This document shows positions 1 to 64,000 of a stretch of 64,000 nucleotides of DNA, in pieces. A program made the translations under genes and the position numbers. Source of the DNA: Dipteris shenzhenensis (taxonomy: Eukaryota); NCBI GenBank assembly GCA_047967505.1, contig CM106538.1. One strand, 5' to 3'. The notes under the pieces were generated by a model. That model had not been told where the DNA came from. It did no database searches and saw only the letters and a list, made by a program, of their open reading frames with translations. Each line of letters starts with the position of its first letter. The stretch's first letter is position 1.

Positions 1-2577
1 CAGCGCTTAAGCTTCACAACGGCCAAGCTAAGGATCATGAGGGCCCATGCACAGAGTTTGTTGCCTATGGCATCAAAACTCTAGCCCCCATCCTGGCAAC
101 GCTGTTCAATGAAGCTGTCTGCCACGGGTTCCCCAGAGCCTGGACCCTGAACACTATCACACCCATCCACAAAGCAGGAGATCCCATGGATCCAGGGAAT
201 TACAGGACCATCATGATTGGACATGTTATGTCCAAGATCTATGCATCAGTGTTAGATGGTGAGGTCAATGCTCGCGCAGAGGTACAGGGGCTCAGGGCAT
301 CCGGATAGGCCGGTTTCAGGACGGATCACTCGACTTACGATCACATTTTTACACTTAGAGGGATCATTGAGGAGGCCAAACACAGGAGACAGGGAGTATA
401 TTGTTGCTTTGTGGATTTCCGCAAGGCATTCGACACCGTTTTCCGCGCCCGACTCATCAGACGCCTGCAGGAGTTAGGCTACGACTCGGAGGTTATCAGG
501 GCACTAGTAGCTCTCTATGAGCGGGTGATGGGCCATATTGGCACCAGCTGGACCCTAGAGATCACGAGCACTATCGAAGTCAAACAAGGATGTCCCTTGT
601 CACCGACTCTATTTGGCCTCTACATCGACGAGCTCGAGACCACCATCAGGACACTCGGAGGTGCAGGCTGCTCTCTTGCGGAGGCTGTCATCCAAATTCT
701 CCTATACGCAGACGATGTAGTACTACTATCCTCTTCTGCTACTGGTCTTTAGCGACACCTGGATGGACTTCAGGTCTTCTGTGATACACATGACTTGAAG
801 GTCAACCTTGGGAAAACCAAGGTGATGATCTTCAACACTTCCAGACCCGCTATGCACCGAGAGTAGTTTCTCTTCGCCAGTGACCTTGTTGAGATAGTTG
901 ACTCTTACACATACTTGGGCATTGTCTTCTTAGGCCCGATCTTCACGATGCGCCCGGCCATGTAGGCCAGGATCAGCCGGGGCTACGCTGCTCTTGCCAG
1001 GCTGGAGCGACAGTGCTACCACTCCCACTTCGAGGACCCGCGGACCAAGTCTCTCCTTTTTTATTCTTTGGTCCGCCCGGCAGGCATGTACGGTAGCCCG
1101 TGGTGGGGAGCCGACCTTTCAGACACAGAGTGGGCTCGAGTCGAGCACCTACAGATACTGATGTTTGCTTGGATGATCCGCAGCAAACCATCGGTACCAC
1201 ACCAGATCATTCTGGCAGAGTTCGGCGCCTCACCCCTACAGCTCGATGCGGCTTTCCAGGCTATCACTTATCTACATAGAGTCAGGGATTTCAGCTCCTC
1301 CTCCGACGGTCGCCTCTGCCTACCTTGGCTAGCCCTATCCTCCTCTATGGCCTTATCTGTTGATGGGGACCAGAGATGCTGGTATAGTCGTCTTTCCAGT
1401 TGGTTCACCCGACTGGGCCTCGACTTAGACCGGTTGCCTCCTTTTCAGTACAGCCTCGATGCTCCACCATCTCCCCTCTCCCCCACTGACCAGGAGGTCA
1501 ACCGGCTCATTCGAGCGGATCTGCTCCAGCTTCACACCTGGTGGACATGGTTTCTTCACCCCGAGCTTCCTATGAAGCTCGACTTCTACTGCCGACACTG
1601 CCTCCAGATCTCACAGGAGGGCTTCATCACACCTCCGGGTTACACATACCTTCATCTACCACATGCGCTCCGGATCTCCCTCGGTCAGTTTAGGGTTTCG
1701 TCACACACCGATTACGGATCGAGAGCGGACGCGCAGAGGGTATCCCACGAGAGGGCCGCCTTTGCCCACTTTGCGATTTGCAGGAGATCGAGTCGGAGGA
1801 GCACTTTGCTTTCAGATGTCCTATCTATTATGCCATTCGAGGCCGATACCACTGCCTCTTTCGCGACAGATTCGGCCCCCTCCCACACATGCTGCAGTTC
1901 TCGGATCAGCGATGCCTAGCCGCTTTCTTACATGAGATGACTCGCCACCGAGATACCTCTCTCTGAGCATGGTGACACGCGCAACACACACAGCGTGAGG
2001 ACACCCAACGGCCCATCACTGATTTCTTCCAGTCACAAGATACCTCTCCTCAGTCTAGCCGACGACGCGGATGTGAGCGAGAGCCAGAGCCACGACAGTT
2101 GCGCCAGCGGACAAACTTACACATCCGGGTCCATGACATCTCATCTCTGCTCTCTGCCTGTCCCACCGGGGTTACCGTTGCCCTCATCCACAGGGCCACC
2201 CGCCGCCCCCGACGACCGAGCTCGACTAGGCCGCGTGACGTCAGAGGCCAATCATCTATCGCAGGGTTTTTTCCGGCCTCCCATCTGACGGCCCCTCTAT
2301 GACTGGTGTCTGACGATCACCACCTGCACATATATATTGTATCTCCCCCCTCTGCCCCATTTTTGGTGCCCCCCCCTTCTTTTTTGTATCATCTAGAGGT
2401 AGATACATATTTTTTGTATCAGGACTAGACACACCATCCTTCATAACCTCTTTTTTTGTAGAAACGGTTGGCTGGCCCGTTTTGAGACCGCCACCGCTAT
2501 GCTCATTGTATCAGTTATCTTTAGTCTCATAGACCTTCATGGTCTCCCGAAGACTTTAATAAACTTTCTTTCTTTCT
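1..2577 (+). mobile_element. RTEX-like LINE copy 1 (RT, C-terminal zinc finger, 3' tail); 5' part outside window; decayed
   Basis: [33 protein letters not shown] (YADD at 705-716), C..C..EEH..RC zinc finger, terminal GTCT/AGAC motif and (CTTT)n tail. Contains stops and frameshifts. Confidence 0.88.
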
Positions 2578-2589
2578 GTCTCTCTCTCT

Positions 2590-2905
2590 CCGTACAGGCC
2601 GTCGTACAGTTCTGTAGCCCGTCGTACATCCTCGTATAGCCCGTCGTACATTCTCCGTACAGTTCCTCATAGCTTCTCCTTACAGTCCCGCAACCTCCCC
2701 GTATAGTCCATCGTACATTCTCCATACAGTCCCATACAGTTACTTGTAGCTTCTCCGTATAGCCCATCCTACAGCTCTCATAGTCTATCGTACCCTTTCT
2801 GTACATCCTGTACCACTCTATCGTACCAGCCCTGTACTTTCTCCGTACATCTTTCGCACTCCCTGTACTTTCTCCGAGCAAGCTCCTAGGGTCTCTGTCG
2901 CCACA
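2590..2905. repeat. Degenerate CGTAC-rich short-period array, probably part of an LTR ending ...GCCACA
   Basis: About 9 CGTAC plus CGTAT/CATAC/TGTAC variants in about 300 bp. Confidence 0.6.
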
Positions 2906-2906
2906 A

Positions 2907-5900
2907 TGTAAATATCCTAAGTCAAAGTATAATTGACCATTTATTTGATCGGTTAATTATGGTCAAAAGAGTTGTTCTATTGGTCAAAGAATTGACAACA
3001 GTCAAAGATACTTGACTTCGGTCAAGTAAGCCTGATTTCGATCAAGAAGACTTGGTTTATACCAAGAAGGTTAACTGCGGTTAACCAAGATGTGCCAACT
3101 TCGGTTGGAGAGACTTGACTATAATTAAGGCACCTCGAAGCCCCTTAATCATGATCAAGAGCGTTGACTCCGGTCAACCAGAGAATAAATATATTTATAT
3201 ATTTGTTATGTGTGCACATGTGTTCAGTGGGGATGCCCACCGTAACTAGGATTAGTCCACAGTTAATTATTTTGCATGCAAAGCGCTAACAATTAATGGG
3301 TGCCATGGTGGTGCGCTTTAATTAATTGTTACAAGTACTATGAGAGACTAAAGACCTAAGCAATTTGGAGCGTAGCAAGCATTTTGAAGGCCACCCGCGT
3401 GACTAAGTGCTACGAAGATCCCAGAAATTGCCCTGAGAGGCATGTAATAGGACTTAATTTAGATTTTAGACAAGTGGCATGTTGCCATTTTGGAATGAGC
3501 TTGAAGCTCTTGTAAAGATCGATTCATGTTTTGGATTTTTAGAGAAGCAGCTTTACGCTGAACTGTGTACTCCAATTTTCTCTCTCATGAATAAAAACCT
3601 TTGGGGGGGGTCCAGCCCGATGATTGTCCTGGGCCCTAGTGTATTTGTAGAGAGAGGGAGAGCATTTGAGAGTGTTTTTGCTGTATCGTAAGATTGCACA
3701 AGCAAGAAGGTTGAAAACCAGCGGCACGACGATTTCATTGGTATCAGAGCCAAGGCTCATAGCCTTCTTAGGCTGCGACGATCCAGCAAGAGAATAAAGA
3801 TTCGATGTTGATTTTGAAGAAAGGATGGCGTTGGCCCAAGAGGTGGCAGCTGGAAGGTTTGGGGCTTCAAATCTGACGGGACAGGATTGCTTACTTCGAA
3901 GCCTATGAATGCACGAAAGCCCCTACGTCCAAACTGATCGGTTGTGTAAGGAATTGCCTTACGCATGAGTGTACAAGTAGGCGTCAGTGACCATCGCGGG
4001 GAGCATATTTGATTCCGCATGAAAGGTTTCACTCCGCCTAGAGGCATCTATGCAAGCGCACGTTTGATGGCAAAGGAAACGACGAAGAAGACCTTGATGG
4101 GATGCTTGGCGTGATTCATGATAGAAAAGCCTTCGTTTGGTTCTATGCACCTGTGACACGTGTGTGAAAAGACGAAGAAGATGATTGTGTGGTTAATGGA
4201 GCCGGCGACGCCGATGCAATGACATACGACTTGTCTCGAAGGAGATCTTTGCCAAGGTTTGGGCAGGCTTGCAGATGCTGACGTGGCAAAAAGACATGTG
4301 GCAGATAGCTAGAGCTTGCTGATGTGGCATAGGGCTGACATGGCACATGCATGTACAGTGATGACATGGCAGCCAGCTGGACTCCTGAGATGGCAAACGA
4401 GTGGTTAGACTAACCCTGGTTAGCTGGACTCTGGTTAGAGGTTCAGTTAGTGGGCCAACCAAACCAAACTGGTTGGTGTAAGCTTGGTCTACCCAACTGT
4501 ATTCAGTTACTCTCAGTTACAGACTAACTGGCCTGCTCAACTAACCAGACCAGAGAAAGTCAGTTTGGTTAGTGTAACCAGCCGGTTACCCATCCAGTTA
4601 CTGTCCCAAAAAAAAAAGGGCAGTTGCAGAGACTGTTTCTGCCAACAGTTTTCACCTGCCTGAGAGAGTATTTACTGTCAGAAAAAGCAGAAATCAGAGA
4701 TTTGCAGAAAAAGAATATGCATGCCTTTGAGCAGTGAAAAGAGGGAAAAACAGATGCTTTTTGAAGTCATTTGCAGCAGCCAGAAAAGTGGCACACAGCT
4801 TTGAGTTTATGCCTTTAGTTGACAGCCCGGCACTGGCATAAGTTGTGAATGCAAGACACCTCTTGTTGAGGTAATTTTCTCTTTGAATAGCAAAGGCTGC
4901 GTGCATCAATTGCATACACAGTGTGTGTGAGAAACTTGCAGATCTCAGACAAGTTGTTGGAGAATGGCTCAATCACCTATCCAGTGGGATTCACAAGATA
5001 GGGATGCACATCCAAGACAGAGAAGTGTGCAGCAAACTTAGCAAGAATTTGAGTAGATGGTACGCATTTGTATGCAGGAGATGAAAAAACTCAGAAGGGA
5101 TCTAAGAGCTCAGCATTTGTTTCAAGCAGAAACTATGCCTAATGCAGCTTATGATGTGCCAATGCCAGAGGCGCACTCTCGTGTACAGCCCGAGAGAGAG
5201 GGATCTCATAGGGGACGTTCTCATAGCAAGAAGAGATCGAGGCATCATCACCGATCTCCAAGCCCTTCACTGTCTACCTTAAGCTCAACTTCTGTATCTT
5301 CATCATCAGATAAACCATCCAGGAAAAGAAGGAAACACAAGAAGTCTAGGAAGAGCAAGTCTTCCAAGACCAAGGAATTCAAAGATGGGAGGTAAATCTG
5401 TTAAGTTTATGACCTATAATGGACAATATGGTCATACAGACAAAGCACTGCAGTTCATTAGGCAGTTTGATGCTGCATTCGGTACAAAAAAAATTTTAGA
5501 ATCCTCCAAGATGAGAATGGTCAGTTTGTACTTGACAGCGACAGCTAGTGCATGGTGGAATGTACATACCACAAATGGGTCAGCCCCAAAGAGGTGGAAG
5601 GGCTTCAAGAAAGCCTTCTACGAGCAGTTCATGCCTAAACAGTTCAGAGATCATGTCCTTTAAGATTGGGACAATTTACATATGGATGCAGGGGTTACAA
5701 TGGACATGTACAATCAAAAGTTTTGGGATGCTTATTTGTAGGTTGCACCCTTCCAAAGTATCTCCAAAAGAACCCAAATGAGAAAGTATAGAGCAGGTCT
5801 CAGTTCAAAAATTCAAGCAGTGGTGAATGCTTTGAGGGCAAAGAACATTCAAGACATTATGCATTCAGCTTCAGTAGCTAGTCTTGTGCAGATACAAGAT

Positions 5901-6750
5901 CTAGCCACAGTGCCATCCTTGCATGCAGGAGGTACTGAAAGGAAGAAACCTGATTTTTTAAAATTAGAAAAGAAAGAGTATCCCGAGGTTGAGAAGAAAG
6001 GGTTTCACCCTTAGAAGCCAAGGGGTACTTAGCTTTCAAAGTCATATAAAGGCAAATCCCCATTCACTCCTGAACAGATAGTTGAATTCCGCAGAGATGG
6101 GAAATGCTTTAAATGTGGGAAAGAGGGGCATATGGCTGCCCAATGCCCTGAGAAGCCTTCGGGTTCTAAGGAGTAGAAAAAGCCACAAGTACCACCATCG
6201 AGACCAATGGTGAGAGCAGTCCCAGATGTTTTGGATAGTACCTCAGACCCAAAGGAAAAAGAGCTTTTGCTATCATGGGGAAAGTAAGAGATCAGCAAGC
6301 ATTAATCCTATTTGATCCAGGGTCTACAGACAATTTCATATCCGAAGACTTAGCCCTGAGATTAGGGATCAAAACTGAAGAGCTAGGCAGAGCTCTTGAT
6401 GCTGATCAAATGTTCCAGGGGAATCCAGTGCAAGTTACTCCTTTGATTGGAAAGCTCCGTGTCAATGTGCATAGTTATATAGATCATGAGGACTTCTTAA
6501 TTTCTCCTCTCAAGTAGCATGATGTTGTACTTGGTACACCATGGTTCCATCGAAAGGGAGTAAAGATAGAATACCTTGAGAGGGTGCTGAGTTTTATCCA
6601 TAGAGGAAAAAACCAGCGTTTAGTTGCCAAGAATAAAGGGGAAACTATCCCCATTGTATCTGATGTTACATGTGGTAAAGCAATAAAATGTGCAATTTTC
6701 GTGTACATGGCTTTTGTAAAAGAACAAGGTGAATGATATTCAATCATTCA
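2907..6750 (+). mobile_element. Ty3/gypsy element A, 3'-truncated (LTR, PBS, gag, protease)
   Basis: LTR TGTAA...TTTCA (2907-3737, left edge approximate), PBS TGGTATCAGAGCC (3739-3751, tRNA-iMet), gag with CFKCGKEGHMAAQC knuckle (6105-6146), protease LFDPGSTDNF. Confidence 0.85.
2920..3177. promoter_or_regulatory. W-box (TTGACY) cluster in gypsy A LTR U3
   Basis: 10 TTGACY on either strand, several as TTGAC-N4-GTCAA palindromes at about 20-bp period. Function is inferred. Confidence 0.55.
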
Positions 6751-6835
6751 TAAGACCTGCCCAAGATTAAAAAAGTAAATAAAAAGGAATCCACTGAAAA
6801 TGGTGTGAAGGAAGAGGAGATAAAGGGGGGAGGGA

Positions 6836-9800
6836 GAAAGAAAGAAGGAAAGAAAGAAAGAAAGAAAGTTTATTAAAGTCTTCAGAAGACCGATGGGTCT
6901 ATGAGACTGTAAAAATCATGATACAATGAGCTGTGGTAGTGGAGCTACTAAACGAGCATCCATACCAATGCAAAACACAAAATGCAAAAAATGCAAAAAT
7001 GCAGAATGGCAGTACTAAGTCCCAAGTACAGCATAGTCATGTCGATGGTCGACTATATATCAATCTCAACATCGTCATCAATATCATCATCATCCCCAGC
7101 AACAGCAAGATATCAGGATGGATGAGGCAGTGGAGGCATGAAGTTGGCAATAGAGTGTTGTCGGCCACTCACAGGTGCAGTCCTGGCACATCTCGTGGTC
7201 ATAGCTCTGCGTCTAACAAGGGCTATCGTGACCCCCGTCGGTCGGGCTTTGACTCTAAACAAGGAGGGGATGTCTCCAAGTGTGATCTGTGTGACGACCC
7301 TCTGTCTGAGCTATCGAGTCACGGGCTCCGGGTCACGGTCATGTCGAGGCCTCATCTCGTTGGTGTCCATGTGATCTAGCTGAAAGAACTCCATGATAGA
7401 GCTCTGAGAGGGATCAACCGAGGAAGAAGTCTGCTCCTGTCTCTGTGCTCGGAGTATCCTCTCGCGGTGTCTAAGTGCCTCATGAATGAAACCTGCCAAA
7501 CACCGCTGGTCTGGGTAGGAGAGGAAACGGGCTAAAATCCCATAACTGATCTCCTGCTGCTGCAAGTGCCATAGAAGAGGATAGAGCTATCCATGGTAGC
7601 CTGCTACGCCCCGAGGTATAATCCCCATATTCCCTAACTCGGTACAGATATGTGATGACTTGAAATGCAACATCTAAATGTAAAGAGGGTGACCCAAACT
7701 CAGCCTTAATGATCTGCTGAGGAACGGATGACTTACCACGAATCATCCGTGATAACATGAGAACTTGTAGCCGCTCCACACGGGCCCACTCTGTCTCCGA
7801 CAAGTTTGGCCCCCAACAAGGGCTGCCGTACATCCCCGTTGGGCGAGCGAAGGAGTCAAAAAGCAACCCCTTGGTGCGTGGATCTTGAAAGTGTGAGCGG
7901 AAGCACTACTTCTCTAGCCTGGTCAATGAGGCATACCCTCTACTCAAGCATGCCTGCATCGCGGGTCTCATAGTGAAGCTCGGTCCGGAGATGATAACCC
8001 CAAGATAAGTGTATGATGAAACTATCTCAATAGATGACTCCGCAAATGTGAACTACTCCTGACGCATGATGGCTCGAGATGTATTGAAGATCATGACCTT
8101 GGTTTTACCCAGGTTGACCTTCAAATCATGAGACTCACAAAAGGACTGTAGTGCGTCTAGGTGTCTCTGAAGCCCCTCTGCTGAGGAAGACAAGAGAGCC
8201 ACGTCATCTGCATAGAGCAAAATCTGGATCAGCGTGCCCGCAAGAGAGCAACCTACACCCCCCTGTGTCTGCATCACTGTCTCAAGGTCGTCAATGTAGA
8301 GGCCAAACAAGGTAGACGACAAACGACACCCTTGCTTGACCCCGATGGTTACTCATGATCTCGTCTGTCCACCTGGATCCTGCTCGAACTCTACCAAAAA
8401 CTCTCTCGTAAAGTGCCATGACAGCCCAAATGATCTCCTTGTCATAACCCAAGTCCTGTAGGCGCCGTATCAGGCGGGCTCTCGGGACCGTGTCAAATGC
8501 CTTGCGCAAATCCACAAAGCAACAATAAACCCTCTGCTTCCATGACCTCGCCTTCTCGATGATACATCTGAGCGTGAGAATGTGGTCCATGGTTCCATGA
8601 TCACGCCGGAATACGGCCTCTGTCCTGCTGCTCTAAGTCGTCGACACTCTGCAAGTCTGCTAGCCTTGGAGTCAAGTACTGATGCATAAATCTTGGACAT
8701 GACATGTCTACTCATAATGGTCCTGTAGTTCTCCGGGCTCATGGGATCCCCTGCCTTGTGGATGGGTGAGATAGCGTTAATGGTCCAAGTGTGTGGAAAT
8801 CCCAAACAAACTGCTTCCTTAAAAAGCTTTGCTAAGATCGGGGCTAGGAGGTTAATCCCATATACAATGAACTCAGTGCATAGCTCCTCATGATCCTTCG
8901 CTCGGCCATTATGAAGTTTCATTACGGCATCCTTTACCCCTCCTCTAGTGAAAAGGGTGCAGGATGTGGGACGAGGCATGTGTGAGAGATTAGGGACTGG
9001 CTGCTTTGGGATGTCATAAAGTGTGCGTGCATAATCAAACTAGATCTAGGTGTCAGTGAGTGGCAGAGGGGACCGTCCTTCTAGAAATCTCCACCAGAAG
9101 AGTTGTTACTAAACAAAATGTTTAGTAGCTCCTCCTCGTTTCGACGAACGAAGTCTAGTTTCTTCCTCCGTACCAGTCTACGGTATTCACGTAGCGTATC
9201 TGGTGCGCTTGGAAGACTATTTTTGGTTTCGAATCTGAGTTGACAGTGTAAGGCCTTACACTCATCATCGTATCAACTATTACAGGGGACAGTTCCAGGG
9301 GGTGGTGGGCGGGTGGAGCGGGTGGTGTGGGAAAAGCGTGAATGGCAACCTCGTGTAGTGAGCGGGTGACAAGGGCAGCACGATTCTCTAAAAGGGGTAT
9401 GAAGTCAATATAAGCGAGAAGTATGTACAGACGGCCAGAGTAAGAAGGTGAGTGATCTCGATCAAAGCGTATATCGTGGTAGGTGGAGTAAGCACTGAGT
9501 GGGGTGGAAGATGCTGTGCGAAGGGAGGTGGAGATGCGAAAGAAAAGGTATGTATGATCAGCCCATGGGGGGAGAGGTGCTACAGTGAAGTCAGTAATGC
9601 GAGATGTGAAGACAGGGGATCCCATGATGTAATCAACAACACTAGAGCTCCCCCCATGTGGAAAGCATGTGAAACCACTTGAAGCGGGCCATCTGTCAAG
9701 ATCATTATAGATAATGAGATCATGTATCCTGCCTAGGTCTAATAGGGCCTGCCCATAAGATGAGAATGGACCTCGCCTGTCAGCCGAAACCCGTAGCATA

Positions 9801-12010
9801 CCTGTCTCCTCAAGGTCATCATCTGCCAGTAGAGTGAAATCATCTCTGAAGTCAAGAAGTGGTACCTGACGGGCCCTTGTCCTCGCGTTGAAGTGCCCCA
9901 CTAGAAGGACTTCTCTGCGGCTAGAACAGTCAACGATGGACTGATAAAGGGCAGCAAATGGGGATGTGTCATCATCACCTCGAATATCTCTGGCAAAGTG
10001 GGAGGTCTTCGGGGGGAAGTAGCAAACTGCGACAAACAGCAGATCCCGGCTGTCCATGTGTCATATCCGGATCCAAAGAAATCTGGAATGTGTATCTCTC
10101 TGCTCTACTGAAATGATCCGCCCAAGTGTGGATCTGAAAAGGACTACAACTCCACTTGAACCTCGAACTCCTCCTCTACCCCTCGTCTCCTCTCTGTAGG
10201 TAGACTCCCATGTATATCCGCTGACTATAGGAAGAGGGCACTCTGGACTCTGATGTGTCTTTGTATAGAAGACTATGTCGTGGCCTGTATAGGATTCTGA
10301 GAAGTTTCTTGGTTCTCACCATAAGGTACCATTACAGTTCCAAATGGTGTAGGACAGGGTCTCGGATATCTGAGTCTCATAGACCCCGCTTCCCTATGTA
10401 GCGGAGGGGGTAGGTGCCCTACGGGGGCCTGTAAGAAGTCGTCCCTCTCGTACCATTGCCCACTTCCCCTCCTTCTAGGCCTGATGCCGCTGTTGCAACA
10501 AAGAGCACCTCTCCTCAACTTGTAAAGGTGTGAGGTCCTCATCCATAGAGATTGCTGGCTGATCTCGAAGGACTCTGACCTGCGTCGTAGAGCTGAAAGT
10601 CGTGCCTAGATGTCATGGAATCGTATGATCAGGGGTTGCTCTCGGTTGGGATCTCTCCCCACCCGCCATGCCCTCTCTATCCTGTGCTCAGCCACACCCA
10701 AGGTAGCGGCCACGAACGCAGTCGCATCTACCATCGATGTAGCCTCAGTGCGTGGGATCCCGTGTACTCTGATGTTGAGAGCCTTACTGGCTCTTTGCTG
10801 CTGCTCCATGAGGGTAGCCGAAACGGTTACCATTGTGGGTTCCCATTTGGCCACGTCAACCCATGTGGAAGTCTCCTCAATAGCAGATTGCATGCTTGCA
10901 ATCTGTGCCTCGACCACCGGGACAGTGTGTATGGCTGTGACCTCCTGTCGGAGCTGCATGATATCATGTCTGAGTCCCTGAATAAGACCCGCATGCTCCC
11001 AAATGGCCCTAGCCTGCTCCTGTATGATGCGGCTCTGCTCCTAGTTGAAGCGGACTTGCTCCCGTGCGAAGCAAGTCAGCTCCATCTCACGCTCACGGAA
11101 ACTATGTATCTCCGTGAGCAAGGTCTCATGGGCCTCTAGTGTATCAGCCCACCCATGTCCATGCTGAAACTGTGGTGACTGTGGCATGAAAGAGTGGGAC
11201 TGAGAGTCCGGAACCTGGACGGTGATTGAGTGAGGAACAAAGATGACAGTGGAATGGATGAGGCAGTCCCAACGGGGTGTGGGAGGGTGGGCTGACTGAG
11301 AGGGAGAGGGGAGAGTGAAGCGTAATGTGGCACAGTGTATGACACCTCCGAAGTAGGGGTCATAAGCTGTGTGAAAGCTGTAACAGGAGAAGAGGGGAAG
11401 GGAACAACAACCGGTGCCATGGGCATGAGTATGTCACTGATCGTAGATGTAGAGGGAGTTGAGACTAGAACTAGAGCTAGGCCTGAAGCGGGGACTGAAG
11501 TCGAAGTAGAGATAGAGATAGAGGGAGCTGAGGCTGGAGCTGAAAACGAAACTGACACTGTAGCGGGAGTTGAGGTTGAGGTAGAGATAGAGGCTGAAGA
11601 AGCTAAGGCGGGTCCTACCTTTGCCTTGATGTCTACCCCGAGTCCACTTCCGGTTGTAACGTGTGTTCACATCCTCCAATTTCAGTTGTGTCGTTTGCTT
11701 TTTTTTGTTGTTGTTGTTATTGTCATCTTTCTTGGCTTTGTCCCCCATTTCTCTTGGAGTGCGGGTACAGATCTTAGTGTTCGATCGGGAGCGGGAGCAC
11801 CGGTTCCCCCCCCCATAATGGGAGGCACGTCCAGTGCAAGGTGGTGGAGAGGCAGGGCGGAAGCCTCAGGTGGAGAAGGAGGAGAGGCTAAGATGGCGAG
11901 GAGGGAGGGATGGCTGAGAAGGTGGTGAGGGTAGCAGAGAAGGGGGGGGCGATGGATGAGCGGAAAAGGAGGGAGGGAGGTGGCTGAGCTTCGCATGAGT
12001 GGATAGCAGA
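6836..12010 (-). mobile_element. RTEX-like LINE copy 2, near full length, decayed
   Basis: ORF1 about 11748-10400 (coiled-coil, LNIRVHGIP..AWRVGR..PLIIRF). APE endonuclease (WNCNG, VGHFNART, SVVDY), RT (LLYADD), deletion of about 500 bp at about 7545 removing the zinc finger, 3' motif and (CTTT)n tail at 6836-6906. Confidence 0.9.
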
Positions 12011-12029
12011 GAAGCTGACCTTTATCCAT

Positions 12030-13270
12030 GTTTTGTCTTCCTCAGTGCACCATCACTCATGGACAACAAAGCCATAGTGAATGGGAGGACCATGCCACAC
12101 CATTCTTGACTCCAAAGGAAAGTACAAGGTTCTCATGATGATTCCCAAACTTTCATGTAGGAAGTTGGTAGTTGAACTCTCCATGACCTAGCACAAGGAT
12201 CTATCTTATCAAGAATGGCAAGATTTGATGAATGGCAAGGTAGCACAGGATGGGATATGGTGGCACAAACAACAAAAAGCGGGCACAATCACTTGTCTAT
12301 CATTTAGTCAATCGTATTTGATTATTAGACATGGCATGTTGTGGAGTAGGGTTCTCCAGTCTTGAATTTTGTTTCAATTTCAGCAGAACAAGGTGTCACA
12401 AGCATCCCTCCACCCATGGACACTTGCTAACCCTAGGACAATACTCTTGCACTAGGCTAGGAGATGGATAAAATGGCAACCAAGCTTGGTCAAGAGCTTG
12501 AGCTATGGAAGTAATCTAAGGGTGCCTTAGCCAAGTGGCAAAGATTGAAGCGATGAGCTTTTGTCCTTGACATGAGCCTATGAATGCTTGAAGGGATCAC
12601 CACCAGCTAACATGAGGAAGGAGATGAGGAGGGCTGTCCAAGCTCAGCCAAGGAAGGGGTTAAAAGAGGTACATAAAACCTACATGTGGTACAATAGCTC
12701 TCCATCAGTCAAAATTTTGAGTAATTTGACGATGTTGACAGCCATCAAGACCTAGGTAGACAAATGGGACAAGTCTTAGGAGCTAATTGACAAAGTAAAA
12801 ATAACTTTGAGCTCCAAGGGGCTTACGAACAATGGAGGTAGTTGGTTGTAATATAGTGTCGTGCCACTGGTTCTGCTGCATCAGGGTGAGACCAATTTTG
12901 TGAATAATCTCTTAGGAGCCTCAAGCCGTCCTCCTTTAAATCAACTCAAGATGTTGAGATAGAAGATTTGAGAGGGCCGTGTTCACCTCCTCAATTAACA
13001 AGGTATTCCAAAGGGTAGGTGGATCGGTAGCCCAGTTGAGTGGATGGGCAGGTGTTATTGGCCGCTTAGTAAGACACCTGTGCAGATGGCATTTTTTGGA
13101 GGTTTGGGAGGCAAGGGCAGTACAAGTTTAAAAAGGTTTCCAAAAGAATTTGTGGACTGAAAGCTCAGGTGACTGGACCAGCAGGTGCAGTTGGCTGTTT
13201 AGTAAGACATATGTGCAGGTGGCTTTGTGTTGGAGGTTCGTGCAGACAAGGGCAGTAATAGTTATCTAAG
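12030..13270 (-). mobile_element. Possible very old L1 5' UTR/ORF1 remnant
   Basis: Weak ORF1-like fragments (DP.K, LPL, SIAQAL, CPRV) and a direct repeat of about 80 bp at 13039 and 13182. Confidence 0.3.
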
Positions 13271-13625
13271 GGTTGAAGGTGCAATCAAGACATGCAAGAA
13301 ATTACAATGGGAAGCCAACAAACAGGATTCAATGGACTAAATGATAAGTTTGTTAGAGAGGCTGGTAATCCTCCATTTCACTTTGGTATTGAGATTTATG
13401 CCTTGCTAAAAACTTTGGCTTTTTACCTTTCCCGTTCTGTCTGGCATAGTTGAACAGCAACCTTTCTTCAAATGTTCTTGAAGAGAGATTTCAAAGATTG
13501 CATGATATAGCTGAGTGTTCTTATTTTCCTTGATATAATCATAGACTTACATGGCACATCAACACTGATTGGATTGGACTACTATGTAGCACACAGAATA
13601 TGGAATTAGGAATTCATCATCTTGC

Positions 13626-13802
13626 CTGTAGAGAGTCACCATTTGGCAATGTAATGGTTTCATACCGCCCTTCTGCCGCAGCACTTTCAAGCTCTGCCTG
13701 TTTTGCTATATTCAAGAACACCTCCTCAAGAGTTGCCAAATTGACTTGAATGTCTGTGATACCAAATTCTGCTTCTTTCTCTTGCAAATCAGTGAAAAAA
13801 TC
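13626..13802 (-). CDS. ABCA2: ABCA exon (DFFTDLQ...[12 protein letters not shown]...GDSLQ)
   Basis: Acceptor ATGCAG, probable GC donor CAG|GCAAGA, 177 bp. Confidence 0.88.
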
Positions 13803-16800
13803 CTGCATTGTAATCCATCAACCCCTCATAAATTTATGAAAGAAAGCTCCAGAATGCAGGACATGTCACACAAAATATATAATATCAAGTAAATAAAAGC
13901 ATTGCATGAGAATTAAGGTAACGTCTTTTTGAAAAAATCCTTCATAAAAACTTCAACTTTTTGCTAAGAAAATGAGGCAAACATATATGAGTAGCTAACA
14001 ATAAGTACCGTCAGTTGACTCTCCTTTTCGCGAGGTATAATAAAAGTGATAAATGCCTTGTTCTCTTCTTTAGGTACTACTCCTAGTTGCTGCTTTGCAT
14101 CCAACATCAATATTAGTCTTATGAGAGAAAAAGTGTGCAAGATTCAGAATAGAAAGTGTTACTAAATTATTTGTGAGAAAGTCTCACCTCTTTGAAAAAT
14201 GACTTCATGTGATCTGTTTTCAGGTCATCTTCTTGTTGTTGCTCGCTACTTTTTCTGTTCAGGCTGACAGTAACAACGTATCCAGCACCAAATCGTGACT
14301 TTAAATAGAGTGATGTCCCAATGCAGCGAAGCTTCCCATTAGCCATGATAGCTATCCTGTCACTTAATATATCTGCTTCCTCCATCGAATGAGTGGTCAA
14401 AATTATAGCCCGTCCTCTCTTTGCTCCTTCAATAATGTCCCATACATGCCTGCGTGTTATTGGGTCCATACCAGTTGTCTGCAGCCACCAGAAACCAAAA
14501 TTGAGCCAAGGTAACAATAGCTACACTCAGATGATGTTCATTAGAAATTACTTTAAGTGATTATAAATGCAAACTATTCAGGAAGACTAACAGAAGCTTC
14601 GGCTCTAAACAACAGCAATAGTATTACCGGTTCATCAAGATATACAATTTTGGGATCTCCAATCAAAGAAATGGCAACGCTTAGTCGCCGCTTCATCCCT
14701 CCACTGTAATTTGCGGCCCGCATATTCACAGCTTCTGCAAGCTTGACTCGAAAAAGCAGCTCTGTGGAAGTCTGTATTGAAACAGCGATATGATTCAGGT
14801 TGTTGGCAGACTTTTTAATTAAAAAATGTGGTATTGTCTTTAAAGATGGAATAATATTCCCATGTCTTATCCAGAAGAAGGGGGTAGAGAAAATATGTGG
14901 TGAAATATTATCCCAGAAACTACAATGTTTTTTAACTGATTCAAGCAAAGAAATGTCAATTACCTCCTTCACAAGAGACGGTGGCAGACCCTTGATCCTT
15001 GCAAATAGGTGGAGGTGTTCCAGCCCAGTCAAAGCATCCCACAAGATATCAAACTGAAATGCAAGTTGATCAAAAGTGTGTCAAATGTACCTGTAGAAAT
15101 AACCCCATAACCAAAAAGAGCAAGAACTCTCTACCTGCATACCTGAGGACAAACTCCCATGTAACTGCGAATATTAGACATGCCCTGTGCACTTCTTATT
15201 GAATTCCCATAAACCAAGGCTGTGATCAACTAGACGCAGTGAGAAACACGCAAAACTTAGGGCTTAGGGATTCCACCACATAACAGATGCTTCGTATTAC
15301 CAAAAAGAGTGACCACTCAGCTTTTTAAATGTATCTGGAAAGTTGGCAAATCAACAGGAACAAGGATGATGTATATTGAACGCAAGCAAACTGTTTCTCT
15401 TCAAAGAAGTGGAAATCCCATTCATGAATAGCATGTTGGGAAATTAAGAAACATAAGAGCGAAACATACCATCACCAGCTGTGACAGGAACAATTCCTGT
15501 AAGACAATTGATTGTTGTGGTCTTTCCAGCACCATTAGGACCAAGCAAGCAGAAAAGTTTGTTTTTTTCGATATGGACCCATAAGCTCTGCAATAGTCAA
15601 CTTCAAATAAGATGAACAAACTTGTTGCAGAAATGTTTTTGTAGCTATATTTATTAAGAATATTGCTTTGAGAATACATTTAGAGAGTTTACTTATGTCA
15701 TATATCAATTTACTTCAGGATCTTTCAAGAAGAAGTATGGGATATGTTACATATAAAAAACAATGTACATCAATGATCAGGTGGAAGAGCCAGCAAGGGA
15801 GATCTGAAAGACAAGAGACAAGTGTCTCAATCATGAGAAAAACAAAAATCAGGATTATACACTAGGTGGGTGGGCCAACATGGCATCTTATAGGATACTT
15901 ACTTTATGGAAGGCAAAAAATTGCATAAACCCATGACTGGGTGCTAAGATAATGTTAAGTGACAGTTTCCAATGCTTGAGAATGAAAAAACGATATTTCA
16001 ATACTTGTTCAATCCCCGGGGACATTGGAGAAAGATAAGATTAATGAACCAACAATTGAGACATTTCTTTCTCCAATTGAAATTCATTAGAATCCAAGTA
16101 CAAATATAAAAAAGTAAACAAATAAGAAGAGATTTCTAGTTGGACAAGCAAGGCTACCCATTCTTTGCGACTTTGTTTAGTCCATGCACCGACAAGCAAC
16201 CTAATGTTGGCGATTTCTAGAGGATACTCCATTTTAGGTAGAAAGTGTGGCGACCATACGACTGTACCTGCTCAGTACACATTTGGTGTGATTTTTGGCA
16301 GGCATTCTTGCAGGTGTTCTTTGGCAGGCATTCTTGCAGATAGCCACTATTTGGCTTGCATTTTCGGAGCGCATTTGGGGCATATTGTTTTGTTGCAAGC
16401 ATTGCAGTCAAGTTGCAGAACCTGCTCCAGAAATTTGGGGCTTTTTAGTTATGCTTGCAATCTTGCAGGTAAATTTTGGGGCTTTTGCAGTTTTTGCACA
16501 TAATTGCAAAATTTGGGGCTTTTAGTTCAATTGCCTCTTTCACGGGCAATTTCTTGCAGAAATTTGGGGCTTTTAGTTCAATTGCCTCTTTCACGGGCAA
16601 TTTCTTGCAGAAATTTGGGGCTTTTGCATTGTGGATGCAATTTGGCAGTTGAAAGAGCATTTTGGAGATTTGCAAGCAGTTTTGGACTTAGTGTGAGTCC
16701 ATTTGCAAACTTTTGCCACTTTTTGTGGATTTCCTCTGCAGATTTTTGGGCATTTGCAAAGCATTGTGGTGAATTTCGAGCCTTTGATAGGCTGTGACAG

Positions 16801-19800
16801 TATTTGTCACTGTGGTCAGATTTTGGTTGTGCATTTTGCATCCCAGGAAGGGATTTTTCTTGTACAGTTTGCTAGGTTTTTTAGTTTATCTGGCAAAAAT
16901 AGCTCAGAACAACCCCAATGAGGTGTTTGGAGTCCTCACTCACGAGTGGCTCCCACAACAAAGCAGAAAAGATGGGATTCTAGAGATGCACAAGCTCTAT
17001 CAGTGATTTCTCTTTCTGTCAAGAGGTTCATTATTTCTCACATTCGGTCATGCGAGACCTCAAAGGCAGCTTGGGAGATATTAGAGAGTATCACACCTAT
17101 GAATTCTCTTCTTGAGTCCTATCTTGGCTTCCACACCTTGTTGAATTTGTCATTGAGGGGGGACAGCAATCCTCTCTCGTTTCATGAGTTGGTAGGACAC
17201 GAAGAAATATGGCAACACAGGGTGGCTAGCATGCCATGCTTTCTAAGTTTAAGCCCAAGGGAAAAGGGCAGCAAAAGCAACATGCCAATCAGCCCCCGCA
17301 CATCAACATAAAGCTGATTTAGGACAGCACTCTTATAAGGCTAAGGGTGATGCAGATAAGCCTAAAAAGAAGGGTATTTGTCACTACTACAAGACGCCAG
17401 GTCATTATATTGGTGAATGCAAGATGCGCATAGCTAAAGAAAAGAAAAGCGATTCAGGTATGGCTATGTTAGATGCATCAGCTCCTCATGCACATGATGG
17501 GGGAGATGTTATAGCCAACTTTCTGAAAGAGCAAACTTGTTACTCATCCAAATGCCCCGATTCAGCTAGAGGCTGATTTTGTACCTCCGCAAGGTGTTAG
17601 GTGAAGTTGTCAGGCAAGAGATTCAAGAGATACACACAGCCAAAACAGTCCCAAATTGGTTGCTACAGACTCTCAGGGAGAGTAGGCTTGAGGCACCATT
17701 GCTTGGCAGGACTCGTAGTGCAGTAAGGTATGCACGGGGGGCTCTTTCAGTTGAGACAACTTATGCAAGTACTCTACTTGATGAAGTAGAACCTGACTCT
17801 TTTGAAGAAGCAAAGGATAATGTGCATTGGATGCATGCCATGCACAATGAATTGCAATCCATTGAGAAAAATTAGACTTGGGATGTTGTGGATTTGCCAC
17901 CAGGTAAGCATGCCATTTACCAAGTGGGTTTTCAAAGTGGAACAGAAGCCAGATGGGTCCATTGACAAGTACAAGACAAGGCTGGTTGCTGAAGGCTGTG
18001 CACAGAACAAGGGCATAGATTATGAGGAGACTTTTGCTCCAACATCCCAGATGACCACCATAAGGTCAATTATTACCATGGCTGCAAATTTTGTTTGGAA
18101 TGTCTATTAGTTGGACATAAAAATAGCTTTCCTTAATGGGCATTTGCAGGAAGAGGTTTATGTCAAACAACCTCCTGGATTTGAACTTTCTAGGAATGCA
18201 CTTCAGGTTTGCAAGCTGAACAAAGCTTTGTATGGGCTGAACAAGCCCCACATGCATGGTATGCCAAGATTGATGCATTCCTGGCAAGTAAGGGGTTACA
18301 TAATAGTCCGACGGAAAGCACCCTCTACATCAAGAAGGAGGGGGGGGATATTGAGTTTACACCTTCAACTCAAAACCCAGCACACATGGATTATAACCCA
18401 AGTGCAAGAGGAAGAGAGGAGATTCCTATTGATAAGCTGATTTTCCAGCTTAGCAATATGATTGAGCAGTCCATTATGACAAGATTAGGAACTAAGAGGA
18501 CTTTAAACTTTGGGGATTAAGAGTTGAGTACCCCTTCTAAGAGGTCCAAATTCCAACCGCGAGAGAGAATTAAGTTCCCCAAATATGATGGGGCAAGGGA
18601 GGCTGACAAAATACTCAATTGGATTCGCCATTTTTAGCTATACTTTGCCCATCAAGACAAGACCAAGCAAGAGAAGCTTGCTCTTGCCACATTGCATCTG
18701 CAGAAGCCTAATGTAGTGGTCTTTTCACAAACAGGAAAAGAGCCTATTCATGAATGGGCTAAGTTCGTGGAGCAACTGAAAGCCACTTTCATGCCACCAA
18801 GGCATGAAGAGAACCTAACCTTTTGTTGGGAGAGGTTTAGGTAGTTCAATAATGAGAGTAATGCAGCTTTTACAGCCAGATTTTGGAAACTCTCTCTAGA
18901 GTTACCCGAAAAGAGTGAGGACGATGGGAGAAAGAAGTATTTAGCAGCCTTAAGCCCAAAAGTAAGGTACGAGGTTGAAATGTTTAACTCGACCACGCTT
19001 AAGGAACTCACTAAGCTGGCTAAAATAGCCGAGAGGAAATTGAATCCTCGTAAACCCTTCAATAAGGAGGGTGGGTCATCATCTAAGACCAACAATATAC
19101 CCACTTTTAGGAAACCAAACCGGTTTAAGAATAATAAAGGGAAGGATAAAGCTCTTGTAAGGAATGTTAACAGCCAATCACGTCCTGGAAGGATGCCATT
19201 TTTCTTCTATGACGGACGAAGAGAAGAGGAAGTTGATTAAGGAAGGAAAATATTTCGGGTGTAAGAAACATAAGCCAGGGCACGTATGGCATAAATGTCC
19301 CGTTCTCTTGGCTAAGATTGCCAAGACGAATTCAGTAAAAGGGAAAGCCAAGGCAAGCAGGAGGGTGAGGCTTCTACCTTGTCACCCTCGAAATCTACCG
19401 TGACTATTGAGCCAATAGTGAATGTTGTCCATTCAGCCAATACCTTTGGGCCTCATGATCTTTTTAAGGTGTATGGATTCGTGAATGGACAGAGAATAGT
19501 GGTTCTCCTAGACGATGGATGTAATTATGACTTAGTGAGTGATAGATTGGTAAAATTACTCCATCTTAAACCAGAATCTATAAAAAACATGTCGCTCTTA
19601 GGAGCTTTTAGGGGACACAATGAAGAAGACACATCCATAGTACATAATATTCATTTTCGTATACAAAAATATAAAGATCGAAGGGATTTTCTAGTAGCTC
19701 CTTTACAAGACGTTGACATGATTCTAGGTAAACCATGGCGGTATGATTTTAACCCTGCTATTCATCCTCATACTCATCATTGTTGCTCTGTACAGTTGCT

Positions 19801-22800
19801 CTGTACATAAGGATTGTAGGGGATCAAGACGTGTATGCAATTCCATTGATTACTCCTACCCAAGCAAAAAGATTGGTAAAAAGAGGGGTAGATTGTAATC
19901 TTGTGTATATACGGGATTCACGAGATCTTCATATCTCAAAAGAAGATCGGAAGAGAAATGAGTTCCTTAGAGCTTATGAGGATCGATTTTCAAGAGATGA
20001 CTCATTCGAATTGCCTATGGTAGCCCCAATCCTTTCTTTTTGGCTCTTGAGCTTTTCATGCATTGCATGGTGTATCCCGTATTCCCGTGTGGAGCGTGCT
20101 CTAACGGTTTTCTTTAATACTTAATAGAAGTCTCTTTTTTGCCCAAAAAAAAAAAAAGCCTATGGAGAGAGAAGATGATCATGCCATAGACTTAGAGCCA
20201 GGAGCTTCTCCTCCATGTAGAGTCCCATATAGGATGAACAGGATAGAAATGGAGGAGGTAGAAAAACAAATTGAAGATCTATTGCAAAAAGGCCTGATTC
20301 GACCAAGCAGTTCTCCATTTGGAGCACCTGTATTATTGGTCAAGAAGAAGGATGGATCATATCGTTGTAGAAAATAGGAGAGTGAGAGAGTGAGAGAGTT
20401 GAATGTAAGTTTGCAATAGATGAAGTGACTGAATACAAGAAGAGGGAAAGGTTTTGTCTAAGTGACAAAACCTTATCCTTCACTAACCATAGTTAGTGAA
20501 CTAACTGTGATTAGGGGAAAAAAGGGAAAAGTGCCCCTAACTTACGTCTTACATTACATTGGTCACTGCTAGAATATAATAATAATTCTAACACCCGCCT
20601 GCAGTGCCAATGTCATGTACAAGGAAATGATCAATCACCAAAAAGAGATAAGTTCAGGGCACTGCGAAATGCCTCAAACTTTTCACGTGGAAGTGCTTTG
20701 GTGAAGATGTCTGCAACATTGTCATGTGTTGACACATAGATCATACTGATCTCTCCTGCATGCAACTTCTCTCTGACATAGTGATAGTGAACCTCAATGT
20801 GCTTCGTGCGAGCATGAAACACAGGATTTTTTGCCACTACTATAGCACTCTGACTATCAGTGAGAATCGGAGAAGGACCCTCCAATGAAAGATGAAGATC
20901 AACAAACAAACGACACAGCCAAACACATTCAATTGTCGCTGTGAAAGCTGCCTTATACTCAGCTTCACATGAGGAGGTAGCCACTGTAGATTGTTTCTTG
21001 CTCAACCAAGAAATGCAAGCATGTCCTAGAAAGAAACAATTCCCGCTGGTGGACTGCCTAGTATCATAGCCCAATCTGAGTCACTGTAAGCATGCATCTG
21101 CAAGACACCCCCCTTGGGAAACATCAAGCCAAAAGACTTTGTACCTTGCAAGTAACGGAAGATGCGTTTACAGCCTGCCAATGCATAAGCTTTGGGCTGT
21201 GCATATACCTGCTCACCTGAGAAACTGAAACTGAATATCAGGTCGTGTATTGCAGAGATAAATGAGGCATCCAATAGCCTGGCTATAGAGTGTGACATCA
21301 ATTGATTCACCTGCATCATGCATTGTAAGCTTCAGCCCCGGCTCCATGGGAGTGGACATAGGCTTGCAATCATGCATGTTGAATCTGTCCAAGAGTTTTT
21401 GAACATACTTGGACTGAGACATAACAATGCCACATTTCTCTTGAATAAATTGGATCCCCAAAAAGAAATGCAACAAGCCCAAGTTTGACATATCAAATGT
21501 AGCTTTCAATCGGACTTTGAGATCTGCAATTACTTCCTCATTTGATCCGGTGAGCAGCATGTCATCTACATAAAGAATGATGACCAAAATATCCCCCCCA
21601 TCCTTCTTGATGTAGAGGGTGCTCTCAGTTGGACTATTGTGCAGCCCCTTGCTGGTTAGAAAGGCATCAATTTTGGCATACCATGCACATGGGGCTTGTT
21701 TCAGCCCATACAAAGCTTTATTCAGCTTGCATACCTGATGTGCATTTCCTGAAATTTCAAAGCTCGGAGGTTGTTTGACATAAACCTCTTCCAACAAGTC
21801 TCCATTAAGGAAAACTGTTTTAATGTCCAACTGATGAACATTCCATTCAAAATTTGCAGGCATTGCTATAACTGACCTGATGGTGATCATTCTGGATGTA
21901 GGAGCAAAAGTCTCCTCATAATCTATGTCCTTTTTCTAAGCATATCCTTTTGCAACCAGCCTTGCCTTGTACCCGATCAATGGACCCATCTGGCTTTCTT
22001 CTGACTTTGAAAACCCAACATGTACCTATGGCATTCTTGCCTGATGGCAAATCCACGACATCCAAGTCTGATTTTTATGAATGGATTGCAATTCATCACG
22101 CATGGCATTCATCCAATGCACATTATCCTTTGCTTCTTTCAAATGTCTCAGGCTCCTCATCAGAAGAGTACCTGCATAAGCTCATTCAACTGAAAGAGCC
22201 CCCCCTGTGTACCTTACTGCACTACGAGTCCTGTTAGGCAATGGAGCCTCAAGCTTACTCTCCCTGAGAGTTTGAAGCAACCAATTCAGGACTGTTTTGG
22301 CTGCATGTATCTCTTGAATTTCTTGCCTGACAACTTCATCCACACCTTGAGGTTGTACTCAATCAGCTGGGGGCTGAATCTGTACATATGGATCTGGCGG
22401 AGGTTGCTGTCAATTCTAAGTTTCAGCGGGGGAACCAAATGCTATAGGAAGCATCCCCTCAAACACATTATTTGAAGAGGCTGGAATCTGAAATTCAGCA
22501 TGTGTATGTGCAGAATTTTCAGAGAATATAACATCTCTATTAACAAAAATCTTGCGTGTAGCAGGATTGTAGAGACGATAGCCTTTGCTTTGTAAACTAT
22601 ATCTCACAAAAATGCATTTGAGTGCCTTATCTGACAACTTGTGTTTGAACTCCACAGGCACGTGGGCATATGCAGCACAACCAAAAACTCTGAAATGGTC
22701 CACTGAAGGCTTTCTTCCATGCCAGCCTTTGTAGGATCCCGATTTGAAATATAGTTGGCACACATGAGGCCCTCTAGCCAAAACCTGTGAGGCAACTTCT

Positions 22801-25800
22801 TACTTGTGAGCATGCATCTATCCATTTCCATGGCAATGCGATTCTTCCGCTCAGCTTTGCCACTCTGTTGAGGTGTAAGCCTCACTGTAAGCTGATGCAT
22901 GATGCCTTTTTCTTTCAAAAATGTCTCAAATTCATGAGACATATACTCCCCCCCTCGATCTCTTCGAAGTGTCTGCACCTTGAGTGCTATCTCATTCTCA
23001 ACCATAGACACATAGTGTTTGAAATGCATAAACACTTCTGATTTTGCCTTGAGACCATAGACCCAAGTGTGGTTGGTAAAGTCATCTATGAATGTAACAA
23101 AATAGAGATAACCCCCAAAAGCAAGTGTCCTCATGGGACCGCAGACATCACTGTGAATAAGCTGTAATTTCCGTGTAGCTTTCACTGCACCATCCTTTTT
23201 GAAGGGAAGTCTATGCATTTTGCCAAGAATGCAGCCTTCACATGCATGAGGAGGAGGCGACTCCAAGGGAGGCAATGCATCAACCATATCATGCCTCTGA
23301 AGTGTCATTAAGCTGCCATAGTTCATGTGCCCATACCTGGCATGCCATAGCTCTGCATTCTGCATCGCAGCAGTGGGAGTGCTAACTGATAATGCAAGAT
23401 GGGATCTTTTTTCATATAGATCAAGCTAAAAAAGACCCCAATACAAAGTGCCAGACAACATCAAATCATAGTCATTTTCTTTGTCTCTGACTGCACACTT
23501 GTCATCATAAAAAACAACCTGAAATCCTCCTCTATTGAGTGAGGACACTGAAAGCAAATTCTTATTTATCCCTGGCACATAGAGAACATCTGAAATTCTG
23601 AAATCTGTGCCATCAGTGGATGTGAGAATAATGTCTCCCACTCCACACACTGAATAAGAAGAATTATTCGCACAAGTTACCTTCTTGGTGGGTGAAGAAT
23701 GCAGAGTTACAAACAGACTCTTCTTGGAAGTGATGTGCTTTGAAGCACCACTGTCAAAATACCAAGTATGAAGTGTCTCATCAATACTAAAGGAGCATTC
23801 ATTCTTTGAAGGATCATAACTGCAAGTCAAGAAAGCATATGGGTCATCATCATTAGTGACTGTAATATCAGAACTACCCACTAAAAAATATGAAGTGCAA
23901 GACAAAAAGGCATAGTGCTCTTCAACAGAGTGGGTTGCAACATCTCCTCCATCATGAGAATGTGGAACTGATGCATTTGACACAGCCATACTGGAATCCC
24001 TTTTCTTCTCTTTGGCTATGCGCTTCTTACACTCTCCAATATAATGACTTGGCTTCTTGCAATAATGACAGATGCCCTTCTTTTTCTACTTATTTGTATC
24101 ACCCTTTGCCTTATAAGAAGGCTGTCCAAAATCAGCTTTATGCTGATGTGTGGGCTGATTGGCATGTGGCTTTTGTTGCCCTTTACCCTTGGGCTTGAAC
24201 TTGGAGAGCATAGCATGCTCGCCAGCCCAAGTTGTCATATTTCTGCGAGTTTGTTCCTCCTGTAACAGAAGTCCTACCAACTCGTGAAAGGAGAGAGGAT
24301 TGCTGCCCCCCCTCAATGACAAATTCAGCGAGGTGTGGAAACCGAGATAGGACTCAGGAAGAGAGTTCAGAGTGGTGGTGATCATCTCTGAATCCGGAAT
24401 GACTTCATCATTATTTAGCAATTGTTCCTTGAGGTCCTGAAGCTTTGTGAGGTGAGAATTCATGGAATCTCCCTCCTCCATATGTGTACGGGAAAGTTCT
24501 CGCTTCAGAAAGGAAACCTTGGCATCATTTCTTTTCTGCAAACATACTGTCCAGTATCTCCCAAGCTGCCATAGATGTCTTGCATAACCGAATATAAGGT
24601 ATAATGAACCTCTTGACAGAAAGAGAAATTACTGAAAGAGCTTGTGCATCTCTAGAGTCCCATCTTTTTTGCTCTGCTGTGGGAGCTCCTGGAGCGGCTG
24701 CTCCAACCACCTGTGCTGCATTTGTACCTCTACCCCTGCCTCCAGCTGTAGGAGTGATAGGTGTAGTCGATGTTTTTGGTCTTGCTTCATCTCCATTGAC
24801 ATAATCCCAAAGATGTCTGCCAACCAAGATATTGCGAACCATGAAACTCCACAAGGAGTAGTTGGTGCCATCCAACTTATCCTCTTGCGTGAGAACCCTT
24901 AACACCTCATTGGAGTTGTTCTGAGCCATTTATACCAGAAAATATAAAAAAATACAGAAGACTGACCAAGTGAAATCTCTTCCTGGGATATAAAATGGAC
25001 AAGTAAAATCTGCAAAGAAAAATCTGCCCACAGTGACAAATATTGTCACAACCTGTCAAAGGCTCAGAATGCACTTCAATTATCCTGCAAATGCTCTCCA
25101 AAACTGCCAAAAAACACTGCTTCTGCAATGTCACTCAAAATGAGTCCAAAATTGCTTGCAATATAGTCCCAAAATGCTTGTACTCTGCCAAATTGCATCA
25201 GAATGCCAAAAGCCCCAATTTCTCCAGGGAAATTGCATCCAAAAGAGGGCAAATTGTCTGAAAGCCCCAAAAATGCAAGAAATTGTTGTGTAAAGCAAAA
25301 AGCCCTAAGTTTTTGCAAGAAATTGCAACTTAGAAAGGGGCAAATTGTTTGAAAGCCCCAAATATTGCAAAATTTGCAGTGCAAAACCAAAAGCCGCAAA
25401 TTTTGGGGTGAAATTGAACTGAAATTGAGACAAATCCACAAATCCACGAAAAGCCCCAAATTTTGCAAAATGCCTGATGCACAGAATGTGCTTAAATCTG
25501 TCCAAAAATCTGCCTAGCCAAACAATGGCTCCCTATAAAATGCACGTGTGTGCATACGCAAACAAAAGAGCTCCAAAATGCACTTTGTGTCTATCGCCTG
25601 CAAGAGTAACGTGCAGGTGATTTGTACGGATGCCTGTGTATGGATGCTTGTGTACGGACGGATGATGCACAATTGTATGAACAGCTGAGGATTGCTGATG
25701 CACAACTGTACGGACGAGTGACGGTCCGTGCAATTGTACGGTAGATACATACGGTGCAGATACCTATACGGAGCAGATGCCTGTACGGACAGCAGAAGCA

Positions 25801-28800
25801 GGTAGTACGGGTTGCTGCCACTGTACGGAGGTACAAACGGGACAAGTACAGAACAGTACGGAAGGTTGTTAGGCATCTGCAGATTTGTACGGCGCTAAAG
25901 CTGATGTAGATTGTACGCACAACAAGTCCTTCACTTACGAAGACCTACGTGCTCTATACGGAATGGTAGGAACTGTTGTACGGACAATGACAGTGTGGGT
26001 TGGGCGTGGATTGTACGGCTGAGCAACAAAACGTAGGGCTGTAGGGACAATGTAACAGCAGAAGCTTGGGTAGCTCGACTTGCAGGAGGAGCTTGGGCAG
26101 GGAGCTGAGCTTGGCAAGGTCCAAGAGCTTGTCCTGCTCTGATACCAAATGTAGGAAATAGGAGAGTGAGAGAGCAAGAGAGCTGAACGTAAGTTTGCAA
26201 TAGATGAAGTGACTGAATACAAGAAGAGGGAAAGGTTTTGTCTAAGTGACAAAACCTTATCCTTCTCTAACCATAGTGAACTAACTGTGGTTAGGGAAAA
26301 AAACCTCTAAGGAGGGAAAAGTGCCCCTAACCTACTTATTACATTACATTGGTCACTGCTAGAATATAATAATAATTCTAACAATCGTATGTGTATAGAT
26401 TACCGTGGTTTGAATAAACTTACGATTAAGAACTGGTATCCGATTCCAAGAGTGGATGATTTATTGGATATGCTTAAAGGTGCTAAAGTTTTTAGCAAAT
26501 TGGATTCGAAATCTGGTTATCATCAACTTCATATGAAAGCTGGGGATGAACATAAGATTGCTTTTCACACTCTCACTGGACATTATGAGTTTTTGGTGAT
26601 GCCTTTTGGCCTAACTAATGCTCCAGCCACTTTCAGTAGGCTAATGAGAAGGGTTTTTCAACCCTACTTGGGAAAATTTGTCGTAGTCTTCTTTGACAAC
26701 ATTTTAGTTTTCAGCCAGAATGAGGAAGAGCATAAGGATCACCTTGCTTAGGTGATGGAGCTCCTAAGGAAGGATCGATTGTTCCTAAATACCAAGAAGA
26801 GTGAGTTCTTCAAGACAGAAATAGAGTATTTGGGACACATTGTGTCTGCTGAGGGAATTCGGGTTGACCCTACAAAGGTCAAGGCCATAATTGAATGGCC
26901 AATACTCAAAAATATACATGAGTTGAGCTTCTTCCTAGGGATGTGTAGTTATTATCGCAGATTCATTAAGAATTTTGCATGTCTTGCTTCTCCACTAACA
27001 GATTTGTTGAAGAAGCGTTCCTTGTCTGAGTGGGGAGAGGTTCACCAAGTAGCTTTTGAGGAGCTTAAGAGAACATTGGTCACTGCACCAGTGTTAACAC
27101 TTCCGGACATGGACAAAGAGTTCTTTGTTGTATGTACGGATGCGAGTGGTACCTCGATTGGAGCAGTGTTGATGCAAGGAGGGCATCCCATTGCTTATGC
27201 AAGTAGAAAACTTCAAGGGGCTGAATTGAAATATATCACGTATGAGAAGGAGTTACTAGCAATCATTCATGCTTTCAAGATTAAGACTGACCATCAAAGT
27301 ATCAAGCACTTGTTTTCTCAACCCACTGTTTCTTCAAGGCAAATCAAATGGGCTGAATATATTCAATCCTTTGGGCAACCAAATATTGAATATCAGCCAA
27401 GAAAGGAGAATTTAGTAGCTGATGCTTTGAGTAGACGGCCCCAAGTTAATCACATTTCTGTGATTAAGGAGAAAACATTAGGAGCAATGGTTGAAGCTTA
27501 TTCTTTAGATGAGGACTTCGCTGACATTTATGGGAAGATTCAGCGTAATGAGGTCGGGGGTTTAGAGGCTTATTCCATCGTGGATGAATACTTATTTTTG
27601 GGACGTGCCATATGTGTACCCAAAACATTTCAGTATCTAGTCATGAGTGAGTTACATGCGAGTCCATATTCTGGACATAGAGGCATTAGAGGGACCATTG
27701 ACAATATTGAGAGATACTTCCATTGGCCTAAACTTCGCAAAGGACCTTTGTTCAACAATGTGACGTATGTCAGCGCATTAGTAAGACTGCTGGTCTTTTG
27801 CAGCCTTTGCCTTTTCCCTCAGAAAGGTGGGAACACATTACAATGGATTTTGTGTCAGCTTTCCCCAAGGTTGGTCAGTTTGAGCAGATTTTCACTGTTA
27901 TAGATAGGCTGAATAAACAAACTCATTTTATTCCCTGTAAAAAGGAGTTGTCTGCTCCTGAAACAGCAAAGTTATTTATTAGGGAAATCTTTAGGTTACA
28001 TGGTTACCAAAATCTATTGTATCCGATAATGATGGTCATTTCATTAGCAACTTTTGGACAGCCCTATTGGAACCAAACTGAAATTTACTACAGCCTTCCA
28101 TCCTCAAGGAGATGGACAAAGTGAGAATGCCAATCAAACCATAATTACTTTACTTTGAGCTTATGTCCATGACCAACCTAGAAGGTGGCTAGAGTTCTTA
28201 CCCATGTTAGAGTTTGCTTATAATAACACTGTACATACTTCCACCAAGAAAGCCCCATTTGAAATCATCTATGGGCAATGTTTACCCACTCCAATAACAC
28301 ACTTGGGGGAGCGAATTTTTTGCTGCTGACCAGTTTGCTGTTTATTACAAGAAGGATGATTAAGGTTTTACTGAAGATTAAGAAGAATCAAGTCAGTGAG
28401 AGGAAGTACAAAACATGTCAAGTTAGCACCGAAGTTTTATGGTCCATTTCAGATTTCAGCAGCTTTATATCCAAAAGAAGGATCCAAAGCGTATGAGCTG
28501 AAATTACCAGCCCACTGGTGTATGAAGAATATCTTTCATGTGAGCAATTTGAAGAGATACCATGGCGATACTTCTGCGTTTTTGGATACTCAGCATCAAG
28601 AAGAACCTGAACTTGAAGATGGGACTGAAGTTCTTACTCCGGAATAGATCGTGTACCATAAAGAGAAGAGTACTCATGGAAAGAAGAGATATATGTATTT
28701 ACTGAAGTTGAAAAGCGAGCCAGCTAGTGATGCACAATGGATGGAAGAAGAGTTCTTTACAGATTTTCCACAGATACTCGCAGATTATAAAGAGGCGATG

Positions 28801-29275
28801 CAATTGCAGAAGTAACAAGAGAAAGTGCACATAAGAGGAAGAGGCAAGCAATAATCCAAAAGAGGACTTCTGCTCATTCAAGCAAGAGGGAGTGTCATGA
28901 CAAGAGAAATGATTATTTAGTTAATTAATAGTCATTAGAACCTTATTATTGTTAGGTGCCAATTTGATGGTGCGGTTATATGTTTGTATTTATGATCGAT
29001 CAAGCGGTGTAAATAGTACTGCCAAAACTATGTAACATTGGCCAATGATTAGTGATAAAGATGTGCACACATGTGTCTAGGTCCTAGAGGCAATAGGAAA
29101 GGGAAAGGGTGCATTAGAGTGCATTGAATGGTAGGTGCATGGGTCATAGGATAAGGGTAGGTGTAAATGGGAAGATGGAACTTGAGTGATCTCAAGGGAC
29201 ATTAATGAAAGGGTATTACCCTTTCATTGTGAATCTCACATAGCTTTCTCTCTACCACATTGTATTCATCCGCCA

Positions 29276-29321
<46 letters not shown>

Positions 29322-32300
29322 AATCCCGTCTCCCTCTCCCTCACCCTCACTGCCCCCCCTCACCAGGCCCCTACCCTTGCTCTCTCGCTGCGCTACCCCT
29401 ACGCTACCCCCTGCTCTCTCCCTGCGCTACCCCCCTCCGCTAACCCCTCCGTACCCCCTCGCTACCTCTGCTACCCCCCCCCCCGCTACCTCTGCTAACC
29501 CCCCCCGCTACCCCCTCCGCTACCTCCTTGCTAACCCCCCCGTTGCCCCCTCCGCTACCTCCCCCCCCGCTACCTTGCTACCCCCTCCTACCCTTCTTGC
29601 TAAACCCCCCGCAACCTCGCTATCCTCTAGCTAATCCCCCGCTACCTCGCTACCCCCCCGCTACATGGCTCCCCCCCCCCCCCCGGCTACCCCTTTGGCT
29701 ACCCCCTACTACCCCTCTCGCTACCCCCTCCGCTACCCCTCTCTACCCCTCGCTACCCCCTCCGTTAACCCCCCCGTTACCCCCTTCGTACCCCCTCGCT
29801 ACCCCCCCTCCCCCCCCCCGTTTTTTTTTTCCGAAGGGGGGGGAAAAAAAAAACAGCAGCTTCGACCTCCTGCAGTCCCTTCTTTGCCCCCATAATGAAG
29901 GGAATAGGGGGATGAGACAGGAGACTAGGCGGGAGACCCCTCGATCCAAATCTGCATACGCGTGGAGATGGGGAAGGGGAACGGTGACAACGCGAAAACA
30001 CAAAAGCAACTCAATCTGGAGGACTTCAATAAACGCAGCAACTGGAGTGGTTTGACAGTGGACAGCACCGCAGCCCAAAAGATAGGGGCCCACCCAAAGC
30101 CCATGCCGCTCACCACATCCTCCTCGACCTCTATGGTTACCACCACTATTTCGCCACCATCATCCGCCTCATCATCTACGCCACCTCTCTCCTCCCCCTC
30201 TCTTGCATCATCATCACAGGTCTCCTCTCCAGTAGCCTCACCACTGGCCCCACCAGCCACAGCTCCATAGTACTTTCCCCTCGTATCACCTCTACCTCTC
30301 AGTCAGCCACCCTTCATCACCTTGTCCGACCTCGCTACTCCTACATATCACTCCCCCACCCAGATCATACTGCCCCCACCCTCAGTACAACCTCAACAAC
30401 CTACCTTCATTCCAACCCCTCTCGAGATCCAGTTCCCACTTGGACCAGGACATCTTAGGCCCTCGCCAGATGCTTGGGACTTCCTATTGGCTGAGATACA
30501 CAGCATCCGGGCCCGTCAGGCAGAGCTGACACATTACACCCAGGAGCAGGCCCGATACACCCAAGGAGTAGACCTGCATTATACACGAGCAGGGCACCCT
30601 TATCCAGGGACTTAGACATGACATCACACAGCTTTGAGAGGAGCTCGGGACCCTCAGAGCAGTGCCTGGAGGGACCCCAAGCACAGATAGCCACGATACA
30701 GTCAGCTATAGCAGAGACGACTAGATGGGTGGACGTGGCAAAATGGGAGCCCGCAAAGGCAACCGTTTCAGCCGCCATACAGGAGCAGCAGCAGAGGGCT
30801 TCGAAGGCCCTCAACATCCGGATACGAGGGATCACGCAAGACAGCACCAGCACCACTACGACGCCCATGGAGAAGGTGATCACCTTTGTGACCACCACCA
30901 TGGGGGTCCTTGACCATGGCATAGAGGGAGCATGGTGTGTTGGGAGAGATCCCAACCGAGAGCAGCCCCTAGTCATTCGCTTCAGAGATTCACATGCTCG
31001 ACTAGCGACACTCCGACACCGAGCTTCTCTACGAGAGCATCCCACCCTGTCCATGGACGAGGATTTGACAGCACTATAGATTGAGGAGCGACGAGTTCTT
31101 CCGCAGTAGCGCGATGTTGCCCGCAAGGAGGGAAAATGGGCCGTGGTCCGAGATGGTAGGTTGTTGATCGGCACCCGTCAGGCTCCCACCCCTACCCCCT
31201 AGGGGGACGGGGCCTATGAGACTCAGGTTTCCGAGACCCTAGACTGCACCATTTGGAACTGTAATGGTACCTTATGGTTAGACCCAGGGAACTTCTCGGA
31301 GTTTTATACAGGACGAGACATAGTCTTTTACACGGAGACACACCAGAGGCCAGAGCATCCACTACTGATAGTCAGTGGCTACACATGGGAGTCAGCCTTC
31401 AGGGATGAGACGAGGGATACAGGAGGAATCCGAGGATCAGGTGGGGTCGCAGTATTGTACAGGTCTTCCCTCGCTGGAGCCATCTCCATTGAGAGGAAGG
31501 ATGCACACTCCCGATTCATGTGGATCCGGATCAGACGCACAGACACTCCTGACCTTTTCATAGCAATATGCTACTTCCCGCCAGACACATCCCACTTCGC
31601 CAGAGTGGCATGAGAAGAGGGTGAGACATCGTCATATGCACCCTTACATCAGGATATCCTAGACCTTTCAGCCCGCGAGGATGTTCTCCTTGTTGGGGAC
31701 TTCAACGCCAGGACGAGTACGCGACAGGCACCGGACTACCGAGACGACTCTATCATGCCACCAAACATGGACCTAGACGGAGCAGGTATGACCAGGACCT
31801 CATCGGACAGACACGGGCCTGTTACACCATATGGACACACGCTCCTTGATTTGGGTAGGATGCATGATCTCATCATCTACAACGGGCTCGACCTATGGCC
31901 CTCCTCAGGTGGTTTTACTTGCTTCCCACACGGGGGGGCCACTAGTGTAGTAGATTACATCATGGGATCCCCTACCTTCACTTCATGTATCACCGACTTC
32001 ATCGTAGCACCACTCCCTCCAGGAGCTGATCACACATACCTATTCTTCACTATCGCCACCCCACGCTTAGCCACACCACACACACCACATAGGAAGCACG
32101 ACACCTACCACGACATACACTTTGATCACAGCCTCTCACCGGCCTACTCTGGACGCCTAAACAGACTCATAATCTACATCGATCACATACCACTCATAGA
32201 GGACCGTGCTGCCCTGATTAGTCGCACACTCCACGAGGCTACCCTCCAAATCTTTCCCCACACCACACGGTCCACTAGACCACCACCTCTTGGTTCTATA

Positions 32301-35300
32301 CCCTGCAACAATTGGTACGATGCGGAGGGCAAGGCTTATCGCTGACAACTCCGACTTGAAACCAGATGTCACCTCCCGAACATACTAGACACGGTACATG
32401 CTCTCACGGATGATCCGGGGGAAACCGTCTGTACCACATCACATCATTCAGGCCGAGTTTGGTGCTTCTCCACTCCAGCTAGATGCAGCCTTTCAGACCA
32501 TCACATATCTACACCGCGTTAGATCATATGGGGACTGCACATCAGGGACACAGAGGTTGCCATGGTTGGCTCTCGATTCCTCCATGAGGTTGGCAGTAGA
32601 GGGAGACGAACGATGTTGGTATGCACAGACTCACAGATGGTTTGTGAGACTAGGGTTCCACATCGATAGGATACCTCCTTTTCAGTACAGTTTAGATGCC
32701 CCTCTAGTACTCCCATCCACCATCCCGATTGGGCCACATACCAACCAGGTCATTCGAGAGGATCTCCTGCAGCTACACACCTTTAGGACCTGGTTGGAGC
32801 CGAGGGATCTTCCAGTGAAGCTTAGTTTCTACAGAGATACTGTCTTCACATTTTGGAGGAGGGATTCATCACACCACCGGGGTACACTGAGCTTCATATG
32901 CCTCACTCACTACGGATCTCCATCGGACAGTTTCGGGTATCATCACACCGCCTCCGCATAGAGAGAGGGGATTCTTAAGAAGCATCGCTTATGCATATTG
33001 TGTGACTGTCAGGAGGTTGAGTGGGAGGAGCATTTTATTTTCAGGTGCCCAGTGTACTACGAGATCTGAGGTCACTAACACTACCTCTTCAGAGACGGCT
33101 CCGGGCTCCTTTCGAGATTCCTCGCCTACCTAGATCAGAGATGCCTCGCGGCCTTCATTCATGAGGGAGTCTGACATAGAGAGTACTTACTCAGGAGACG
33201 GGGCTTGGCCACATCATCAAACACCTCTCACAGCAGGATCACAGAGTTCTTCCATCGAGTCTCTAGCCGCCGACGTGACAGAGACCCCGACCCGACGTCC
33301 AATCTCTAGCCGCTGACGTGACAGAGACCTCGACCCGACGATCACAGCACGACACACGAGACATCGAGGGGACACACAGATCAGTCTGGGGGACCTCCCA
33401 TCATTGTTTAGACCTGGGATACGTCCCACGGAAGTCACGGTGGCTCTGGTCTTGTGTCGAGCCTCGTCCAGGAGACCGAGACGCACGGCACCCCTTGATG
33501 GGCACCAGCGTCCATCACCGACTATGCACCAGCCAGGGGGACATGACATACGGAGGATTCCGCTCTGCTCTAGTCCTTTTCTTTTCATTGTTACATCCAG
33601 ATGTATTTGATTATGTATGATCAAACTTAGGATTCAGCACGGGTGATGATGCTCGTTTCAGTAGCTCCACCCTTACTGTGATTTGTATCGGGTTTTCTTT
33701 CAGTCTCATAGACCCATCGGTCTTCCAAAGACTCTAATAAAATTTCTTTCTTTCTTTCTTTCTCCCACCTGTAGGTCGAAATAGAAACAAGTACTCTCAC
33801 AAGGCCGCTCTTCCCATTGGAGGGCCAATTGGCATTCAAATTTTGCATGCATTGCACACATTTGCATTCTCGAAAAGTCTGGTTTTTCACATATGATCAC
33901 GTCAATCAATAGATGCCACACTTTACAGCCAGGCTGTTGGATGCCTCATCTATTTGTGCAATACACGGCCTGATATTCAGTATGCAGTATCTCAGGTGAG
34001 CAGGTATATGCACAGCCCAAAGACAACACATTGGCGGGCTGTAGATCTTCGTCTCTTATTGGAGGGTCCTTCTCCAATTCTCACTGATAGTTAGAGTGCT
34101 ATAGTAGTGGCAAAAAATCATGTGTTTCATGCTCACATGAGGCACATTGAGGTTCATTATCATTATGTCAGAGAGAAGTTGCATGTAGGGGAGATCAGTA
34201 TGATCTATGTGTCAACACATGACAATGTTGTATACATCTTCACCAAAGCACTTCCACGTGAGAAGTTTGAGGCATTTCGTAGTACCCTAGACTTATTTCT
34301 TTTTGTGATTGATCACTACCTTGTACACCACATTGGCACTGCAGGGGGGTGTTAGAATTATTATCATATTCTAAGCAGTGGCCAATGTAATGTAATAAGT
34401 GGGTTAGGGGCACTTTTCCATCATTGACGTTTTTCCCCGTAACCACAGTCTAATCCCTAACTACGGTTAATGGATAAGATAGGGTCTTGTCACTTAGACA
34501 AAACCCCTCAATTCTCTTTTGTACTCACTTCATTTCAGTCCACTACTCAGTAGACTTACGTTCAGCTCACTGTCTTGCTTTCTCTTGCTTTCGATCCTAG
34601 CAAAGCTATTCAATGACACTATTTGCCTTGGCTTCCCCCGCACTTGGACACTCAACACCATCACCCCCATCCACAAGGCAGGGGATGCCATGGACCCTAG
34701 AACTACAGGACTATCATGATTGGACATGTGATGTCCAACATCTATGTAGCTGTATTGGATGCGTCAGTCAACCTGTTCGCAGAGATGAGAGGGCTCAGAG
34801 CACAGGGTCAGGCCGGTTTCAAGCGAGACCACGGGACCATGGATCACATACTCACACTCAAGAGTGTCATTGAGGAGGCCAAATCACGGAAGGAGAGGGT
34901 ATATTGCTACTTTGTGGATTTCCGCAAAGCCTTTGACACAGTACCTCAAGCTCGTCTCATCACACGCCTACAGACACTGGGATTTGATCAGGAGATCATC
35001 TGGGCAGTCATGGCACTTTATGAGAGAATCTCACGCCGAGTTCGGACAGGCGCAGGTTGGACAGATGAGATCTTGAGTACCATAGGGGTCAAACAAGGTT
35101 GTCCCTTATCACTGACCCTGTTTGGCCTCTACATCAATGAGCTTGAGACTGTCATGGGGGTCGAACCCTAAACCCTAAACCGGTTTGCAGGTCATGATCT
35201 TTAACACCTCTCGAGCAAACATGCAATGGAAGCACTTCACTTTCACTTTCGGTGGGTCACCAGTTGAGATCGTATCCTCATATACCTACTTGGGGGTCAT

Positions 35301-38300
35301 CTTCTCCGGCCCAATCTTCACAATGAGACCAGCGATGCAGGCTAGACTGAGTAGGGGATACGCCTCACTGGCTCGGGTAGAGAGACAATGCTTCCACTCC
35401 CACTTCCAGGACCCTTGGACCAAGGCTTTTCTCTTTGACTCCTTGGTCCGACCAATTGGTATGTATGGCAGCCCTTGTTGCAGCCCTGACATGTCAGAGA
35501 TAGAGTGGACACGGGTGGAGCGCCTGCAAATCCTCATGCTCTCACGGATGATCCGAGGGAAACTGTCTGTACCACATCACATCATTCAGGCCGAGTTTGG
35601 GGTTCTCCACTCCAGCTAGATGCAGCCTTTCAGACCATCACATATCTACACCGAGTTAGATCATATGGGGACTGCACATTAGGGAGACAGAGGTTGCCAT
35701 GGTTGGCTCTCGATTCCTCCATGAGGTTGGTAGCAGAGGGAGACGAGCGATGCTGGTATGCACGGACTCACGGATGGTTTGTGAGACTAGGGTTTCACAT
35801 CGATAGGATACCTCCTTTTCAGTACAGTTTAGATGCCCCTCCGGTACTCCCACCCACCATCTCGATCGGGCCACACACCAACCAGGTCATTCGAGAGGAT
35901 CTCCTGCAGCTACACACCTTTAGGACCTGGTTGGAGCCGAGGGAGCTTCCAGTGAAGCTGAGTTTCTACAAAGATTACTGTCTTCGTATTTCGGAGGAGG
36001 GATTCATCACACCACCGGGGTACACTGAGCTTCATATGCCTCACTCACTACGGATCTCCATCGGACAGTTTCGGGTACCATCACACCGCCTCCACAAAGA
36101 GAGCAGCAGAGCAGAGGGGATTCCTAGGGAGCATGGCTTATGCATATTGTGCGACTGTCAAGAGGTTGAGTCGGGGAGCATTTTATTTTCAGGTGCCCAG
36201 TGTACTACGAGATCCGAGGTCGCTACCACTGTCTCTTTAGAGACGGCTCCGGGCTCCTTTTCAGATTCCTCGCCTACCCAGATCAGAGATGCCTCGCGGC
36301 CTTCATTCACCAGGGGGTCCGACACAGAGAGTACTTACTCAGCCGACGGGGCTTGGCCACATCATCAGACACCTCTCAGAGCAGGATCACAGGGTTCTTC
36401 CCATCAAGTGACATTGATCATCTAGTCTCTAGCTGCAGACGGGACATAGACCCTGACTCGATGACTGCAGCATGACACACGAGACATCGAGGGGACACAC
36501 AAATCACTTTGGGGGACCTCCCATCATTGTTTAGACCCGGGATACTTGCCACGGGAGTCACGGTGGCTTTGGTCTTGCGTAGAGCCTTGTCCAGAAGACT
36601 GAGATGCACGGCACCCCTTGACGGGCGCAAGCGTCCCATCACCGGCTATGCACCAACCAGGGTGACATGACATACGGAGAATTCCCCTCTGCTCCATTCT
36701 TTTTCTTTTCATTGTTACATCCAGATGTATTTGATTATGTATGATTAGACTTAGGATTCTGCATGGGTGATGATGCTCGTTTCAAGAGCTCCACCCTTAT
36801 TATGATTTGTATCAGGTTTTCTTTCAGTCTCATAGACCCATCGGTCTTCCAAAGACTCTAATAAAATTTCTTTCTTTCTTTCTTTCTTTCTCATTTTGTT
36901 CACAAGAGTCCCACCAAACTGTGGTCCTCTATCCTTACCAAAAGTTGTCCTACTTTCTCCTTGGCATTTCTATCCTTGAGCCCGCATGCTCTTGACTGAG
37001 CTTTCATAGACTTAGTCTCTGTGCCGTGATCTCTCCATCTTGCTGCCCTAGATGTCAGCCTAGGTGGACAACTTCCTTCCAAGCTGTGTCTGCAACTCTT
37101 CTGCCTACTTTTTTGTCCTGCTAGATGAAATGCTGATCTGATGCTCCAGTCTGCTTGCTGTTTGCTGCTCCACATGATGATGAATGAGGCCCCAAGGCCC
37201 TCCTTTTATAGGGCCTGGATACCCCCTAGCCAACTGACCTGGTAGGGGGATTTGGGCCCACCCAAACAACCTCCCCTCCACCGACCTGCTGGTCTGTAAA
37301 TCCCCCCTGGCGGGGGCACAACATATACTGAGGTAGGGATGGCCCTGCCTGGTAATGTGGCAGGCAACCACTGGCCCAGGCCATGCAGCTCCTACCCCGC
37401 CTGTTCTAGGATGTTCTGCCTCCTATCAGGCCTCTTCCAGTCCACGTTCCAGGTCCATACAGCCTGCAGGGTCCCTCCGTACACCTGCTGATGTCATCGC
37501 ACCTGTTTCGTACTGTTGACATTATTTGCGACATCATCGCGGCTGCTCCTGGAATGTTTCCATGCTATGTTGCTGTTCCGACTCTTGTTGCCGACATGGC
37601 AGCTCATGTGCTGCCCATGTGGCTGTGAGGAACTGAACAGCAAAAGACAGCACACAAACTGCGAGCTAGAAAGTGAGAAAGAGAGAGAAAAACTGCACAA
37701 GAACTCAGGGAAAAATGCATGTACTGCTGGCAGAAAATCCAATGCAAGTGATTCTCCACAATGAGGGGAGGAGCCTTTTATATAGGGCCCCCTCACCAGC
37801 AAAAAATGGCCCACCTAGGGGGCTAGACTGGATGACCTAGGGTAGGTTGTAACTTGACCTGCTAGTCGGTTACCCGACCTGGTTTAGGGGCTTGTTTGGC
37901 CCTCAAATTGATGCGCCAAGGTGGTGTCTATGTGGCACACACCTATTGGACCTGAGGCACCTGTGAGACGGCCTCACATTCGGCTGCCAAGAGCCCGAGG
38001 GGCAGGTGAATCAGCCCCACACACTTCCTGCCTTGACCCGCAATGCACCTCCACCATGTTGTCCCCTATTATCTGTCCCTTCTGCCTCTCCCGGGCGGGC
38101 AAACCCATAACAGTGGCCCTCACTCAACCTCACATGGGCGGACCCACAACGATGGCCCCTCTCTCTATGATACAGGAGATGCTACCTCTAACACCCCCTC
38201 TCAGCTCTTGGATCATGGATCAGCCTCCGGGAGCTAGAAAGATCTCCAAGTAGTTGCTGTGCCAAGGGCTTGGTGAAGAGGTCCACCCTATTGTCCTCCG

Positions 38301-41300
38301 TCTTACAGAAGATGAGTTGGATCACGTCAGTGAGCACATTCTCTCATACGTAGTGGTATTGTATCTCAATATGCTTTGTCCGTCCTGGAACCAAATTTCG
38401 AGCAGGTGATGTACAGGTTTGATTGTCACTATGGATGACGGGCGAGGACGTCTATGGGAACCCAATCTCCCCAACTAGCTTGCGAAGCCAAACTACCTCA
38501 CATGTAGCGGAATAAGCGGCCCAATACTCAGCCTTGGTCAAAGACAACCGTGCTTGAATACGGCTATTATTATTTTTTTCTCGAGACGCATGCCTGTTGC
38601 AGCAGATGTTGGAAATTGGCTCACCAGGACTTTGGAAGTTGCTTTGTTCGGAAAGTGCATTATGTTGCTCGGGGTTTTTTTGAGGTTACTATGAAAGATG
38701 ACTTGCACAAACAGATGCTCCTTGAACACTCCCCTTTGTTTTATGGGCAGCAGATGGTGCATGTTTTGCCTTGGTCACCCACCAAGGACTATCAGGCTTT
38801 AATTCGCCATCGCTGTCCAATATGGGTGGAAGTGGTTGACTTCCCTCAGTGCTTGGCTTCTCTCTTACCTAAAATTGCACCATCATTGGGTAAGGTGGTG
38901 TGCCCACCGTGGCCAAATGGGACTCCAACCGATTTTGCATTCTGTGGGATACTAATCATCCCACTCCTGACTCCTATTCTGTTACAGTGAATCATGTGGA
39001 TATGGGCAATGCTTTTTACAAGCTCAAGTGGGGCCTGTTTGCAGGTGCATGTTTTGAATGCAAGAAGTTTGGCCACATGGCTTCCCTCTTGTCATGCATA
39101 AAAGGCTTTTGGAAAATATGCCTTCTCATATGCCTACTAAAGAAATGATGGGTCAGCCCATTCTCAAACAAAAGCATGTCAAGCCTCTTGCTCCAGCTCA
39201 GAAAAAAGGCAAGACACCTATTGTGTCCAATGGGAATGCCTCTCCCTATATGCCTTCCACCTCTCAGCCCAAAGGAAAAGACAAAACTTTGCAGGAGGTT
39301 TGGCAGACTCCTAGGAAAATTGTCGCAACTAGACGACCGTTACTTGGAATGCTGCATCCTTGACTGATCGTACTCCTGAAGAAAATTCAGGAGTGGGTAT
39401 TACATGGGCAGCTGTGACAGCCAGTCGGACTCTCTTTCCCGAAGAAGATATTGTTGGTTTGCTGTTCACTTCTCAACCAGTTGTGATACCTCAAGGCTGG
39501 GGTCCGGATCTTGAGGTTGAGATGCAGGCCTGATTTCAGTTCTCCCTCTGCTGTACATAATCTGTAAATATGCTGTCAAATCTTATATGTTTTACACTTA
39601 ATGTACTGGGTTTGTGTGATGCTTCTAAATGGAAGACAGTCTGAGGGTATCTCAATCACTTATAGCCAGATGTGGTAGCTTTGTAGGAACATAATCAGCA
39701 TGTGTATGCTGGACAGCATGGTCATTTTCACGGTTATGAGATTTTCTATGCTGGACAGCGTTCCTTTCAGGAGTGGTCTTTCTGATCAAGCATGATCTTC
39801 AGCACTTTGTGGCCTTCAATGATTCACAAGGTAGATGGATGGTTATGCAATGCATTGTACAGGGTGATATATTTGAATTTGCATCTGTCTATGGTCCTCA
39901 ATCCTCCCGTCATCGAGGACAGATTTGGGAAGATATGCAGAGGTATCCATGGAGGCAGTATGCTTTTCTTTGTGGTGACTGCAACAATGCTCCTCAGCCA
40001 GGGGATAATACATCTGGCCATACACATATGTTGGCCTCTGAGAGGTAGAGCTGGTCTAAATTGTTGCTTGATTTCAATTTTGCTGATCTTTGGACAGCAT
40101 CTTATCCTTTGCTTCTTGGGTTTACTTTCCAGCACAATGCTCAATCTACATACAAAGCTAGACTGGACATGTGGTACAGAGTTGATCCTCAGCACTTTGA
40201 TACTTTTACTACTTTGTCAGTTGATTATGCATTTGTGCATTCTGATTATGCACCTTTATGTTTGAGGATTTCTCTCCATGACATGCAGGATGATCGGCTT
40301 CCACACAGAAGGCTCCTCATGGTTAACAATAGCTATTTGGATCATGATCATTTTAAGGCCATGGTGTATGATGCGTGTCAACCTCTTTCACCTCAGAGTT
40401 TTATTGATACTAATTATGTCTGGGATGCTTTTGTTGCTCGTATGCAATCAGTTATTTGGGATTATGGCATAAATTATCTCAAAACATTGAGGGGTACGGT
40501 TGCTCGGGCAAAATCTACCTGTCAGTCTTTGACTGAACTTAGTCATTTTCAGTCTTTGTCTCTTGAAGAAAGCACATCTTTATGCCAGGCCAGACATTGT
40601 TTGCAAAGTAATGATCATAGAAAAATTGCCAAATGGGAGACAAGAGCTCATCAGCGAGCTTTCGTGGACAAAGGTTACTCGTCAAAGGGTTTTTTTAAGA
40701 GCTTACATCATAAGCGACAAGCTACCAATATTTGTCGTACTTTGCTTTCTGATGGACATTGGACTCCTCTCGAGCTCAACTTGCTACAGCTTGTGTTCAT
40801 CATTTTTCCGGGTAGTTTGGACACCTGATCCTCTTTCTCCGGCAGTATTGGCAGCCCGGACTCAATTACTGCAGCATGTTTTCCCTATTGTTTCTCATGC
40901 ACAAGCTCTTGAGCTTGAATGCCCTTTCACTGAAACAGAATTGACCACTGCTGTCCGCTCATGTGGTAAATGGAAATCTCTAGGATGGGATGGCCTTACA
41001 GTGGAATTTTTTCTTGCATACTGGGATCTTTCCAAGCCCATTTTGCTGCGTATGATCAACCATGGTTGGGAACAGCAACATATGCCAGTTTCTTGGAAAA
41101 AAGGGCTAGTAAAGCTTCTTCCCAAAAAGCAGATTTGTGAATCCTTGGCTGATTGGAGACCCATTACTCTTATGCCTATCATTTATAAAACCATCACCAA
41201 AATGGTGGTTGATCGCATTAAAGGATACTTGCATGATGGTACTAATAATATCGCAAATGCTTACATTGGAATTGAGTATGCCAAATACACAGAGTAGGAT

Positions 41301-44300
41301 GTTCTTTTACTGCAAGTTGATATTGCCAAGGCTTTTGATACTGTTCAATGGGACTTCATCTCTCAAACAATGCATGCTTTGGGATTTGGGCAGAAATTGC
41401 AGCATATCATATACTGGCTTTATAGTGATAGTCAAGCTGCTTGTATTCTTTTCTGGGGATATCTCTGAACCGTGGACTCTTCGTTGCTCGGTGCATCAAG
41501 GCTGTCCACTTTGCGCTCTTGTATGCTATAGCCATGCACCCCATGCTTCAGTACATGGATCATCTCGTAGCTACGGATAAGCTACATGGTTTGTAAATTC
41601 ATGACAATAAACCATTGCTTGCTCAAGCTTATGCAGATGATTCTTTCTTCACTCCCCACAATACAGAGCAGGATCTTTCTGAGCTGATGCAAGCTCTTTC
41701 TTTATATGGTTTAGCTATTGGGCTTCATGTCAATTTTCAGAAATCAAAATTGTAGCCTTTGCATTCCAAGGAATGGCACTCTCTTTTATGGCCTGGCGAA
41801 TCATCCCACCAACTCAATTGGTTTGTCATCTTGGCTATCCTTTGAGTTGGACACTTTCTCCTCGTCAACAATCTGATTGGATTCTCGCAGCTCTCAAGAA
41901 AAAGCTGGATTACTAGAAATTGGCAACTTGGCCTCTGCATGTTCGTCTTCGAATTGTGCAATCTATTTTGATGGCATATATTCAATTCTACTTGCCTCTT
42001 ATTATGTTCAGCAAGGCTGATCTTGCCTCTTTTATGTCAAAGGTGCTGGAAATCTTCTGGTGTTCTCGCCATGGAAAAAACGGCTTGTGTTTGCTTCCAG
42101 TACAGGAGCTTTGTTCTCCCAAGATGCATGGAGGTCTTAATATTCTTAATATCCATGTGCACATTCTTGCCCACAAGGGGAATCTCATGCTACAGTTTTA
42201 GCAAGTTTCTCAACCATGGACTGCCATGATTCGTCATTTGCTCTTGCACGTTGAGTCTCCAGCTTTTGGTCATTAGCAGCTTACCCAGTGGGAGTTTCTT
42301 TTTGGTTCTGTGACAAGCACAATCCCCGGCTGTCCTTTGGTTTCTCATTTGTTGATGGATTAGAAACATATCCTTTCTCACTTGGAATGGCATGGCAGTG
42401 ATTCCCTGCAAGGCAACTCTTTCAGAGCTGAAAGCATACATTGGTCTAGAGTGTTTGCCCTTTCTTTGGCTTTGCATGAGCCTCGACGTTCGTATTTTCT
42501 GAGTCTCAAGGGGATTCGTTTGGTTCAGGATGTTGTTGATGATGCTAGAATTCCCCTTTCTTTTTCTTTGGCCATTGCAAAATTTGACCTTGGAATGCAT
42601 TATCGTCCACTTTGGCATAAATTACTTTGATGCTCCAGCCTTTTCAACCGGTTCCTCCATTGCATCAGCAGGATCGTCTTCAAGACTGGACACTCTCTTT
42701 TGTAGTCATGCCGTCCTCTGCAGTTTGCACATATTACTGTCTCTTCTCTTTATAAAGTTCTACTTCCTTCGCCATTTATCTCTCAAAGGGTAAACCAGCT
42801 TTGGCATCTTCATCGCCCTATGAAATGCTGGAGGTCGCCCTATGAAATGGTGGAGGAAACGTTTGAGACAGATTTGGCATTCTAAGATTCCTCTCCATCA
42901 GCAGGTTTTCTTGTGGAGAGCTTTATTGGATGTTCTTTCTCATGGACAGCTCTTGGCACGACGACATATTGCTTCTTCTATTTGTCACAGATGTCTGGCT
43001 CTGAGAGAGACTGTGCCTCATCTCTTTTGGCATTGCCCTTCCTCTCGTGCTTTCTTGGACTTCCTTGGGCAACTTTTGAGAGCTCGGTTTCCTCAAATTG
43101 CTTTTGGCAAGTTCTTTTGACTTTTTGGTGTACATCCACCCAGACAGGAGTTTGATTTCTTTTTTGTTTGGGTTCGCTACTGGACACTTTGGACTCTATG
43201 GGAGGATCACAATCATAGGGTCTTTGGTGATCCTAATTTTTCTACTTTCTCTTTCTTCAGACACTCTTTGCAGCAATCGCTTTTTGATTGCTTGCAATCT
43301 CATGTCTTTAATCATGATGTATATTTGTCCTACAGTGAGATTTTCTCTTGATGTATTAAAGCTCTCCCTTTCTGAGATAGCTTCTTTATAAAATAATGAC
43401 TCAAAGATTCCACACACACAAAAAAAAAGTGTGTGCGCGCCTGCATTATACAAAATCCTTTTGCCTCAACCCTGGGTTTCAGAAAGGGGTAATTCTCTTT
43501 GGCCAATGCATCGGCCAGCTAATTGGCGGAGGAAAAGACTGTGGCAACTTTGGGCATACAAGGTTCCACTTCGGCAACAGGTTTTTTTATGGCGAGTGCT
43601 GCTAGGAATTTTTCCATCTCGACTGTTGCTGGCCCATAGGCACATTGCTTCTGCTTTATGTCATCGGTGTTTGACTTCTCAGGAGACTGTACCTCATTTA
43701 TTCTGGCATTACCCGTCTTCTCCGAAGTTTTTGGATTCTCTTCGACAGAGGCTACGAGCGAGATTCCCGACTCTTCTCTTCGGGAAATTTTTCTGGCTCT
43801 TTGGTTTTCATCCACAGTGACCGGAGTTTCATCTTTTCTTTGTTTGGGCTCGCTATCGGGCACTTTGGACTTTATGGACAGACCGCAATTGTAAAGTCTT
43901 TAGTGATCCCAATTTTTCTTTGTTTGCTTTCTTTAAGCGTTCTCTGTAGCAATCTTTCTTTTATTGCTTGCAGACTCGCCAGATAGATCAGGATGTATAT
44001 TTGGCTTATACTGAGATCTTCAGTTGATGTATTTTCTAGTGCCTCTTTTCTGAGGTGACTATTCTTGTACTATAATCAATCAAAGCTTTCACTATTAAAA
44101 AAAAGTGTGTGTGTGCAGGCACACATCTACGAGCACATGTTCACATGCCCCCACACACAACAATTCAATTTAGCTACCTTGAAATAGAAAATGTCAGTAA
44201 AAAATATTCTCTGGGAATGCACAGCTGTTAGAGGAAACTTAAACCTCATCGGAAGAAGTGTCCAAACCTTTACTGCATGATATTCAGGTGTGCTCTTACA

Positions 44301-47300
44301 ATTGCAGCATCCTTTAGCTCCTGGAAATGTTTTCATCAAACCACATACAAGCACTGCAACATTTGGATCCTGAAACATCTCTGCTTGTTCCTGGACAAGT
44401 TGCTCTTCTGCTGCTACGTCCTCATCAATTGAATTACTTTCCTGCGGTCTTGAGTGAGAGCCACTGCATGTGCAGACATCACCGCCTGGAAAAAAATAAG
44501 TAAACACAGTGCAGAATTGATGGTGGGCATGATAAAAATTAGAGCTAATAAAACACACGATAATAGGGTGCAGGTAAACCTTCCAAGTTGCTAGATGTGC
44601 TCCCTATCCAATAAGATGGCCTTAGGAAGTAATTAAATGACTTCTTCACACCATTTACATCTTTGACAACATTGTCAAGGTATATTGCAAGCAGAAACCA
44701 TAGAAAGAACGTTGATGTAAGCCATATGTAAATCTGATCCTGGGGAGGCAGAATTTATCAAATTAGTTCGCTGTCTTTAGAGCGAATGCTGAAATTAAAA
44801 GGCTTCAAGACATTTGGCAACTCTTCTGTCACTGTACATCATTCTAGTGCTTAGTGAGTAGCAGCAGACTTCATGCAGAAATCAAAATCTATTTGTGATT
44901 TGGATTGGTCAGATAAGAATTTGTGATCATATGAAAGAATGCAATGCAGGGTGCATCTAGATGGCTGTCTATAGCAAAATGCAAAAATTTTGGAAGATCC
45001 TGCCAGTTTTGGATGCAGATTGTCAAATACCATTGTAAGGACACAATTTGGATCTGCAAAAGAACACCTCTTCCGGCCTTCCCAGCTGATACCTCTGTCC
45101 TGTTTTGTAGCAGTGGCATCTCCCAAGTATTGCAGACCGATGGCAAGGAGATTTGGAGGGAAGAGTGACCAGATTACTTGTAAAAACTTCGCAAAGGACT
45201 GGTCATAAGGAAAACCGAAGGCTGTGACTAACTGCATGCAGTGATAAAGGCCAGGCCAGTCAGAAGTACACTGAAAACAAACTCCTCCCAATTAACATAG
45301 GAGAGTGGATAAAAGCATACCTCTGTCAAAAAACCGATTATGAAAACAGAAAATCCAACAGTCCTGGCTGATGCTGAGTTGTGGACAAATGCTGACAGCA
45401 TAAATGCAAACCCGATCTTTTCCAATGTAAGGAATCATGCAACAAAAGAATCAGAAAGACAATATTCAGCTTAAAGAGAGGCATAAATTCCAAAGAAAAG
45501 CATTACAGATCTACTATGACCATTCAACATAAGAGACTCTATAGGGAAAAACAGTTGGAGACAAGGAAATAGGTCATTCATTAAGTATGCAAAATGGCCT
45601 TGACAATCACCTAAGTTTTCCAGAACATTTAGAAAATGAGTTAGATAGTTATAAGAAGCATAAATCAACAAAGAAATTCCCTGATCCAAAAAATTGAGGA
45701 AGAGATACTGAGTGTTGTTTCTGAGCAAAGGACTTGATGGAAAATGAGCATGATCTAGGCGATTTCCTCTCAATTGAAAATCACATGTATAATGCCATTG
45801 GAATGGAATACTGCTCTCTTAATTTTGCAAGTTGTGCTAGCATCTGCTGATGCTAACCATGCCTCATTACTTTACTATTCTGCATGTTTGTATATTCTTA
45901 TTAGAAGAATGCAAGTGGATAACTGCTTCTTTCTCGCTCAATTTGCCAAGTTGTCCCTTAGCTCCAGTAACAATCATAGGCTTGCCTCGACTGAGCCTTT
46001 GGGTGAGGACTTATAACATTTCAAGTGTGAAACAAGGTTTGTTGAGGTTCGAAAGTTTCTGCGTGGCATAGGGCTAACATAAATTTCAAAGGCTTTCAGT
46101 TCAGCCACCAAATGTGCCAACATGAGCTTCAAGGTCCAACTTCACAAGGTATCCCAACAGCTAGTGTCTAAGGAAACAGCTCATACTCTTCCAGAAGTGT
46201 TACTGGAGGCAAAAGGTCAGCGGTGCAAGGAGTCTCTATGCGAGCGTCCTACTCACATTCACTTACTTACATGCTATTATGGTGCAAGCAACTATGGAAG
46301 ACAGTTTCTGGAAGCACTCCCAAGCACATGAAGGTTACACCAATTCAATGCAACACTCAGAATGAAAGTATAATAGATTATCATCACCCTTTCACTTCAT
46401 TACTTGGCCATTGTCACTGCCCAACAAGATCAGTTCCAAGGTTGCTCCCAACAAAACCCATGTACAATGTTTATCAGGTGAGCCAAAATCTCTAGCTGCT
46501 TCTTCTCTCACTCTCCTCCTCCCTCTCTCTGTTATCTCCTCCCCATACAAATCTCTCCTCATCTCCTCTTCATGTGGCTTCATACACTTCTAATCACCAT
46601 AGCCTTCTCAAGCATGGGATCTTGAGCCCACTATTCAATAACGACAGGTCAGTAGGAGGCTGACCACAAGCCCGACAAATACCCGCCCGATCAAGGGGAA
46701 GGTCATCCCAGCATCATTGTGCCAGGCAGCTGCATGACACCCATAAATCTGACCCACGGGGCAGAGCAGAAGACAAGAAAAACTCGTTTTTTATATGCTC
46801 CAGAGACATTGGGACTCACCATCGACCCCAGTCCAGCACACGTCCAGCTCACATCATGCCCCTGGATAGGTGCCTGAGGACTCAAGTTTCCAAAGGCCCA
46901 TCCCACATGTATTTCTTTTCAGTAACATTCCATTTACATTGGCATTCATAGGGATCTAATAGACACATGTAGTTCCACGAAGTCTCTTGGTCAAACCCGG
47001 TGCTTACTAAAATATGTCAACAAATAAAAGAGAAAGATAATAAGAAATAAAGAAGAAAGGAAGAAGGTGACTAAGCAAAAATAAACAAGCAAATCAAGAA
47101 ACAAAATCGACCAAAAAACACGAATAAAAACTCTCTTTCTCTCACTCAAGTAAGAATGAAAGAAAGAATTTATAGAATGAATGAATTATTTAAAAAACTA
47201 AATGAACCTCTTCCACTTATGTATGGCTTCCTACAAAGATGCAAAATTACATTCCTAACTTAGAAAGCACATGCATACTCAATCAAACTCTCTTTTGGAG

Positions 47301-50300
47301 CTAAAAGTAAAACGGGTTTCAGCTCCCCACTTTTTGTTTTCAGCTTATGTTCAATCATTCTAAACATGCCTAAGGCCGATACACCATAGATAAAAGACTT
47401 CATATCCAAGATTGTGCGTACTTTTTTCATTATTTTTCTTGGATTATATCTCTTGTGTATTAGTAAAGTGATCAAATTACTACATTGAGTGATTAAAGAC
47501 TCCTTAGTTGCACAAAGGCAGGAAAGTCTATGGAATATTTTGCCAAATCAGAAATGTTTGAGTCAATGTGAGGCATTTTTATAGTGTGTAATTCACTATA
47601 TTCAGGTTATTCACGTTTATAATATATAAGCCTCTAATCCTACGGTAGATTGACAAAGTCTAAAATCTAAGAGAACACAAGAATCCCCTCTTGAAGTGCA
47701 GTTCAATTCACAAGAGTCGCAAGGATAGATTCCTTCTCTAAAAGCACAAGCATCTTTGTACATAAAGTCTTGAAAGTTAGGAACATTTGGTACAAATAAA
47801 TCATCTAGAAAACGCCTAACTTGACTAAGCTTATGTAAAATGATAGGTTAAGTATTGATAGAAATAAGACATTGCATAAACTCAAATTCCTAAGTGAAAA
47901 GATAAAAGTGTGCTAAAAAGACTAGTGCTCATAGGGATTCCTATAATTTGTTAAAACAAAGAATCACCTATTATCTAAAGAAAATCTATCCAAGAGCAAA
48001 CATCTTCAATACTTATGACCTTTGTGTCTCTTTTCCTTTTAGAATCAATGTCATGGTCTTTACTATTTAGCCACAACAAGTCAAAACATAAAGCTATTTT
48101 CTCAACTTTCAGCACTTGGCATCTATCTTTGTCAAATCTTAGGTTAAAAACTTCAGCCATTAGCTTTTTTATTCTAAACCAGCTCATCTTTGTAAAAGCG
48201 TAGTAAAGTCATAGGTTTGAAGGAGAATAGGAGGCTCTTTTTCTTGAATGCTTTGAGAGGAATTAAATTTTTTTATAATAGGAATCACTCCTAAAGAGTC
48301 ATTTAAAATCTAGCTTGATTACGAGGAGACATCTGCCTCCTTTAATAAGTCCCTCCAAACTTCATGGACACTAGGAAACATGGCTTTGAAGTAGTAGCTT
48401 AGCCATTTAGAGACATCTATGAAAGTAGTCTTACAAAGAAGCTGCAATTGAGAGTGCTCTCAACGGAAGCAAGAACGGAAGAGGGAGAGAAAGAAATAGA
48501 GAGCCACACAAGTTTTGGTGGGTGCAGAACCACCCTAATCTTCTTTTTCATTCATTTATATATGTGTTTGAGTATTGTACATAACCGGGGTAAAGGCACA
48601 GTGACCTTTAACCCCCACAACCTCCCACTTAAAGGATAATGTGCCTTTAAGGGAGAACAACCAGTGAGCATACTATCTGATGCCCATCAATACACGACAA
48701 TACTCAAACCGCTGACTAGGTAGACTCTTCGTCAGCATATCTGTAGGGTTATCATCTCTATGAACCTTGACAAGCTCTATGCGCTTGTCCTTAAGTACCT
48801 CCTTGATGAAATGGTACCTGAACTCAATGTGTTTGGTCTTTGCATGAAAGATCGGATTCCGTGCTAGCTAAATAGCACTCATGGAATCACTATGCAATGT
48901 CGGTACACCTGTATGAATCCCCAAATCTCCCACTAGCCTATCAAGCCATATAGCCTCCTTGCAACCCTCTGTGGTTGCAACATACTTAGCCTCTGTGGTA
49001 GACAAAGCAACGCACTTCTGTGCGTGAGACATCCACGACACTGTACCACCTGCAAAGGTTAACACATAACCAGAAGTGGATCTCCTACTATCCACATGCC
49101 CTGCATAGTCTGAATCTGTGTACCCAAGTACACGCATGTCTCCTTTACCAAAGCAGATGCACATCTCCTTGGTACCCTTCATGTACCTCATGATGCACTT
49201 AACTGCCTCCCAATGCCTCTTTCCTGGATTACCCATATACCGGCTAATAACTCCCACTGCAAATGTAATGTTTGGTCTAGTAGCTATCATAGCATACATA
49301 AGACTCCCAATTGCTGATGCATAAGAAACCTTGACCATCATGGCCCTCTCCTCATCTGATTTGGGACTATCTGTATGACTCAGTTTCACATATGGAGGCA
49401 ATGGAGTACTCACTGCCTTCCCCCCCTCCATATTGAAACGCTGCAATACTTTTGTAACATACTTCTTCTGTGAAAGCCAAAGGAGTTTTTTACTCCGATC
49501 ACGCGTGATGCGCATACCAAGAATATGACCTGCAAGTCCAAAATCCTTCATATCAAAGGCCTCATGCAACTTGGCCGTTAATGCATCTAGCTCATAAGTA
49601 TTCTTGCTAGCCAACAGCATATCATCCACATATAGTGCCAGGATTATCAGGCTATTATCCTTAGCCCTTTTAGTGTAGAGGTAGTGATTAATTTCACTCC
49701 TTTTAAAACCCTGGGACTGAATGAAAGCATTAAACTTCTGATACCATTCTCTAGGCGCTTGCTTAAGACCAGAGAGACTCTTCTTCAGCTTGCAAACTAA
49801 ATGCTCTTTGCCCTTTTCTTCAAAGCCTTCTGGCTGCACCATGTAAATTTCCTCATGCAAATCCCCATGCAAGAAAGCTGTCTTGACATCCATCTGCATA
49901 AGCTCCATATCCTCTACTGCCACTAGTCCAAGCATGCATCTAAGTGGTCATCTTCACAACCGGAGAGAATATCTCATCAAAGTCCACACCCTTCTCTTGC
50001 TTGAACCCTTTAGCGACCAAACGGGCCTTGTACCTACGCACATCATCACCTGTGACCTTCATTTTGTAGACCCATTTACATGGCAATGCTTTCTTTCCAT
50101 GTGGCAAAGAAACCGAGTCCCAAGTCTTATTCTTCATAAGTAAACTCATCTCTGATTGCATAGCATGCTCCTACTTGCGTTGATCCTCACGCATCATAGC
50201 CTCTCTGTAGCAAGAAGGCTCCCTGCAATCAGTAAGCATCACATAGTCTACCCTTGGAACAAACCTATCAGGCGGTCTAGACACTCTAGATGATCTTCTC

Positions 50301-53300
50301 AAGGGCATTTCAGCTTGCTGTCCCACCTGCATATCAGCCACATTTGGCTCATCATTTCCACCAATAGATGATCCATCATCTACCCTTGATTGTATACCTG
50401 TGGGAGTATTTGGTGGTACCATTTCTTGCACATTTGGTGCATGGACAGCTTACTGTCTATCAACATATGCAAGTGGATTCACATCCTGGAAAGCGATTCT
50501 CCTCATTTCAACCTCCCTCATGGGTGCCTTCTGCATTTTCTTCTCATTGAAGACTATATCATGGCTGCGTATGATCTTCTTTGCTTCTGGATCCCAGAGA
50601 CGATAGCCCATCTCTCCACTTTCACCATAACCCAGAAAGATGCATTTCCTAGACTTAGGATCTAGCTTCTTTCGAAGCTCTTTCGGCACATGTGCATATA
50701 CCTCACACCCAAATATATGTAAATGAGAGTAAGAGGGCTTCTTGCCACTCCATGCCTCTTCAGGAATACCACCATCCAAACTCTTACTAGGTAATCTATT
50801 GATCACATGCACTGCAGTCTTCATTGCCTCAGCCCAAAAACCACCAGAAAGACTTGCATTGGAAAGCATGCATTGCAACCTTTCTTAAATCACACAGTTC
50901 ATCTTTTCTGCAACTGGATTTTGCTCTGGAGTACGAGGGGATGTGAGCTCCCTCTTAATCCCACCTGTATCACAGAAATGCTGAAAGTCATGAGAGAGAT
51001 ACTCTCCACCATTGTCAGTCCGTAGGCATTTAAGCGTTCTACCTGACTGATTCTCAACCAAGGCCAGCCATTTCTGAAATACCTGAAATACATCACTCTT
51101 CTGAGCTATAGCATAAGCCCACACTTTCCTAGTTGCATCATCAATGAATGTCACATAGTATTCAGCCCCGCCTAATGACCGTGTAGGCATGAGACCACAT
51201 ACGTCTGAATGCACCAAATCAAGCTTTTCAAACTCTTTCTTTCCCCTTCTTTTATGGGCTGATTTAGTCTGCTTCCCATATAGACAGTGCTCACAAAATT
51301 CAAAATCAAAGAAACTCAAATGCGGTACATAACCCAAACGGCATAAGAGTTTCATTCCATTTTGGCTCATGTGCCTCAACCTGCAATGCCATAAAGAAGT
51401 GCTTGGCTGCTCGGTTATTGCAACAACATGATCAAATATCCCTGATACATGTAAGGGATACAAAGTCCCACACTTGGTACCCCTGGCCAAAAGCATAGAG
51501 TCCTTCTGAATTTTCCAACTCTAAAAACCAAAAGTAGTGTGAAAACTAGCATCATCTAGCTGACCCACTGAAATAAGACTCTTGGTCAACTTAGGCACAT
51601 GTCTCACATGTTTCAAAATAAATGCAGACCCATTTGCAAAAGAAAACTTTATGTCACCTGCTCTGACTATGTCACATGCATAGTCATTTCCAAGATGCAC
51701 ACAACCTGCCTTTCCACTGTCATAAGTGGAGAACCATTCCCTATGGGGAGTAACATGGAATGAAGCACCAGAATCCAAAATCCAATCTTGGGAATATGCA
51801 TCATCTGAAGTGGTAAGCAACTCTGCAGATAAACTAGACATGAAGAGAATGTCATTGTCACTATCATGTGTGACTGCATTGATCTCCTCAATCTTCACTT
51901 TTCCTTTGTCCTCCCTTGGACTCTCTTCCTTCTTATTTGCACCCCAATTTGCATTCTTTTTCTTATCCTTTTGCTCCCTTTTCAGCTTGTAGGAATCCTT
52001 TTTCATATGGCCCTTCTTGCCACAGTGGTAACACTCAATGTTCTATGCCCTGGATTTGCTACGAGACTTTCCTCTTTCTTGGGACTTCCCCCTGAACTGT
52101 GATCTGCCCCTTTGCATATTTAAGGCTGCATCCTGCTTGTTGCCGTCCATAGACTTCCGTCTAATCTCCTCGGCCAACAAGCTACCCACAACATCATCCA
52201 CCAGGTGCAGAGTTACTGATAGCTGTACGGAAGGTATCCCAAGAGGATGGCAATGAACATAAGAGAAATATTGCCTTAGTCTCCGCATCAAAATTCATCT
52301 TCTGAGCCTGAAGCTGGCTGAAAATAATATTAAATTCATTCAAGTGAGAAGCAATGGAGACCCCTTCCTTCATCTGCAGCTCAAACAACCTCTTCATGAG
52401 GTGAACTTTATTAGAGGCAGTTTCCTTCTCATAAGTGCCACACAGTTTCTTCCACAAATCTTCCGTAGTCTGCTCATTTACTACTATGAAAATAAACAGA
52501 CTCTGCAAGATGAAGTCTAATAGTAGACTTTGCTAATGTATCCAACTCATTCCAATCATCCTCAGACATATTTGCAAGCTTAGCTTCAATCCCTGCCAAG
52601 GGTTTAATCTGTTTCTTTTGAATAAGCACATCCCTTATCTGTTCTTTCCACAAAGAAAAGTTTGTCCCATCAAACTTTTTAATGTTGAAAAACTCCTTTT
52701 CAGACATGGAAGAGGATGCCATGATGCAAATAAAGCAAAATCCCAAATGCTAGTGCCTGTAAGAGAGAATCACACCAAATACCAGGTGCACCCAAATGTG
52801 TATGCCACAATAGAGTGCAATATCACCAAAACTCAAAGCTCAAAGCATCAAAAGATGCATCTGACTCATGTGCATATACTATGCATCCATATGAGCAAAT
52901 CTGGCCCAAAAGAAAATGCCAACTGCAATGGCAATCCAAAATGCTAGTAAGTGCCAAATGGCTCAAGTATAAAGACCGTCCATGGGCATATGCATCAATA
53001 ATATCTCATCCAAGAGAGCATAGCACTATCAGTACATCACCTGTAATGTGTCAAAGCTGTCCCTCAGCATAAAATAGCATCCATGTGCAAAGCGTCCATA
53101 AAAATAGCATCCCACAAGGCAATTTGGGCCTATCAGCGCATCCAATAAGGACCGCAATGCATCCAAATGGCCTATAAATCATCCACTGCAACCCAATGCA
53201 TACCGCGAATGAGCGCACAACACTGCTCAAACTGTAACCAGAGTGATCTACATAAGATATGCTCAAGAAATCATGGTCCCACGGTAATGACTACTACTGA

Positions 53301-56300
53301 AAAATAGAACCTGAGATGCCTCAAAACATGGGCACCATTGCATAATCGGACTCAGCAAGAAAATTTGCAAATCTCTCTCTTCTGCCGGAACTCCAAAATC
53401 CCAACCGATGAGTGAGAAATGGGAGTCAACACTTATCCACTGCCATGTGGCATAAATCTAAGGTTTCAAAACCTTAGAATGAAAAATGCATAAAAGAGAG
53501 ATGAAATCGAATACACAGAAATCTATAACTCTGAAAATCCTCCACCGAATCGCGCAAGAATTGACAGATAGGGATTTTTGGGCGTCCGGAACGCAATGGG
53601 ACAGACGGTTTTGAAAACCGTGGTCTCAATCATTGGGTCCAACACATGGATTGAAAAACGTTTTTGGAAACAGAGCTGTTTGTAAACTCCACCGGAGTGC
53701 GAATGATGAGCAACATAGAAGTTTTAGGACCTCCTGAGTCCACCGGAACTGACAGATCTGCAAATGGTTGCTCCAAACTTGAGTTCCAACACCCGAGCAG
53801 AAAAACGTAAGAACTGACACAGTGAGTCAAAAATCCAATGAAATGATCCTAGATTCAAGAATGAAGGTGTTTCTAAGCTCCTGAAGTGAAGTGGACACCA
53901 AAAGCAAGCAATAGTTGCCTCTACAAGTCAATACGAAGTCTCTGTCATCGAACGGAACAGAGAAAAGCTCAAAAAACGACTTTTTCTTTGAAAACACTTA
54001 ATAGGCTCTCAAAACCACTTCGCAAAGCCAAAGTGACTTTTCCAAAGGTTCCTCCAAGGTCTCTATACACTCGGATGCAGGTAAAGTCACCCACAAAGCT
54101 TCCCACAGAGCTTCTCCTGCTTCCCACAGAGCTGCTGAGCTTCCAGGCATTCACGCACTCTCAGCTAGATCACTCGGGCTCTGATACCAGTTGAGAGTGC
54201 TCTCAATGGAAGCAAGAACGGAAGAGGGAGAAAGAAAGAAACAGAGAGCCACATAAGTTTTAGTGGGTGCAGAACCACCCTAATCTTCTTTTTCATTCAT
54301 TTATATATGTGTTTGAGTATTGTACATAACCGGGGTAAAGGCACAATGACCTTTAACCCCCATAGCAATAAATCTTGGCTTATTTGGAGTTTTGTGAAAC
54401 TTCCAAGCAGCACAAAGAAAAGGGATACTTAGATTGCAAACAAGCCCTGAAGACTTGTAAAAACTCTGGTGTTGCTTTTGAGAAACTAAGGCACGGGCGT
54501 AAGTTTTGGCTAGCGAGTTTAATTCTCTCAAAATACATTCTAAGTAAACATTTTTGCAAATAAAAACAAAATTAATGGAACATTTGTCTATATAAGATAT
54601 GACAAATTTCCTACGGAATTTTCAAAGAAGAGTTTCACCTTCTTTAGAAAGATGGTTACTTTGCTTTGAGCAATTAACTGAAGAGACTTCTTCTAGTTTC
54701 AAACTCACTTTCTTCAAAATCTTCCCTTTCCATTCTGATACAATATTTTGAACTCCTAAACTTTCTTCTATTTGCAAAGAAAACTTTGAGATTCCCTTAT
54801 CAATAGCTTTTAAAAGGAAAGACTATTTTGAAGAGTACAATCGAAATTTCGTGCCTTTCATGAAAAGGTCTCTTTAGTTACTAGAAAGTAAAATTGAAGT
54901 ATTAGATGTGGCTACATGTCCTAAATCAGCATCAATGAAGCTTTGGAATCTCTTTCTTTTACAACAACAAGGTTCTCTAAGGATAGAAGATTTTGAATGC
55001 TTTGAAAGCCTTTTACCTATCTCTCCATAGTTGAAAGCCTTTTGTCCTAAAGTTTTTGCATACTTCCAACCCACTATTAATTCTTCTCACATAATAAGGG
55101 AAAGAATCCATTACTTTAGGAGACTTCAAAATTGAGTGCAAGCCTACCTTATCAAGAGAAGAAGTAAATATAGAAAGCAAGAGTTTCTTATTATAATGGA
55201 GTTCTTTGCTTTGAAAGGAAGCTTTTAGTTTTAAGAGGCGATCCAATAGTGCTTTAAGCTGTATATAATGGAGCTTATTTAGATTCAAATCCTCAAAAGA
55301 GAAGTTTTCCAAGGTGTATAGAAGTTTGAACATAACTTTGACATTATATTTTTCAAAACCTTTTAATTGAAAAAAGACCCAGAGACATTAGTCTATCTAG
55401 GTAAAGAAGTCTTCTTTTATAGTCTCGAGAAGCAAAAACTCTTGGAACTGAGGAAGCTAAAGGAACTGAAAGAGGAGGAGAGGAACTGAGGGAAGCAAAT
55501 CACGATCAACATGAGAGATTGTAGGAGAGCTAAGAAAATCCCATAGCATAACTTTAGGTTTTCATACAAGGGTATGTATATGACTGTTGATAAGGAGAAA
55601 TGTTAAAAGGCTTGACATGAGTTCTCCACATCATAGGGTTCTTTTATTCTTATGATGAGTTGATTTTTCCTTCCAAATTTAAACCTCTTGGGAAGAAAGT
55701 CATCCAAAACAATTCAGGAGATCAAGCAACCTTGTAAAAATGCTTGGCATTTTTAAAATGGTCCTCTATATGCTTAATATGAAAGCAACGAAAAGATTTT
55801 AAACCTGATTTTGCCATTGCCACATATAAGGTTTTTAAAATTTCAATCAAGGAATTCTTCTTATGAACTTTTCTAGCTTCCCTAACATGTTCTTGAAACT
55901 GAATAAAAGCCTTCTAATAGGTTTGTCCTACATAAAGCATATTACTACTATGTATGTTATAGACAACATAAATTACTTGTGTGGTATGAATAGGACTAAT
56001 AGGAACGGAAATCTTAAGATGCTTGTTTCTAAGACGTCTTAGTTTATTAAGAATTCTTATGTTATTATTTATAATGAGTGCTAGCTAATAAAGCCTTAAA
56101 GTTAGACCAATTGATGTTACCTTCACCAAAATCATTCATGTTTGACCTAGCTAAAAAGTTAAACCTTTCTCTACATATGTTTCTTCGAACCTTTTTGTTT
56201 TGATTTACTTAGCTAGACCCAATTAAATCACCTACCAAAAAGACAAGAATCACTAGCATTTCCAATGTTGTTCGGTGAGGTCAGGTGATCCAACATTGGG

Positions 56301-58189
56301 GAACTTGTTTGCACTCTCCTTGCCCATCTCAAGGAAGTTTCTCCCTTACTAATAACTATATCCCCTAACTCTAGCACGAGCAAGACTAGTATTTAGGGGG
56401 AGGCTTGTTTGCACAGTCGTTACTCATCCGAAGGTAACTCCTTCCTTACTACTACAAGGGTACGTCACAAGAGCCAGATGACGTCAAGGGAGATCGCTTT
56501 GTTGGTTTCCAAAAGGCAAATTCATCATAGCATGTATCCCTAAGCCAATATACCCCCCGAATTGGAGATTACAATTAGGGTTAGCCAGGGCCCCAAGGCC
56601 ACTGTAAGAGCTTTTTCATCGTAGAAAAGCCAAAAAAGAGAGAAAAGTTAAGTTACAAAGATAAAATAAAACTTTAAAAAATAAATAAAATAAGGTGGAG
56701 AAGAGAGAACAACACTACCAAAGACAAGAATTGGTAATGGGAATATAGACTTGTGGAGGAGGTTGGTGTAAAGAGTTGAGGAGGGCTTTGGGAGAAAGGA
56801 GGGGTTTGGGGAAGCAGGGATAGAGTGCTTTTTGATATTGGAAGGACGGGAGATGCATGCAACATGCACCACAAATAGTTATTAATAGCAACTATGCACT
56901 TGGGAATTGAGACATTGTGGAATCTTTTGCATATTGTTCGCATAATAGCATTCATTGGGGACTTGGCTTGGACAATTGCAGCAAGTGCAGACCTTCTCTT
57001 GAGGCAAGTCTGCAAGTAGCCGTGGCTGGTCCTAATTGCCCTATTGGCCTTCCACAAATGTTCATAAGCCTTTCTTTCTTTCTTTCATTTTCCAATGTTC
57101 ACATTAAATATCATTGAGATGCGCTAGACACCTGTAGTCCCCCTACATGGGCTGTATGAGCCCATGGCTGGTCCTAATTGCCCTATCCTGTCTTTTTTTT
57201 TTTTCATAGGCTTTTTTGGCCTTCCACAAATGTTAATACACCTTTCTTTCTTTCATTTTCCAGTGTTCAAATTAAATATCATAGAGTTGTGCTAGACACC
57301 TGTAGTTCCCCTACATGGGGTGTATGAGCTTGATGTATTTCAGACTTTGGTCTCATTGGACTTTTGATCTTTCCTAGACATTATTAAATCTTTCTTTCTT
57401 TTTCCTCCCTCCATTGATGGGGCTTGCAAACTAGGCCTTTAAATATTAGAGGATGCATGCAAATAGTAACCTAGAGCATGATCATTGTATCCTAGAATGG
57501 TACTTTGTGGCAGACCTTAACCTCTCATACTGTTTGATCAGCAAGTCATGGTGCTCCTAAGATGACATCGATTGGCCCTAATTGGGTGACAATGAAAGAG
57601 CCTTTTGCTTTTACTGCTTTGGCATCATTCTCTCTTCAGTAGCCTCGGTTGTCTTTCGTCATTTCTAGCTTTATTCTTCCTTTCCCATGGATACACAAGC
57701 ATACATAGACTTTTAATCTATAGAATAATCAAGAAATGTGTTACCATGTTGAATTGGAAGAGGAAAAACATGAAGAAAAGTACGCCAAAATTGTTGTGGA
57801 GGAAAAAATCGAATTGAAACATCATGCCAAAGAGTACAATAAGAGTCGAGGATATCAATGCCAACACGAACTCCCATAAAAGCCAAGATAACCAATATGC
57901 TGAGTCCAGAAGCCCCATTATCGACATGGCCTGGAGAAGCCCAGAAGCTGAAATGTTAATATCTCTTCAATTATATGAAAAACTCAATATATAACAGTTT
58001 GACAGACAGACTTAATTACCTGCCGAAGTTTTAGCTCCCTCTCAGTAACAAGGTTGCTCATTTGAATGACAAATCCAAACATGGTAGCTGCGAGCAGGAA
58101 GATAGGCCCTACTGTCCCAACTGTTGAAAATGTTTCAAGGCTGGGGTGAGCATATTCCTTGAATGCAACTGACCATTCAATGGTTGAAT
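13626..58189 (-). CDS. ABCA2: ABC transporter A family half-transporter (ABCA2/ATH1-like), partial, 13 exons in window
   Basis: Spliced exons join in frame without stops. TM region ...[16 protein letters not shown]..., Walker [11 protein letters not shown]-loop GVCPQ, signature [10 protein letters not shown], Walker B VYLDEP, H-loop [10 protein letters not shown]-terminal [12 protein letters not shown]. Collinear with Arabidopsis ABCA2 as I recall it. All introns between visible exons are GT-AG. Confidence 0.93.
14009..14089 (-). CDS. ABCA2: ABCA exon ([27 protein letters not shown])
   Basis: NAGNAG acceptor AAGCAG, donor ACG|GTACTT, 81 bp. Confidence 0.88.
14188..14478 (-). CDS. ABCA2: ABCA exon ([13 protein letters not shown]...KSFFKE)
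   Basis: H-loop. Acceptor CTGCAG, donor GAG|GTGAGA, 291 bp. Confidence 0.93.
14628..14771 (-). CDS. ABCA2: ABCA exon with ABC signature and Walker B
   Basis: [27 protein letters not shown]. Acceptor ATACAG, donor CCG|GTAATA, 144 bp. Confidence 0.93.
14964..15053 (-). CDS. ABCA2: ABCA exon ([14 protein letters not shown]...LVKE)
   Basis: Acceptor TTTCAG, donor GAG|GTAATT, 90 bp. Confidence 0.92.
15143..15219 (-). CDS. ABCA2: ABCA exon (ALVYGNSIR...MGVCPQ)
   Basis: Acceptor TCACAG, donor CAG|GTATGC, 77 bp. Confidence 0.92.
15470..15587 (-). CDS. ABCA2: ABCA exon with Walker A ([31 protein letters not shown])
   Basis: Acceptor TTGCAG, donor ATG|GTATGT, 118 bp. Confidence 0.93.
16282..18352 (+). 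mobile_element. Ty1/copia element A, left part (leader, deleted gag, RT start); same family as copia C
   Basis: Homologous to the reverse complement of 20366-26383 ([46 protein letters not shown]). Several internal deletions including PR and INT. No matching 5' LTR found. Confidence 0.85.
16509..16625 (+). repeat. Perfect 51-bp tandem duplication (2.3 copies)
   Basis: AAATTTGGGGCTTTTAGTTCAATTGCCTCTTTCACGGGCAATTTCTTGCAG twice. Confidence 0.95.
20021..20157 (+). mobile_element. 137-bp poly(A)-tailed retro-insert (5'-truncated LINE or SINE)
   Basis: A13 tail (20145-20157) and 8-bp TSD GCCTATGG (20013-20020 and 20158-20165). Removing it restores gypsy [14 protein letters not shown]. Confidence 0.88.
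20366..26383 (-). mobile_element. Complete Ty1/copia element C (decayed ORF)
   Basis: LTRs 20366-20593 and 26150-26383 (TG..CA, about 11 substitutions and 2 indels), TSD ATCGT, PBS tRNA-iMet 26136-26147, gag from 24929, [21 protein letters not shown], RNase H, PPT. Confidence 0.96.
25623..26018 (-). promoter_or_regulatory. CCGTAC array in the copia C 5' leader
   Basis: 11 exact GTACGG on the plus strand plus decayed variants in about 400 bp. Function is inferred. Confidence 0.5.
29271..33762 (+). mobile_element. RTEX-like LINE copy 3 with the whole RT deleted; inserted in gypsy B 3' LTR; 5' edge approximate
   Basis: ORF1 about 29962-31200, endonuclease from WNCNG (about 31254), deletion junction at about 32397, C-terminal region, 3' motif and (CTTT)n tail. 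Confidence 0.88.
29279..29820 (+). repeat. (CT)n microsatellite followed by a C-rich GCTA(C/A)CCCC minisatellite
   Basis: Directly visible; dozens of CGCTACCCC/GCTAACCCC units. Confidence 0.9.
34590..36890 (+). mobile_element. RTEX-like LINE copy 4, 5'-truncated; YADD region deleted
   Basis: [31 protein letters not shown]. 35535-36890 is highly similar to 32398-33762. 3' motif and (CTTT)n tail. Confidence 0.9.
35164..35180 (+). repeat. Short interstitial plant telomeric repeat (AACCCTA)2.4
   Basis: AACCCTAAACCCTAAAC at a deletion junction. Confidence 0.75.
37900..43428 (+). mobile_element. L1 LINE (a), near full length, decayed; 5' edge approximate
   Basis: ORF1 with plant L1-type RRM region and CFECKKFGH knuckle. 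ORF2 endonuclease (TLNVLG, GDCN, SDYAP), RT (GWDG, WRPITL, DIAKAFD, QGCPL, YADD), zf-RVT, poly(A). Confidence 0.88.
43441..44104 (+). mobile_element. L1 LINE (b), 5'-truncated, inserted at the tail of L1 (a)
   Basis: zf-RVT ([13 protein letters not shown]), 3' UTR, A8 tail, 12-bp TSD GTGTGTG(C/T)G(C/T)GC. Confidence 0.85.
44268..44485 (-). CDS. ABCA2: ABCA exon (GGDVCTC...DEDVAAEE...YHAVK)
   Basis: Acceptor TTTCCAG, donor AAG|GTTTGG, 218 bp. Confidence 0.92.
44580..44739 (-). CDS. ABCA2: ABCA exon (DQIYIWL...[16 protein letters not shown])
   Basis: Acceptor CCCCAG, donor GAAG|GTTTAC, 160 bp. Translated by hand; not in the ORF track. Confidence 0.9.
45031..45231 (-). CDS. ABCA2: ABCA exon (LVTAFGFPY...NCVLTM)
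   Basis: Acceptor ATGCAG, donor ATG|GTATTT, 201 bp. Confidence 0.92.
45321..45416 (-). CDS. ABCA2: ABCA exon ([10 protein letters not shown]...IGFLTE)
   Basis: Acceptor GGAAAAG (weak), donor GAG|GTATGC, 96 bp, in frame. Confidence 0.88.
48449..54364 (-). mobile_element. Complete Ty1/copia element D (Tnt1/Tork-like), decayed
   Basis: LTRs 48449-48619 and 54192-54364, TSD GCAAT, PBS tRNA-iMet 54176-54189, gag [39 protein letters not shown], RNase H, PPT AAGTGGGAG. Confidence 0.95.
56261..56545 (-). ncRNA. Candidate tandem hammerhead-like structured RNA units in the PLE leader
   Basis: Three GATG(A/G)-N13-AAAC cores about 100 bp apart, separated by sequence-unrelated hairpins. Cores are non-canonical. 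Confidence 0.4.
57022..57400 (+). repeat. Imperfect tandem duplication (about 140-165 bp) ending in a degenerate RTEX-type 3' tail
   Basis: TGGCTGGTCCTAATTGCCCTAT...CTAGACACCTGTAG..CTACATGGG.TGTATGAGC twice, then GGTCTCATTGGAC...AGACATTATTAAATCTTTCTTTC. Confidence 0.6.
57745..57930 (-). CDS. ABCA2: ABCA exon ([16 protein letters not shown]...FQFNM)
   Basis: Acceptor CTCCAG, donor ATG|GTAACA, 186 bp. Confidence 0.92.
58020..58189 (-). CDS. ABCA2: ABCA exon ([15 protein letters not shown]...TERELKLRQ)
   Basis: Acceptor TTTACAG, donor CAG|GTAATT, 170 bp. Confidence 0.9.
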
Positions 58190-58799
58190 CTGTAAAGTAT
58201 ACATGAATTATTGCAAGAAGTTAGAAGGCATAGCTAGAATATACCCCATCTTACAAATAGAGAACTGTTTTTGCGAGCCAAATGGCAAGAAAGAAATGAG
58301 AGACAGAGAAAAAAGAAAGAATATATCTGCAAAAGACCAAGAATGGTCCACGAGGCGAAGTACAATAGAGTGCATGAAATGCCAAAAGGGAAACCAATCT
58401 GGAGCATGTGAGCATGTGATCACAGACAAGCTAGTTCACTCCGTTGTCTTTCTTAGGGAGCAGCAGTAGTTTTTTCTTTCTTCCATCTGCCCTGCCGTCG
58501 ACCCCCTACTTGCCAGGGCTCTCGTCCCAGCCATTATAGGCATTCACATTGCTCCTTCCCCCACGACACCTATAGTGTCCGTTGCCCCTCAATGGGCTGT
58601 ACTGAGGTGCCACAATCTGTAAGGCGATGGCAGTTGTTCTCCCGCCCCAGCTTTTCGCAACACCACCTCCAAGGTGCTCCGATTGGAGTGGTAAACATGC
58701 CCTTGCACCATTATCTTGCTTGGCCTTGGACTATATGCTGGGCCACAGCTGCTCGACGAATCGCCTGCTGCCTGTATAGGGGATGGGCAGCAGACGGCC

Positions 58800-59125
58800 T
58801 CCTTCCTGTCTTCCTTTCTCTCCCTCCCTCCATCCTTTCCTTCCTTTCTGCCCTTCGCACCTACTTTCTTTCCCCTCACATCCTTTCCCCTTTTAAAAAA
58901 TATAAAACTTAATTTAGCCCTCCATCATTTCCCACCTTTGTCTCCATTCCTTTCCCACCTTCCTCTCTTCTGTTCCTTTCTTTCCTCCATTCCCTCCTTT
59001 CTTTCTTATCTTGTTTTCCTCCATTCCCTCCGACCTTTCTTTCCTCCATCCCCACCCGCTTTCCCTCTCCCTTCTTCCCCCCCTGTCATTCTCTCCTTTC
59101 CCTTTTATCTCTCTCTATTCCTTCA
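58800..59125 (+). repeat. Polypyrimidine low-complexity tract
   Basis: Almost entirely C/T over about 320 bp. Confidence 0.8.
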
Positions 59126-59669
59126 TCGCGTGGTAGGAAGGTGACCTACAGGTCTAGTCAAAGGAGCTCAAATGACAACATCCTCAATTCCCTACTCTTA
59201 TCAAGGTTCGGGATTGGGTTCAAGCAAGGCTCGCTCTAGAAAGTGATCACAGCCAAGAATTGACCATATACAGATGTGAGGTTTTCTTGATTCAGAGGTC
59301 CACTCCAAAGACAGCTCAAACACTTCTCTGGTATTCCCCCATATACCTCAGCTCACACTTGGTTTTCTTTTCTTCATACCTTGGTACCACAACTTCAATG
59401 CCCATACTCAAGTGGCTAGCTTCAAATGCTTAGGTTGCTCCTCGCTTACCAAGCTGAGATACTGCCAATCTCTTTCGTGACCCATCTCGGAAATGCTTGC
59501 TCGTGCAGAGCTGTCTATGTTGGAAAACAAACCCACACTTGCTTGTAGCATAGCATAGCTAATACAACATGTAGATAGATTAATGTCATTGCAATCACCA
59601 TCTAAGAACACAAGACATCTATTGCCGAAGATATGCCATAGTGCAACACCCAATTATCTCACTTCAAGA

Positions 59670-61185
59670 CCTGTGCAAATACAAGAGATATAGAGAGCAA
59701 TTCAGATCATAGAAAGAGAATACACAGATATACAGCCAAAACAGATCTCATCTATAAATATACCTTTGTAAGATTATAATATATCCAATCGTACAAATAC
59801 AGAAATCCATACAAAAGGAGCTCCAAAATTGTACCAACACCTCCAGCAAACATCTGCACGCTCTATTTGCTGAACCCTCTGCTATAGAATCCCTCTTGGA
59901 TCACCCCGTGCCTCTCCTAGGCTTCAGTAGCTTGCTCTAGGGTGAGCATTGCATGTTGCTCCCTCCTGCACTCACATGTACTCTCCTACAACGTGTACGT
60001 ATGTATAGGCTCGGAAGCCTTCCAATCTGGCTGAATAGAATGATGATCTGGCTGACTAGATACACGCCCAACCAACCTGCCACAGATTGGGCTGACCTAG
60101 TTTGTGTATGTTGATGTTGGAAAGTAGAGGATAGAATCACTCACTCCTCACACTCCTGATCGCAGCTCATACAACACTCAAAGAGAGATAGAGAGAGAGA
60201 GACAAAACTCAGATATATTCTTCCACAACAGTGGGCTGACAAAAGCTCAAGAGGTGAGGAACAACCAGCAAAGAGATGCTGATACAAAAGCTGAGTCTAC
60301 TCCTCTCCTTGCACCCTTGCCCGGGTGCTGGCTGTCAATGCTGGTGATGAGAAGTGTGGGGGGGAGGGGGTTTATATAGATGGGCAGCAAGCCCCTTGAA
60401 CTGACCGACTTTCCAGTCGGTTCCAGTCTGCTGCACCGACTCCCAGAAGGTCCAAAATGACCAACATCTGGTCAGTTTCTAGGCCAGCCCTTTGGCCTAT
60501 ATAAGGCCCCGTATGTTGGACCTTGTTGGCTGCTACTAGCTGGTACACACGTACTGCAGATGCCCCCGCATGGGCCCGTGGTGCTGGCGCACTGTTCCAG
60601 GCAGGGTGCTGCCCTCAGACAGCAAGGTACTCTCAGCGTCCCATCCCCCTATAGTCTCCTGCCTCCCTTGTCCCCTCAAATCGGGGGGTCATAGGTGGGG
60701 CAGTGACATTTCTAACACCCCCTCTCAATGACACAACTGTGGGCCCATCCCCATGCGTCGAATGAGGTGTTTCATCTGCTCCCTGGGAAGCACCTTGGTG
60801 AAGACATCCGAGATGTTGTCGTCGGTCGGGCAGTGCATGAACTCTATGACACCTTTGTCGATGAGTTCACAAACAAAGTGGTAGTGGAACTTGATGTGCT
60901 TCATCCGTGCATGAAACACGGGGTTGTTGGCGATTGCTATGCAACTCTGGTTGTCGCACAAAATCATAGTCGCATCTTCTTGGGCCACATTCATGTCCTC
61001 TAAAATCCACCTGGCCACAATGCTTCACATGCCACTGTACAAGCAGCCCTGTACTCTGTCTCTGTAGATGAAAGGGCGACAGTAGGTTGTTTCTACTCAG
61101 CCATCATGACACAACTCTTAATGAGAGTAAGAAACAGTATCCAGAAGTCGATCTCCACGTGTCACTATCAGCTGCCCAATCATCA
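59670..61185 (-). mobile_element. Ty1/copia element E 3' fragment (RNase H, PPT, 3' LTR); LTR distal edge approximate
   Basis: DWAAD..RSTSGY, CDNQSCIAIANNPVFHARMKHI, PPT TTGAGAGGGGG then TGTTAG at 60717, TATA near 60375 and CT-rich R region. Confidence 0.75.
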
Positions 61186-64000
61186 GCTCATTGCCTAGGG
61201 GATCTTTGGAACTTGGGCTAACAGCCAAGTGGGGGGACTATACAACCAGCGAATCCCTCGCGGAGTGAAGATGTAGAAAACACCTGCAAGCCAAGCCTTG
61301 CAGAAACGAGCACGCCTCTCAATAGTTGCCCTGGAGCCTGGAGTCCCACACTCCTAGGTGGAACATAGAGTGTAAATGATATCCTGCCAGATGGCAACCA
61401 AGGTAGCCGAGGGTGGAACCAGGTGCTCTCCCATCACAAGACTGTAGTGAGCCACCCAAATGTTCCAAGCCGTGATGCTGGCTACCACCTCCCAAACAAT
61501 GTCTTCCCTAGGAGGAGGAGGAGCTAGGGCATCAAGGGGGGCTGCCTTGTGGAGTGCAATCCTCTAAATGCTCTAACCCTGTATCTGGTAGGCTGGGGAG
61601 ATCTCATCAATCTGAAATGTGTGTCCTCCCTTTGTCAACCAAGCCACCCTTCCCCAGGTGTAGACTCTGCATTCGTGTCATGATCCTGAGGGCTCTCATC
61701 CAGATCCTCGCTGTGCTACGACAACTCCATTGGCAATGTGGGATAGTCTCCAGTACACCATCTGAGCAGCCATGGCATTGCCCCTCCACTCGCATCTGCT
61801 GCAACCATGGGCCAATGGGAAAGCCTCCGTGGGCTGCTAGCCAGAAGAAGTATGAAATCTTCCTCGGCCGCAAGTTGGACCACAACCATGTCCAAAACCT
61901 GGAGCGAGCATCTCGGGGCACTCTCTAGGTCACCCAGTGTCTCTCCCTCAAGGGAGTCCATCTCGACAAGTCCATCTGAAGTCTCCTGCCAATCTATGTG
62001 GTGTAGGAAAAGAAAGGCACCTCATCTATCGTCTCAGCTAGGCCACCCCTAGAGGGCCAAAACCACCATCTAGAGGCGTCTTGCTCTGAGATACTGGGAG
62101 GATCAATGTGCCACTCCTTCCCCAACCGTCCTACCACTCTGATCATCTGCCTGTGTATCCCATCAAGACTCCCATCCATCTCAGGGTCACTCCCAGTGAG
62201 GGGCTGAAGTAGGTCTCTAGGTCCTACACGGCAGAAGCCGAGGTGCGTGTTGCCGTGCTGCATCAAAATCCTCAAGGGAACACTAGTACAGCAAAACTGC
62301 CCCAACCATTTGCTGTCTCTCCAAATGTGAAGTCCTTCCCACCAGGACTCAGGAATGGCTAAGTCAATCTTGCCCATCCGCTGCCCTACCCCTCTCAGAT
62401 GCGCTAGGGCATCGAGCCTCGCCTTTGCCTCCATAGGTAGTCTGCTTCAGCGACCAAAAGACCTTGCTAGACCACTGTCCCACTGTGCCCAACCAATGTG
62501 AGTCCGCTGCCCAAGCATACGTCCCTCCTGATCTCTAACCTTTGGGTGCCACATAAGGGGCTGACACTTGAACTCCTCTCTGCATCTAGATGGAGCACGG
62601 ATGAGACCCCCTGCGAGTCTCTACCAAATCCTGTGAAGACTCCTCATCAAGGGGGAGCCCTTCCCTATAAGGGGGGCCTCTGAGAAGATCCATCTATGTG
62701 AAGGCTGCCACTATCCCCGAATGCGTGGGGTGTTCCTCAGAAGCCCTCTCTGTAAGAGGAGCTTCCAACAAGGCTTGGCACCTGGAATGAGGCCACGAAC
62801 CACCAACTTGCCCAGAAGGGCCCTGCTCTGCATCTCCTGATCAATGATACCCAAGCCTCCCAAGGCATGATCACCGTCTGCCAAGCTACTCGGGCTCTAG
62901 TGTTCCTCGTGCCATCTGAACCTGCCCAGAGGAAGTTCCGTACCAACCGTCGGAGCTGCCCAATGCATCCTCTGTGAAAGCACCAACAGGAGGCAATATA
63001 CCAGGTAGTGGCAAGAATGACCTGGTTTGCCACTAAGGCGCGACCTGAGAGGGAGAGTTTGGCCGAGCTCCAATAGAGAAGCTTGCGCCAAACACTCTCA
63101 AGGACTGGGGTAATCTATTGCTCTGTTGTGATGTCAATACCCACCTGGCATCCGAGGTATCTCGCTTTCTGGCCCCACGGTATCCATCTGAAACCCCAAG
63201 GCCTCACAATAGATAGCCAAGGCGCCTTTGACTCTCTCTAGACTCGCCGTGGTGCCCTCAACATACAAGGCCGTGTCATCTGCAAACTCCAAGTCAAGGA
63301 GCTCCTCCTCCTACCTGATTGGGAGCCTCAACCCTGTGAGACCTGCCACCTGTGATCTCAAATAATAGCCCAGAGCCTCCACTACAAACAAGAAGAGGAA
63401 GGGAGCTAGTGGGCAGCCCTGGCGAATTGAGCGAGAGAGAGGAAAGGCCTCGCCTGTGTGTCCCCCGATAATCATCTGACTAGAGCTCCCTGCATATAGC
63501 GTTGAAACTCCTCTGACCCATCTGTCTGAGAAGCCAATCTCTTCATAGTGCCCTCCAGGAAAGACCACTCCACCATGTCGTACGCCTTCTCAAAGTCCAA
63601 GAGAAGGATGGCCAGTGGCCGTGACTCCTCCCTGGACCAATCCACTATCTCCAGAACGTGAAGATGTTGTCCAAGATGCTACGCTCCTGGACAAACCCAA
63701 TCTCTGTGTCATGGATGATGTCGGTAAGATGAGGCCGTAACTGCAAACTCAAGACCTTGGCGAGGATCTTGTATGCAGTATCAAGTGGAGTGATCGGCCT
63801 CCACTATTGGATATCTGACCTATCTCCCCCTTTTGGGATCAAACAAATCCACCCCCTGCACAAGGCTGAGGGAGAAGGCCTGTGTCGAAAATCTCCTCGC
63901 AAGCGAAACGAAAAGGAATGGAGATAATCTCCCAGAATTTTCGGAAGAAGACCGGAGTCACAAGCCATCCTCCCCCGGGCACTTCTGGGTCGGGAGAGCC
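61186..64000 (-). mobile_element. L1 LINE (c) ORF2 RT and C-terminus; 5' part outside window
   Basis: KCPGEDG, WRPIT, LDFEKAYD, SIRQGCPLAPFLF, EFADD, zf-RVT (CHGC..ETIPHCQWSC). Confidence 0.88.

Follow-up and report, generated by a model that had tools for sequence, protein, structure and literature searches.

The window, by which we mean the whole stretch of 64,000 nucleotides that was analysed, carries on its minus strand a decayed Penelope-like element (PLE) that, as judged from its sequence, is of the Chlamys/Naiad type with an N-terminal GIY-YIG endonuclease. By tblastn the element was recovered in pieces at 56045-55683, 55442-55365, 55077-54316, and—beyond an inserted Ty1/copia retrotransposon, whose target-site duplication is GCAAT—at 48417-47353. 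The first of these pieces matched the N-terminal ORF of a related locus (L001) at 46% over 131 aa (E 2.4e-28), with the RT lying downstream; the L001 ORF in turn scored 21.9 bits against the Pfam GIY-YIG model (cut-off 22.6), and the window piece alone gave no Pfam match. The relatives were retrieved by exhaustive search, a word-index protein search having found none, and a related high-copy family was encountered in a few metagenomes. Among the 12 long homologues scanned, six contained an N-terminal GIY-YIG and six a C-terminal RVT_1, with three having both and three neither. Chlamys elements lack, and Naiad elements possess, a CCHH zinc finger in the endonuclease, for which feature the window copy is too decayed. 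The motifs EPCCCKRK, within the ORF at 54874-55086(-), and IDKC, within the ORF at 54301-54621(-), are both conserved among the homologues; a CxC linker motif and, ahead of the RT, a DK(G) motif are given as criteria of the N-terminal-endonuclease PLEs in the accessible part of PMC8557442.

Upstream of the ORF, two tandem units match the stretch at 46977-46883, in the element's own 3' UTR, better than shuffled sequences do (0/500 as good), which relationship is that of a pLTR, here over only ~170 bp and in diverged form. Between those pLTR-like units and the ORF lies an array of units about 100 nt long, plausibly in the PLE leader; the sequence-only reading had assigned the array to a PLE, and that context was borne out. 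The array as a pLTR in its own right was rejected, since its resemblance to the 3' UTR of the element is at shuffle level (145/500 as good). A weak match to an ABC-2 type transporter exon, below the Pfam cut-off and on the strand of the PLE, agrees with the earlier claim that the array is sense to a host pre-mRNA, and our best reading is that the array is located in an intron of a plant-like gene. The features are collected in Table 1.

Table 1. Features of the PLE locus and of the array in its presumed leader (positions in the window)
Feature	Position	Strand	Remarks
PLE 3' UTR	46860..47352	-	last ~95 nt (46977-46883) match the upstream 170-bp units; 3' end inferred
Rest of PLE RT to ORF end	47353..48444	-	DFTTLL and RFLDD motifs
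Ty1/copia LTR retrotransposon inside PLE RT	48445..54362	-	LTRs 48445-48617 / 54188-54362, 95% identical
Linker and RT start	54363..55442	-	CCC (CxC) motif ~54961-54969, DKC ~54580-54588
GIY-YIG endonuclease, N-terminal part of PLE ORF	55683..56140	-	decayed: in-frame TAG and frameshift
Presumed leader	56141..57019	-	from the pLTR-like units down to the GIY-YIG frame's first ATG (56140); boundaries inferred
Hairpin A	56262..56299	.	CCAATGTTG / CAACATTGG; 9 bp, loop 20
Unit A conserved block	56304..56356	-	38/53 identical to unit B; core-like strand GAGATGG
Hairpin B	56362..56399	.	CCCCTAA / TTAGGGG; 7 bp, loop 24; columns as in hairpin A, sequence different
Unit B conserved block	56404..56456	-	sense: TAGTAAGG-N9-CCTT-CGGATGA-GTA-N7-TGC-AAACAAG
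Hairpin C	56462..56484	.	ACGTCA / TGACGT; 6 bp, loop 11; start in register; overlaps the palindrome TGACGTCA at 56479-56486
Putative unit C motif	56505..56527	-	TGATGA-N12-GAAAC; no helix II, no likeness to A or B
Two tandem ~170-bp units, pLTR-like	57020..57360	-	88-92% alike; share homology with the terminal part of the 3' UTR of the element itself
Putative host exon, ABC-2 type transporter membrane region	57721..57966	-	E 7.8e-5, 22.4 bits, cut-off 31.6

Units A and B constitute a gapless direct repeat with starts at 56304 and 56404, that is, with a spacing of 100. Two such 53-bp repeats had been announced with 40 identical positions; the repeat itself was upheld, but by direct count the identity is 38/53. 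A repeat search of the window returned 51 nt at 75% identity, and the local alignment scored 39 against 13.8 ± 2.1 for shuffled sequences, none of the 2000 shuffles equalling the real pair; blastn against the window gave an E of 0.009, and Tandem Repeats Finder, run on the window, did not call the repeat. The letters of the minus strand likewise confirmed the sense-strand pattern first reported, TAGTAAGG-N9-CCTT-..GATGR-GYA-N7-TGC-AAACAAG. The homologous units are two in number, both being products of one duplication, and their identity is uneven, amounting to about 37-38/53 in the block and to 17/47 in the hairpin part. Between the two, stems and joining strands have changed less than loops, in that mismatches fell on 8 of 16 loop positions against 5 of 34 elsewhere in the comparison (p 0.014), a contrast with some circularity in it, the stems having been chosen from conserved segments. 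Two G-U pairs, one in helix 1 of unit A and the other in helix 2 of unit B, occur on the sense strand of the element only.

The three hairpins described along with the units are present, their perfect stems beginning at 56262, 56362, and 56462, in exact 100-nt register. They make up the single triple of equally spaced hairpins (stems of at least 6 bp) at a period of 100 in the window, where 0.029 would be expected per period; when all 251 periods between 50 and 300 are considered, the window holds six such triples, so that they are common at some period, and hairpins with stems of at least 6 bp number 506 in the 64 kb. Hairpins A and B are both perfect and occupy the same columns despite their differing sequence, five predicted pairs being altered on both sides with the pairing kept; the statement that the layout is preserved and the sequence is not therefore holds for the in-register hairpins, of which the double changes and the single period-100 triple are the evidence. 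The pairs are all Watson-Crick and thus the same on both strands, for which reason the hairpins may be DNA palindromes. Folding gave no excess stability of the array over shuffles (z -0.66 and -0.30), nor did single units (z +0.30 to -1.61) fold better than shuffles on either strand.

As to the third unit proposed near 56502, its motif, TGATGA-N12-GAAAC at 56527-56505, stands 98 nt from the GATGA of unit B, and the string GATGR-N13-AAAC occurs four times in the window, three of the matches being units A, B, and C, which rarity is overstated by the post hoc choice of the motif. Alignment of unit C with A and with B remained at chance level (1182/2000 and 1215/2000 shuffles as good), the identity ranged from 21 to 33% over all shifts from -6 to +6, and a covariance model of A and B did not find unit C even with its filters off. 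The spacing and the hairpin claimed for the third unit were thus recovered and the repeat likeness to A and B was not, so that we count two units as certain and a third as possible.

The hammerhead ribozyme has C3-U4-G5-A6-N7-G8-A9 as its first core strand and G12-A13-A14 as its second. This numbering agrees with the motif table in the part of the PMC8557442 supplement at hand. An intact first strand is found in none of the three units: unit B reads CGGAUGA, with U4 turned into G; unit A reads GAGAUGG, with C3, U4, and A9 changed; and unit C reads AUGAUGA, with C3 turned into A. At the second strand, both A and B have UGC-AAAC and are without G12, GAAAC being present in unit C only. The helix II position of A and B is occupied by a 3-bp GYA/UGC stem with a 7-nt loop, in which stem of three pairs only, one changes from C-G to U-G between the units; unit C has no stem there. 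At the helix III position, unit A reads AC-AA-GU-U, a form that fits A15.1-U16.1 followed by H17, and unit B reads AC-AA-GC-C, with U16.1 lost; unit C has none. Neither the sequence nor the consensus fold contained in any unit a helix I closing a three-way junction; the CCUU 5' of the core pairs with an upstream AAGG and not with the CCCC or UCCCC past the putative cleavage site, and the consensus fold of A and B consists of three separate hairpins.

The Rfam searches gave a corresponding picture. At gathering score the whole window contained no ribozyme match; the hammerhead models had no match at E<=10 either in 2 kb or in the 321 nt at 56240-56560, where the weakest match listed at that threshold had 15.2 bits; and in the latter interval, on both strands, the models for twister, twister-sister, pistol, hatchet, HDV-like, and hairpin ribozymes had none at E<=10, so that the comparison with hammerhead and twister-sister models came out negative. 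The pattern CTGANGA-N4-30-GAAA matched the window 10 times, against 7.6 expected, and never within the array. With no Rfam ribozyme match, no intact core, and no helix I, the sequence-only reading of the units as hammerhead-like, or as a new self-cleaving motif, is unsupported.

That reading had started from the premise that PLEs carry hammerheads, and minimal type I hammerheads in PLE pLTRs are indeed attributed to Cervera and de la Pena 2014 in the accessible part of PMC8557442. The same part of that paper, however, reports canonical hammerheads to be absent from the N-terminal-endonuclease PLEs, except in subclades of Chara and spike moss, and in 294,900 bases from 30 loci of the closest related family sampled we found no Rfam family at all at gathering score, nor a hammerhead at E<=10 in the 3' UTR of one related locus; for the clade to which the window element belongs, then, the premise fails. 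These results bear directly on the possibility that the units go back to minimal type I PLE hammerheads, arranged in tandem, whose core and helix I have since been lost, and whose ancestral units would once have processed the element's transcript, which account, taken as a whole, we consider unlikely. What lends that descent some probability is that the outline of the block resembles a minimal type I PLE hammerhead: the succession of GAUGR, a 3-bp helix with a 7-nt loop, AA, and, in unit A, AC-AA-GU-U parallels the arrangement 'ctgatga / stem II / gaa / ac-NN-gt / H' in the portion of the PMC8557442 supplement at hand; unit C reads UGAUGA...GAAAC; three of the four window matches to the spaced motif are the units themselves; and hammerheads are reported, in what is accessible of the same source, from streptophyte Chara families and from PLE-X1 families of Selaginella. 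Against such descent stand the silent hammerhead models, the broken first core in every unit, the absence of G12 from A and B and of helix II from C, the lack of a helix I, the absence of any Rfam family at gathering score from the 30 related loci, and the lack of canonical hammerheads reported for the clade outside a few subclades. The G12 loss shared by A and B is not independent evidence of selection, since the duplication of one non-canonical unit would give the same result.

A bolder alternative is that the tandem units represent a variant hammerhead or a new self-cleaving class that substitutes for the hammerhead missing from this PLE clade. The 100-nt unit would then be a lineage-specific catalytic RNA, repeated in the leader of N-terminal-endonuclease PLEs of land plants; whether a self-cleaving fold of a new kind or a derivative of the hammerhead in strongly reduced form, it would be built of two small hairpins joined by GAUGR and AAACAAG and followed by a stem-loop fixed in position and free in sequence. 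The better preservation of stems and joining strands than of loops, the in-register hairpins with their paired changes, and the confinement of the G-U pairs to the sense strand are what such a ribozyme might leave behind; nevertheless, a three-way junction cannot be constructed, the consensus fold falls into three separate hairpins, none of the other Rfam ribozyme models responded, no thermodynamic signal appeared, the comparison involves only two homologous sequences from a single duplication, and the model of A and B found nothing in the related loci, on all of which grounds we regard a catalytic array as very improbable.

Still more improbable is a reading of the array as snoRNA-like genes that are clustered in an intron and processed out of the host pre-mRNA. 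Its intronic position, sense to the host gene, and the box C-like UGAUGA of unit C would suit that idea, as would a weak match to the C/D-box family snoZ165 in Rfam (15.2 bits, E 5.6), which score, however, compares with a gathering score of 90. Judged by the features of a box C/D snoRNA (RUGAUGA, CUGA, and a terminal stem), units A and B contain no canonical box C, UGAUGA being confined to unit C, and a CUGA box D with a terminal stem occurs in none of the units. A tRNA scan found none, and a scan for promoters and terminators of the bacterial type, whose models are ill-suited to a eukaryote, stayed at chance level.

Homologous leaders were sought in several ways. In blastn, the region 57750-54363 matched only coding parts of 80 related loci, along with one 25-nt chance match; the window leader resembled the leaders of relatives L010 and L057 at chance level (98/300, 19/300, and 21/300 shuffles as good); and nhmmer with a profile of 21 copies of the 3' UTR recovered only the ORF end at 47390-47314. 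Run over 517,517 bases of loci, the covariance model of A and B gave no convincing hit (best E 0.33), and elsewhere in the window it reached at most 11.6 bits (E 1.6), while the consensus pattern of the block had 0 matches in a collection of genome contigs and 0 in one of viral contigs. In the related family the 5' end lies only ~180 nt upstream of the ATG, and in relative L057 the stretch that runs from a copy of the 3' end, lying upstream, to the ATG includes a tandem duplication (193 nt, 82%).

These searches leave room for a neutral local duplication that has no connection with the PLE, in which event the array would derive from the intron itself or from part of some other repeat and would happen to lie between PLE pieces, with the hairpins being DNA palindromes or chance. 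We judge this explanation to be rather unlikely. In its favour, nothing in the PLE or its relatives resembles the array, hairpins of at least 6 bp abound in the window, and the upstream ~170-bp units show much more likeness to one another (88-92%) than to the 3' UTR of the element and so may belong to a different, older insertion. Chance, in contrast, would hardly place three hairpins in exact 100-nt register at the very site and period of an independent sequence repeat, nor does uniform neutral decay leave near-random hairpin interiors beside a block conserved at 70%.

Our leading explanation, which we hold at somewhat less than an even chance, is that the array preserves, as a fossil, the tandem duplication of a module that was structured but not catalytic, made up of ~100 nt of non-coding sequence in the leader of a dead PLE. 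The unit would consist of a ~50-nt block with two very short stem-loops and of a stem-loop of 7-9 bp whose position was kept as its sequence was replaced, which stem-loop may have been under selection within the leader RNA while the family was active, likely in protein binding, stability, or translation, or as part of an internal promoter built from monomers. The units could have arisen through unequal recombination, slippage, or RT template switching, and at the present day the array would be transcribed, if at all, merely within the host intron; in its present form the module would never have cleaved RNA. The significant repeat of A and B, its uneven identity, the in-register hairpins with five double changes, and the two G-U pairs confined to the sense strand argue for this fossil-module account, as do the lack of ribozyme matches, the match of the 170-bp units to the end of the element's 3' UTR and the tandem repeats in L057 and in several Chlamys families. 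Arguing against the same account are the short distance from 5' end to ATG in the related family, the relatives' leaders, which are unlike that of the window, and the failure of any unit or strand to fold beyond shuffles; moreover, with one decayed copy only, the array may belong to flanking intron DNA or to another repeat instead of to the element.

Known systems offer partial parallels. In mouse LINE-1 the 5' UTR is an array of monomers, tandem leader units upstream of the ORF, and the repeated leader acts as a promoter; the present array also consists of leader units repeated ahead of the ORF of a retrotransposon and by analogy might have had a promoter role, although a PLE is a different class of element. 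Nearer to hand, tandem repeats in several Chlamys families are noted without description in the accessible part of PMC8557442, and the window element resembles those families in its N-terminal GIY-YIG, CxC linker, and DK motif as well as in the tandem repeats of its non-coding part. With the hammerheads of PLE pLTRs the array shares a tandem arrangement in non-coding PLE sequence and the order GAUGA, short hairpin, AA(A)C, and—in one unit—a 2-bp helix III-like AC-AA-GU; it differs from them in that its core is broken at essential places in all units, in its want of G12 (A and B), of helix I, and of a covariance-model match, in its location in a leader rather than a terminal repeat, and in belonging to a clade reported, in the accessible text of PMC8557442, as devoid of canonical hammerheads but for a few subclades. 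Non-LTR retrozymes, tandem repeats each with a type I hammerhead that are proposed to be non-autonomous PLE derivatives in the part available of bioRxiv 10.64898/2026.07.22.740005, are likewise short PLE-linked tandem units with, in each unit, a string of hammerhead type; the retrozymes, as described there, have working canonical hammerheads and are mostly of animals, whereas the array has but two or three units, none of them canonical.

Were the catalytic reading true, the unit would release the element's RNA from host intron transcripts, as hammerheads do in other PLEs, and a working ribozyme here would both explain RNA processing in the PLE clades that lack hammerheads and add a new self-cleaving motif; the evidence does not lean toward this. 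In the portion of the PMC8557442 supplement at hand, Selaginella is the sole land-plant genus, and its entries are PLE-X1 families without endonuclease only; the locus described here places an endonuclease-bearing PLE, seemingly of the Chlamys/Naiad type, in a plant-like genome. Within that element, a stem-loop held in place through complete turnover of its sequence would be a small hint of a structured cis element, and the hint concerns an almost unstudied group of plant retroelements.

The window holds plant-like eukaryotic DNA. When the ORF at 54301–54621 of the decayed Penelope-like element (PLE) served as query in an exhaustive protein search, 54 relatives were returned at E ≤ 1e-3; a Pfam scan of 12 long ones found an N-terminal GIY-YIG domain in 6, a C-terminal RVT_1 in 6, both in 3 and neither in 3. 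A metagenome scan then gave 102 relatives, from which 80 loci were kept; these represent a related family and not the PLE family of the window. The locus with the longest ORF (L008) aligns to window positions 55442–55365, 55077–54316 and then 48417–47353, and the N-terminal ORF of another (L001) to 56045–55683. The gap is filled by a Ty1/copia element with LTRs of ~175 bp that are 95% identical, a target-site duplication GCAAT, and the Pfam domains RVT_2, rve and gag_pre-integrs. By the permuted domain order, CxC linker and DK(G) motif, which features define the group in the portions of Craig et al. (2021; PMC8557442) consulted, the PLE is of the N-terminal-endonuclease type; for this type those portions report canonical hammerheads as absent, except in subclades of Chara braunii and spike mosses.

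Features of the PLE and of the array in its presumed leader, in window coordinates
Feature	Position	Strand	Remarks
Tandem units of ~170 bp (two)	57020–57360		88–92% alike; repeat search
Hairpin A	56262 (start)		9 bp, loop 20; perfect inverted repeat
Hairpin B	56362 (start)		7 bp, loop 24; perfect inverted repeat
Hairpin C	56462 (start)		6 bp, loop 11; perfect inverted repeat
Unit A core	block 56304–56356		first strand GAGAUGG; second strand -AA, no G12
Unit B core	block 56404–56456		first strand CGGAUGA; second strand -AA, no G12
Unit C core (putative unit)	56505–56527		first strand AUGAUGA; second strand GAA; no helix II
GIY-YIG-like N-terminus (VIYVVYN ... LYVGQT ... QEH)	around 56045–55683	minus	first in minus-strand order
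CCC (CxC) motif	ORF 54874–55086	minus	after the GIY-YIG-like N-terminus
DKC motif	ORF 54301–54621	minus	after the CCC (CxC) motif
Ty1/copia element	48445–54362		inside the PLE RT; fills the gap between PLE pieces

The plant-like genome carries, at 46860–57360 on the minus strand, an endonuclease-bearing N-terminal GIY-YIG PLE with CxC and DK motifs; Selaginella, the sole land-plant genus in the part of the PMC8557442 supplement table that the comparison covered, is listed there with only endonuclease-lacking PLE-X1 families. The related family is high-copy and mostly decayed, in a handful of metagenomes. Within the RT, 60 nt (54368–54428, coding about LPFLCAVWKFHKNPIKPRF) share 79–89% DNA identity with their counterpart in nearly all related loci, which lies at about 6200–6270 in more than 70 of them; overall, the proteins are only ~45% alike. 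This stretch may be under strong codon-level or RNA-level constraint.

The array was placed by the sequence-only reading in the PLE leader, sense to a host pre-mRNA. With the endonuclease frame opening at a first ATG at 56140, the array precedes the ORF by 120–400 nt and follows the ~170-bp units, which units significantly resemble the 3′-UTR end of the PLE (46977–46883; scores 43 and 48 against ~23 ± 3.4, none of 500 shuffles being as good) and are therefore pLTR-like copies of that end. Thus the position fits a leader, as judged from this one copy; the orientation likewise fits a same-strand ABC-2-type exon (57721–57966), itself a weak match below the Pfam cut-off (E 7.8e-5). The array bore no likeness to the PLE 3′ UTR (145 of 500 shuffles as good), and the leaders of two related loci (L010, L057), whose common 5′ sequence extends only ~180 nt upstream of the ATG, could not be aligned with that of the window. 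That the array arose by neutral local duplication and has nothing to do with the PLE we consider rather unlikely, if the strongest of the rival readings. Locus L057 carries its own 193-nt tandem duplication (704–1061, 82%) between an upstream 3′-end copy (54–472) and the ATG (about 1414), and tandem repeats are noted in several Chlamys families in PMC8557442 and its supplement table.

In L001 (4001–4468) the PLE copy begins 5 nt before the ATG and abuts a host-like open reading frame, and is therefore 5′-truncated relative to L010 and L057. A segment of 20–24 nt at 56572–56595, immediately upstream of the array, is a 75–80% inverted complement of the beginning of both pLTR-like units (57019–57038 and 57157–57180); inverted partial copies have been described for PLE insertions, and this segment may be what is left of one.

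A repeat search within 56261–56545 found one clear direct repeat, 56304–56354 against 56404–56454 (51 nt, 75%, spacing 100), whose local alignment score of 39 far exceeds chance (dinucleotide shuffles gave 13.8 ± 2.1, and none of 2000 did as well); blastn against the window recovered it at E 0.009, Tandem Repeats Finder did not call it, and pattern scans for the block consensus in two sequence collections gave no matches. The gapless 53-bp repeats at 56304 and 56404 and their minus-strand wording therefore stand as first read, but the count of 40/53 identical positions falls to 38/53. Identity is 37/53 in the block, against only 17/47 in the hairpin part. Mismatches concentrate in two small loops (8/16 against 5/34 in the rest of the block; Fisher p 0.014); part of this clustering is circular, given that conserved segments supplied the stems.

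A third unit near 56502 had also been proposed. It keeps the motif spacing (TGATGA-N12-GAAAC at 56527–56505) and an in-register hairpin, but has no sequence likeness to the others: its alignment is at chance (1182 of 2000 shuffles as good against B, 1215 against A), its identity with B is 21–33% at all shifts from −6 to +6, and a covariance model of A and B run over 1 kb with filters off did not find it at E ≤ 10. Across both strands of the whole window GATGR-N13-AAAC, a motif picked after looking at the sequence, matches four times, three of them at 56526, 56428 and 56328. Unit C is accordingly possible as a third repeat unit.

As to the hammerhead-like character ascribed to the units, each fails the core rules, no bases before the core pair with bases past the putative cleavage site in any of the three, and the consensus fold consists of three separate hairpins with no junction. 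The comparison with Rfam agreed: no family reached gathering score in the whole 64 kb, and at E ≤ 10 neither a hammerhead nor any other ribozyme model appeared in 55500–57500 or 56240–56560, the weakest match listed for the latter scoring 15.2 bits. The canonical pattern CTGANGA-N4-30-GAAA has 10 matches in the window, about as many as chance would give (7.6), and none of them falls within the array; 30 related loci (294,900 bases) held no Rfam family at gathering score, nor the L008 3′ UTR a hammerhead at E ≤ 10. That A and B both lack G12, which had been taken as a hint of a motif, is no independent sign of selection, because one duplication of a single already non-canonical unit would give the same. 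A variant or new self-cleaving RNA is very improbable in our estimate, and snoRNA-like genes more improbable still. The order of elements in unit A (GAUGA, a 3-bp helix, AA, AC-AA-GU-U) nevertheless parallels that of the minimal type I hammerheads tabulated for PLEs in the PMC8557442 supplement, and hammerhead-bearing streptophyte relatives exist; a long-dead derivative of a hammerhead therefore stays among the rival readings, as a distinctly unlikely one.

In the related family the 3′ UTR (L008 7425–7864 aligned with 20 other loci) conserves two features: a hairpin CCCACTG/CAGTGGG whose loop contains CTGATGA, which may correspond to the 'HHR_core' cases of PMC8557442, and a terminal hairpin that immediately precedes the 3′ end, ...TATGAAAGATA. 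An Rfam match to plasmodium_snoR27 (an H/ACA snoRNA; 55651–55784, plus strand), whose 38.5 bits fall short of the gathering score of 50 (E 0.001 in 2 kb), lies in an AT-rich stretch antisense to the PLE ORF and is probably spurious.

Hairpins with stems of at least 6 bp are common (506 in the window). Hairpins A, B and C form its sole period-100 triple (expectation 0.029 per period); since all 251 periods from 50 to 300 yield 6 equally spaced triples, the weight rests on this triple coinciding with the sequence repeat in both place and period. Hairpins A and B are in register and have their outer C-G pairs in common, and five other predicted pairs are altered on both sides with pairing retained, on minus and plus strands alike; these changes and the low identity of the hairpin part bear out, for A and B, the remark that the layout was kept while the sequence was not. 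Two G-U pairs of the A/B fold are present on the sense (minus) strand only. The pairs of the position-fixed hairpin are all Watson-Crick, so a DNA-level palindrome is also possible. Hairpin C overlaps TGACGTCA, which we take to be a putative bZIP/CRE-type site. Neither the array (folding z −0.66 sense, −0.30 antisense) nor the single units (−0.85, −0.04 and +0.30 sense; −1.46, −0.62 and −1.61 antisense) give a thermodynamic signal.

The best sign that something was kept is a hairpin fixed in position through full turnover of its sequence. As the most likely reading, held tentatively and with somewhat less than even confidence, we propose that a structured, non-catalytic module in the leader of a dead PLE of Chlamys/Naiad type was duplicated in tandem and that the array is its fossil.
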